Shown in pieces: positions 1-64,000 of a stretch of 64,000 bases of DNA. The DNA lies in assembly GCA_951406725.2 (NCBI GenBank), contig OX597822.1:16988001-17052000 (forward strand), given 5' to 3'. Made by a program: the position numbers and the translations under genes. Positions within the stretch are counted from its first letter, which is position 1, and every line of letters begins with the position of its first letter. Source of the DNA: Octopus vulgaris. Its lineage: Eukaryota. The notes beneath the pieces are model-generated. The model saw nothing but the letters and a program-made list of their open reading frames with translations. It had not been told where the DNA came from and did no database searches.

Positions 1-132
1 TACGAGGGTCGATAAAAGCAACCTTTCGATTGATTTCAATCGATTCTCTTCTCTGCCAAACCACGTGGCCTTGTAAACAATATTAAAACTCTGAGCGAGA
101 AGTAAGCAGTAGCCGTACGGAATCGTAAAATT

Positions 133-300
133 TAATTGCCAACTAGATGTGGCGTCCCCATAGGGAGCGATGGTGCTGTTGTTGATTTCCCTAATTGGAC
201 ACAGACAGTGTGTCGTTAGCCAGCTGGAGGAGATGTTCTCCTGGGGTTAAAAACAACTAGCATCGTCCCCTATTGGACTGCCACATCTGGTTGGCAATTA
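133..300. mobile_element. Small palindromic MITE-like element with ~40 bp imperfect TIRs
   Basis: taattgccaactagatgtggc...gagcgatg at the left is inverted as catcgtcc...gccacatctggttggcaatta at the right. The internal part (agccagctggag...ctcctggggttaaaa) recurs near 31800. Confidence 0.6.
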
Positions 301-859
301 TATTTTACGAGGTGGCCTTGTGTTTTGTTAGAAATCAATGCAGGTCGTCGGCTCAATTCTAGCCAAGAACACTTAATTTTTCATACAACTTTCCACCGAG
401 CTCTAATGAAATTAAATACTCTTCACGTTTTAAAAAGTAACAAGTCAATAATGTAAATCCACGCGACGGTAGACATAGCAGTGAATATGAAAGGTCAAGT
501 AACTGGTTCTATTTATCGCTAGAGTGCTTGTAATGAATAAATATCTACCTTGCTAACTTTTATATTTCAACATAAAAAAAAAAAACAAGCAGAATACCTG
601 TGTTTTTCTTTTTTTTTTTTTTATCCGATAGTTTTACTTAAATGTCATTTGTGATGAAAATATTCGTCTCCTCAACTGCGTTGTATGACATCATTTAAGC
701 TGAAAAAAGTCTAATTGAATGTGTCTGTGCACTTTGAGTATGTTTGCTTGTGTGGGTCTAATATGGTCTTCGGTGGGCGGGGAGGCATGAGGACAATACA
801 TACCAAGTACCATAAAATAAATTCGATTTATATTCTTTTTTTTAATGCTACAGAGTCCT

Positions 860-1210
860 GCTGGGGCAACGCACTGAAGGGTTTTAATAGAAACAAATCA
901 ACTCCAATACTTTTTTAAGACCGGCTACTTACTCGTATTCTATCAATCTCTTTTGCCGAACCGCTAAGTTAAAGAACATAAACAAACCAACATCGGTGGT
1001 CAAGCACTGTTGGGGGACAAGCATAAAACCAAATACTCACTCACACACACACACACATATGGATATGCACATATATATTCGACAGGCTTCTTTCAGTTTT
1101 CATCGTTCAAATCCACTCACAAGACTTTGGTCAGCCCGAGGCTATGGTAGAAGACACTTGTCTAAGGTGCCATGTAGTGGGACCGAACCTGAAACCTTGT
1201 GGCTGAGAAG
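860..1210 (-). mobile_element. SINE family B (tRNA-head, octopus OR-like). Other copies approx. 2930-3240(-), 6620-7080(-), 7510-7790(+), 17790-18200(-), 27900-28050(-), 28630-28800(+), 29045-29450(-), 36770-37050(+), 43155-43510(+), 46283-46640(+), 55190-55390(+), 56980-57300(-)
   Basis: Shared blocks gtggctgtgtggtaagaag / gggttcagtcccac / ccttgggcaagtgtcttc / gtgccccagcatggccgcagtc...tgactgaaacaag, with an internal (CA)n tract. The family name comes from recall and was not verified. Confidence 0.8.
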
Positions 1211-1377
1211 CAACCACATAGCCACTCCTTGGGACCAGACCAAAAGAAGACTGGGATAGAAATTGACGAAAAACCGAAGCGAGAGGAAGAAAAGTCTGAA
1301 ACAATACCAAAAGAAAGAAAAGACAGAAACTTGATCTCTGCAAAATGACTGGAACCGAACCAAAACGACGCAGATAT

Positions 1378-1576
1378 TCTTTTCTGCTCCAGGAACAAGG
1401 CCTGAAATTTAGGGGGAGGGGAACCAGTCGATTAGATCGACCCCAGTACGCAACTGTGACTTAATTTATCGACCCTTAAAGGCAAAGTCGACCTCGGCGG
1501 AATTTGAACTCAGAACGTAAAGGCAGACGAAATACCGCTAAGCCCGGTGAGCTAACGTTTCTGCCAGCTCGCCGCC
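1378..1576 (-). mobile_element. SINE family A monomer (tRNA-like head with gagttcaaattcc B-box)
   Basis: Reverse complement reads ggcggcgagctggcagaaacgttag...gttctgagttcaaattccgccgaggtcgactttgcc...gtcgataaattaagt; many copies in the window. Confidence 0.85.
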
Positions 1577-1795
1577 TTAAAACGTACGCCAGGAAATGTT
1601 TGAGACCCTCATATTATATTTGTATTTATGGCTATATTTTTTATTATATATATATTAATTTCTAATTTATAATATTAATTTCATTTATATATATTTCAGT
1701 TTATTTTTAAATATTTTATTTTATTTATGCATATTAAATTTTATTTTAATGTACTTTATTTTATTTTAACATATTTTATTTTATATCCTTGGTAA

Positions 1796-2176
1796 AGCGG
1801 CGATCTGACAGAATCGTTAGCACGCCGGGCGAAATGTTTAGCTGTTTTTCATCTGCCGTTACGTTCTGAGTTCAAATTCCGCCGAGTTCGTCTTTGCCTT
1901 TCATCCTTTCGAGGTCGATAAATTAAGTACCAGTTATGCACTGGGGTCGATATAATCGACTTAATCCGTTTGTCTGTCCTTGTTTGTCCTCTCTGTGTTT
2001 AGCCCCTTGTTGGTAGTAAAGAAATAGGTATTTCGTCCGTTTTTTCGTTCTGAGTTCAAATTCCACTGCGCTCAACTCTACCTTTCATTCGTTCAGAGTC
2101 GATAAAATGAGTACTGGGGATGATGCACGACTTGTGTCCCCTCCCTGAAAATTTCAGGCATTGTGCCTATAGTAGG
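1796..2176 (+). mobile_element. SINE family A dimer
   Basis: Unit 1, then tail tgtcctctctgtgtttagccccttg...aaagaaata, then a second unit ending ccctccctgaaaatttcaggcattgtgcc. Confidence 0.8.
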
Positions 2177-2925
2177 CACAAAAGACCGAAACCAGACTAA
2201 GAAATAAACGAAACTAAAAGAAGGCCAAGACGACATGAAGAAAAAAATGTGACGAGACCAAGAAATGATTGAGAGCAGACGAAGTAGAGCTCGACATGAA
2301 GAAATGACCAAGAATAAAAGTGGAAGGAGAGGAAGGAAAAGAGTGAGACAGAAAGGAGAAGGGTGAAGGCAGATCACGCAAACAGCATAGCGGAGAAAAT
2401 ACTAAGACTAGAAGAAAAAGACAGAGATAAGACATGAAGAAAAAAAAAACTAGGTAATATGAAGAGAAGACAGAAACCGAAACCAGACGAAGAATACCGT
2501 GAGTAGACGATGAAAAAGTCCGAGATCAAACCAAGAGAATAGCGTGATTAGACGCAAAAAAGAGAGAAAGTCGAGTGAAAAGAATTCCAGAGCAAACCAA
2601 GAAAAATGAGGGAGACTGGGAAAACACAGAAGGACAGACAAAAAGGGAGCGAGACGAGAGGGAGAAAGAAGGAAGAAATCGAAGAAGGAAAAGGTGGATG
2701 AAATGAAGACTGAAACGGAAACCAAACGAAGAATACCAAGACGGAGACCAGACCGAAATGGGATCGAAAGCAAACCAATTAAAGGTGAATACCAGGCTCA
2801 GAAAAGATTGAGATCAAGATATGACCAAGGCAAGACCAAGAAAAGACTGCCCCGACCAAGAAGCGACCGAGGCCAGACGAAATAAAACTGAGTCCAAACG
2901 AAGAAATGACCGAAATCAGTCCAAG
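2177..2925. repeat. Purine-rich degenerate low-complexity tract (agacc/gaaacc motifs)
   Basis: Recurrent agaccaaga and gaccgaaaccagac motifs with strong A/G strand bias; similar sequence at 1230-1370. Confidence 0.55.
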
Positions 2926-3073
2926 GATTTAGAAAAACAAATCGCTTCCAGTATTTTTCCTTTTTTAAGTATGATACTTATTCTATCGGTCTTTTTTTGC
3001 CAAACTGCTAAGTTATGAGTCATAAGCTAATCAATGCTGGTTCTCAAGCGGTACTGGCACATACACACACACA

Positions 3074-3155
<82 letters not shown>

Positions 3156-3489
3156 TGGCAGGCTTCTTAGCAATTTCAGCCACAAGGTCGGCTCCGAGCG
3201 TCCATGACACCGCACAGTGGAACTGAACGTGAAACACAAAAGCTGGACGCTAGAATTAAACAGGGTGACGGTTCAAATCTACCAAATATGGAAGCGCAAG
3301 GACGGAATCCTCCGATGGGTTTCCGCACATTATTTTCTCTCAATGAAATTTCCCTCAGACCCGAAACATAACAAAAAGAAGATATAGTCACAAGGTGCCG
3401 TGTGCTGAGATCGAACTTATAGCTATCTGATTGAAAAATGAATGTGTTAAGTACATGTGTTATACAACCAATCATCATTCCTTCTTCAA

Positions 3490-3915
3490 GGCGGCGAGCT
3501 GGCAGAAACGTTAGCACGCCGGGCGAAATGCTTAGCGGTATTTCGTCTGTCTTTACGTTCTGAGTTCAAATTCCGCCTAGATCGACTTTGCCTTTCATCC
3601 TTTCGGGGTCGATATATTAAGTAACAGTTGCGCACTGGGGTCGATGTAATCGACTTAATCCCTTAGTCTGTCCTTGTTTGTCCCCTCTGTGTTTAGCCCC
3701 TTGTGGGCAATAAAGAAATAAAAAAACGTTAGCGCGCCGGGCGAAATGCTTAGCGGTGTTTCGTCTGTCTTTACGTTCTGAGTTCAAATTCCGCCGAGGT
3801 CAACTTTGCCTTTCACCCTTTTGGGGATCGATAAAATCAGTACCAGTTGGGATCGAAGTAATCGATTATCTACGTTCCTCTAAAATCGCTGGCCTTGTGC
3901 CAATATTTAAAACCA
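3490..3915 (+). mobile_element. SINE family A dimer
   Basis: Two tandem units joined by the ...ttagccccttgtgggcaataaagaaata tail. Confidence 0.85.
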
Positions 3916-4265
3916 GTCATAACGCTTATTCAGCAGAATACAACACACGCGCGGAAAGTGTTTCACTTCTATACGACGCCATTCATCCAACTCAGATGAA
4001 ATCGTTAAACACTCTGGAAACTTCAAGAAGCTTTTTGCTTTTCTTCTTTCTTCTTTTCGTTTCGCCCGCCGAAAATTAATGAAGCCGCATCTACTTAAAT
4101 ATGGCTCCACCACCGCTTTCTTCTTCAATGTTCAATTGTACCTTTATTGTAATAACAACGATGAGCAAGACAAATAACACCCAGAAAATATTTAACAACT
4201 GAAAGGACATACACACGTCTGTGTGTGTGTGTGTGTGTGTACACCTATATATATATATATATATT

Positions 4266-4473
4266 GTTAATCCAAACATGAAAGCACAAAAAAAAACACA
4301 ACAACGCGAGGACGTGGAACAAATTTAGTATTATTGGACGCTCAGGAAAGAAGGAAAGAAGGAGGGTTTAACGTTTCGAGCGGAGCTCTTCGTCAGAAAC
4401 ATAGGAAAAGGAAAGATCCAGAGAAGGGAAGACGGAGGAAAAAAATTGCCAACGGTACACACGCGGTCACATT

Positions 4474-4478
<5 letters not shown>
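4266..4478 (-). mobile_element. ~210 bp hammerhead-bearing element inserted in (TA)n (Penelope pLTR-like, non-autonomous)
   Basis: Flanked by (TA)n on both sides; near-identical copy at 61299-61485; contains a hammerhead motif. Confidence 0.75.
4366..4400 (-). ncRNA. Minimal type-I hammerhead ribozyme
   Basis: RC: GUUU CUGACGA A GAGC UCC GCUC GAAA C GU U AAAC. Stem I GUUU/AAAC, stem II GAGC/GCUC, palindromic stem III ACGU. Confidence 0.75.
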
Positions 4479-4548
<70 letters not shown>

Positions 4549-4567
4549 TAGATAGATAGATAGATAG

Positions 4568-4625
<58 letters not shown>

Positions 4626-4840
4626 ATGTATGTATGTATGTATGTATGTGTTTATATATGTATATACGATATACGCACGCATATGCACTCGCATACGTAA
4701 GCGTATATATATTAATAACAGACCGTTTCTAATTAATTAGGCACTGTTCCTTTGTCTCCGTGACAAATCTCTCTACCTTACAACAAGCAGAAGAGATAAA
4801 TGTAGTGTTGTGCCTAGTAACTGCTACATCTGTCTGTCTG

Positions 4841-4893
<53 letters not shown>

Positions 4894-5054
4894 CCACAGT
4901 TTTCTCTTCAATTCGCTAATGAGCTCCGTTTCCAGTAATTACCCACAAACAAACACCGCATCTCATTTTCTCTTCCGTACAGCATCCCAGCCTCACCGTT
5001 CGTTTTCTCTTTCCCTCTGTTGTTCTTTCACCCACACGCATACTCTCTCTTTCT

Positions 5055-5111
<57 letters not shown>

Positions 5112-5482
5112 GCTCGCACACACACACACATACGCCCATATAGAACATATGTCCGCTTTTTTTCCCCAGACTCACTTTTCTCTTTATATTTCCTCCTCCT
5201 CCTCCTCCTCCTCCACTCAGCTCAGTTTGTATTCGCCAGCATGTGGAGGTACGGGTGTGTGTGTGGAGGGGGGGGGGCTATGTTTAAAAATAAACCTAAA
5301 ATATGAAAGATAATCTTGTAAGGAATACACGGAATACGTGCATGTATACAAATGAATCTCTCCTTACACGTGTGTGTAAAGAGATAGAGAGAGAGAAGGG
5401 AGGGAGGGAGCGAGGCAGAGGGAAATAGAGAGAGAGGGAGAAAGAGAGGGATGAAGGGAGAGAGATAGAGAGAGGGAGATAG

Positions 5483-5513
<31 letters not shown>

Positions 5514-5943
5514 CAGACAGACAGAGAGACAGAGAGACAGAGAGAGAAGGAGGGAGAGACAGAGAGAGACAGAGAGAGAGGGAGGGAGAGTGAGATAGAG
5601 ACAGAGATATAGATAGAGAGAGAGAGATTGATAGATAAATAGATAGATACATACATACGCACAAACATATATATATATATATGTATGTATATAAACACAT
5701 GTATGTGTGTCCTTTCTATTTTTATAATTAAAAAATAGAAGATACATACATGTGGGAGTTTATGCAATATATACATAAAATAAACACATCTATGTATATA
5801 TATATATATATATATGCATGCATGCATGTATGTGTGTATGCATGCATGTATGTCTGAATACTTGTGTATCCAGGTTCTTCTTTTGAAGATAGTTTTTAGC
5901 TTTCTGTTTTTGCATTTTTGTCTTAATTTGGAGGGTTTTGTGA

Positions 5944-5983
<40 letters not shown>

Positions 5984-6880
5984 TATATTTTCTATACGAA
6001 GATTCTAAAACAAATTTGAAAAACAAACAAATAACTGTCTGGTTAATTTTATTTTGTAATTTATTCAATTATATTTGTGTAGTTATCGAGTATGTTTCGT
6101 TAAGGAAAGGTGTTATTTGCAGTCAGAAAGAGTTTGAAAAATAATTTCAACCAAACAAAACCTAACAATAAAACAGTTAATCTATTTTGTATTTATTTAA
6201 TAAATTTCCAATTGCATACGTGTTTCAGTCGTATAGATTGAACCCGTTCTTTTTATCTGGTGCGCTTCGTTTGTGAAAGAAAATCGAAACGATCTTCTTG
6301 GTATGGATTTCACGTCAACAAGTGCAGCTCAAACTCTATTCAGAGCTATTAATAACAATATTTCTCAAAATACATCGGGAATGCATTTTTAAACAGAAAT
6401 AGAAGAGTAAAGTAGATGAGGACAGGCTAGATTTAGAGATAATCTTGATCTCCATCTTAAACGACGGGGTTGTGTTCTGTCTTCTAACATGACTTCCACA
6501 TTTAGTTGGAGATCAAAATTACTTTTTGGTACCAAAACTGCTTCTGTCGCTCTTCATTAGATTTAGACAGTTTATAATATATTGAATAGCTAAATGGAAA
6601 AAGAATTCAAGCCGTATGTTTTTTTACTTGTTTCAGTCACTGGACTTCGGCCATGCTGGAGCATCACACAGAAGGATTTTTAGACAAACAAAGCGATCCC
6701 AGAATTTATTTTTTAAGTCTGGTATTTTTTTTGTCGGACTCTTTTGCCCGAACTATTAAATTATAGGGACGTAAACAAACTAGCAGCGGTTGCCAAGCGG
6801 TGGGGGATTACAAACACAGACACAAAGACACACACACGTGGACATGCATACATACATACATACATACATACATACATACA

Positions 6881-6913
<33 letters not shown>

Positions 6914-8102
6914 GTATGCATACATACGGCGGGCTTCCATACAGTTTCTCTCTACTAGATTCACTCACCAGGTTTGATCGGCCCGTACCTATAGAAAAAC
7001 ACACTTGGCCAAAGCAACGCACAGCGGAACTGAACCTGAAACCACGTGATTGCTAAGCAAGCTTCGTAACAACACAGCCTATATATTTAGATAAAACCCA
7101 TATTTCAGCGAGAGAGAGACACCAGAATCGTCATCATTCGGGAACAAATGAGAGAAATTCGAATTTACCGAGATTATTTGATGGTCCCCAGGAAATAAGA
7201 TTATAAACACCGAGTTTGACAAAGTTCCATTATTGTAGAATTGAATGTTTTTCATATTGGTTTCGTTTCATTCGGTTGAACTCCATCTACACTCGTAGAA
7301 TCCATTCAAACATTGGGGCCAGGTCTTCCGTTTGAAGAAAACCTTCCCCCCAACAAATCTCGGGGTCCCTGTAAACAGTCATCGGCTTTGCCTTCCCTCC
7401 TGACTTAAAAAGTAGAAGGGAAACAAAAACAGTGGCTGCTCTTTTTAGCATGACTGGAAACAAAACAATTGGAATTTGTTTATTGAATCTTGTGCCAAAT
7501 TCTATAACCAGGTATGGCTGTGCGGTTTAGAAGCTTTATTCCGGGTTCAATCCCACCGCACGACACCTTGGGAGAGTGTTTCATAAGACAATATCTGAAC
7601 TCCGTCGTGTGTGTGTGTGTGTGTTTCCCACTCCACCCCTTGACAACCCGTGTTGGTTTGTTTATGCCCCCCCCCCCCACTAAACTATCAGAATAACTAG
7701 CAGACTTAAAAGTCAGCATTGAGGTCGATTTCTTTGACTTAACCTTTCAAGGAGTGCCCCAGCATGACCGCACTCCAGTAAAAGATAAAAGACAAACTTA
7801 ATCCTGTGGAGCAATCATGGGGCTTCCTTGATTGTGGATTAGAGAAGTCTCACATTAAAATGTATTCCGGATTATTTTATTTTATTCATTTACTTTTAGA
7901 AATAATTCAATTAACAATTCTGGCGTTACATTTAGTGACCCACTTCGCCGATTCTGCGAGTGAAAGTGGCGGAGTGAGAAATCGAACCCATGACATGACT
8001 GTAACAATTCCGATTTCGAAAGAAGATTACTTGTATAATGATTCCTGCTTCTTTAAGTGAAACACTTGAAAGATTATTTATGCCTCCATGGGGCAGACTT
8101 AC

Positions 8103-8244
8103 CATTTCCATAGACAGCGTTTGTTCCGCCTCCGTTGTTCGTCTTGCACAGTTTATATTTAGCGCTCGTGGCCCAGGGTTTCGTACGGACAGACACAAAT
8201 GTGTATCACATGCCTTATCGTCATGTGATGCACATAAGTGTCTA
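8103..8244 (-). other. Possible isolated exon (142 bp) of an unidentified minus-strand transcript
   Basis: Non-repetitive sequence between ttgcag| and a perfect |GTAAGT donor; one frame open (RHLCASHDDK...SMEM). No homology recognised. Confidence 0.25.
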
Positions 8245-8329
8245 CTGCAACGGTATATACACACATGCATACATGCTCTTTGCCTTCCAGTGTGTTTGTA
8301 CAACCATATACATACCCAGACAGACAAAC

Positions 8330-8399
<70 letters not shown>

Positions 8400-8556
8400 C
8401 ATACATACATACATACATACATACATACATACATACATACATACATACATACATACATACATACATTCAGACAGACAGACCGATAGATAGACAGACAGAC
8501 AGAAACACAGACAGACTGATAGATTGATAGATGCACGCACACAAAAACTTAAATGC

Positions 8557-8587
<31 letters not shown>

Positions 8588-9519
8588 CATACATACATAC
8601 ATACATACATACATACATACACACACGAGTGTAAATATGCAGACTATGGACTACATTTCATGATAGGAAATTATTAAAGAGGCTGCAAGATGCTGAATAT
8701 TTAATTCATAAGCAAAGAAGTAGAAATGCTTCATTTAAAGTTAGCGGCCATGATGCCGAAAAGAGAAAACTTTCCGCTCGGTGCATGCGGACTGTTGACG
8801 TGGATTTAGAAGAGAAGTACGCTTGCATTTGGTAGAGTGTGAGGCACAATCTCACACGCACACATATATACGCGCGACACACGCACACATATATACATAC
8901 ACTCACACACAAACAGACATGCAATATATATAAACTCTCTCACACACACTCACATATACATACGCATATATATTTATACAAACACAGACACACAGACACA
9001 CACACAAACATACATATTCGTACAAGATGGCTGCGCCTCGATTTCGAGCAACGGCATATTTTGTTTATTCTCTTAATGCAGCAAGGACGTGGCTTTTCAG
9101 TCTTGCTGGGACGCAACATCATTTTGCACAGAAGTGGCAACGATGGGCACCTCTTACAGCAGGTGTTCAGCGAGTTACTACCCAAGCTGACGCAGTCCTT
9201 CATTCCATCGTGGAAATTTCCATTTAGTGTTCAGCCTCTTTCGGTAAATAACAGACAAAGGAAGAAGCCACACACAGTAGACATGTTCAAAACCAAGAGA
9301 TACATGCAGACATAGAAATGCATATATATATATAATTATAATTAATTATAATTATAATTATAATTATAATTAGGGTTCAGCTAACTGCTTCACCACATAC
9401 CGAAATTAGAAATAGGAGTTAAAAATTCCTTTTCTGCTACTATAAGAATCTCTATGACAGTAAACATACTTTTTTACGAAGGCAAAGAGAAAAACAATGA
9501 ATCAACATGACCAGGATTA

Positions 9520-9582
9520 ACTATATACGCGTTTCGAGATTAAAGTAATTTAAATTTTACTTACATCTCTCTTCAGTATAAT
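9520..9582 (-). ncRNA. Type-I hammerhead ribozyme with a long stem II
   Basis: RC: AUUAUA CUGAAGA GAGAU gu AAGUAA aauuuaaa UUACUU ua AUCUC GAAA CGCG UA UAUAGU. All core nucleotides are canonical, the site is GUA, and stem III is the palindrome ACGCGU. Confidence 0.8.
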
Positions 9583-9835
9583 ACTTTAAATTTTTTTATA
9601 AAATTTGAAAGTGCTCTAGTTGAATATGCACACAATCGAGCGTCATCATGTAACAGATATCCAACCAACACTTCCAAAATTTACGGAGCCGAGTGTGAAT
9701 ACACTATTCAAACTCTATACCCACTGTAAACGTATTTCGTATTTCATGTTGTTTACGTTCTGTGGTGTTCTGTGCCCATATGTGCATGTGTATATACATA
9801 TATGTATGTATGCATATATATTTATATGTTCATAT

Positions 9836-9867
<32 letters not shown>

Positions 9868-9887
9868 TGTATATGTCTGTGTATATA

Positions 9888-10752
9888 CAGGGTGCGATAG
9901 GTAAATTGTCGCCAATTTATACCTTTAGTTTCGTGCATGCGCATTGTTTGCTTTTGATTTTGTCGACCACACAGTATAGTAGGATCAGTTGAACACCGTT
10001 TGTAAGAAAAATAGCACCATGGCGCAATTCACTCTGCCAGAAATTTGGAAATTACATACTGTACTGCTTAGCATTAGCGCTGGAAACTCCAAAACGATCA
10101 TTTCAAAGTGTTTGGATGTCAATCTGAGGACATGCACCAAGAGTGATAAAAATCAAACATCCAGTCAACATCATGGTGCATGGAATGATCGCTAGTGCTG
10201 GCGAAGTTATGCCTCTATTCATCTTCCCACACAGCCTCAGACTCAACACGGAGGCCTATATCAAGTACCTGGAGGAGGTAGTGCTGCCCTGGGTGAAGAG
10301 GGTGACTGCTGGAAGACCCTATGTCTGGCAACAGGACTCTGCACCATGGCACACAAGCAGGAGAAGCTAGTCATGGCTGTCAGATAAGTTCTGCGACCAC
10401 ATCACCCCTAACATCTGGCCACCTAACTCCCCGGACTGCAACCCCCATGATTATTACGTGTGGGGTGCAGTTGAGCGAGAGACCAACAACACTTGTAACA
10501 CCAAAGATGAGCTGAAAGCAAGGATTATGACAGCATTCATCCACTTAAACAAGGCGACCATCCAGAAGAGTTGCAGGAGATTCCGAAGTTGTCTGGAGGC
10601 CGTGGTTGAAGTCAATGGCAATTTTATCGAATAAATCTTCCCTAGTATTTCGAGATATTTTTATGTAATTTTGGTTGTAAATATATCTTAAAATGAGATG
10701 TGTTATTTTCATTTTTGCGTTATTTAGATGACAGTTTATTCACCGCAGCCTG
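9888..10752 (+). mobile_element. Internally deleted Tc1/mariner-superfamily transposon, DD37D (maT) type
   Basis: TA|cagggtgcgataggtaaattgtc ... gacagtttattcaccgcagcctg|TA imperfect TIRs. Translation QQDSAPWHTSRRS*...WPPNSPDCNPHDYYVW has 37 residues between the second and third Asp, with an in-frame stop. Confidence 0.85.
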
Positions 10753-10809
10753 TATATATCTGTTCACCGAAAAATTCACCGCGGTGAGACTTTTTGAACA
10801 CCCTGTGTT

Positions 10810-10843
<34 letters not shown>

Positions 10844-11050
10844 AACACACGTATTCTCCGGTTTATATATGCTTATACACATATATATAAATACGCGCGC
10901 ACACACACACGTGTGTATGCATTCCACACATCTATAAATACATGCAAGCACGCGCGCACGTACGCAAGCATGTTGACAAACATACACACACACACACACA
11001 CATATATATATTCTCAAACACATACACTAATATATATATATATAACATGA

Positions 11051-11149
<99 letters not shown>

Positions 11150-11217
11150 CATACATACATACATACATACATACATAACGATTCTACCAGCTCGCCGCTT
11201 TAGTATTAATAATAGTG

Positions 11218-11263
<46 letters not shown>

Positions 11264-11267
11264 CAAC

Positions 11268-11490
11268 AACAATTATTCCTGTAGTGATTAATGCACTTGG
11301 CAAAACATCCAAAGTTCTACCTAAAAGATTGAAAGAGGCGGGAATTGAAACTCACATTGCCAGCCTGCAGAAAAGTACTGTGCTATATTCTGCAAGAATC
11401 CTTAGAAAGATTCTGAAGATTTGAGGAGACTTGTTATTACCAAACGGCAACACGTTCTGAATAGATTAGCATTCACAAGCGAAATAATAT
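11268..11490 (+). mobile_element. 3' fragment of an R4/Dong-like RLE non-LTR retrotransposon next to (TAA)n
   Basis: IIPVVINALG...LQKSTVLYSARILRKIL* matches the R4-clade C-terminus pattern; directly follows an (AAT)n tract. Confidence 0.7.
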
Positions 11491-11540
11491 AATTGAGGAG
11501 AAAAGAACTCAAAAGATACAAGTAATTCATATACTGCAAT

Positions 11541-11605
<65 letters not shown>

Positions 11606-11899
11606 GAGAAATCTTAACATTTTCTAGTAAAACCTTGCGTCGGAGAGAGGTGGTTGGGTGTAATTTAAAAGTGGTAAACGATAGATTAGGATTTGGGTAG
11701 AATAAGAACAAAACAAGGAACGGGGATGAGAAGTGACAACATTAAACAAATGTTAGCAGAAGGGCAACAGTCAAATCGGAGAGAAGAAATCAATAGGAAC
11801 GCCGGCAGTCTTTAAGAAAGAGCTTACCCAGCCGCTCTCTCCTGGATGGCAGAGGGAGAGTGTGGGAACAAAAAACACACACACACATCAGAACATAAT

Positions 11900-12500
11900 T
11901 TATTCAACTTAATGACTCTTCGACTTTATATTTGTTCGAAGTCATCAGCGCCTTCAGCGGTTTTTGTTGATTACGTTTTGATGACAGGATATTTCAGTGT
12001 TTATTGACAATATTAGTTTAATAAATACATTCGTCAACACAGTTATTAACGCATAATAAATACCAGATTTAATTACAATTTTCTTTGCTCATTCTGTAGA
12101 ATGCTTCATTTGGAAATATTTCTTTTTTTACTACATTTGTAGAACTTCTTTACCAAAAGAAAACATTACTCGGCACCGTGTATTTACACACTGGCCAATA
12201 ATCTGCAGCCTACTAAACATAGCAGATGTTTATGACAAGAACACCGATATTCTTGTATTCTTCTGACATCCACTTCTATCAAGTTGTCAATATTGAATAT
12301 AACTTTTGATCCACGATTCACAATCCACAAGCTATGAGAATTAAAATATAACATACACTTTAAGTGTTTCGGCGTCTGTTGCTTTTTCAATGGTTTCTTT
12401 TGTAAAGGATGTCAAGTTTCTCAGCTTTGCCGTGATGTTTTTATTTTATTTTTACATACTTTCTTAACTTTGTTTCTATTTTGGTTCTTTAATACTGGTC
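11900..12500 (-). mobile_element. Possible highly decayed Penelope-like fragment
   Basis: KKQQTPKHLKCML...GSKVIF weakly parallels KSSKQPRTLKTIL...GSEFHF of the 60 kb Penelope; a CUGAUGA plus hairpin lies at its 3' side. Confidence 0.25.
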
Positions 12501-12749
12501 TCTGTATAGAATTATCAGCTTACAACCCAAAGAATTTATGGCAGATTAAAGTAAAATCAAGGAGATAACGAAAGTATTATGTGAAAAGATCAAATCTAGA
12601 TCAATGTTGCACAATACCAAGAGACTGTGCTTCAGATCACGCCGCCACTTCTGAAATGATGTGAATTCTTCTCAGCAAAAACCTGCATCAACTGCACATC
12701 TATTTCTTTTAATCACTATCCAATATTAATTCTTAAGTTAAAACACCAA

Positions 12750-13550
12750 GTTGGCAGACTCGTTAGCACGCGGAGGAAAATGCTTAGTAGCGATTCGTCC
12801 GTTCAAATTCGATCTAGCCTTTAATCGATCGATTTGCCTTTAATACTTTCGGGGATGATAAAATAAATACCAGTTGTGCACGGAGGTCGATATAATTGAC
12901 TCGTCCCCTTCTCCCAAAATTTCAGGCTTTTTGCCTGTAGTAGAAACGAAACGAATATTCATTCTTCGTTAAGGCGAAGAACTGGCAGAAACGCAAACGC
13001 GCTGGGGAAAATTGTTAGCGGCATTTCAAGTCCGTCTTTACGTTCTGAGTTCAAATGCCACCAAGGTGGACTTTGCTTTTTATCCTTTCGGGGTCGATAA
13101 ACTAAACACCAGTTGAACACTGGGGTCGATGTAATGGATTAACCCACACCCCCGAAATTGCTGGCCTTGAGTTAAAATTTGAAACCATTATTAATTAATA
13201 TTTTGGTAGCAGAATCGTTCGCGTGTGTGACAAAATGCGCTCCGTTATTTATTCCAGCTCATATTGTTCTGAGTTCAAATACGGCCGAGACAAACTAGAT
13301 ATATTTTTCACCCTGCACAAATCAAAAGGACCAAGCCAGCGCGGTGAACTGGCAGATTCGTCAACGGGTTGAACATATTTGCTTTCGCAGCTTGCTCCAC
13401 GTCTATATGTCCTGAGTTCTACTCACGCCGAGGTCAATTTTGTTGCTGATCCTTTCAGAGGCAATGCAAAAAAAAAAAGAGAAAGAAAACACAAACGTAA
13501 AAATGATGAAATCCCTTTTGCCCTCAGAATTGCAAACTTACATCAAAAGA
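12750..13550 (+). mobile_element. Cluster of ~4 tandem family A SINE copies
   Basis: Repeated tggcaga..cgtt heads and ctgagttcaaat boxes near 12750, 12972, 13205 and 13340. Confidence 0.75.
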
Positions 13551-13759
13551 AGTAGAAAACATCAAAAGAGGAATCTCTGTGGAATTTCTATGAAAACGTG
13601 AGAAATGAGAAGAAATAACTGTCCACATCATTCATCGTCACAAACCAACCAAGAAATATCTTCGCGGTCTCCTCCCTCGCCCTGCTAAAAGCAAAGACTG
13701 GCTCTCCCTCATAATCACACCTTGCACTGTAGTAGTTGTTTCATACATACATACATACA

Positions 13760-13795
<36 letters not shown>

Positions 13796-13900
13796 CATTA
13801 TATATATATATATATATAACAAAGTGGAGTTGTAAGGTACCGCACGAGTGGAATTATAGATGAAAGAAGGTTTGAAAATGCAATTTTAAAAGATGTTTAT

Positions 13901-13946
13901 TTACTTTACCGGTTTCACTTTTTTAGAAAAAGATTGTCAAAAGTAA
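13901..13946 (-). ncRNA. Hammerhead variant with U3-A8 core (UUGACAA)
   Basis: RC: UUACUU UUGACAA u CUUUUU cua AAAAAG u GAAA CCGG UA AAGUAA. 6 bp stem I, palindromic ACCGGU, GUA site. Confidence 0.7.
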
Positions 13947-14340
13947 CATGTAAAAGCTTGGTTGTGATAGGTACTGGTTGTCACAAAATGTTACAATATA
14001 TATATATACATTCTTTGATAATGAGGAAATGTTAAGAACAGTTTAGTAGTAGGGCAGTTTTAGGTCAGTTAAAACTACCCTACTTCTAAAATGTAAACTT
14101 TTTTGAACTTATAATATTCTGTGAATCTATACATATACAATACCAATATTCCGCTGAACTTTCTAATAATTCTTTCTGGAAACTGTCTTTAACATTTTCT
14201 TAAGAATATTGTAATCTTTTGTGCCCAATATTTTAATGAACTTGTTAAACTTTTTTATATTTTCCCAAAATTTTCCCTTGTAAACTGTTCTTAACATTTT
14301 GTGACAACCAGTACCTAACACAGCCAAGCTTTTACATGTA

Positions 14341-14383
14341 ACTTTTGACAATCTTTTTCTAAAAAAAGTGAAACCGGTCAAGT
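14341..14383 (+). ncRNA. Hammerhead variant with U3-A8 core (UUGACAA)
   Basis: ACUU UUGACAA ucuuuuucuaaaaaaagu GAAA CCGG UC AAGU; GUC site. Confidence 0.7.
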
Positions 14384-14420
14384 GAATAAACATCTTTTAA
14401 AATTGCATTTTCAAACCTTC

Positions 14421-14479
<59 letters not shown>

Positions 14480-16029
14480 TTTTACCTTGTGTAATCAACT
14501 CACAACGGACGTAAAAAGGATGGTTGATTGTAATGAAAATACAACAATAATTTCTTTTGGTTTTCATTGACTTTCTGATAAAAGATTAATGCTTGGTAAA
14601 CAATTTTCGATATTACTATTTGTTTGATAAACTCTGTTGCATGACTTTTATTCACACATATCAGCTTCGTTTTTCTTTTTTTTTTTTCTTTTTTGACACT
14701 CACTGCCACAAATATATTTTTCAACCTCTTTAACAGGATTTCTGTTTTCTGCATGTTTCAATTGTTCAACTTTTTATCACAGCTAAATTTATTCCTCACA
14801 TCCATCTCTAATTATTATTTTTCTTGCCTTCGCAATTGTTCTACAAAATAACTCCAGTTACATTCCGTTGGTTTGTAATCCTGAACTGGTTACAAGTATT
14901 CACTTGACGCTCTATCTTTCCTTACATCTTTTCTCACTCAGCGTTCTTTTATGATTCCTTACATCTAATTTTATAACCAACACAAACCACCCGCTTTAAA
15001 AGAATTTATTCTCTTACCTAATTTGCTTTAGTTTCTGTCATTACAGACTTCCTTCTTTCAACACATTCTTTTTTTTCCCTTCCCTTATAATCAACAAATT
15101 TTTCTACTTTATTTCTTCTCACTTTTTAGTTCTTCGTTCATTATTTGTCTTAATTACTGTTTCAAGGCCAACTTGTGTTATTTTCTTGTAAATCAGTGAT
15201 TCACAAAAATATGTACAACTTCCTCGCCTGACCACGATGTGTTTACTTGGGCTAGAATGGCATGAAAACCACCACCACCACTCCAAGCAACAAACAAAAA
15301 TCAAACAAGTCGCAGCAATGGATGAATGCCTCTAATGTTCATTGTGATATAACTTCATTTCTATATTTGCAATGATAATTTAGTGAACAGTGAAGTAATT
15401 AATTAACAAAATGATTATCAGCCCCCGGAAAGCTTGTATCACTGAATTAAATGCATCAAATATTTTAAATTAATCAAAATAAAATTAATTAATTAATAAA
15501 AAAAAAATAAAACTCCAAACAGTAATTGAATTTTGAATACATTTTAAAATTAATTTGTTGTTTAAATTTTACTGTGATTAAAACTACAGTTCTGAATAAT
15601 GCTTTTGATGGAATAGGCTTTGGATAACTTGAGATAAATTCTTGGAATCAAGCTGATGGTACCCGGGAAAAATTTAGGAACCATTCCAGTAAATGATGTT
15701 TTCTTCAGATCTTTGACACAGATTTAATTTTTCGATATCAGTTTCGTTGCAGGCATTATTATAGTTAATTTTCGTTCACATAATTATTTCAAAACATAGC
15801 AACAGTTTTGTAAATGTTGAACCATGCTGATATGGCGATATAAGCCCTCGCCACACAAATGGTAGGAGTTTAAGAAAAAGCAGCATAGGTTTTGATGTTT
15901 TAATTCTTTAAGATAAAATTATAAGCTCAAAAAAATTATTGCTCAAAAAAGTTGTTGCATGCCATAAACTGCAACCCAAAAGAACCGTCTTAGTACAAAT
16001 AAATTCAACGAATGTCTTCATATATTAAT

Positions 16030-16425
16030 CCTTTCTACTAAAGGCACAAGGCCTGAAATTTGGGGCGTGGAGACTAGTCGATTACAACGACCCAGTGTTT
16101 CACTGGTACTTAATTTATCGACCCCGAAAGGATGAAAGGAAAAGTCGACCTCGGTGGAATTTGAACTCAGAACGTAGCGATGGTCGAAATACCAATTTCT
16201 TTACTACTCACAAGGGGCTAAACACAGAGGGGACAAATAAGGACAGACACACGGATTAAGTCGATTATGTCGACCCCAGTGCGTAACTGGTACTTATTTA
16301 ATCGACCCTGAAAGGATGAAAGATATAGTCGACCTCGGCGGAATTTTAACTCAGAACGTAGCGATGGTCGAAATACCGCTGAGCATTTCGTCCGGCGTGC
16401 TACCGAATCTGCCAGCTCGCCCCCT
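16030..16425 (-). mobile_element. SINE family A dimer
   Basis: Same two-unit architecture on the reverse strand. Confidence 0.85.
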
Positions 16426-17414
16426 TAAGGTAGAGACAAATAGATGCGAAAGCTAGCGATGCGGTTACATAGGATTGAAACACCTTCCACTAAGACATCT
16501 AGTATCTTAGCATAACGAAGTTACCACACGACCAAACTCCCAATATTAATATATTTCCAATAATAACCGCAGCAATCTTGCTAGCTTATTAAATTAAACT
16601 TCTCCAACGTCCATGTCTGAAGTCTGGACTTTTTCCAATTATTACAAATTCTCCAGACATTTAAGTCACTGGGTTTTAAAAAATGTCTAATTTATTTTTG
16701 TTCTCGTTTCGGTTTTTTTTTTTTTTTATTTTTATTTTTCCTGCTAAAAATTAATTTCTTCCAACAAATTTCGTCATATCAATCATTAATATATGCAGCA
16801 TTCCTTACACTAAGCTTTGTATATTTTCCACTTTAGCACGTTTCTTGCTCGTAATTACTAATCTCACTTTACTTAATGAATGGTTTTGTGCAATTTCACA
16901 CCACACTGATTTTTCATTTACTACCACCGACTCGGACACCACCACCATTGACATTGCTCATGGAATCACACTCGTTGAGTTATTATTTAGCCTGTTGGCT
17001 GTGTGCGATTCCATCCAACATGACCGCTAACGGTTTGGCTTATTACTCTAACTAATCAGCGACATTATAAACGAGACATAACACAACAAACATGTATGTT
17101 AGACAATCATCTAAATTAATTAATTTAACGAGCTACCAAGACCTGTTAGTAAAATCGATGCTAATATATTTCACGAAGTGAGATAAGAAATGTTAATTAT
17201 TTAATTAAAAATTATACTCAAAATGAAGAATAAATATTATTAGCTTCTTAATTCTTTTACTTTAAATACAAAAATTACTGGGTCTGGAGGAAGGGGCAGA
17301 ACCCCAGGTTTTCGAGGCCTTCGAGATTGTTTAATATTTCTTTCTGTGACTATATTTCTGCTGAAATCAGAAACTTTGTTTAATTCTGAAAATACTCTTT
17401 TTTTTTTCCGTTCT

Positions 17415-17640
17415 TATTTTCCTATACATTCGCTGCTTTCTTCCAATGAATCTAATGCTCTTAGCTTAGTTTTTCCTTGGGGCTGGCCAGATTGGAGCAA
17501 TCTCGAGTATGACCAGCCCACATTGCAAAGATAATCTAGAACTCGACCGAGGAAAGAAAACTCCGAATGACCCGTCCTTTTTTCTTTGTATCGTCTATCT
17601 GGATGTTTTACGTTCTTGTCTCATTTTGTATTTTATATAT
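17415..17640 (+). repeat. Short dispersed element ending in (TA)n; copies at 59770-60020(+) and 51200-51334(-, truncated)
   Basis: Shared gaatctaatgctcttagcttagttttt...ggggctggccagattggagcaatct...gaggaaagaaaactccgaatgaccc...gtatcgtctatctgga. Confidence 0.75.
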
Positions 17641-18716
17641 ATTGAATGGTCATGGTCGGAATACCTTTGATCATCGGCCTGTTCCATGAGGGTCTATCTG
17701 TATTAAACAAGTCCAAGTAAAGAAAAACCTGGTACGATTGTTTCAGGGAAACACTAGATTGTTTCATCTTTAATCTTTAATCTTTTATCTTTAACTTGCT
17801 TCAGTCATTGGACCGCGGTCATGCTGGGGCACAGCCTTGAAGGATTTAGTCGAAAGATCAAACTCCAATTCTTGCTAGTAAATATAGTGCGTATTCTATC
17901 GACTTCTTTTGCCAAATCGCTAAGTTACGGGGGCATAAACAAACGAACATCAGTTGGCAAACGGTGGAGAACAAACACAAAGACAAACGCACACACAAAA
18001 ACACACAGTTAAATACAAACACACATACACGTTTGTGTGTGTGAGTATACGACGGGCTTCCACACAGTTTCCGCTTACCAAATTCACTGTTAAGGCATTG
18101 GTCGACCTGGGGTTATGATAGAAAACACTGCGCTAAAGTGCTGTGAAATAGAACTGAAACCGAAACCAGGTTTCTTAACCATTTTGCCATAACTGCGCCT
18201 ACGTAAGGGAAAAGAACTTCTGTAAAAAATACCCCGAAACTGTGCGGCTTCTACGGAAACGGTGTAAGCATAGATGTAAAGCTGAGCTGAATGAAAAATC
18301 TGTAGAGGAGATTGTAGATGAGGCATGTACAAGAGACTTAATCGCATGTTTTGGCAATAGCTCGGTTCTAGCACTTCAAGGGCTTAAAATGCTCCATTAA
18401 AGCTGGCAGTATTAGCGAAGGTTATTATAAAGGCAATTATTTGCAACAATAAATCTTTGCTGCTGGCAGAATTGTTCTGGTATTAAGCATTACAACTGAA
18501 TATGGCAAAAGTTCAATTACTGGAATTTTCTTGAACCAGAGAATAATTTCATGCGAACTTTTATTCTTCGAATCTTGCAAGTTGTTTCCAAACTGAACTA
18601 TTCGACTGTTTCCAATATAATGAGCAGGATGTAATGTATATACGGGAAATATTAATGGAAATGATATAGAAGATACGGTGTATAATTTCAGTTTGTCAGT
18701 ATAAGAGAGAGAGAGG

Positions 18717-18766
<50 letters not shown>

Positions 18767-19042
18767 GCCTATTGCCGTTAATTTATAAAAATAACAGACC
18801 TCGAGGTTTTTATAAAACTGTTCTTTCGTTCCAACTTAAGAAACGTTGATTGAATATTAAATTAATCTGTTTCTGAATTGTTAATCTTTCCAGAAATACC
18901 GAGCTGCCATCTTACCTGTATTTGAAGTAGAGGCGGGGTGGGGCGGGGCGGGGGCACAGTGAAATATGCGTTGCTGTTATTGTTTATTCCCCGATTAGCA
19001 CAGCTTCGACAAGCATGTGATCAAAAATGTTCCAGCTGTGAC

Positions 19043-19091
<49 letters not shown>

Positions 19092-19104
19092 TCTATCTAT
19101 TTAT

Positions 19105-19141
<37 letters not shown>

Positions 19142-19424
19142 ATCTATCTATCTATCTAGAATCCTGTTGTACAGAGTATTCTTCCTTATTTAATATGATA
19201 AAGTGTATATTGAGGAGTATTTTTTAAAGATGAATTTGTTTCGGAATTGTTACTACTTCCAAAAGTTTGGTGATGCCATGATGACTGCAATTGGATTGAG
19301 GAACAAGGGAACAAGTGTTGCTATTGCTTATTTCTATGTCTTCCCTGGCATGTGGTTGTTATTTTTAGCAAGTCAAGTGACCTCATGGACGTTCTGTCCC
19401 TTCTGCTAATCCACTGTTTTTAAT

Positions 19425-20045
19425 AATTGTTTCAAATTTAAGCAGCAACAACGCCAGCGGTTTTGAGGCGAGGAGATCAATCGATTCTATGGAACCAGTA
19501 AATGATTAGTACTTTATTCTATCGACCCCGAAACTTGACCTTTGTGAGATTTGAACTCAGAACGTAAAATACCAGAAGAATTGTTGCAGAGAATTTTGTG
19601 GAACGTTCCAATGAGTTTCACAAACCACCAACTTGGCAGTATTTTGTCCAACGTTCAAAAGATTCTAAGAAATCGCCGACCCCGAATTAATTCTACTCTA
19701 GACACAAAGCTTGAAATTGCGGGTGGGGGTGGGGGTAAATCGGTTACATCGATGCCAGTGTTTCGTTGGTACTCTATTTCAGCGACCATGAAAGGGATGA
19801 AAGACAAAGTCGACCTCGGCAGAATTTGAACTTAGAACATGAAGACAAAAGGAACGCTGCTAAGCATTTTTGTCCGGTGTCCTAACGATTCTGCCATGGC
19901 GTCGCCTTTTGGTTTCAAATTTTGGCACAATTTTATACCGACCCTGGTTCTCGATATAAAAAGCTGGAATTTTAATTCAGAATGCAAAAACCGAAGAATT
20001 GCCATCAAGCATTTTGTCCGGCATGGTAACCATTCTGCCGCCTTG
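19425..20045 (-). mobile_element. Cluster of degenerate family A SINE copies (further copies ~25010-25130, 28200-28360, 30650-30860, 32640-32800, 38000-38200, 50090-50320)
   Basis: Recurrent gtcgacctcggc-gaatttgaactcagaac motifs. Confidence 0.7.
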
Positions 20046-21079
20046 CATTAGTTAAGGCTATTTTTTGCATTCTACAGGAAAAATTGCCGTTCTTGTCAAT
20101 CAGTGAAACCACATTTCCCTTCTGGCTACAAACGGGTTAATCCATAATCCGAGGCAAGGGTCTCTTACAAGATGCTGTCAGCCAGAGACAACGGAGCCCA
20201 GAACACGCGACCAACAGATGCGTTACTTCCTAAAACACTCAAACTTCTACCTGCCTAATCAAAACACCTAGCGAAATATCGATTAGTAAAGTGCAATTAT
20301 AATTAACTACCTGGCACAAAAAAAAAATATAGCCATTAATTCATTATCTGAGATTTTCATATGTTTAACGGGGGGGAAAGCAATATGTATATATTTTTTC
20401 ATACTATTTTTCTGAATAGCTAAACTTTGGTCAAAGTTCATCAATCTAAAATGAATTTAAGGCTAAGACTAAATATAATAAAACATATAACAATGGTTAT
20501 GAATCATGAGGATTCTAATTTAAAATAGAAGAAATTAAAGAAAGACAAATACAACGGGAGTGGAACAGTTAAGAAAATAACATGGCAAGGCATTAATTGA
20601 GGAAATTAATGCAAAAATTAAAATCAGCAATCTTAATTAACATTTCATTAAAATGTAATATATAAATATATACATACACACACGTTATATATGTGTGTGT
20701 GACACAGAGAGAGTGTGTATGTGTGTATGTGTTTACCAGAAAAAAAAATTAGGCAGAAAGAAAGAAAGCAAGATTAATTATCTTTTATTTTATTTTATTT
20801 TGTCTGGAATGCAAATATTTTAAAATGAGATGCTGAGATAGATGTCCCTGGCTCAGTTGAATTTAATAGAAGCGAGAAAAGAAATAGAAATAAAAATGTA
20901 TTGAAATCATTTAGAAACTGGTTGTTGAATTCTGCATCCGACACCATAACACCGAAAACCTTTAGCTTCATCTTTAAAAAATAATAATAATTAAAATCAT
21001 TAGGACAATACGAAGAGAAGTTTGAAAAGCTGATAACTCGTTATTTCTTGCTGAAGATTTTGAATAAAGTTTGGCTGCT

Positions 21080-21110
<31 letters not shown>

Positions 21111-21671
21111 AGAACATAAAGACAGACGAAACACCGCTAAGCATTTCGTTCGGTTTTGCTTACAGGAGGACAAATGTTGGGATGTTGTAGCGAAGCAGAT
21201 GAAGGTGGGTGTGTTAACGTGGTCACTGGACCTGCTACACATAGTAACTAACACTCATTCAACTCACAACCCTACCGTCTTAAAAAAAATAGGGAGATTC
21301 ATATTGGATAATGTAGTAGGAGTAAGTTTACAAGAAGACAGCAATGGTGTTCGGGTAACACCCGTTTATCAGGACCATTGCCGTCTTCTTGCGAATTAGC
21401 AGAAGTGTTAAAAAGCCAAACAGAATTCTTCACTGTATTTGTTCCGATTCTGTGAGTAGAACGTCCATAAACTTTTACTCGTGAAGAGCAGCCAGTGGTC
21501 AATCCGCAGACGAGGAAAATGTAGAAACCATTCAAAAATACAAGGACGATGTTACGCATCCTGTGGCGGGGGGGGGACGTTTCCTGTTGAGAAGGTAAAA
21601 CAACATAAAAAAGCATAGCTGCAAACGTTATAAATAATAGAGATCCAAAGCCGCAGTACTCGACTCCAGCA

Positions 21672-24600
21672 TGAAATGAAAAGCACTGGAAGAAATGAAG
21701 GACAAAATGAAGTACGAAAAACACTGGAAGAAATGAAGTACGAAAAACACTGGATGAAATTAAATACGAAATGAGATACGAAAAACACTGGGAGACATGA
21801 AAGGTGAAATGAAGTACGAAAAACACTGGAAGAAATGAAGTGCGAAAGGAAGTACGAAAAACACTGCAAGAAATGAAGTACGAAAAACACTGGAAGAAAT
21901 GAAAGGTGAAATGAAGTACGAAAAACACTGCAAGAAATGAAAGGTGAAATGAAGTACGAAAAACACTGGAAGAAATGAAGTACGAAAAACACTGGAAGAA
22001 ATGAAGTACGAAATGAAGTACGAAAAACACTCGAAGAAATGAAGGGCGAAATGAAGTACGAAAAACACTCGAAGAAATGAAGGGCGAAATGAAGTACGAA
22101 AAACACTGGAAGAAATGATGGGTGAAATGAAGTACGAAAAACACTGGAAGAAATGAAGTACGAAAAACACTGGAAGAAATGAAGTGCGAAATGAAGTACG
22201 AAAAACACTGGAAGAAATGAAGTGCGAAATGAAGTACGAAAAACACTGGAAGAAATGAAGGGCGAAATGAAGTACGAAAAACACTGGAAGAAATGAAGGG
22301 CGAAATGAAGTACGAAAAACACTGGAAGAAATGAAGGGTGAAATGAAGTACGAAAAACACTTGAAGAAATGAAGTACGAAAAACACTGGAAGAAATGAAG
22401 TGCGAAATGAAGTACGAAAAACACTGGAAGAAATGAAGGGCGAAATGGAGTACGAAAAACACTGGAAGAAATAAAGTACGAAAAACACTGGAAGAAATGA
22501 AGTACGAAAAACACTGGAAGAAATGAAATACGAAAATCCCTGGAAGAAATGAAGTGCGAAATGAAGTACGAAGAACACGGGAAGAAATGAAGTACGAAAA
22601 ACACTGGAAGAAATGAAGTGCGAAATGAAGTACGGAAAACACTGGAAGAAATGAAGGGCGAAATGAAGTACGAAAAACACTGGAAGAAATGAAGTGCGAA
22701 ATGAAGTACGAAAAACACTGGGAGAATGAAGGGCGAAATGAAGTAGGAAAAACACTGGAAGAAATGAAGTACGAAATGAAGTACGAAAAACACTGGAAGA
22801 AATGAAGTGCGAAATGAAGTACGAAAAACACTGGAAGAAATGAAGGGCGAAATGAAGTACGAAAAACACTGGAAGAAATGAAGGGCGAAATGAAGTACGA
22901 AAAACACTGGTGTAAATGAAGTACGAAAACCACTGGGAGAAATGAAGGACGAAATTAAGTACGAAAAACACTGGAAGACATGAAGTACGAAAAAGACTGG
23001 AAGAAATGAAGTACGAAAAAGACTGGAGTAAATGAAGTACGAAAACACTGGGAGAAATGAAGTACGAAAAAGACTGGAGTAAATGAATACGAAAACACTG
23101 GAAGAAATGAAGTACGAAAAACACTGGAGTACATGAAGTACGAAAAACAATGGAAGAAATGAAGTACGAAACCACCGGAAGAAATGAAGTACGAAAAACA
23201 CTGGGAGAAATGAAGGGTGAAATGAAGTACGAAAAACACTGGAAGAAATGAAGGGCGAAATGAAGTACGAAAAACACTGGAAGAAATGAAATACGAAAAA
23301 CACTGGAAGAAATGAAGTGCGAAATGAAGTACGAAGAACACTGGAAGAAATGAAGTACGAAAAACACTGGAAGAAATGAAGTGCGAAATGAAGTACGAAA
23401 AACACTGGAAGAAATGAAGGGCGAAATGAAGTACGAAAAACACTGGAAGAAATGAAGTACGAAAAACACTGGAGTAAATGAAGTACGAAAAACACTGGGA
23501 GAAATGAAGGGCGAAATGAAGTATGAAAAACACTGGAAGAAATGAAGGACGAAATTAAGTACGGAAAACACTGGAAGAAATGAAGTACGAAAAAGACTTG
23601 AGTAAATGAAGTACGAGAAACACTGGGAGAAATGAAGGGCGAAATGAAGTACGAAAAACACTGGAAGAAATGAAGTACGAAAAAGACTGGAGTAAATGAA
23701 GTACGAAAAACACTGGGAGAAATGAAGTACGAAAAAGACTGGAGTAAATGAAGTACGAAAAAGACTGGGAGAAATGAAGTACGAAAAACACTGGAGTACA
23801 TGAAGTACGAAAAACACTGGAAGAAATGAAGTACGAAACCACCGGAAGAAATGAAGGACGAAAAACACTGGAAGAAATGAAGGGTGAATTGAAGTACGAA
23901 AAACACTGGAAGAAATGAAGGGCGAAATGAAGTACGAAAAACACTGGAAGAAATGAAGTACGAAAAACACTGGAATAAATGAAGTACGAAAAACACTGGG
24001 AGAAATGAAGGGCGAAATGAAGTACGAAAAACACTGGAGTAAATGAAGTACGAAAAACACTGGGAGAAATGAAGGGCGAAATGAAGTACGAAAAACACTG
24101 GAAGAAATGAAGTACGAAAAACACTGGGAGAAATGAAGGACGAAATGAAGTACGAAAAACACTGGAAGAAATGAAGTACGAAAAAGACTGGAGTAAATGA
24201 AGTACGAAAAACGCTGGGAGAAATGAAGTACGAAAAAGGCTGGAGTAAATGAAGTACGAAAACACTGGAAGAAATGAAGTACGAAACCACCGGAAGAAAT
24301 GAAGTACGAAAAACACTGGGGTAAATGAAGTACGATAAAGACTGGAGTATAAGAAGTACGAAAAATACTGGAGTAAATGAAGTACGAAAAAGACTGGAAG
24401 AAATGAAGGGCGAAATGAAGTACGAAAAACACTGGAGTAAATGAACAACGAAAAACACTGGAAGAAATGAAGTACGAAAAAGACTAGAAGAAATGAAGTG
24501 CGAAATGAAGTACGAAAGACACTGGAGTAAATGAACAACGAAAAACACTGGAAGAAATGAAGTACGAAAAAGTCTGGAGTAAATGAAGTACAAAAAACAC

Positions 24601-24750
24601 TGGAAGAAATGAAGTACGAAAAAGACTGGAGTAAATGAAGTACGAAAAACACTGGAAGAAATGAAGTACGAAAAAGACTGGAGTAAATGAAGTACGAAAA
24701 ACACTGGAGTAAATTAAGTACGAAAACACTGGAAGAAATGAAGTGCGAAA
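21672..24750. repeat. ~3.1 kb minisatellite built from a 26-bp unit (CTGGAAGAAATGAAGTACGAAAAACA) with optional 12-bp modules (GAAATGAAG[GG/TG/TA]C)
   Basis: Directly visible tandem array; explains the 544, 890 and 1050 aa minus-strand ORFs. Confidence 0.95.
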
Positions 24751-25140
24751 TAGTTTATGTATCCAGAGGGAAACAACATGGATGATAGTAGCAGCGAGCA
24801 GGAAGGCCGAACAAGGGCTCTAACCACAGGCATGTCCACAATTTTGCTGTGATTTCACTGAATATAGGACGAAGGATGATAGTCATCGCCAGGGTCACTC
24901 ACTAGCATGCTGCACGTCAAGGGCAAGGCAATAGTAATGATGATGATAATTATGATAGAGCACGAAGGTCGCAAACTGAATAAAAGAAAGACAAGAATTT
25001 CAGCGACGCCGGAATGGTGACAGGTAAAAGCGACCTACATGGGATTTGAACTCAGAACGTAAACAGCCGAAACAAAAGCCCGCAAGTCTTTTCTTTTCTC
25101 TTTTCCGATGCTCGAGTGATTCTGTCTGTTCAGCCGACAA

Positions 25141-25254
25141 AAATGAAGTATTGGTTGTCTTATTGAAATATTGAATATAAGATATTAAGGGACTAGTATA
25201 CTTTCATGCGTTATAGCAGTCTTCAAGGTCCCAGATTATGACAGGAGTGTTTCA
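25141..25254 (-). repeat. Left arm of an inverted pair (partner 29456-29577) with a hammerhead-like motif at 25189-25232
   Basis: RC: GGGAC CUUGAAGA c UGC uauaac GCA u GAAA GUAUAC UA GUCCC. Confidence 0.7.
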
Positions 25255-25256
25255 AC

Positions 25257-25287
<31 letters not shown>

Positions 25288-26318
25288 GAACGTACGTACG
25301 TATGTATATAACACAACTGCAAAATTTTCTTTAAAGTATTATTTCATGTATATTTCTGTTTGAAATAATTAATTCTGAGCGGGAAAGATGTGTATCTGCA
25401 GGTGAGAGTTGGGTGAGCGAGTACAACAGTGTCAAAGCAATGTTCTTAGGTTCACTGGCGATCTGTGAGAGGACAGGAAATGTTAAAATATATCCCATTG
25501 TTAAATGCTCGCTTAAGAAGACGGGAGAGAGAGAGCGAAGAGAACGGGGAGAGCGAGCGGGGAAGGAGATTGAGAAAGAATAAATTATAGAGGAGTGGGT
25601 TGACGTGTGTGTGTGTGTGTGTGTTTACACGATGAAAATTGTCCAAGTACATGACAGCTTTCAGGTTAGACGAAGGTCAAATGAATATTTTACGTGGATG
25701 ACTGGTCTTCGTGTCAACGAAAACTGTGGTGACTGTGTTTTGTTATTCCAACTGTGTGAAGCAAAGACAATAAGAGAGTGTTTGTAAAGAACATGACATG
25801 AATATGCATGTCGCATTGTATTTTAGTAACGTGGGCGTTATAGCAGACTTTATTTAATTAGCCAAGAAAATTTAATTGGTTAATTAATTTTAATTTAATA
25901 AAATTAATTAAATATGCAACGCAGTGAAGTATGAGTCGATCTTTACTCCTATGACGACAGCAACGAACAGGTTTTTTTTCCTAATTTAGTTGTACGAGTA
26001 TGATATAGAACAACTTCTGTTTAGTTTAAATCTGATCGAGCAGACGATCCAGCCATGACCATTCTGCCTTTGTAAAGGTGCGTGTGTGTGTGTCAATGTA
26101 TCATATATCCAAATAAGAAGCACAGTCTAAAGTCTGCACTAGATATATATATAAACACACACACATAGATAGAGAAACAGAGAGAGTAGCAATGCTGATA
26201 AACACCCTCCGTTTCCTCACCTTCTCTTTTCTCTCTCTCTTTTTCTCCCTCTCTTTCTTTCTCTCCCCCTCTCTCTCTCTCTCTGTATGTATATATACAT
26301 ATATGTATACATATATTT

Positions 26319-26389
<71 letters not shown>

Positions 26390-26397
<8 letters not shown>

Positions 26398-26570
26398 CGA
26401 AACGCAGAGCAGCCGAAACAGGGGCAACTGAAGAAGGGGAATATTCCTTGTGTTGTATGTCTTGTACTCTGTTTCTTTGTTGCTTGAAAAAAGTCCGTTT
26501 CCATGTTTTTGTTTTTATGTTTTCGTTTCTCATTGTGCTCAACGTTTTATTTTTGATGTCCTGGACCCAT
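26390..26570 (+). repeat. Fragment of a (TA)n-embedded dispersed element related to 26900-27105
   Basis: gaaacgc.gag.ag...aaac.gggg.caac.ga.gaa.gg block and the tttt..gt.ct..acccatatatgcatg end are shared with the 27 kb copy. Confidence 0.6.
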
Positions 26571-26674
26571 ATATGCATGTATATATACATGTAGAGGTAG
26601 GTACGTACATATATGTATGTATATATGCATATGTTTTATATATTATTTTGTTATTATATATACATATTGATGAG

Positions 26675-26713
26675 TTTCTGATGAGACTACAGGAGTAGTT
26701 GAAAGCGCTAAAA
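26675..26713 (+). ncRNA. Minimal type-I hammerhead ribozyme
   Basis: UUU CUGAUGA GACUAC AGGA GUAGUU GAAA GCGC UA AAA. 6 bp stem II, palindromic AGCGCU, but only a 3 bp stem I. Confidence 0.7.
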
Positions 26714-26807
26714 AATATGAAAAAATAATATGTGATGTGTAAATAAATATATATATTTTTTACAACCATCCAGCATTCTGAACGCCTTTTTCTTTCATGT
26801 ACATACC

Positions 26808-26899
<92 letters not shown>

Positions 26900-26901
<2 letters not shown>

Positions 26902-27105
26902 TATACGGGTACAGGACGTAAAAAAACGTGAACAAATAGAGAAACGGGAACATAAAACACGAACTTTTTCTCGAACAACGAAAGAAACAAATAGAGAAAG
27001 GAGACAGGCAACATGAAACGCGGAGGAGATAAAACGAGGGACAACAGATGAAAGGATTGTCTCGTTTCTCTATTCACGTTTTTTTTACGTTCTCTACCCA
27101 TATAT
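26900..27105. mobile_element. ~200 bp TIR-bounded (fold-back) element between microsatellites
   Basis: atacgggtacaggacgtaaaaaaacgtgaa..atagagaaacg is inverted as cgtttctctattcacgttttttttacgttctctacccatat. Confidence 0.65.
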
Positions 27106-27159
27106 GCATGTATATATACATATATATGTAGGTATGTACATATATGTATGTATATATGC

Positions 27160-27823
<664 letters not shown>

Positions 27824-29003
27824 TAAATAAAATAAAACATATGCATATATATAAACATATATGTACGTACCAACCTCTACATGTACATATACACGCAGGA
27901 TGAGCTTCCACACAACTTCCGTCTCCCAAATTCTTTGATAAGGTATAGGTCGGCTCAGAGGACTGTAATAGAAGACAGTTGCCACAGGTACCAAACCTGA
28001 AAGCACGTGGCTGCAACGCGATCTTCTTAACCGCGAAGCCACGCCTGTTCGATAGATCAAATTTAACTTCCTTTCATTGTATGACGATTCAATATAAAAA
28101 GCGGGTAGGGGTAGGGAATGGCCAGTTTCCTAATTAGCATCCGATCAACGTTCACCTGGGGATTGATTCAGCTAAAACCTTGCTCCATCAACTACGGCAA
28201 TCCTTCGTCAAGAGATAGAGAGGAAGGGGCGAAGTCGATTACATCGACCCCAGTGTTTACTGGTACTTATGCCATCGAACCAGAAAGGATGAGAAAAAAG
28301 TCAACCTTGGCGGCATGTGGACGGAGAACGTAAAGAACCGGAAGAAATGCCGGTGAGCATTTTGTTGGGGAGGAAGGGGTGGGTCTTCTTTCCTGCTGAC
28401 GAAGGCTCGGTGTGAGTGTAAAACTTTTATAAACGTTTTACCAGAAACACAGTATTGAGTCCAAGAATATGCATGCATAAGGTTTAAATAAATATGTTCT
28501 CTTGTGTTTTTGTGTCTTGTCTTTCACATGGAATCTTGTTTGTGAATAATATCAAGTTATATAATTGTTACTTAATACAGGCACAAGGCTTCAAAACTTG
28601 AGAAAGGGATGGAGTAGTCGATACTACCGACCAGAGATGTCGGTGTGTTTACATCTCTGTAACTTAGCGTTTCGGATAAAGAGCCCGATAGAATAAGTAC
28701 TACTCTTACAAAGAATGGGGTCGATATGTTCGACTAAAGGCGGTGCCCCAGCATGGCCGCAGTCAAAAGACTGAAACAAGTAAAAGAATAAAAGAATATA
28801 TAATCCGTATACATAGATAAAACCCATACATATCGATCCTTCACATATGCCATTTGATTATAAAATATACATGAGATCCATATTAATCGATAGAATGTGT
28901 TTGTGTGTGTGTGTGTGCAAATATGTACATGTATGTGTGTGTGTATGTATACATTTATAAAAACACACACATACATACGTAAATAAATATGCATGTATAT
29001 ATA

Positions 29004-29044
<41 letters not shown>

Positions 29045-29455
29045 TTAATCTTTTACCTGTTTCAGTCATTAGACTACGGTCATGCTGGGGCACCACCTTG
29101 AATTTTTAGTCGAATGAACCGACCCTAGTACTTACTTTTTAAGTGTGGTACTTATTCTATCGGTCTCTTTTGCAGAAGCGCTAAGTTACAGGGACGTAAA
29201 CACACCAACACCAGTTATCAAGTGGTGATGGATGAAAAACACTCACACGCACACACACACATACACACACACACACACACACAATACTTACGACATGCTT
29301 TTTCAGTTTCCGACTTCCAAATCCACTCACAAGGCTTTGGTCGGCCCGAGGACATAGTGGAAGACACTTGCCCAAGGTGCCACGTAGTGGGACTGAACCT
29401 GGAACTATTTGGTTGGGAAGCAAACTTCTTACCACACAGCCACTCCTATGGCAGC

Positions 29456-29577
29456 TGAAACACTCCTGTCACAACCTGGGACCTTGAAGACTGCTATAAT
29501 ACAAGAAAGTATACTAGTCCCTTAATATCTTATATTCAACATTTCATCTATTCAATAAGACAATCAATACTTCATTT
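29456..29577 (+). repeat. Right arm of an inverted pair (partner 25141-25254) with a hammerhead-like motif at 29478-29521
   Basis: GGGAC CUUGAAGA cugcuauaauacaa GAAA GUAUAC UA GUCCC; stem II is decayed in this copy. Confidence 0.7.
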
Positions 29578-32500
29578 CATTTTACTATATCTATATTATT
29601 TATACTATATATTCTATACTCTACATTAATATTATAAAGAATATTAATAAAACAAAAAAACAGAGTTGGAATTCCTTTGAATAATATATATCCCTCTATA
29701 CACAATCTTACAACCCCCTTTTTATTTAATTATATATATATATATATATTAAAAATGGGGGAGGTCGGTTTATATATATAAACCTGTTCTGGTTCTTTTT
29801 GCCTATTTTTAGATGAGTTAAATCTATTCATATGTTCTCATATTCTGCCATTCGTATATGTACAAAAAAAAAAAAACCTTTTTCATATTGCAAACACAAT
29901 TTCTGTTCTATATACAAGTAAAAACAGGACCAGACGACCTGCTGTGCGATTAATTAACTTTTTACTTGTGTTTTCTTTCTCCTTCCTTTTTCTTTTTCTT
30001 TTTTTATCTGAATGCAAAACGAAGATATTTTTTCCTGCCACTTTCAGTTCCAATTCTAAGATAGACTGAGAATCCAGCTGTGTAATTAATTAACTTGACC
30101 CACGTTTTTCCTGAATGCATACTAACGACATTTTCGTTTTTTTTTTTTTCTTTCTTTTTGCTGCCATTTTCCCCCAACCGAATTTTCGTTCAAACATCAA
30201 ACCGGACGACATTTTCTTTGGGGTACGCGGCATTCTGAAACTGCTGTCCAATGACATGGTACTGTTCTATGCAGCCATTACCGTATTTGTCACCGTCTTG
30301 GTTTGTCGCCGTAGTTCACATGTTAAAACCAATCATTTTCGAATTTACTCTTTTACTCTTTAACTCGTTTCAGCCATGCGGCCGTGGTCATGATGGAGCA
30401 CCATGTTAATTTCAGATGACTTATACACACACACACATGTATGTATATATATATATATACCATTGCAGATTGCAATGTACTGTAGAGTCGAAGATTCTGG
30501 TCGTCATAATATGTCTAAAAGGAAGTTCTAACGAGAACTAGAGATCGTCCATTCTCAGTGGTTCACATCCTAGTTATCCCATGGCTGGGACCCTAACAAG
30601 TGCTACTATTGTGGGTCAGAGCAGACCTGGTCGCAACAGTGCCTAAAAGGTGGCGGATTCGTTAGCGTGCAGATCAAAATACTTAGCGACATCTCTTCCG
30701 GTTCCTTACGCTCTGAGTTCAAATCCTACCGAGATCAACGTTGCATTTCATCTTTTCGAGGTCGATCAAATAAGTATCATCTGTTAAGAATTGGGGTCGA
30801 GCCAATCGACTAACCCACCTCTCGCTAAAATAACTGTCCTTGTGCCAAAATTTGGAAACATTTTGCATCTGGAAGTGCAAAATGAAAAACGTTTGAAGAA
30901 AATAAAGGAATGCAGCGAAAAACCCGTCAGTTCACAGACTGACGATCATTGCAGTCAGATAAGGTTTTATCAAGAAGAATAGGAACCAACTATTATTAGC
31001 ATAGTAAGTAGAAGACTTGCAGAAAAAACAAGCACTTTAACGATATTTGTGAACAGAGAAACAATTGAACTAATTTTGGTTGTGTTTACTGGCTAACCGA
31101 GGGTGGAAATGAATGCCGACACGTTAATAGTGAGTTGTTGTCAACCATTTGATTGTCTGACAATGAAATGAAACCTCACAACAGGCAAACGCTTAGTCTC
31201 GTACGTTTATAAACCTAGACACCAACAACACACAAGAAATTTGTTAGGCCATTCGGAAAGCAACGGAAGCCCATTCAGTTTTTCAAGCAAGGGTTATGGT
31301 TCAGGGCAAGGGTTTAATGATTAGAAAAATGCAAGCAATCCAAATGGTTAACATGAAGGAAGTTTCTCACATTGAGAAGCTTTCGTTTCATTGTGGATGC
31401 ACAAAAGCAAAGGTGAAAGTGTTGGTTCTCCACTTATGAAAGCAACGGAAACTGATAAAATATCACAGAATTCTAGAGCGAAAGATTCAGGGCGAAAAGT
31501 CTGATCTTTATTTAAAGATTTTTTGTTTTACTGTGATGAAGCGGTTGACTCTCATCACAATGGAAATTGCTGGAGTTGTTAGAATCACTGACCAAGTTCC
31601 ACCTTGTTCCAGATGAGCAGAGAATGACTCCTGCAAACAAATACTGGAACCATATATAATTTCTATCAAACATACGATTAATTGCCGTACGCCGAAGACA
31701 GGCAAATACCTAGAAACTGCAGTCCGTGCGCACCACTTAGGTTTACGAGAGAGGGATGACCTCCCTTTGCAAATACCATAAGGGCACAGAAAGTGTGCCT
31801 AAAGCCAGCTGGAGACGATGATCTCCTGGGGCTAAAAGCTACAGTAACACCCACCCTTAGTGGTTAGCCATATTGAGATGGCTAGTATACTATACGATTA
31901 ATTATTCTATCTCAACATGAAGAATTCATTCATCTAACAGGACCCATCATATTGTTGGATCCAGTAAGCAAAAACGAGTGTTATTCTCTTTCATTGGACG
32001 GAGCGGCGAATGCGTTTCGATTATGCATATTATCTCCCTTTATATTCCGTAACTGAAATAGTTGTGAAGTCGAGTCAATCGCCTACGAAAATATAGAAAA
32101 TGCACTTGAAAGCAGGAGCCATGCAGAACTGCCAAGTCCAGTGACTGGAATCAGAAATATAATAAAAGAATACAATATTTCTGACAAAATTTCGTGGGCA
32201 TGAAAAGTATACACCCACAAAGAGCCTTCATCAGCAGGTCGATGTTAGGCAATAAAACTTTTCTTACATCATAAATCTGAATTGGAACCCATGGACAGGC
32301 CCCGACGAGTATTTGTAAATGTCGAAAAGTCGTAAACGTCAAATATTATCTCTTTAAATGTTAAACTCAGATCAAGTGTGTTCTACGATACAAAATTTAG
32401 CGTTAAATCAAAAGTCAGGTAGGGTTATTATAATAATTATAATAATAACATAATAATAATAACAATAATAATAATAACAATAATAATAATAATAATAATA

Positions 32501-32812
32501 ATGATAATAATAATAATAATAATAATAATAATATTCCCCAAACATAGATATAGATGATATCTGAAGCTTCCAAGTTTTTGACCTTTACGGTTCACATGGA
32601 ATCTTGTTTGTGAATATCAAGTTATATAATTGTTACTTAATACAGGCACAAGGCTTCAAAATTTGAGAATAGGATGGAGTAGTCGATACTACCGCCCTTA
32701 GAAGAATAATAGGTAAAGTTGACCTCGGCTGTATTTGAACTCAGGAGATAAAGAGCTGGAAGAAATACCTTAAGGGGAAATAATGCTACCAATTCTCTCC
32801 TCTTTACCAAAC

Positions 32813-33597
32813 TCTCAGGCTGAGTAAAAAGTAAACAATGTTTTGAACCAGGAAGAATTTGTACCAGATTTTTACAGTGTTTCGAATTTTTGTATTAACA
32901 TTTTTTTGCAATTGTCTGATAATACAGATATAGATTTGCCCAAATGCATCAATAAATTAACATTGATGTTTTTTGCACCGTTGTTACAATCTTCTGTGAT
33001 GTGGGGTCGGGTGGCCTCGTTCCATTTCATTTCTTCATTTTTCTCATTCGTTTGTCTTTTTTCGTCCCTACCTATATGTTTGTAGTTGTCCCTCTATGTT
33101 TGCTCCCCCCGTGGGCAATAAAGAAATTGTTATTACAATCATCTGAGATGGAAATGTCAAAGCGCGATATTCGAGCAATTTTGCTATTCAACTTCAAAAA
33201 AGGGACGTAAAGCAGCTGAAACTGCTCGCGATATCAACGAAACGTTTGGTGAGGAAATGACCAGTGAGTGGTCAGCTCGAAAATGGTTAAAACGATTTCG
33301 CAGTGGAGACCTGAGCCTTGAAGATCGTGAGCATAGTGGACGCCCATGATGGTCAATTAAAGACCGTCATTGTGAAAGATCCACGTAAAACCACTCAAGA
33401 ACTGATAAAAGAACTTCAAGTTAGCCAAAAAACTGCATGTGACTATTTGCATACGATCGAAAAATCAAAAAATGCTCGACAAATGGGTACCACTCGATTT
33501 GAATGAAAATCAGAAAATGCGCAGACATGAAATTTGCTCGTCGCTTCTTCTCCATAACCAGATCGATCCATTTCTCGACCGTATTGTAACTTGAGAT
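32813..33597 (+). mobile_element. 5' part of a decayed mariner transposon (transposase pseudogene from 33148)
   Basis: MEMSKRDIRAILLFNFKKG / KAAETARDINETFG...RKWLKRFRSGDLSLEDREHSGRP / KWVPLDLNENQK...PFLDRIVT across frameshifts: mariner HTH domains and a WVPHEL-like motif. Confidence 0.85.
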
Positions 33598-33783
33598 GTC
33601 CTTCATGTGTGTTAGTGTATTAGTGTCTGTGTGTGTGTGTATGTATGTATGTATGTATGTATGTATGTATGTATGTATGTATGTATGTATGTATGTATGT
33701 ATGTATGTATGTATGTATGTATATGTATGAGTTTATGTATTAAGAATTTTGAAAACTTTCGAGAGAACGTGAAATAATTCGTT

Positions 33784-33976
33784 TTTGGAATAATGTTTCT
33801 CGAACCACATCGCATACAGCTATAAAGAATAGCATGTAAGTTATGAGTTTCTTTTTGGAAGAAAAAGTCCCATGGCCAGCTTTCGACTTTTGCCATTCAA
33901 AAAGGTTTCTCAAGCCATTATTCACTTGCTATTCTTTATAGCTGTATGCGATGTGCTTCGAGAATCATTATTCCAA
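33784..33976. repeat. Inverted repeat (~50 bp arms) enclosing a degenerate U3-A8 hammerhead at 33872-33918(-)
   Basis: ttggaataatg..tctcgaa.cacatcgcatacagctataaagaatagca and its reverse complement. Spacer RC: AUGGC UUGAGAA accuUUUUG aaugg CAAAA guc GAAA GC U g GCCAU. Confidence 0.7.
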
Positions 33977-34797
33977 CTGAAGATATATGTGTGCGTGTGT
34001 GTGTACGCGTGTGTATTTATATATATATATATATACATAGATTACACACACGCGCGGACACACGCACACACACACACAAACACATACAAACACACACACA
34101 CACACACATATGAGTGAGAGAGGAGAGAGGGACAGAGACTGTCAGACAAATAAGCTGACTGAATTTACTACATGTGTTTGTGTGTGTATGAGTGTAGTGT
34201 GAGTGCGTGAATGTGTGTGTGATGGTGTGTGTGTGTCTCTGTGTGTGTGTGTGTGTGTATGTGTGTGTGTGTGTGTGTGTGTGTCCGCGCGCGTGCGTGT
34301 GTGTGTACATACGGAAGTTTGTGGAAACTTTTAGCAGTTGCCCGATTTCTAGACTTGAGTAGAATCGAAGAATGTTCTTGGAGTATTCTCTCGCAGACAG
34401 ATCTTTCTCATTGTTGATTCACACTTGTTGCTTTGTGCCAGTTCCAATAACCAATTTCTAGCACTTATTGTTATGGAAATCTCGCATAATCTTCTTTTAT
34501 TCAAACTGCTTTTAAAAGGACAGGGATATTCTGTTTATGAAGCGGACTTTCCAATAACAAAAGAGTTCATTGCTGCTGCTGCTGCTGTTGTTGTTGTTGT
34601 TGTTGTTGCTCGGTCGGTTTGCTGGTTGGTTGGTTGGTTGGTTGGTTTAATTTTATTTTGGTTTTGGTCTGGCACCACCGCCTTCATGTTTTCGAATTAA
34701 GAAATTTGTTTCTTCATTTTGGTCTCAGCTTAAATAATTCTGAAGACATAGGTTTTTGAATTGAAGAAGGAGAGAGAGAAGGAGAGGGAGAGACAGA

Positions 34798-34830
<33 letters not shown>

Positions 34831-34831
34831 G

Positions 34832-34924
<93 letters not shown>

Positions 34925-35244
34925 GGGTAGACGAACGGATGTAGGTTGAAATAAATAGAGATTGACAGACAGGGAGAGCGCGCGAGATTGTATCTATGTA
35001 TATGAGAAAGAAAGGACATTGATGGAGAGCGAGGAGAGAAGGAGAGTAAACAAAGAGACTTCAAAGAATTAATCCGTGATATATTTAAGCGTAGCAGTCA
35101 GTTTGCTTTCTTCCCAGCCATAAAAATATATTCATAATCACTTGAATTCGAAAACTATGCTTTAAAAGTGCATTACATGTTTGGTGTGGTCCACAGTTCT
35201 CTTATATAACCTTTATACTACTACTAATAATAATTACAATAATT

Positions 35245-35632
35245 TTTTCTTCTATAGGTAGAAGGCCTGAAATTTGTGAGGAGGGGACTGGTTAATTACA
35301 TCGACCCCAGTACGCAACTGGTACTTAATTTATCGACCCTGAAAGGATGAAAGGCAAAGTCGACCTCGGCGGAATTTGAACTCAGAACGTAAAGATGGAC
35401 GAAATATCTATTTCTTTACTACCCACAAGGGGCTAAACACAGAGAGGACAAACAAGGACAGACAAACGGATTAAGTCGATTATATCGACCCCAGTGTGTA
35501 ACAGGTACTTAATTTAATCGACCCCGAAAGGATGAAAGGCAAAGTCGACCTCGGCGGAATTTGAACTCGGGACGTAGTGACGGGTGAAATACCGCTAAGC
35601 ATTTCGCCCGGCGCGCTAACCATTCGGCCAGA
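35245..35632 (-). mobile_element. SINE family A dimer
   Basis: Same two-unit architecture with CpGs intact. Confidence 0.85.
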
Positions 35633-36052
35633 TTATGCAACTCACCATCTTTCTTTTCCGTCCTCTTTCCTCCTCTCTCTTCACCTCATACCTCTTAGCG
35701 TTCTCGCTCGCTTTCTCTCTCCCCCCTCTCTCTCTTTCTCCTCCCCCCCTCTCTCCCTGATTTATAACTTCTGCTTCTCTCTATCTCTCTTCCTATCACA
35801 CACACACACTCTCTCTCTCTCTCTCTCTTCCTATCACTCTCTCTCTCTCTTCCTATCTCTCTCTCTCTCTCTCTATCTCTCTTCCTATCACTCTCTCTCT
35901 CTCTAACTTATTTCCTCTGCTTCTCTGTTTCATTCTGTCTCTCCACCTCTTTCTCTTATAATTATTACGTCTGCTTCGCACACACACACATACACTTTTA
36001 TTCACTCTCGCATTCTCTTTCTCTGTCAATGTTTTATTTATCTATTTCAATG

Positions 36053-36097
<45 letters not shown>

Positions 36098-37399
36098 CTT
36101 ATATCCACCTTTTTATCTCTATCTCTCTCTCCCTCGTATAGCATGTTGACTTCCTTCTCAATTCCTTCACACTTCGTTCCAAGATGAGAAGATAGGCAAC
36201 AACAATAATATATAAAGATACACAAACAAGATACACTTGACACCGACGTCGTATGACATGTCATGCCAGTCGTCTGCAAGATACCGAGCCACGATAAATT
36301 TCGCTGTTACATACAGATATGATATTTCTAACCATAACATTATAGATTGAAATCTGAAATACGAGCAAACTGCTGAGGCTCTGTGTTGGCAACAATTAGT
36401 TCATAGCAGAGTTTGATAAGTTCAGTTCCCAGGAGGAGTTTGGCAAACTCCGAACTTATCAAACTCTTCTGGAAGTCTCCATAACATGTTGAGATGTTGT
36501 TGTTGCTGTTGCTTGGCCCCGTGTCAAGTTTGGTTTAAGTTAAAGAGACTGAATGGAAGTCAGGACCAGCTTTGCAAGATTTGAAAGACAAATCGTTTTA
36601 ACGAAAAATGCTTTCGTTCAGCTGATTGTCTTGTCTTTCTTTTTTTTTTTTGTTAACCTGCGAAGTAAACTTCAAAATTATTTCCGCGATTGCTAAGATT
36701 TTGGAATTGGGATTCAAACATGAAATTATCCAAAAGCTCACTTTGTAACCTTGTAGTTTCAGGTACACTGAGGACAAACCTTCTCCAGGCCAACCAATGT
36801 CTTTTGGGTGAATTTGGCAGATAGAAAGAGTGCGGAAGCCCATCGTATACATACCTACATATGTGAGCGCGTGCATGTATGTCTCTTCATGTTTGTGCCC
36901 TCCCCCAGCGCTTGACAATCGGTCTGGGTTCGTTTATGTTCATATAACGTAGCGGTTAGGCACAAGAGACCGATAATACCAAAACCATAAGTAATGGCTT
37001 TGATTTATTCGACAAGACCCATCAAGGTAGTGCCCCAGCATGGCCGCAGTTACTGAAGGTTGTTGACAGGGTTGAAGACCAGACAGATCTTCAGTCTGAT
37101 CTGGGCGGAGCAACATAAAATGCAGCTAAACGAGAAAAAAATTCAACCTTAATGCACTGCAGTAAAGAGATTGCATTCCAACAACCATACACTCTTCCCT
37201 CGGGCGAAACCCACGTGGCATCCAGCACTGCTAGAGGCCTGGGTGTTACAACAAAATAAGCCGGAGTGCTCACATAAACAGCAAAGTTGACATGGCTTGC
37301 AGGGCGTGCCCCGGGGTCATCAGGATTTTCCGGTCTAGAGACGCCCCTACCATTATTCTACTTTTCTCTATATTGCTCGCCCTCACCTTGAATACTGTT

Positions 37400-37965
37400 G
37401 TCCGCTGTGGACCCCCCCCCCCACATGATACAGAATAGTATGAAAATTAAAGCTCCCCAGAGATCAATCACACCAAAAAATAAATGACACGACAAGCCTT
37501 CACTATTGGGATTGACCTAAAAAGTTCAGGCTTTACTCTCCCCAACGCCACCGTGAGCGCCATAGCATCTGTATGATGTGGAAAATATTCCATTTAACTG
37601 GGTATCATCTTTAAAATGCATCCGAGGCTTCCCCCCCCCCTACCATCCACTACAGAAATCATGTTCGTGTCGTATCACAACGCTACAACAGAACTATTTC
37701 ACCTCAACTGGCCCTTCTCCCTTCGACATCGCGCCAGTCCACGTAAGGGAGGAACGTGATTTCACGGCATTCAAACGGCCCCTCGATGATTACCTCCAAC
37801 AAATGCCAGACAAACCATTCACACCCTGATATATCTTTGAAAACAATAACTCTCTGCTGGAATGGGCTATGGTGCCCAAGAGTTGAATGTGCGTCTCTTC
37901 CAGGTGGTGCCATTAAATTAGACATGGCCGGAGCCAAATTTGGCCGAAACTTATCTAAGTAACTT
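37400..37965 (+). mobile_element. 3' fragment of a CR1-like LINE
   Basis: LYSPQRHRERH..MMWKIF ... FTSTGPSPFD..P..VR....FKRPLDDYLQQMPDKP resembles the CR1-clade ORF2 C-terminus. Confidence 0.65.
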
Positions 37966-39250
37966 TCCACAACTGAACAAAGTTGCATTCAAAGTTTGGC
38001 ACAAGGCCAGCATCAGCATGTTCGAGGGAGACTAAGTCCACCTCAATGCCTACTTTGTTCAGCTTATTCTATCGGCCCCGAATAGATGAAAGGTAAAGTC
38101 GGTCTTGGCGACATTTGAATTCAAAACGGAAAGATACGAAATGCCGCGAAGTATTTTTTTTGCCCGACCTTCTTTAACGACTCTGGCCAACTCGCCGCCG
38201 CCTTTGACAACAACTGGACATATTAACACTAATTGTACAAATTCTCATTTAATTTATGGTGTCTGCAACCTCTCTTCTAATTTATAATGACCATCACTAT
38301 CGACACAGAGCTTCTCACCCATTTCCAGATTTCACACAATGGCCTGTTATGTTGTTTTCTTTCGGTTAATGATAAAGAAAGATCAATGCAATAACAAACA
38401 GTTTGCCCTAGTTTTTCTCGCAGTCTTCTTCTCTCTCAACCTTCTTCTACGAAATGGTTTATATTATAAATAAAGGGATTATAAGAGTTGTATTTAAAGT
38501 GCTTCGTTGCTTATAACTTATCAGTTCTTTTTATTAAAGAGGTGGACACACTACAATGTTTATCGGGGTTTTTGGCTTAAGAAGTTAGTAGGAAGATGGG
38601 AACGGGGAAGTGATGTCGCTAAAATCCTAACAAGCCAAAAGCATTTCTTACAACAGAAATATCTAAAGAAATAGGTGACCGATTTATTTACTTTCAGGGT
38701 GTTGTTTACGTTGATGGAATTGGGTAGGGAAGGGACCGATGGAATTTAAAGTCAAGAATCTAATACCTTCCTTTCTTCTACCTACAAACCTCCAGCTCAC
38801 TGATTGTTAGGGAAAGGCTGTCAAACGTAAAAACCCCACACATTAGCAACGATATCCCTCGCTCAGTTTTAAAACATTCTCCACGTCTTATTCTCAATAA
38901 AAAAAACATTCGGGCAGCACTCAGGTAATCGGGCTCCTTCCTCTTCCACCCTGCTGGTCCTGCTGGCATTTCCCTTTCCTTTTCTTGCTTTTTATTCATT
39001 TATTTCCCCCTCCCAGAAAACACATTTCTTTCTTTTAAAGTAATCTGATCTTATAAGCAAAAACGTCCATGCTGTAAAATCGCAAAATGGATTTCTCTTT
39101 CTTTTTGACTCTGCATTTCTTTAGAGTCATCAGAGGGGGGTGGGAAAAAAACAATATTATCAATTAATAAGATACAAAGAAAGCAAAAAAGAATAAAAGA
39201 ATTTTGGGAGTAAATAATACATTTATTGTTTTATTGTTCCTCTCCGCGCG

Positions 39251-39295
<45 letters not shown>

Positions 39296-39474
39296 GCACA
39301 CTCACACACACGCACACACACGCGCACACACATGCAATCAGTCAGTAACTCTGTAAAGACAAAACAACTTTGGGAACAATTAATTCTCTTTCTGTTACTC
39401 TCTCCCTCTCCTCTCTCTCTTTCTCTTTCTCTATATATACCGTCTCTCTTTCTCTCCCTCACTCACTCACTATC

Positions 39475-39602
<128 letters not shown>

Positions 39603-39871
39603 TTATTTCCGAGTGTGTCAGGTGAAGAACATTGCTAAAATAGATATTCGATAATGCTTATCGTGTTATTTCTGCAGTTGTTTGCTTTTTGGTTATAAAA
39701 AAAAATCAATCTCCGGGAAAAGGAGGAGGAGACGAGCAGAAAAATTTTGTAAACTCGCGAAATATTATTAAGCACAAACACACACACACGTACATATTTT
39801 TACATATATACATAATACATACATACACACATACATACATACACACATACATACATACACACATCTATATA

Positions 39872-41200
39872 CAGGGTGCAAGAGGTATTTTAAGATATTC
39901 AGTAAATTGCTCTCTTCAAATCAATTAAAAGGTTTTCATTTTTTGTGCTGTGCGGGGACGATAAAAAAAAGACCCGACGTTTCCTTCGCGTCTCGTGAAA
40001 GGAAATTAAAAGGGGCTGAAGAAGGATTTGCGCTTGGATTTCGTAAAACCCTCAACAGCAACGACCACCCAAACAGACCCGTTGGTTGGAGGGTCGATGC
40101 CTCGATGATGCAATGGTGTCATCTGGCAGGAGTAGGAGGGAATCGCCAACAAATGGTGGATGCAGCAATGCACTGTTACAGCGCATTCCCCTACACTACA
40201 TCTCCTCTTTCTTTCAGATTCCTCCTATCAGATAAAATGCTAACGCAAGAAACGAAAAGACGTGCAGCCATTGTTGCGAAATGTGGGCAGAATAGAGCAA
40301 TTTAGAAATTGTCAACATTCGAAATGTTACGAGATCTTTTGTAAACAAAGTTCATATGGAACTGGAAGCCTCTGGAAGGAATATTTCAGCTGTATCAAAG
40401 AGAGAAAGGGAAAAGAAAACTGTTTGAAATGTTCGGAGATTATAAGGACAGAGTAATCTATCGGAAGGGATCAAAACATTATCGATGACAATCCCAGAAA
40501 ATCAATGAGGGTCATTTCGAAGACCTCCAGGGTGGACTATTAGAGATATGGAACACGAGACGATTTGATACAATTCGTATGGACTGACGAAAGGCCAATT
40601 CATGTCCGCAACGACTCAGGGAAACCGTTTGACATGCGCCAGCAAGGTTAAAAGTCCTCACCAGCATGGCATGCTTTTTCTTCTTTGATGGGAAAAATTA
40701 TTTCAACCAAGACCAAAACTCTAACAGAAGAAACAACAGATGGCTATGTGTCGATCCTTCTGATGTCCCCTAATGTGATATGCACTAAGTTTCCAGCGAC
40801 TGCGATGCTTTTAAGAGCGGCAAGTAACGAAGGTCATATCACGACACTTCACACATTTCCGCGGGGTTTTAGAATTAATGCTGCTGAATACGTTTAGATT
40901 CGAAGGATAGTTGTTCAGTCGTGAACGGATGAAGGACGTAGTGAAATGTCATGTATGTTTCAAGCACCGTCAGACAATCTTTACGACCATCTAACACCGA
41001 GCTTGTGGCCTCCAAACTCGCCAAATTTAAATCCCATGGACAACCACGTTTGGTACATTGTTGAAAGAGAGACTAATTGTCATCCTCACAATACTATCGC
41101 TTCCGAGAACATGGGCACAATTTTTTATTAAAATACATTTGGTCTTAGCGAGATTAGACTTGTTTTATTAAGTCACCAAACTGGTCCTTAAAAACCTATG
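39872..41200 (+). mobile_element. Decayed maT/DD37D-like transposon (partial copy repeated at 43680-44328)
   Basis: TA|cagggtgc start. Fragments NRRNNRWL, KFPATAM, FPRGFRINAAEY and WPPNSPNLNPMD..VW.IVERETN parallel the 9.9 kb element. Confidence 0.75.
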
Positions 41201-41220
41201 TATATACTGGGAGAGAGAAG

Positions 41221-41250
<30 letters not shown>

Positions 41251-41257
<7 letters not shown>

Positions 41258-41856
41258 ATACTATAACGGTGCGCGCGCGCGCACCGTCCATTTTCTATTT
41301 CGCGCGTGTTGGTGCCTTCACCAAGGCACAGAAAGGAAGGGCCCTCTCGCGCATGCGCGAACCACCGGAAGCACGACCCTTTTGCCTACCTGGTGGTTAG
41401 CCAAGGCAAGGGGTCGTAGAACGTTTGACCGCTAGCAGCAGCAGCGGCGACTTGGGACAGCAGCGATTGAAGGAGACGGTCACGCATATTTTCTCTCCGT
41501 TCGAACTTGCTTTTAGCAGTCCTTACCAAAAGGCCTTTAACCTGGATTGTTGCCGACCACATTCAACTTCCCTGTTCGACGCCATCTTGAACCCGTTCTG
41601 GTTTTTAGCGGCTGAATATTGTAAATATTACAATCGATTAACTTTCAGCCTTGCGCGCCCAGAACCAAGGACATCAGATAACACACTTATTGTTATTGTT
41701 ACCAAGAAAGAGAATAAAGTAGTATATATATATTTTACGTCTGCGTCTTGTTGTTTCTGACTGGTAGAATTCTGGATTACTAAAGCAACGGCTAGTGATA
41801 GCTCTCTTGTACCCCGAAAGTACAAGAGTAGATATTCACCCTCACATGAAGTTCGT

Positions 41857-41860
<4 letters not shown>
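41251..41860 (+). mobile_element. Solo LTR (610 bp) inserted in (TA)n; duplicate at 44379-44988
   Basis: TGTAGTGA...TCGTTACA termini (TG..CA with a short inverted repeat), CpG-rich 5' part, internal AATAAA. Confidence 0.65.
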
Positions 41861-41924
<64 letters not shown>

Positions 41925-42055
41925 CAGCTGTAGAAACTCTGTCAGATCAGATTGGAGCCTGGTGCAGCCATCTGGTTAGCCAGTCCTCGGTCAAATCGTC
42001 CAACCCATGCCAGCATGGAAAGTGGACATTAAACGATGATGATGATGATGATGAT
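41925..42055 (+). mobile_element. 3' tail of an RTE LINE or RTE-tailed element ending in (GAT)n; also 45053-45183 and ~55830-56040
   Basis: cagctgtagaaac...ccaacccatgccagcatggaaa..ggac.ttaaa(gat)n is the same as the 3' end of the 61.5-63.1 kb RTE. Confidence 0.75.
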
Positions 42056-42759
42056 ATATTATACTACACGGTTATTCACCAAACGTGTGACTTCTGACAG
42101 TAAATACTTACCCCATCGGACTTGAGAAGCAAAACTTAGGTTTCTCCCTCAAGAACCTACCAATGTCTAACAAACAACGATACCGAAAACTCATTCTACA
42201 GAGAAGTTGTGTTCTTATACAGAGGATGCACTGGAGGGATAGAGATGAGCCACTCCGGGGACTCAAGAAATTCTAGTTATGCCTACGAGCTACGCACCAA
42301 CAAGAACCCCTCCCGACAACCCATTACTAGAGTACTCTGAGAGAGAGAGAGAGGGGGGAGATGCTGGACTTCATGAATGAAGGCATTTGATCGGCTAAAA
42401 TTGCATAAATTTAAATGCGTGTAACTCCTTTATTAATTCCACGAAAGAAAAGAAAGAAAGAAACGCAATTTTTGTTATCAACGAGCAAAACTGTATCAAA
42501 AGTACATTTCTGAAAATATTCAGGTGAAAATTTAAGAAAATTGCATTTGCTGGAAGAAACTTAATGAGATGCATTTAATGTGATTTTAGATATTGTTGAA
42601 TGCTCGTATACCTGTCGGCCCGATTAAGGTTGACCCAGGGTTAAGCAACAACAAAAAGAACATCTTCAATTATATAGCACAAACACATCTCTGTCGTAAC
42701 TATCACATTCATTGTTAACACCAAGACAACTACAACAACAACAACAACAACCTTCAAAG

Positions 42760-43070
42760 CTTGTACTTACTTGTACTTGTGACGGCGTTCACCCAGGGCG
42801 GGTTGAGCCGGCTTCTTCTCTGGTCCTGACGGCATCACGAACCATGGCGGCCCACGCTCGACGGTCCTGTGCGAGGTCACTGGAGATAGCGAGCCATTCG
42901 CGGTTCCATTAGGATTCATAGAAGTTTCGTGGGAATATTGAATTCACAAGCGGTCCCCGACATCCCGCATGCAAATCCCGAGTGACGGGACGCCCTGTTC
43001 GCCAAGACCACCTCTACATCAGAATGTCCGCCATTTAACTTCCCATACACCAGTTTGTTTGTTTTATGCT
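42760..43070 (-). mobile_element. 3' fragment of another RTE-like LINE (duplicate ~45888-46198)
   Basis: RC translates ...EWLAISSDLAQDRRAWAAMVRDAV...RPG*, followed by a (caagta)n tail. Confidence 0.55.
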
Positions 43071-43579
43071 TCAGTTCTTAATCTGTCATTACAAATCTAG
43101 TGTACCCCTTCACCACCCTCAGCTTAGTTTTCTATAAAATATATTATTAACAGACATAGCTTGGCACGGTGATTAAGAAGCTCCATTTTGTGATCAAGTG
43201 GTTCCGAGTTCAGTCCCATTGTGCGACACTTTAGACAGTTGTTTTCTATTTTAGTACCGGACCGACCAATGCCTGGTGAATAGATCTGGTAGACGGAAAC
43301 TGTATGGAAGCCTGTCTTGTGTCTGTCCCCCCCCCCACCGCTTGACAACCAGTTTTGGTTTGTTTACGTCTCCGTAACTTAGCGGTTTGGCGAAAATATT
43401 CGATAGAATAAGTACCAGACTTTATAAAAATTAGTTATGGAGTTGATTTGTTCGACTAAACCCTTCAAGGCGGTGCCCCAGCGTGGTCGCAATCCAATGA
43501 CTGAAACAAATTTAAAAATATGAGGTAAATGATGGATATATTAAACATTTTTACGTTATTTAATAAACTAAAAATAAAA

Positions 43580-43679
43580 NNNNNNNNNNNNNNNNNNNNN
43601 NNNNNNNNNNNNNNNNNNNNNNNNNNNNNNNNNNNNNNNNNNNNNNNNNNNNNNNNNNNNNNNNNNNNNNNNNNNNNNN
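43580..43679. other. Assembly gap (100 N)
   Basis: Run of N. Confidence 1.
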
Positions 43680-44348
43680 AACACGAGACGATTTGATACA
43701 ATTCGTATGGACTGACGAAAGGCCAATTCATGTCCGCAACGACTCAGGGAAACCGTTTGACATGCGCCAGCAAGGTTAAAAGTCCTCACCAGCATGGCAT
43801 GCTTTTTCTTCTTTGATGGGAAAAATTATTTCAACCAAGACCAAAACTCTAACAGAAGAAACAACAGATGGCTATGTGTCGATCCTTCTGATGTCCCCTA
43901 ATGTGATATGCACTAAGTTTCCAGCGACTGCGATGCTTTTAAGAGCGGCAAGTAACGAAGGTCATATCACGACACTTCACACATTTCCGCGGGGTTTTAG
44001 AATTAATGCTGCTGAATACGTTTAGATTCGAAGGATAGTTGTTCAGTCGTGAACGGATGAAGGACGTAGTGAAATGTCATGTATGTTTCAAGCACCGTCA
44101 GACAATCTTTACGACCATCTAACACCGAGCTTGTGGCCTCCAAACTCGCCAAATTTAAATCCCATGGACAACCACGTTTGGTACATTGTTGAAAGAGAGA
44201 CTAATTGTCATCCTCACAATACTATCGCTTCCGAGAACATGGGCACAATTTTTTATTAAAATACATTTGGTCTTAGCGAGATTAGACTTGTTTTATTAAG
44301 TCACCAAACTGGTCCTTAAAAACCTATGTATATACTGGGAGAGAGAAG

Positions 44349-44385
<37 letters not shown>

Positions 44386-44984
44386 ATACTATAACGGTGC
44401 GCGCGCGCGCACCGTCCATTTTCTATTTCGCGCGTGTTGGTGCCTTCACCAAGGCACAGAAAGGACGGGCCCTCTCGCGCATGCGCGAACCACCGGAAGC
44501 ACGACCCTTTTGCCTACCTGGTGGTTAGCCAAGGCAAGGGGTCGTAGAACGTTTGACCGCTAGCAGCAGCAGCGGCGACTTGGGACAGCAGCGATTGAAG
44601 GAGACGGTCACGCATATTTTCTCTCCGTTCGAACTTGCTTTTAGCAGTCCTTACCAAAAGGCCTTTAACCTGGATTGTTGCCGACCACATTCAACTTCCC
44701 TGTTCGACGCCATCTTGAACCCGTTCTGGTTTTTAGCGGCTGAATATTGTAAATATTACAATCGATTAACTTTCAGCCTTGCGCGCCCAGAACCAAGGAC
44801 ATCAGATAACACACTTATTGTTATTGTTACCAAGAAAGAGAATAAAGTAGTATATATATATTTTACGTCTGCGTCTTGTTGTTTCTGACTGGTAGAATTC
44901 TGGATTACTAAAGCAACGGCTAGTGATAGCTCTCTTGTACCCCGAAAGTACAAGAGTAGATATTCACCCTCACATGAAGTTCGT

Positions 44985-45052
<68 letters not shown>

Positions 45053-46706
45053 CAGCTGTAGAAACTCTGTCAGATCAGATTGGAGCCTGGTGCAGCCATC
45101 TGGTTAGCCAGTCCTCGGTCAAATCGTCCAACCCATGCCAGCATGGAAAGTGGACATTAAACGATGATGATGATGATGATGATATATTATACTACACGGT
45201 TATTCACCAAACGTGTGACTTCTGACAGTAAATACTTACCCCATCGGACTTGAGAAGCAAAACTTAGGTTTCTCCCTCAAGAACCTACCAATGTCTAACA
45301 AACAACGATACCGAAAACTCATTCTACAGAGAAGTTGTGTTCTTATACAGAGGATGCACTGGAGGGATAGAGATGAGCCACTCCGGGGACTCAAGAAATT
45401 CTAGTTATGCCTACGAGCTACGCACCAACAAGAACCCCTCCCGACAACCCATTACTAGAGTACTCTGAGAGAGAGAGAGAGGGGGGAGATGCTGGACTTC
45501 ATGAATGAAGGCATTTGATCGGCTAAAATTGCATAAATTTAAATGCGTGTAACTCCTTTATTAATTCCACGAAAGAAAAGAAAGAAAGAAACGCAATTTT
45601 TGTTATCAACGAGCAAAACTGTATCAAAAGTACATTTCTGAAAATATTCAGGTGAAAATTTAAGAAAATTGCATTTGCTGGAAGAAACTTAATGAGATGC
45701 ATTTAATGTGATTTTAGATATTGTTGAATGCTCGTATACCTGTCGGCCCGATTAAGGTTGACCCAGGGTTAAGCAACAACAAAAAGAACATCTTCAATTA
45801 TATAGCACAAACACATCTCTGTCGTAACTATCACATTCATTGTTAACACCAAGACAACTACAACAACAACAACAACAACCTTCAAAGCTTGTACTTACTT
45901 GTACTTGTGACGGCGTTCACCCAGGGCGGGTTGAGCCGGCTTCTTCTCTGGTCCTGACGGCATCACGAACCATGGCGGCCCACGCTCGACGGTCCTGTGC
46001 GAGGTCACTGGAGATAGCGAGCCATTCGCGGTTCCATTAGGATTCATAGAAGTTTCGTGGGAATATTGAATTCACAAGCGGTCCCCGACATCCCGCATGC
46101 AAATCCCGAGTGACGGGACGCCCTGTTCGCCAAGACCACCTCTACATCAGAATGTCCGCCATTTAACTTCCCATACACCAGTTTGTTTGTTTTATGCTTC
46201 AGTTCTTAATCTGTCATTACAAATCTAGTGTACCCCTTCACCACCCTCAGCTTAGTTTTCTATAAAATATATTATTAACAGACATAGCTTGGCACGGTGA
46301 TTAAGAAGCTCCATTTTGTGATCAAGTGGTTCCGAGTTCAGTCCCATTGTGCGACACTTTAGACAGTTGTTTTCTATTTTAGTACCGGACCGACCAATGC
46401 CTGGTGAATAGATCTGGTAGACGGAAACTGTATGGAAGCCTGTCTTGTGTCTGTCCCCCCCCCACCGCTTGACAACCAGTTTTGGTTTGTTTACGTCTCC
46501 GTAACTTAGCGGTTTGGCGAAAATATTCGATAGAATAAGTACCAGACTTTATAAAAATTAGTTATGGAGTTGATTTGTTCGACTAAACCCTTCAAGGCGG
46601 TGCCCCAGCGTGGTCGCAATCCAATGACTGAAACAAATTTAAAAATATGAGGTAAATGATGGATATATTAAACATTTTTACGTTATTTAATAAACTAAAA
46701 ATAAAA
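43680..46706 (+). repeat. Near-identical duplicate of 40552-43579
   Basis: Offset 3128 bp with identical ORF translations; only ~2 differences seen. Confidence 0.95.
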
Positions 46707-47110
46707 TAAAACTAAATAATTATTTACTATAAAAACAACATAAATATGACTTATTTTAACGAGACTCCTGACTGTTTTAATTTCGCATAGTTTTTTAATG
46801 TGGTTTCACTTAATGAGAATAACAAAGAATTCTTCAGATTTGAATCATTCAGTTGTGAACTCGTTTTGTGTTTTATTACTTTTTCGGAATGAAAATATTT
46901 ATTCACATCTGTACGTTGTTCCGAAACGACAGATGTAATTTTGGATAAATTATCTTCGTTCTAAAATAATGTTCACTGAATAATGGTTATCAGGTATTGT
47001 TCATGTCAAAAATAATTTGAACGGAGAGAAGCTTATTAAATTTCATTTCCAATAATGAATTTGTTTTCTAGTCAATAAGTTTCATTTTTAAGTTACGAAG
47101 CATCTTCGTG

Positions 47111-47145
<35 letters not shown>

Positions 47146-47696
47146 GTTCGCCGAGTGAAAATAAGTTTCTAAATGCAAGAATGCAGTTTTCCTTCTTTTT
47201 CCTTTCTTTTCTTCCCCAGCGAAATCACGAAAATGACTTTCAAATGATTCTTGCAATAACCTGATTTTTTTTTCTTTCGACATATTGTGCAAAATCGCCA
47301 TTTTCTTCAGCACATTCATTCTGATATTTAAGTGCAGAAACTGATTCGAATTTTCATTTTCTCGTTAAAAGATGAATATTTTTAATTTCTCCTTCAATGC
47401 ATTGATATCATTTACTGAGCGAGGCAAGAACAATTCGTTCTTGCCCGCAGTCACAAATTTTGATCATTAAGATAACACATCATATCAACTAAAAATACTA
47501 AACCAAATAGTTAACTATTATTATTAAAAAAAAACAAATTCTTTCTTTAGGCAGCTCACTCAGTTTTCATTTCAAGAAAATTAATTATTTTTCAGTTCCC
47601 AAAATTCACGCAAAATCAGCTCTCTTGAAATGCAAAATATCTCACAACGGAGGACAAGGTAACCATATTCCAAATCTGACAGTTCGCAATATTCTT

Positions 47697-48090
47697 TTCT
47701 ACTCTAGGCACAAGCCCGAAATTGGTGGGGGGCGGTCGATTAGATCGAACCCCAGTACGCATCTGGTACTTAATTTATCGACCCCGAAAGGATGAAAGGA
47801 AAGTCGACCTCAGCGGAATTTGAACTCAGAACGTAATGACAGACGAAATACCTATTTCTATTTCTTTACAACCCACAAGGGGCTAAATACAGAGGGGACA
47901 AACAAGGACAGACAAACGGATTAAGTCGATTATATCGACCCCAGTGTGTAGCTGGTACTTATTTAATAGACCCCGAAAGGATGAAAGGCAAAGTCGACCT
48001 CGGCGGAATTTGAACTCAGAACGTAGCGGCAGACGAAATACCGCTAAACATTTCGCCCGGCGTGCTAACGTTTCTGCCAGCTCGCCACCT
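47697..48090 (-). mobile_element. SINE family A dimer with a 17-bp TSD
   Basis: cagttcgcaatattctt at 47680-47696 and 48095-48111. Confidence 0.9.
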
Positions 48091-48121
48091 TTGGCAGTTC
48101 GCAATATTCTTAGACTTCTAA

Positions 48122-48400
48122 AGCAGTGAGTTAGCAGACTCGTTAGCACGCCGGTCAAAATGTTTAGCGTGATTTTGTCCGTCTCTACATTCTCAGTTCA
48201 AATTCTGCAAAGGTAGACTTTACCTTCCATTCTTTCGGATTCGATAATCTAAGTACCAGCTGATCACTGGGGTCGAGGTAATCAGCTAGTATCTCCACTC
48301 AAATTTCCGATCTTGTGCCTATCATAAGAAGGACATTTACTCCGACTCTTTATGTTCTGAGTTCAAATCCCGCCGCGGTCAACTTTGCCTTTCAACCTTC
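48122..48400 (+). mobile_element. Older family A SINE copy, head-to-head with the dimer
   Basis: gcagtgagttagcagactcgttagcacgccgg...ctcagttcaaattc...cactggggtcga. Confidence 0.75.
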
Positions 48401-48649
48401 ATCACCAAATTTCTCGAGTCTGACAACTCACTGGGTCGGCAACCCGGTTTCCATGGTGCATAAAGGACCGAGATCATAACATCTCTTCCCCTAGCAGACC
48501 ACACCCCTAAACGAGACGCCAGTCTGTTGCAGGGTCGCTCGTTTACGACTCGGTGGAATAACATGAAATGAAATGTTTTGCTCGAAGACAACACTGCCTA
48601 GTCTGGGAATTGAAACCACGATCTCGCCATCATGAATGCAACAATCTGA

Positions 48650-48950
48650 TTACTTCACACAAGGTCATTTGACCGCCTAGAAATAGCAGCAAAATGATTC
48701 CCTATTTCTTTTACAATACGTGAATAATGTGATTCTTGCACATATGCATGGTCATGGGTAGAACGTCATTGATCACAGGTCGGCTCGTTCAGAGCAGACT
48801 CAAAGCTAAACAACAACACTACAACTCGATCAATATCAATGAGGGGGAACCATTACGTGGTAGTTTGACTCGCTAGAAATAGCAGCCAAATCATCCCTTA
48901 ACAAAAGAGAAACAATGGATAATGATGTCCACGACATATTATATCTGAAG
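48650..48950 (-). repeat. Third dispersed repeat family (ctgatcgagcagacctatgatca...ccatgacc core); pieces also ~17645-17710, 18975-19045, 26015-26070, 50530-50800, 54600-54670
   Basis: Recurrent degenerate core preceded by (ttg)n on the sense strand. Confidence 0.55.
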
Positions 48951-49539
48951 AGGTAAAAAAAGAAAAAGCTTGGGTAAAGGGTTAAACGACTCCAATACCA
49001 TTATCTCCTGCCATGACCAATACCAAAAAGTACCACCAATCTTTGAAGCAGTGTTTATTGATCTTTTCATGGCGTCTGCTTTTAATCCATGCAATGGCCA
49101 ATCTTTGAAATAAGCACAAAAACCTGAGGAGTATATTTCTTGCTCGTCCAGGTTACAATGGTCACTTAAATAGGAGATGAGCTGACTTCAGCCGGCGAAT
49201 TCTAAGAGTTGTAAACTAAAATCCAACCAGATTTAGCAATCGCAGACATCGGACGGGGAGAGCATCGATCCGTTGAGATTATTCCAATGACAATGGGATT
49301 ATTACACTTCACATGTGTCACTATTGTCCACGAGAGAGAGCGGAAGAGAGAGAGGGAGAGAGAGAGAGAGAGAGCGAAAGAGAGAGAGAGGTGGGGGTTG
49401 CATCCTACAGCTTAATAAAACTTGATTCTGTTCTTCAAAAACACTTAAAAAGACCCTTTTAAACCTTGAAATTGTAGTGTTCGTGATCAAATTGTAAAAG
49501 TACCATTTGAAATTTGAAACTATTTTCTTTTGTTTGTAG

Positions 49540-49612
49540 TTTGTCACTCAATTGTCACATCCATCATAATGGCGTTTCGCTGTCATTGACTGACTTCACT
49601 CAATGGTATTTG
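49540..49612 (+). promoter_or_regulatory. Candidate TSS / non-coding first exon (aATGGCG YY1-like motif, donor G|GTATTT at 49605/49606)
   Basis: Sits at the boundary between CpG-retaining and CpG-depleted sequence and is followed by T-rich intron-like DNA. Confidence 0.35.
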
Positions 49613-49962
49613 GGGTCGTTTTTTAATTCTTTTAATTTACTAATTTCTTAATTTTCCATTTCGTCATTTATCTACATTTTTCATCGTTTTTTCTTCATTG
49701 TTCAATTCTGTCCTCTTTCATTTTTGGCCTTTGGTTTACCCCATTGCTAAATGCTAAATTCTCAAGTATCACTTCCTTCTACCTGTTCCTTCTACCTGTT
49801 TCTTTTACCTGTTCCTTCTACCTGTCTGTCATTCCTCCTAACTTAGCACCCACCCTCCTCTCATCATCCTACTGTTATTTCTATGTTCTGACTTTAGGTC
49901 ACAAGCATTTAGGTCCAGTTAATTTGCTCTCTCTTGTCTCGTTCCACACACCAGCCTTGTTG

Positions 49963-49994
<32 letters not shown>

Positions 49995-51054
49995 GGTGTT
50001 TGAGTTTTCTGATTTAACAAAGAAAACCCATGTTCCCACAGGTTTTTGTCAAATGACTGATCCAAGAAGATGTATCATCTTTTTTTTTCTATGACAAGGC
50101 AGGATTTGAACTCAGAACATATTCTAGAAGCCATACACTCTGGCACCCTAAGAATGCTACCAATTCATTGCCCTCAACTGCTGATGTTTTTTATTAGCTC
50201 CACAAAAGATGAAAGACAAGGTTGACCTCGATTAGATTTGAACTCAGAGCACAGAAAGTCAGAATAAATACCAAACAGCAGGCATTCTACCCAAAACTCT
50301 AATGACTCTTGCAATTGATTGCCTTCAACCCGTCTTGGAAGCAGTGAGAAAGGTCATCAGCTCTGCCGTTACTTTGCAAACTCTGACATTAATGAAAACA
50401 AGGTCAGACTTGTATAATTCTTTCGTCTCCAACCAACACAAGAAAATTAACACCCAAAGCAACCAGCAAAACATTTGCAAATATTCCAATCCTGATGTCG
50501 TTTGCAACACAGATTTTTGTGTTATTGCAGTTGTTGTTGTTGTTGTCCAAAGTCAGTCAAAGACCAAACAATCCTATGAAGAAAAAGGATCCAGCTGCTG
50601 CCAGTTCTTTGCTACTATTGTTGTCATTTAACACCAGGTAGCTCTGATGGAGCAGACCCACAATGGAAGACATTCCAATTGTGACTATCCTGCCTTTTAC
50701 TTCCAAGCATATTACCGAGGAGTACAATATCTAATGCTTACTTCCTTTCTATTAAGAGAGTATGATGTAATAAGAGAGAGATTTCACTGCCATTTCTAGC
50801 AGATTGCGAAAACTCATACAGGCTGGTGATCACCTTGCAATCAGCATTAAGAAGGTGATCCAGCTGTGGAAACCACACCTGAACAGACACTGAAGCATGA
50901 CGCAATCCTGTTCATTTAATGTCTCTGTTTTATGCTTGTTGAAGTTAGATGGGTTGACAAGGTCAAACAGCTCCAAGAACAGGATTGCGTCATGCTTCAG
51001 TGTCTGTTCAGGTGTGGTTTCCTGTTTTGCATTATTGTCCCATTTTCTGTATTC

Positions 51055-51095
<41 letters not shown>

Positions 51096-51150
51096 AATAT
51101 ATATGCATATATTTATATATATGTACATTTACAAACATATATATACAAAC

Positions 51151-51205
<55 letters not shown>

Positions 51206-51334
51206 AAGGAATACAGAAAATGGGACAATAATGCAAAACATCCAGACAGATGATACAAAAAAGGGGACAAGAAAAAACAAAGATGGGTCATTCAGTGTTT
51301 TCTTTCGTCAGTCAAGTTCCAGATTATCTTTGCA

Positions 51335-53200
51335 CTAGCTGAATGACCCAGCATTGCTCGGGTTACAGCTCATAATTATTTCAAAATATCTATATTTTAT
51401 TTTAAAATATCCAAACTGTAATTATAATAGAATTTAGAATTGAAAATCTGTCAATGTTGAAGCACCTCAGAGTAAACAATATTCATTGCGTAATTTTTTT
51501 GTTGGTGTCCGAATGAATAAATTGTGGCTGCTTCCAACTCAAGCAACATAGAGTTGGCCTTGGGAGACGCCTGAAGTAGAGGGATCAAGTGCAACTACCT
51601 TGAGGGATTGACCCCTGAGATTTGTTAATTGAAATATCAAAACTTAGTTTGACTGGAAACTGAAGTGGCTTAAATTCAAATGGAACATCTGTAGGTAAGA
51701 AAAGAATTTTTGGAATGAAGACATTTTCTCCATTGTGACTACCTGTTATGATTGTTGCCTGAAGAACATGGGGCTTCATGGAAGTAACAATTACATGGGT
51801 CCTGTTACACAGGACCCATTTCTAAGCAACATTTCTAAGATTTCTAAGCAACATAATGGAAGTACCCAGCTTTAGTGTCAACTTATGCAGTGGCAGCCCC
51901 GTGGGTTTAAGTGTGTTCAGAAATTCAACAGGGTATTGAACAACCTGATCTTGATTGATTGTTGTCAGTTGATTAAAAAGTCATTTCCGATGCATCTGTT
52001 AACTTTTGAAGAAGTCCATGATTGAGTTTATCAACCATTTCACTAGCTAGAACTATTATGGCTGGTTCACAGAGCCAGTTTACATCAGTGTAATTGACAG
52101 ATGAATTAGGAAATACTTTATCCATAAGATCACTAAGAGAAAGTATCATTTGACCACATGTAAATTCATGTAGCTGAAGTCTTGAGTTGAATGTTAATAT
52201 CCCATCAGCAATCTTAAGACGCTCGTATGATCACCTTGCAGAAGTACTCTCATGTTGATTATAAGATGAACTTTTCTCACCTGTCTCCAAAGATAAAAAA
52301 TTTTGAAGCAAGCATTGACCTCATCAGCTTTTGATTATTTGGAGATAACTGGCAACATTTGACGAAAATCTCCTGCAAGAAGAACTGTTACTCTTCCCAT
52401 GAGCATGCTACTGTTTTTTATGTCTTGGAGTGTACAGTCAAGTACCTCTGGAGCTCCACGATGTGACAGTGCACTCGTCTCAAACAATGAAGCAAGTTTG
52501 TTGGAGAACTGTTGTCATTGCAGAGTATTTTAGAAATGTTGCCCATTTGAGATTCTTTCATTGCAAGGTTTAGAGGGAGCTTGAACATGGAAATGAGCAG
52601 TTCTTGAGGCGGGTAGCTGCAATACTATAAGATGCAACACTGGAAGAAGGTTAGATTTTATTTCCTCCCATTTAGAGTTGCAGGTGAAAGTGATAGAAAG
52701 ATCTGGTATTCATTCGTACATATATTGTGAACCAGCTGTGAATGATGATGGGAAGATTATAGGTTCTGCCATGTTTTGAATTTCACCATCTGTCCTCAGA
52801 GCATTTTGGAGATGAACATAATTTTTAGGCCTTAACGTTTTTTTGATTGTAACAAATGTAAAGGAGATGCTGACTCTCAACTTTAGCATATCAACCAGGT
52901 ATTGCTGAAATAGATCATGATGCAGGTGTAATTGATTTGATTGTTGTGGTCTTAAAATCATTTGGTAAGAATAGAAGTCGCTTGACAACACTTTTTTGTT
53001 TGTAATTGGCTCTCCCGTTGCAGGTTCAATCTGTGGAATATTGAAATGATACACATCTTGTCCATTCCACAAAGTAAGAGGATACTGGAGAGCATGATAA
53101 GAGGAATGAGTCTCTGAAACACATTTAAGGTTGTTATCTTGAGCACAAATAAGAATATCACGATTTCCATGGGGATCACCAACCATAAGGATGGCTATTT
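51335..53200 (-). mobile_element. Decayed, internally deleted Helitron (Rep region + PIF1-like helicase) with an intact 3' terminus
   Basis: ISETH-like ..YHALQYPL, LFQQYLVDM, IIFPSSFTAGSQYM; helicase GDFRQMLPV, LQFPVKLSFDISINKSQG, GQLYVA. RC end acccgagcaatgctgggt-cattcag-CTAG|T. Confidence 0.9.
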
Positions 53201-53283
53201 CATTAGTTGTGGACTCATTAAAATGGTGTAAAATGTCCTTTGCTATAGTTTACAACAGACATAACAGACACACACACACACAC

Positions 53284-53314
<31 letters not shown>

Positions 53315-53615
53315 TAGACACTCATAGAATTGATAATATTGAAAAAGAACAAAACGTAAACACACAAAGTTCAAACGAAACAAAATGTAGTCAATATGGT
53401 GAAAAACATACTTTCTGCAGCATAGTTATGCCATAAAATTTTCCTCTTGGGAATATTTCCAAAAGAAATAATCCAGCGTCGGAAAGTCACCAATTTAGCA
53501 AAAATTATTATGCTCACCAATGTAACAAAGTACAGAAAGTCAACATTTATTTGGAACATGCACTTAATGTTATAAAATTCAGGATTGAATGCGATGGTGA
53601 AGAAAGTCAAGTTCC

Positions 53616-53833
53616 AAGAAAATTCAGAAGAAAATTCAGAAGAAAATTCAGAAGAAAATTCAGAAGAAAATTCAGAAGAAAATTCAGAAGAAAATTCAGA
53701 AGAAAATTCAGAAGAAAATTCAGAAGAAAATTCAGAAGAAAATTCAGAAGAAAATTCAGAAGAAAATTCAGAAGAAAATTCAGAAGAAAATTCAGAAGAA
53801 AATTCAGAAGAAAATTCAGAAGAAAATTCAGAA
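53616..53833. repeat. Perfect 12-bp minisatellite (AAGAAAATTCAG) x ~18
   Basis: Directly visible with no variant units. Confidence 0.95.
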
Positions 53834-55205
53834 GGCAGAATTCAATTTTCCATACAAAAATAATTTATCATTTTGCAATTTTTAAACAAGCAGTGAACAA
53901 AGTGAGTACAAAGGAATATGTTGCCATTGTGAACGTTAATTAATTAAAAACATTTGCTGAAGGATATATGAGGCAAGACATAAATTAATTTGACATCACT
54001 TGCTATATATTTTAACTATGTAAGGTGATAGGCTGTGGAATAAGTGCTGACTAATGCAGTAAAAAGGTTGCATGGGGTTGAATACTAACACTGTTAAAGC
54101 AGCAAAGCAGGAATACAATAGAGATGCTAGGACTGTTGAAAAAAGCATTATCTTCAAACTGGTTGGAAGGAGTGGAATAACATTTCTGTAATTATATTGA
54201 AAGAGCTGCTAAGGCTTTCTACGTCGCCAAGTTTCCAAATTTGTTATAAAAATTGGAATAACATTTTCTTTCAGATATATTTGCAAGTGTTGTGAGTGCT
54301 GTCAAATCAGCCAAATCTTCATGTTGGCAATAAAAGAAACAGAATAATATTTCAGCACATAAGTAGTGATAATCGTTACAGCAACTCTCCATGATGTAAA
54401 AGAAAGTCCAATCAGCGGTACTTCAAAGTGAATGCTGCTGGTCATTCGACGTCCAGGGCCACAACTAAACTCTTTCAAATTCGGTGCATTTCACTGTTGG
54501 GTCGTACAATCACATACATGCTAAGGCAGACACACACAGACATACATTCACACACACCTCAGGCCTATCTTTGTCCCTCTTTTTGTCTGTCTCTGTCTTT
54601 AGTGACCTGAAGTCAGCTCTGATCAAACAGACCAATGATCAGAGGTATTCCAGCCATGACACTCCCGTCTGTGTTTCCCCACTTTTATAGCAACATACCA
54701 ACTATTGAATGAACCATTTTGACTGTTGCAAGTTCCCTCATACAAAACTTTCTGCTTTAAACTCATCAAAATTAAAACTTAATAATGGCAAAGTCCTTCA
54801 TTAATTTCAAAAATTAATTGAAACAAAGGCAGAGTGTTGCATCAGAAATATGGTAACAGAATGGTTAAGATGTGTATGGAGGTTCTTGTTGCAGTTGTTG
54901 TTGCTGCTGCTTAGCCACACAGCCACCACCACAGCCACCACCACCACCACCACTGCCTCCAGTTTGACTCTGATTGAGTTAAGCTTCTGCTTTTGTAAGA
55001 TGGCAGGCTGTGTTTAAAGATAAATTTGGCTGCTATTATGGGTGTGACTATATTGAAGGTCCTTCATTGCGAATGACTGATAAAGAAGAAGAAATATATT
55101 CAGACCTTTATTACTTGTGACTAACAAGAGTTTGACTAAAGAATTACGAAGAAGATAAGAATGAGAAGATAAGTAGAATGCACTTGTGAGTCACAAGTGC
55201 TTCCT

Positions 55206-55236
<31 letters not shown>

Positions 55237-57324
55237 ACATCTAGTGTTCATTTGTTTATGTCTTAATGGCTTAGTGGCTTGGCAAAAGAGACCAATAGAA
55301 AAGTAAGTCCTGGGGTCAATTTGTTTGACTAAGACCCATCAAGATAGTGCCCCAGCATGGCCACAGCTCATTGATTGAAATGAGTAAAAGAGAGATAACA
55401 TTTCTATGCCTGTCATTGCTAGAATCCCAACATTTGGGTTTGTTTTGTGGGTTTTTGTCTTTTATTTGTAAGGTTCTGGAGGAAGGAACCATATCCATGG
55501 TTTCCACAGACATTCTAAGACTGATGAGACATTCACTTTGAACAGTCGCACGTCAACAACTGTGAAAAAAACATGCAGAAGTGGTGGGCGGTGTGGGGCG
55601 GGGTGAAGAATTCCAGAGGGATCACATTCTTGAGAGAAAAGATTGGATGGGAAACCAGGAGTGAGGGAGGAGGATTGTGAAAGGAATAGGGTTGACAAAA
55701 GGAAAAGAAATGTGGGAATCAGAAGTATCAGAATAGACTGTGGTATGAGATCAGTCAATTCTGGGGAACAGGGGCCATTGTTATTACTAGCAAAAAACCC
55801 CAAAAGGACAGGATTTGGAGTGTGTTTCTGATTTCCATGCTGGGCCCCACGTAAAAAGCGCCCAATACACTCAGTAAAGCAGTTGGTGTAAGGAAGGATG
55901 TCCAGCTGTAGAAACCATGCCAAAACAGACAATTGGGACCTGGTGCAGCTCTTCAGCTTGCCAGCTTCTCTCAAACCATCCAACACATGCCAGCATGGAA
56001 AATGGACATAAAATAATGATGATGATGATGATGATGATGATACAACTATCATCATTGCCCCCTATTTGCTGTTTACTATTATACTATTATCACCACAGTA
56101 ATGTTACTGCTGTTGCTTTTGTCCCCATTGTTGCTGCTGGTATCCCTGTTGGTGCCGCTCCTATACCACTGTTAACCTTCTACCATTACTTCTACAGTTT
56201 GATGCTGTCACCATACCATTACTGCCACCAGACAAAAAAAAAATACTGCAGTTAACACTATACCATTGCTGCTACATTTACCATTATAACCATTTTGGCC
56301 ATTGTAGCTATTTTCACAATACTACAGCTACTACTACAGCCATCACCATACCATTACTACTACTGCTACTACTATTATAGTTAGCAGACCATTGCTACTC
56401 TAGCAACTGCTACTGCTACTACTACTACTACTACTACTACTACATGCATTATGCACTAAAGGTAGGTGGGGTATCATGTGCCAAATTATTGAATTAAATA
56501 TCAAAAAATAAAATAAAATAAAAAGTTGACAGTTATATTTTAAAATTAAAAGTATTGTGGCTGTTTTTGTCTTTGTTTTGTAAATGTTATGGGTGATTTA
56601 ATTTTAATTTAAACAACAGAGATGTCTTTTTATATTAAATTTTCATGTATCAGATATTAGGTTTTGAGTCTTTCATTGATGACAAGATGACCTTTTCATT
56701 CATAAATTAACAACACTTGACAAACAATCTCTCGTTTTTTTTTTTCTCCCTCTGTCTATAAAAAATATCTCTCTAATCTCTGGAATCTGAAAATTTTGGC
56801 TTAAAACAAAGTGTGAAAATTGTTTCTAGGCATAATTAGTGGTTTGAGTTTTATTTATTAGGCGTCAGGTAGCTGCTTCTTTGGTGACCCATTTTCACAG
56901 ACAGACTAACAATTATGCAAATATGTATATTCCAATAGGTTAATCTATGCAGCTTATTGCAAAGAGTTAAGGGATAATCTTTTACTTGTTTCAGTCATTT
57001 GCTTGTAGCCATACTGGAGCACCACCTCAAAGGGTCGAACAAATTTACCCCTGTTACTTATTTTAAGTTTAATACTTATTCTATTAATATCTATCAATGA
57101 GCCATTAAGTCACAGGGATGTAAACAAACCAACACACACAAAGAGCTTTCCCACAGTTTCCATCTACCAAATTCATTCAGAAGGCATCTGGTTGGCCCAA
57201 GGCTATTGCAAAAACCCTTGTCCAAGATGCTTATCCAGTGGGACTAATTCCAGAACCATGTGGCTGCCAAGTGAACTTCTTAACCGCAAGGACATGCCCC
57301 TGCTTCAATATATATTTATTTACA

Positions 57325-57520
57325 AGGCAGCAAGCAGGCAGAAACATTAACACACTGGGCAAAATGCTTAGCAGTATTTTGTCTGAGTTCAAATTCCACT
57401 GAGGTGAACTTTTCCTTTCATCATTTCAGGGTCGATAAATTAAGTACCAGTTGTGTACCAAGATTGATCTAATTGACTGACCTCCTCCCCCAAAATTTTG
57501 GGCCAAGAGTAGAAAAGAAT
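57325..57520 (+). mobile_element. CpG-decayed family A SINE
   Basis: ggcagcaagcaggcagaaacattaacacactgggcaaaatgcttagcagtattttgtc compared with the consensus ggcggcgagctggcagaaacgttagcacgccgggcgaaatgcttagcggtatttcgtc. Confidence 0.85.
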
Positions 57521-57599
57521 ATATATTTATTTATATATTCATTTTAATCCTCCACATCCTGTTTTTATTTCTTGTTGGTTGATGAAGCATCACAAAGGG

Positions 57600-57870
57600 C
57601 AGGAACAACTAAGCAAGGGTCAGCTTCTGGAACCTGCTGTCAAAGATGGGCATTTGAACACGGAATTTGTAGGAGATGGTGAAACCATTGATGTCAATCT
57701 ATAGACCAAACAGCTGGAGTGGATGTCTGCCATTGTGAGTCAAAAATACTCAGCAAGACATCACAGAATCTCATATCACTTGACTGACCCAGAATAAACT
57801 TCTGGAACTTGACGGAATTGAACTGATGCCACAGCCAGCATATAGTGCAGATATAAGAAAACGAGATGGC
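57600..57870 (+). mobile_element. Possible decayed mariner catalytic-domain fragment
   Basis: EFVGDGETIDVNL*TKQLE and IELMPQPAYSAD resemble mariner G.TI...Y..QL and HPPYSPD motifs. Confidence 0.45.
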
Positions 57871-58155
57871 GTAGGAATAAACAATTATGGCTGTTTCTGC
57901 GATAAGATGCAGTCAACGTGTAGTTGAGTGCCAGAATAACATCTTTGCTCTAGCAGCTAACTATGAATCTATTGCATCTTAGAGCAGAAACAGCTGTAAG
58001 CCAATGCAGTTCATGAAATAATTCTTTATTGCTTTGGACATCTAATTTTCTTATTCCCATTCTGTACTTGACTGATGCTTCACTCTGAAGTAGACGTAGA
58101 TTGAGTTCTATATGTAGACATAGATAGATAGCTAGACAGACAGAAGGATAGATAG

Positions 58156-58206
<51 letters not shown>

Positions 58207-58286
58207 CAGAAGGATAGATAGATAGATAGACAGAAAGATAAATAGATATAGATAGATAGATAGACAGGCAGACAGACAGACAGAAG

Positions 58287-58360
<74 letters not shown>

Positions 58361-58932
58361 CAGACAGGCAGATATATATAGATAGATAGATAGATACATT
58401 CAAATGTTTGTATAAAGATATATCTATAACCAATGCCAACCATTCTTCTTGCAGATATTACTGTGTTGTGCTTTTACTTTCTGCTCAGTCAAGCTGACAT
58501 AACAATTCTCTTAAACATTTTTCTCCTGTTAGTACTTTACATTTTGAACAATTTTCTCTTGTCAAATTTTTATTTATTCATATATTTCTCTTTCTGAAAT
58601 TTTTTCTTTGAATAAATTCTCGAAAATTCAATTCAACATTCAGATATAAAAATCTGGTGAAATATTTGTCTTTTTCTTTAACTTATTTACAGTAGGGAAT
58701 GAGTGGGTTTATTTTTTTTAATGTTTTCTCCATTATTTTTGTATGCTTAGTTTTTCTCCCCAGTACACACACACACATACGCACGCACACACACACACAC
58801 ACGCACATACACACACACACATATACTACACATACACACACAACAGCAATATATATATTGTTACACATATGCACATATATATACATACACATATACATAC
58901 ATACACACACACACGGGCGCATGCACACACAA

Positions 58933-58991
<59 letters not shown>

Positions 58992-59358
58992 GTTTTGTGT
59001 AAGCTTTGAATATTGAGATAAATACATGTCTGTAATATGTCCCTCGAATGAAAAACAAAACACAAACCCAAATAAAAGAGGAGAATAAGAAAAGAGAAGA
59101 GAATGTCGTTCTCTTCTTTGTTTTCTCATTACCAAACACCTTTATTAAAAGCTTTGTTTCTTTTCATTTCTTAGTTTTTATTTCTGTGGAAAATGAAGAA
59201 ATATATTTCTCTCAAACAATTTTTGGCATTGTTTTGTTTTGTTTTTATTTTATTTTACATTGTTTTGTTTATGTAGCTTTGTTTGGGTTTTTTTTTGTTT
59301 TTCCCTAAACTTTATTTTTCCTCTGCTTACATAAATTTGTTGCTTGCATGCTTTGCAG

Positions 59359-59470
59359 GAAATTCAGACATTTGCACAGACTGTTGAAGCGTGTATTTTG
59401 CAACTTGGTGTTACATCATAGGCTTCACTTTGAGATGGCAGGAATTGTAAACAGAATCAGAACTGAGTTG
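59359..59470 (+). CDS. Candidate exon (112 bp) with possible start codon at 59435 (MAGIVNRIRTEL); product unknown
   Basis: Pyrimidine-rich tract plus tttgcag|G acceptor, TTG|GTAAGA donor, GAGATGG Kozak context; the ATG frame is open across the whole exon. Confidence 0.5.
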
Positions 59471-59672
59471 GTAAGAGAGAGAGAGAGAGAGAGAGAGAAG
59501 GAGAGAGGGAGATAGATATAAGGGAGATGTGGGTAAGAAATGATATCTGTTTAAGTTTAACTATTGTACAAACTTAGATAGACACTAGAAGACATTGATT
59601 GTCCTACAAACTAGACATTGCTCAAACTACAAAGACAATAATACATACATACAAACATATATATGTGTGTGT

Positions 59673-59704
<32 letters not shown>

Positions 59705-60104
59705 TGTTGTTATGTCCAGTTATTTGTATTTGTGTAGCATTCTCTTTTTTTTTTCATGCTTGTTTTCATACACATTTGTAGCTTTCTTCCAAGGAATCTA
59801 ATGCTCTTAGCTTAGTTTTTCTTTGGGGCTGGCCAGATTGGAGCAATCTGAGTATAATCAATCGAAACTGCAAAGATAATCTGGAACTCAAATGAGGAAA
59901 GAAAACTCCGAATGACCCATCCTTGTTTTCTTTGTATCGTCTATCTGGATATTTTGTTGTCCCTTTTTTGAATCACATAACTGTCTGGATGTTTTGTGTT
60001 CTTGTCCCATTTTGTCTTATATATATATATCTGTATACATATTAACATACATGCAAACTTATATTCATATAGGTATAATATATATGTATATATATATATG
60101 CATA

Positions 60105-61261
60105 TATACAAAACCACAGGCACCAAACAATACCTAGTATTTAGTTCCTGTCACCCGAAGCATATCAATGCAAATATCCCCTTCGACCTTGCAAGAAGGA
60201 TTTGCGCCATAGTGTCTGAAAAAAATACCAGTGTTCTAAGGCTACAAGAGCTTAAAAACGTACTCAAGGACAGGCACAACATAACTGAACTCATAAATGA
60301 AGGAATTAAACATGCAAAATCGATTGATATTAAAACATTAAGAAAAACCAAACACAGCAATACACCTACCTTTAAAACACTACCTTATGTCTCCACATTC
60401 AACCCCAGAAGCAAAGAAGCATTTAAAATCATTGTCCAAAATCTCCAAACACTCCATAAGGATGCCAAACTTAAGGAAATTCTGCGTAACCATAAAATCC
60501 TTAAGAGCAGCAAACAGCCTAGGACATTGAAGACGATCCTCACAAATGCCAAACTATTCTCTATAACAACAGTGGTCGCCCTAATTGCAGAACATGTCCC
60601 AATCTATTGGAAGGATCAGAATTCCATTTTGGGCAAGAGCAAGTATTCAAAATCGAATCTTACTTCACTTGCGCCTTCCAAGTATCTATGTAATTAGATG
60701 CTTGGGCTGCTATACGCACTATGTTGGTTCACCAGGAATGTTGCTCAGACAGAGATGTACGATCCACATACAACAAATATCCTCCCCACAATATTGCCAA
60801 ATATATCTCAGTCAACACATTGACAAATGTGCAGAATGATTACAACCATAATTCGTAATTTTCCCATTTTATCAACTTGCTTTCTGAACCTCAACGCAAG
60901 TAAGACTGAATAAAGAAGAACCATTTATTCAAAAATATAAACTAGAATTAAATATGAACCCATATTCATAATAAAAGACTTACCACTTCTAATGTAGGAT
61001 ATAAGCCAGAACAAAATACAGACCAAAAAAAAAAAAAAAACAGATTTACCTCCCCTGTACTGTAAAATAAATGAGTAAACAATTATCTCCCTTAGTAATA
61101 TGTCTATTTTTCTACCCTTAGCTTGATGAGCAATGGGAAACCAGTTCTTACTGTAATTATGTTGAAAGAACAAAATCTTATTAATAACTTTATTATTATG
61201 ACTCTAATATACTCCTTAATCCTGTAAAAATAAATTTTCTTTGTTTTTTCATCTTTTCTCT

Positions 61262-61270
<9 letters not shown>
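60105..61270 (+). mobile_element. 5'-truncated Penelope-like element (Neptune-type): RT thumb, Cys linker, GIY-YIG endonuclease, putative 3' UTR
   Basis: YKTTGTKQYLVFSSCHPKH..NIPFDLARRI; GRPNCRTCP linker; IYVIRCLGC..HYVG...LRQR..IH; frameshifted and flanked by TA-rich tracts. Confidence 0.85.
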
Positions 61271-61298
<28 letters not shown>

Positions 61299-61302
<4 letters not shown>

Positions 61303-61485
61303 ATCCAAACAAGAAAGCACAAAAAAACACAACAACGCGAGGACGTGGAACAAATATAGTATTATTGGACGCTCAGGAAAGAAGGAAAGAAGGAGGGTTT
61401 AACGTTTTGAGCGGAGTTCTTCATCAGAAACATAGGAGAAGGAAAGACAGAGGAAAAAAAATCGCCAATGGTACACACGCGGTCA
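61299..61485 (-). mobile_element. Second copy of the 4266-4478 element; hammerhead (61397-61431) probably inactivated
   Basis: RC GUUU CUGAUGA agaacuccgcuc AAAA CGUU AAAC: G12 is lost by a CpG transition and stem II is weakened. Confidence 0.8.
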
Positions 61486-61517
61486 TATATATATACATAC
61501 ATGCATATACATATATA

Positions 61518-63105
61518 TCATCATCATCATTTAACGTCCGTTTTCCATGCTGGCAAGGGTTGGGCGGTTTTGACTGAGAGCTGGTAACCAGATGGCTGCA
61601 CTAGGCTCCAATCTGATCTGGCAGAGTTTCTACAGCTGGATGCCCTTCCTAATGCCAACCACTCCAAGAGTGTAGTGGGTGCTTTTTACATGCCACCTGC
61701 ATGGGGGCCAGTCAGACGGTACTGGCAATGACCACACTCGAATCTTTTTACACGTGCCACCGACACAGGTGCCAGTTAAGTGACATTGATTATGATCACG
61801 CTCAAATGGTGCCCTTTTACATGCCACGGGTATGGGAGCCAGTTGACTGCTCTGGCAATGATCACGCTCGGATGGTGCTCTTGGTACCCTACTAGCACAG
61901 GCATAAGTACCAGTAAGGTGACACTGGTAACAATTATACTCGAATAGCCCCTTCTGTCAATGATCACACTCGTATGGTGCTCTTTGCACCCCACTAGCAC
62001 GGATGTCAGTCATCGAATTGATTTTGATTTTGATTTCACTTGCCTCAACAGGTCTTCGCAAGCAAAGTTTAGTGACCAAAGAAGGAAAAGGTATGCGTAA
62101 GCGAGCTGGTTACGCTCCTGGCATAGGCCACAGGTAATGGTCTCATCTGGCTTGCCGGATCTTCTCGAGCACAGCATATTTCCAAAGGTCTCGGTCGCTA
62201 GTCATTTCCTTGGTGAGGCCTAATGTTTGAAGGTCATGTTTCACCACTTCATCATAGGTCTTCCTGGGTCTACCTCTTCCACAGCTTCCCTGAACAGCTA
62301 GGGTGTGGCACTTTTTCACACGGCTATCCTCATCCATTCTCACCACATGACCATACCAGCGCAGTCATCTCTCTTGCACACCACATCTAATGCTTCTTAG
62401 GTCCAGCTTTTCTCTCAAGGTACTTACAACTCTGTTGAGTATGCACACTGACATTACACATCCATCGGATCATACTGGCTTCATTCCTTGTGAGCTTATG
62501 CATATGTTTCACTGCCGTGTAGCATGGCTGTTTGTACACATGCATCACACAGTCTACCTTTTACTCTGAGCGAGAGGCCCTTTGTCACCAACAGAGGTAA
62601 GAGCTCTTTGAACTTTGCCCAAGCTATTCTTATTCTAGCAGCTACACTTTCAGTGCACTCTCCTCCGCTACTGATTTGGTCACCTAGATAATGGAAGCTA
62701 TCAACTACTTCTAGTTTTCCTCCCTGGGTCGTGGCGGAAGTTGGTCTCTGCACATTTTCAGTGTTTATCAATCCCAAGCATCTGCCACATACAAAAACTA
62801 TCTTCCCAGTTAGCCTTCCTTTGATATTACTGCACCTCTTATGTGTCCATAACTTACACAGGGTACATCTTCTAGAGTTTTTACCTACACCTTTACTACA
62901 GATCAAGCAGGGCCATCTACCTGAAGGGATTTGGGGTTTTCCTGCCTTCCTACTTATTAGGACTTTGGTTTTAGCTAGGTTGATTCTAAGGCCCTTCGAT
63001 TCTAATCCTTGTTTCCACACTTGAAACTTCTCCTCTAGTTCTGATAGCAACTCAGCAATTAGACCAAGGTCATCAGCATAGAGGAGCTCCCAGGGGCATC
63101 CTGTT
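61518..63105 (-). mobile_element. 5'-truncated RTE-clade LINE (RT C-terminal half with embedded PHD-like finger, 3' UTR, (TGA)n tail)
   Basis: [63 protein letters not shown]; frameshifts present. Confidence 0.92.
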
Positions 63106-63142
63106 TGATATACATATATATATATATATGTATATATATATG

Positions 63143-63173
<31 letters not shown>

Positions 63174-63795
63174 ATGTATGTATATGTATGTATGTATGTA
63201 TATATATATTCATGTGTGTGTGATGATGATGTATATATATATATATATATATACTTCTTTTATGAGTTTATTTCTTTTCTGTGCATCAGCCATATGGCTG
63301 CAGTCATGCTGGAACAACACTTTGACATTGTACTCTTTCCACAACTGTCCCATGTGGTTGATTTCTTCTGCGTGGTGGGATTTCATATCTTTAAGAAAAT
63401 AACCTGTTGTTTGACTAGAATTTCACTCTTTCAATCTCAACAGAAACAGCACAAGTATAATATTGAAAATTGTTGCTCATACACAAAAGTGGTAACCAAG
63501 GAAACCAGTTTTCGTATAATGCCATCTGAAGCTGAAGGAAAAAATCTAAATATTTATACATATTGAGAAAGTAAAATTGAATTTAAAAAAGAAAACAGTT
63601 GTAAAACATTAAAAATACTAATAAATATAAACTGATAAATATTAATAAGAAGTTAAATAAATAAGTAAATACATTAAATATGTGCATAAATAATGAAACA
63701 GATGAAACGGTTTTGAGATAAAGCAACACAATTGCACACAACACTGTTTTACACGAGAATACACAAATGAATGTGTTTATATATGTGTGTATATA

Positions 63796-64000
63796 CAGGG
63801 GTTGGACAAAATAATGGAAACACCTAGCATCATAGCATCATAATTTTGAAATATCTTTAAACTCATCAAAAGCTTGTTTATTTTTATGCTTTTTTTAAAT
63901 TTATTATTAGTGTTGCTTAATATGTTTTGTTAAAATTGCTGTTTCTTTTCAGATATCATCAGAAAAAGGTAATTAAATTCATTAGAATGACAGATCTATC
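63796..64000 (+). mobile_element. End of a Tc1-like transposon (runs out of the window)
   Basis: TA|caggggttggacaaaataatggaaacacc is a typical Tc1-type TIR. Confidence 0.7.

What the first reader, a model, noticed from the sequence alone, without database searches (positions are those of the whole stretch)
13860..14426. Inverted element carrying two outward-facing hammerheads with a compensatory U3-A8 core
Both arms read UUGACAA in place of CUGANGA. Changing C3 to U and G8 to A together preserves the 3-8 pair of the active hammerhead, so this looks like covariation, not decay. Both arms also share a U.U mismatch at 10.1/11.1 and use different permitted cleavage triplets (GUA, GUC). The spacer has an extra ~20-bp hairpin (14042-14090). 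The layout resembles inverted Penelope pseudo-LTRs and would release an internal 3' end whichever strand is transcribed.
Basis: partly seen in the sequence, partly recalled or inferred. Interest (0 to 1): 0.7.

Follow-up and report, generated by a model that had tools for sequence, protein, structure and literature searches.

The report
Inverted Penelope retroelement stub with hammerheads
This is an ordinary head-to-head, truncated insertion of a very common Penelope-type jumping gene; each half ends in the family's small hammerhead RNA motif, predicted to cut itself, whose unusual U-A and U-U pairs are already published variants, and the mirror layout is likely a by-product of insertion, not a two-way cutting device.

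Summary
Two 140-nt arms (95% alike) each carry a type I minimal hammerhead with U3-A8, U10.1·U11.1 and a GUA or GUC site. The insert is 13819-14425: two 5'-truncated 3' ends of an abundant C-terminal-endonuclease Penelope-like element (RT, Cys linker, GIY-YIG; Neptune/Nematis type), joined head to head in (TA)n, with the 42-nt tail on one end. The 'spacer hairpin' is the inversion junction.

U3-A8 is inherited by more than 1,500 copies. No C3-G8 copy was found, so 3/8 covariation cannot be seen inside the family. The core is, however, unchanged across subfamilies while loop II and N17 change. U3-A8, U·U and opposite-strand hammerhead pairs are all in print (PMC3088659, PMC4209133).

Two-way release is unlikely. 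In read-through RNA each hammerhead is predicted to be locked in the arm-arm duplex (about 56-60 kcal/mol penalty) and has no sense partner to dimerise with. Of 26 scored inverted insertions, 24 have the tail on exactly one end, which fits two reverse-transcription start sites. The scan noted this pattern before on other DNA. New member of a known kind; low interest.

The parts
13819..14425 (.). Whole insertion: two 5'-truncated 3' ends of one Penelope-like family joined head to head
   Evidence: family linked to an RT-EN ORF
13819..14062 (-). Left (inverted) copy, ending at the long end; has an internal deletion of about 210 nt near 14043 relative to family copies such as L217
13819..13860 (-). 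About 42-nt PLE tail, on this end only; in full-length tandem copies it leads through a short TA run into ORF1
13903..13944 (-). Type I minimal hammerhead motif (U3 13940, A8 13935, U·U at 10.1/11.1, GUA with A17 at 13907)
14038..14094 (.). Palindrome at the inversion junction (centre about 14062), formed by the 5' ends of both copies
   Evidence: junctions at the same spot in L049/L206, L060, L037
14062..14425 (+). Right copy, ending at the short end without tail; AT-rich sub-repeats of the 3' UTR/pLTR
14341..14383 (+). Type I minimal hammerhead motif (U3 14345, A8 14350, U·U at 10.1/11.1, GUC with C17 at 14379; predicted cut 14379/14380)
13740..13818 (.). Left flank: (TACA)n/(TA)n microsatellite, target side
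14426..14476 (.). Right flank: (TA)n microsatellite, target side

Best explanation
The element is two truncated 3' ends of an abundant protein-coding Penelope-like retrotransposon joined head to head in a TA microsatellite, likely made in one insertion in which the element's enzyme primed two cDNAs, one from each side of the cut target, at two start sites about 42 nt apart. SHOWN: the arms belong to a family whose long copies run RT - Cys linker - GIY-YIG - CA-rich 3' UTR - hammerhead - tail; paired copies face outward; the tail sits on one end; both flanks are TA repeats. INFERRED from the PAc biochemistry (PMC11167929): twin priming at two sites and joining of the two truncated cDNAs, which gives the junction palindrome. 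The hammerhead is the family's inherited pLTR motif. It is PREDICTED to be a slow, dimer- or protein-dependent ribozyme that would act in tandem pLTR-ORF-pLTR transcripts of full-length copies, and is likely kept by selection in the master lineage. In this stub it is likely inert.
For: Family size: 2,233 candidates for one arm; 220 and 1,315 exact-pattern matches, with 0 for the reversed controls. Protein: RVT_1 E 2e-8 and GIY-YIG E 2e-6. The RT-EN-UTR-arm order was seen in 6 of 10 fetched 10-kb stretches (L095, L097, L098, L101, L102, L103). Full-length pLTR-ORF-pLTR copies with an adjacent inverted arm: L144, L145. Orientation: 22 outward pairs, 0 inward and 1 same-strand pair within 12 kb among the first 100 listed matches; 21 of 22 pairs have identical hammerhead strings. 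Tail: on exactly one end in 24 of 26 scored inverted insertions, neither in 2, both in 0; 1 of 27 not scorable. Selection: 0 of 27 constrained hammerhead columns differ among subfamily majorities, against 12 of 85 downstream (p 0.03) and 5 of 15 free hammerhead columns. N17 is C in 91, A in 7, U in 2 of 100 in the window's subfamily and U 66, A 33, C 1 of 100 in the sisters; G occurs in 4 copies genome-wide. Read-through RNA: stem I and II pair probabilities about 0 and a 56-60 kcal/mol penalty. Literature.
Against: Cleavage was not tested, and Rfam gives no hammerhead hit. The conservation test is partly circular, because arms were picked with a pattern that holds 13 of the 27 constrained columns, and it rests on three related subfamilies. 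No excess of 5' junctions at the predicted cut: 8 arms against 7 at one control site. Insertions exist whose arms share a broken 3-8 pair (U3·G8 on C17, C3·A8 on C7). The window's two arms are no closer to each other (95%) than to other copies (96%), and carry different segregating variants (GUA+A versus GUC+G), so two templates or two events are not excluded. The clade was assigned by motif only; no tree was built.
Confidence: 0.85

Rival explanations
1. One reading: a selected two-way device in which either strand's transcript is cut to release a defined internal 3' end.
For: Both motifs are intact and face outward.
Against: Outward-facing pairs are the family's routine insertion product (22 of 22 opposite-strand pairs) and are described for PLEs. 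Each hammerhead is 95-96% paired to the other arm in read-through RNA. The palindromic stem III needs a second sense copy: the monomer folds score +5.7 to +15.8 kcal/mol. The arms have drifted 5% and carry deletions.
Confidence: 0.04
2. Same family and same event, but the inversion arose by fold-back (self-priming at the palindrome) of a single cDNA or antisense template, as proposed for Adineta Penelope elements.
For: Palindromes at the junctions, some nearly symmetric (L013, L150, L152). Arms usually share private variants. The model is in PMC3846280.
Against: Simple fold-back copying predicts matching outer ends, but 24 of 26 pairs differ by exactly the tail. The window's arms have different deletions and different segregating variants.
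Confidence: 0.2
3. The hammerhead is a vestige or is kept for a non-catalytic role (protein binding, promoter or RT-start structure); U3-A8 and U·U were fixed once in a master and simply inherited.
For: No pile-up of 5' ends at the cut. Variants with a broken 3-8 pair were copied. In PAc, catalytic mutants do not affect insertion in vitro and no reads end at the cut. No C3-G8 relative was found that would date the swap.
Against: Two changes that restore exactly the 3-8 pair. The core is invariant among subfamilies while loop II and N17 change, and N17 takes C, A and U but not G as a major state. U3-A8 and U·U support cleavage in other hammerheads.
Confidence: 0.3
4. The insert is a MITE or a non-coding retrozyme with its own terminal inverted repeats.
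For: About 600 nt, non-coding, with inverted ends. Retrozyme-like 359-nt arrays exist in this genome.
Against: Most copies are single arms with variable 5' ends. The arm is continuous with an RT-GIY-YIG ORF. No tandem monomers of the stub were seen in the loci read.
Confidence: 0.02

Closest known systems
Minimal type I hammerheads in PLE pseudo-LTRs, including the U3-A8 variant of Schistosoma mansoni Cercyon (Cervera and De la Pena 2014, PMC4209133; parts 1-2 of 4 read)
   Same: Short stem I, palindromic 15.2-16.2 region, location in the pLTR, U3-A8 core (about 1,300 hits there), and dual motifs 100-700 bp apart on opposite strands.
   Different: Their consensus has G10.1-C11.1 with an extra base after A9; here it is U·U (or C-G flanked by two U). 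Different host and probably a different PLE clade.
Natural hammerhead core variants (Perreault et al. 2011, PMC3088659; section 8 and passages read)
   Same: Natural U3-A8 covariation and a natural U10.1-U11.1 mismatch, both stated to be compatible with cleavage.
   Different: The text I read does not say that both occur in one motif or in a PLE; figures and supplements were not seen.
C-terminal EN+ PLEs of the Neptune/Nematis type (Craig et al. 2021, PMC8557442, introduction and passages read; Arkhipova et al. 2013, PMC3846280, passages read)
   Same: RT, CX2-5CxxC linker and GIY-YIG with CCHH; partial tandems; an adjacent inverted 5'-truncated copy; junction palindromes; a 30-40 bp tail on one end; (TA)n targets.
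   Different: Young copies here have a separate 448-aa ORF1 that overlaps ORF2 in the -1 frame at a U6A run, and a 1.5-2 kb CA-rich 3' UTR. The ORF starts about 120 nt after the predicted cut. Clade not confirmed by a tree.
PAc (Anolis Poseidon) in vitro system (Frangieh et al. 2024, PMC11167929; parts 1-2 of 4 read)
   Same: Two adjacent RT start sites define the tail; both target strands are cut and extended; the hammerhead lies upstream of the start sites, so uncut RNA is the template.
   Different: Poseidon clade with a C3-G8 core and an ORF that starts inside the hammerhead.

Membership tests
Penelope-like element (C-terminal EN+) | RT followed by a GIY-YIG endonuclease with CCHH, linked to this 3' end | tested here: met
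   [quoted passage not shown] The ORF is in other copies, not in the window's stub.
Penelope-like element (C-terminal EN+) | Tandem pLTR-ORF-pLTR with the hammerhead in the pLTR | tested here: met
   L144 and L145 of the sister subfamily; an upstream hammerhead in 11 of the 30 ORF1 loci by descriptor scan.
Penelope-like element (C-terminal EN+) | Adjacent inverted 5'-truncated copy and a 30-40 bp tail on one end | tested here: met
   22 outward and 0 inward pairs; tail on one end in 24 of 26.
Neptune clade | CX2-5CxxC linker between RT and EN; microsatellite target bias | tested here: met
   C-X4-C-X2-C before the GIY-YIG; (TA)n flanks. Nematis shares the linker.
Neptune clade | RT phylogeny groups with Neptune rather than Nematis | not tested
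   No named reference sequences in hand; the homolog search returned 1,729 mostly unnamed proteins.
Type I minimal hammerhead | Core with a paired 3-8, GAAA, A15.1-U16.1, H17, stems I and II, palindromic stem III | tested here: met
Type I minimal hammerhead | Consensus G10.1-C11.1 pair | tested here: not met
   U·U in 106 of 106 arms matched by the script; a published natural variant, so it lowers 'consensus' but not 'hammerhead'.
Type I minimal hammerhead | Site-specific self-cleavage after N17 | not testable with these tools
   Only contigs of runs guessed to be RNA were available.
Type I minimal hammerhead | Genomic footprint of cleavage (copies starting at the cut) | tested here: inconclusive
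   8 junction arms of 11 matches at the cut against 7 of 14 at one control site 18 nt upstream, sister subfamilies only.
Non-LTR retrozyme | Non-coding tandem monomers with one hammerhead each | tested here: not met
   The arm is the 3' end of a coding element.
MITE / TIR DNA transposon | Fixed length with terminal inverted repeats in most copies | tested here: not met
   Mostly single arms with variable 5' ends.

The most novel reading that the evidence does not exclude
A recently active, high-copy Neptune-type element keeps a hammerhead with a doubly deviant core (U3-A8 plus U10.1·U11.1) under selection through several subfamilies, cycling its cleavage base among C, A and U, although templates with a broken 3-8 pair still insert. 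Cleavage would then serve long-term lineage survival (RNA processing or translation of the frameshifted ORF1-ORF2 message), not insertion. Each inverted copy records twin priming by one enzyme dimer, sometimes on two different RNAs as in this window.
Probability: 0.3. Interest if true: 0.45.

Novelty: new member of a known kind. Interest (0 to 1): 0.2.

Why it matters
The locus itself is one dead stub among thousands. The family is useful as material. It has intact young copies (776-aa RT-EN), hundreds of inverted insertions that obey a one-tail rule, and natural 3-8 and N17 variants. These could test the two-start-site model of Penelope insertion outside the Poseidon clade and the open question of what PLE hammerheads are for.

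Tried and rejected
Rfam scan at E<=1: no hammerhead family in the window, only microsatellite-driven miRNA hits below their gathering scores.

Within-family 3/8 covariation: rejected as a test. No C3-G8 copy among 11 non-U3 matches, 11 non-A8 matches or the first 100 of 220.

Search for a C3-G8 sister family with the same stem III: 395 matches against 40 control. The 30 loci taken were a 359-nt tandem repeat, an older family with A·A at 10.1/11.1, and a few singletons; none had a tblastn hit to this element's ORFs within 1.5 kb. The ancestral state is undated.

Cleavage footprint: no excess at the cut.

Expression: no RNA holder listed on record as RNA. Contigs of four runs guessed to be RNA carry family pieces but cannot show ends, strand or level.

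U3·G8 as a spreading lineage: the two C17 loci have near-identical flanks and may be one insertion duplicated, so they count once.

A fixed 5' end at L063:8329 turned out to be that copy's own truncation.

Pile-up of 5' ends near the junction landmark is seen in the window's subfamily but not in the sister sample.

Paper searches for 'C3U/G8A' and for '3-8 base pair/U3A8' returned nothing. Lunse et al. (RNA Biol 14:1499) was not held, so I saw only its citation and a review's summary; its variant catalogue and the unseen figures and supplements of PMC4209133 and PMC3088659 may already include the U3-A8 plus U·U combination. A search for Octopus + Penelope + hammerhead listed 4 papers, none on this family by title or abstract start.

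Full report
OBSERVATION. The window lies in a 2.8-Gb, 227-contig assembly; that it is octopus-like is my inference, not a tool result. Arms 13855-13993 and 14292-14431 are 95% identical inverted repeats. Each holds a type I minimal hammerhead motif: + 14341-14383 (U3 14345, A8 14350, C17 14379) and - 13944-13903 (U3 13940, A8 13935, A17 13907). Both have a 4-bp stem I, U·U at 10.1/11.1, a 5-bp stem II and a palindromic 6-nt stem III. A descriptor found 3 motifs in the window and none in 100 shuffles. Rfam lists no hammerhead at E<=1, and the isolated motifs fold no better than shuffles. The hairpin 14038-14094 is strong.

WHAT IT IS. One arm has 2,233 candidates in the genome. Most of the first 30 loci are single arms with variable 5' ends and TA repeats at the 3' end, which is either a short end or a long end 42 nt further on. 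Walking upstream through a CA-rich 3' UTR reaches a GIY-YIG domain, a C-X4-C-X2-C linker and an RT (Pfam E 2e-6 and 2e-8). RT, EN and arm lie in this order in 6 of 10 fetched stretches. A younger sister subfamily (85-92% DNA identity in ORF2) has full-length copies: pLTR with hammerhead, tail, short TA run, ORF1 (448 aa), ORF2 (776 aa, RT-EN), UTR, second pLTR, and an inverted truncated copy adjoining the 5' end. This is a C-terminal EN+ Penelope-like element of Neptune/Nematis type by its linker (PMC8557442); no tree was built. The window holds a left copy (14062 to 13819, with tail and a deletion of about 210 nt) and a right copy (14062 to 14425, no tail). The 'spacer hairpin' is the two 5' ends meeting. 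Other copies invert at the same spot (L049/L206, L060, L037), and junction palindromes are described in PMC3846280.

THE 3-8 PAIR. Of 220 exact-pattern matches in the window's subfamily, the 100 listed are 98 U3-A8 and 2 C3·A8. The sister subfamilies have 1,315 matches with A8 and 11 without, all U3 (6 G, 2 C, 3 U). Across both, 11 matches lack U3 and all keep A8. So U3-A8 is inherited, and no compensated C3-G8 copy was found.

Evidence for selection comes from comparing subfamilies. None of 27 constrained columns differ among subfamily majorities, against 12 of 85 downstream (p 0.03) and 5 of 15 free hammerhead columns (47 tail-bearing arms; partly circular because the filter contained 13 of the constrained columns). 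N17 is mostly C in one subfamily (91 of 100) and U or A in the sisters (66 and 33 of 100), with only 4 G copies genome-wide. The left arm's GUA is a small sub-lineage (7 of 15 matches).

Against a need for cleavage in insertion: both arms share a broken 3-8 pair at a C17 locus (U3·G8, also in its internal pLTR; probably one event duplicated) and at a C7 locus (C3·A8). Junctions at the predicted cut are no more frequent than at one control site (8 against 7 arms).

HOW IT LIKELY AROSE. Among the first 100 listed sister-family matches, 22 pairs within 12 kb face outward, none face inward and 1 is same-strand; 21 of 22 have identical motif strings. Of 27 inverted insertions examined (20 picked from the window's subfamily), 24 have the tail on exactly one end, 2 on neither, 0 on both, and 1 could not be scored. 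PMC11167929 shows that a PLE protein cuts and extends both target strands and starts reverse transcription at two adjacent sites that bracket the tail. The simplest reading (inferred) is twin priming at the two sites, with head-to-head joining of two truncated cDNAs. Fold-back synthesis is the rival, but it predicts matching ends. The window's arms carry different segregating variants, which hints at two templates; this is unresolved. In the window's subfamily 18 of the 29 arms that extend past the junction landmark end within 56 nt upstream of it. This could mark an RNA start or an RT stall; the sister sample does not show it.

FUNCTION IN THIS STUB. In a 609-nt read-through RNA of either strand, the hammerhead bases are 95-96% paired with the other arm, the stem I and II probabilities are about 0, and forcing them costs 56-60 kcal/mol (equilibrium model). 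The monomer fold is unfavourable, and only one sense copy exists per strand, whereas PLE minimal hammerheads were active only as dimers or with an extended stem III, and the PAc hammerhead needed its protein. Two-way release is therefore unlikely. The motif would matter in tandem full-length transcripts. Expression could not be judged.

COMPARISON. PMC4209133 reports U3-A8 minimal hammerheads in Cercyon PLEs and dual motifs 100-700 bp apart on opposite strands. PMC3088659 reports natural U3-A8 and a natural U10.1-U11.1 mismatch, both compatible with cleavage. PMC8557442 describes the inverted 5'-truncated copy, the one-ended tail and (TA)n targets. I did not see both variants reported in one motif in the text I read, but figures, supplements and Lunse et al. 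were not available. Earlier scan notes (unchecked AI notes) describe U3-A8 hammerheads and the one-long-one-short-end rule in other repeats of this and other genomes. One of them reports fold-back points piling up at the cut, which my small test did not show here.

VERDICT. Real, correctly spotted and explained: a new member of a known kind. Interest 0.2.

Noticed in passing
L144:3803-7419 (also L147; overlap region in L104-L133): Young full-length copies have two ORFs: a 448-aa ORF1 and the 776-aa RT-EN ORF2 in the -1 frame, overlapping at a U6A slippery-like run. ORF2 also has its own ATG about 30 nt later and the downstream fold is weak (-6.5 kcal/mol). Homopolymer length varies among copies. 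Possible programmed frameshift in an EN+ PLE.
   Followed up: partly
window 9580-9524 (- strand): A second, unrelated minimal hammerhead with canonical C3-G8, G10.1-C11.1, a long stem II and a palindromic stem III, about 190 nt before an (ATAATT)n repeat; probably another PLE family end.
   Followed up: no
L166, L175, L176, L181-L186, L190, L191 (about 1500-1545 in each): An older C3-G8 hammerhead family in the same genome mostly has A·A at 10.1/11.1, so a non-canonical pair at this position recurs.
   Followed up: partly
L167-L173, L179-L180, L187-L189, L192-L193: A 359-360-nt tandem repeat with one C3-G8 hammerhead per unit (retrozyme-like) also forms head-to-head inverted arrays.
   Followed up: no
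window 60107-60956 (+): Broken fragment of another Neptune-type PLE (RT thumb, linker, GIY-YIG), about 50% identical to this family's ORF2.
   Followed up: no
L221/L222 (G000:C6:7734908-7735481): Both arms of one inverted insertion begin at the predicted cut and are preceded by the same roughly 30-nt sequence that is not the family hammerhead; L226 and L228 also have both arms starting within 2 nt of the cut.
   Followed up: partly
window 14038-14094; L018, L020, L030, L041, L048, L049, L060, L208, L217: 5' ends of the window's subfamily cluster just upstream of one landmark about 330-400 nt before the hammerhead; RNA start or RT stall, not seen in the sister sample.
   Followed up: partly
window 52710-53249 (-) and 62496-63209 (-): Open frames that look like a Helitron helicase fragment and an RTE-type LINE fragment (names recalled, not checked by a family search).
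   Followed up: no
L063:2786-3262 (- strand; script offset 6738 on the reverse strand): Fragment of a GIY-YIG-type PLE without the Cys linker, Poseidon-like by recalled motifs.
   Followed up: no
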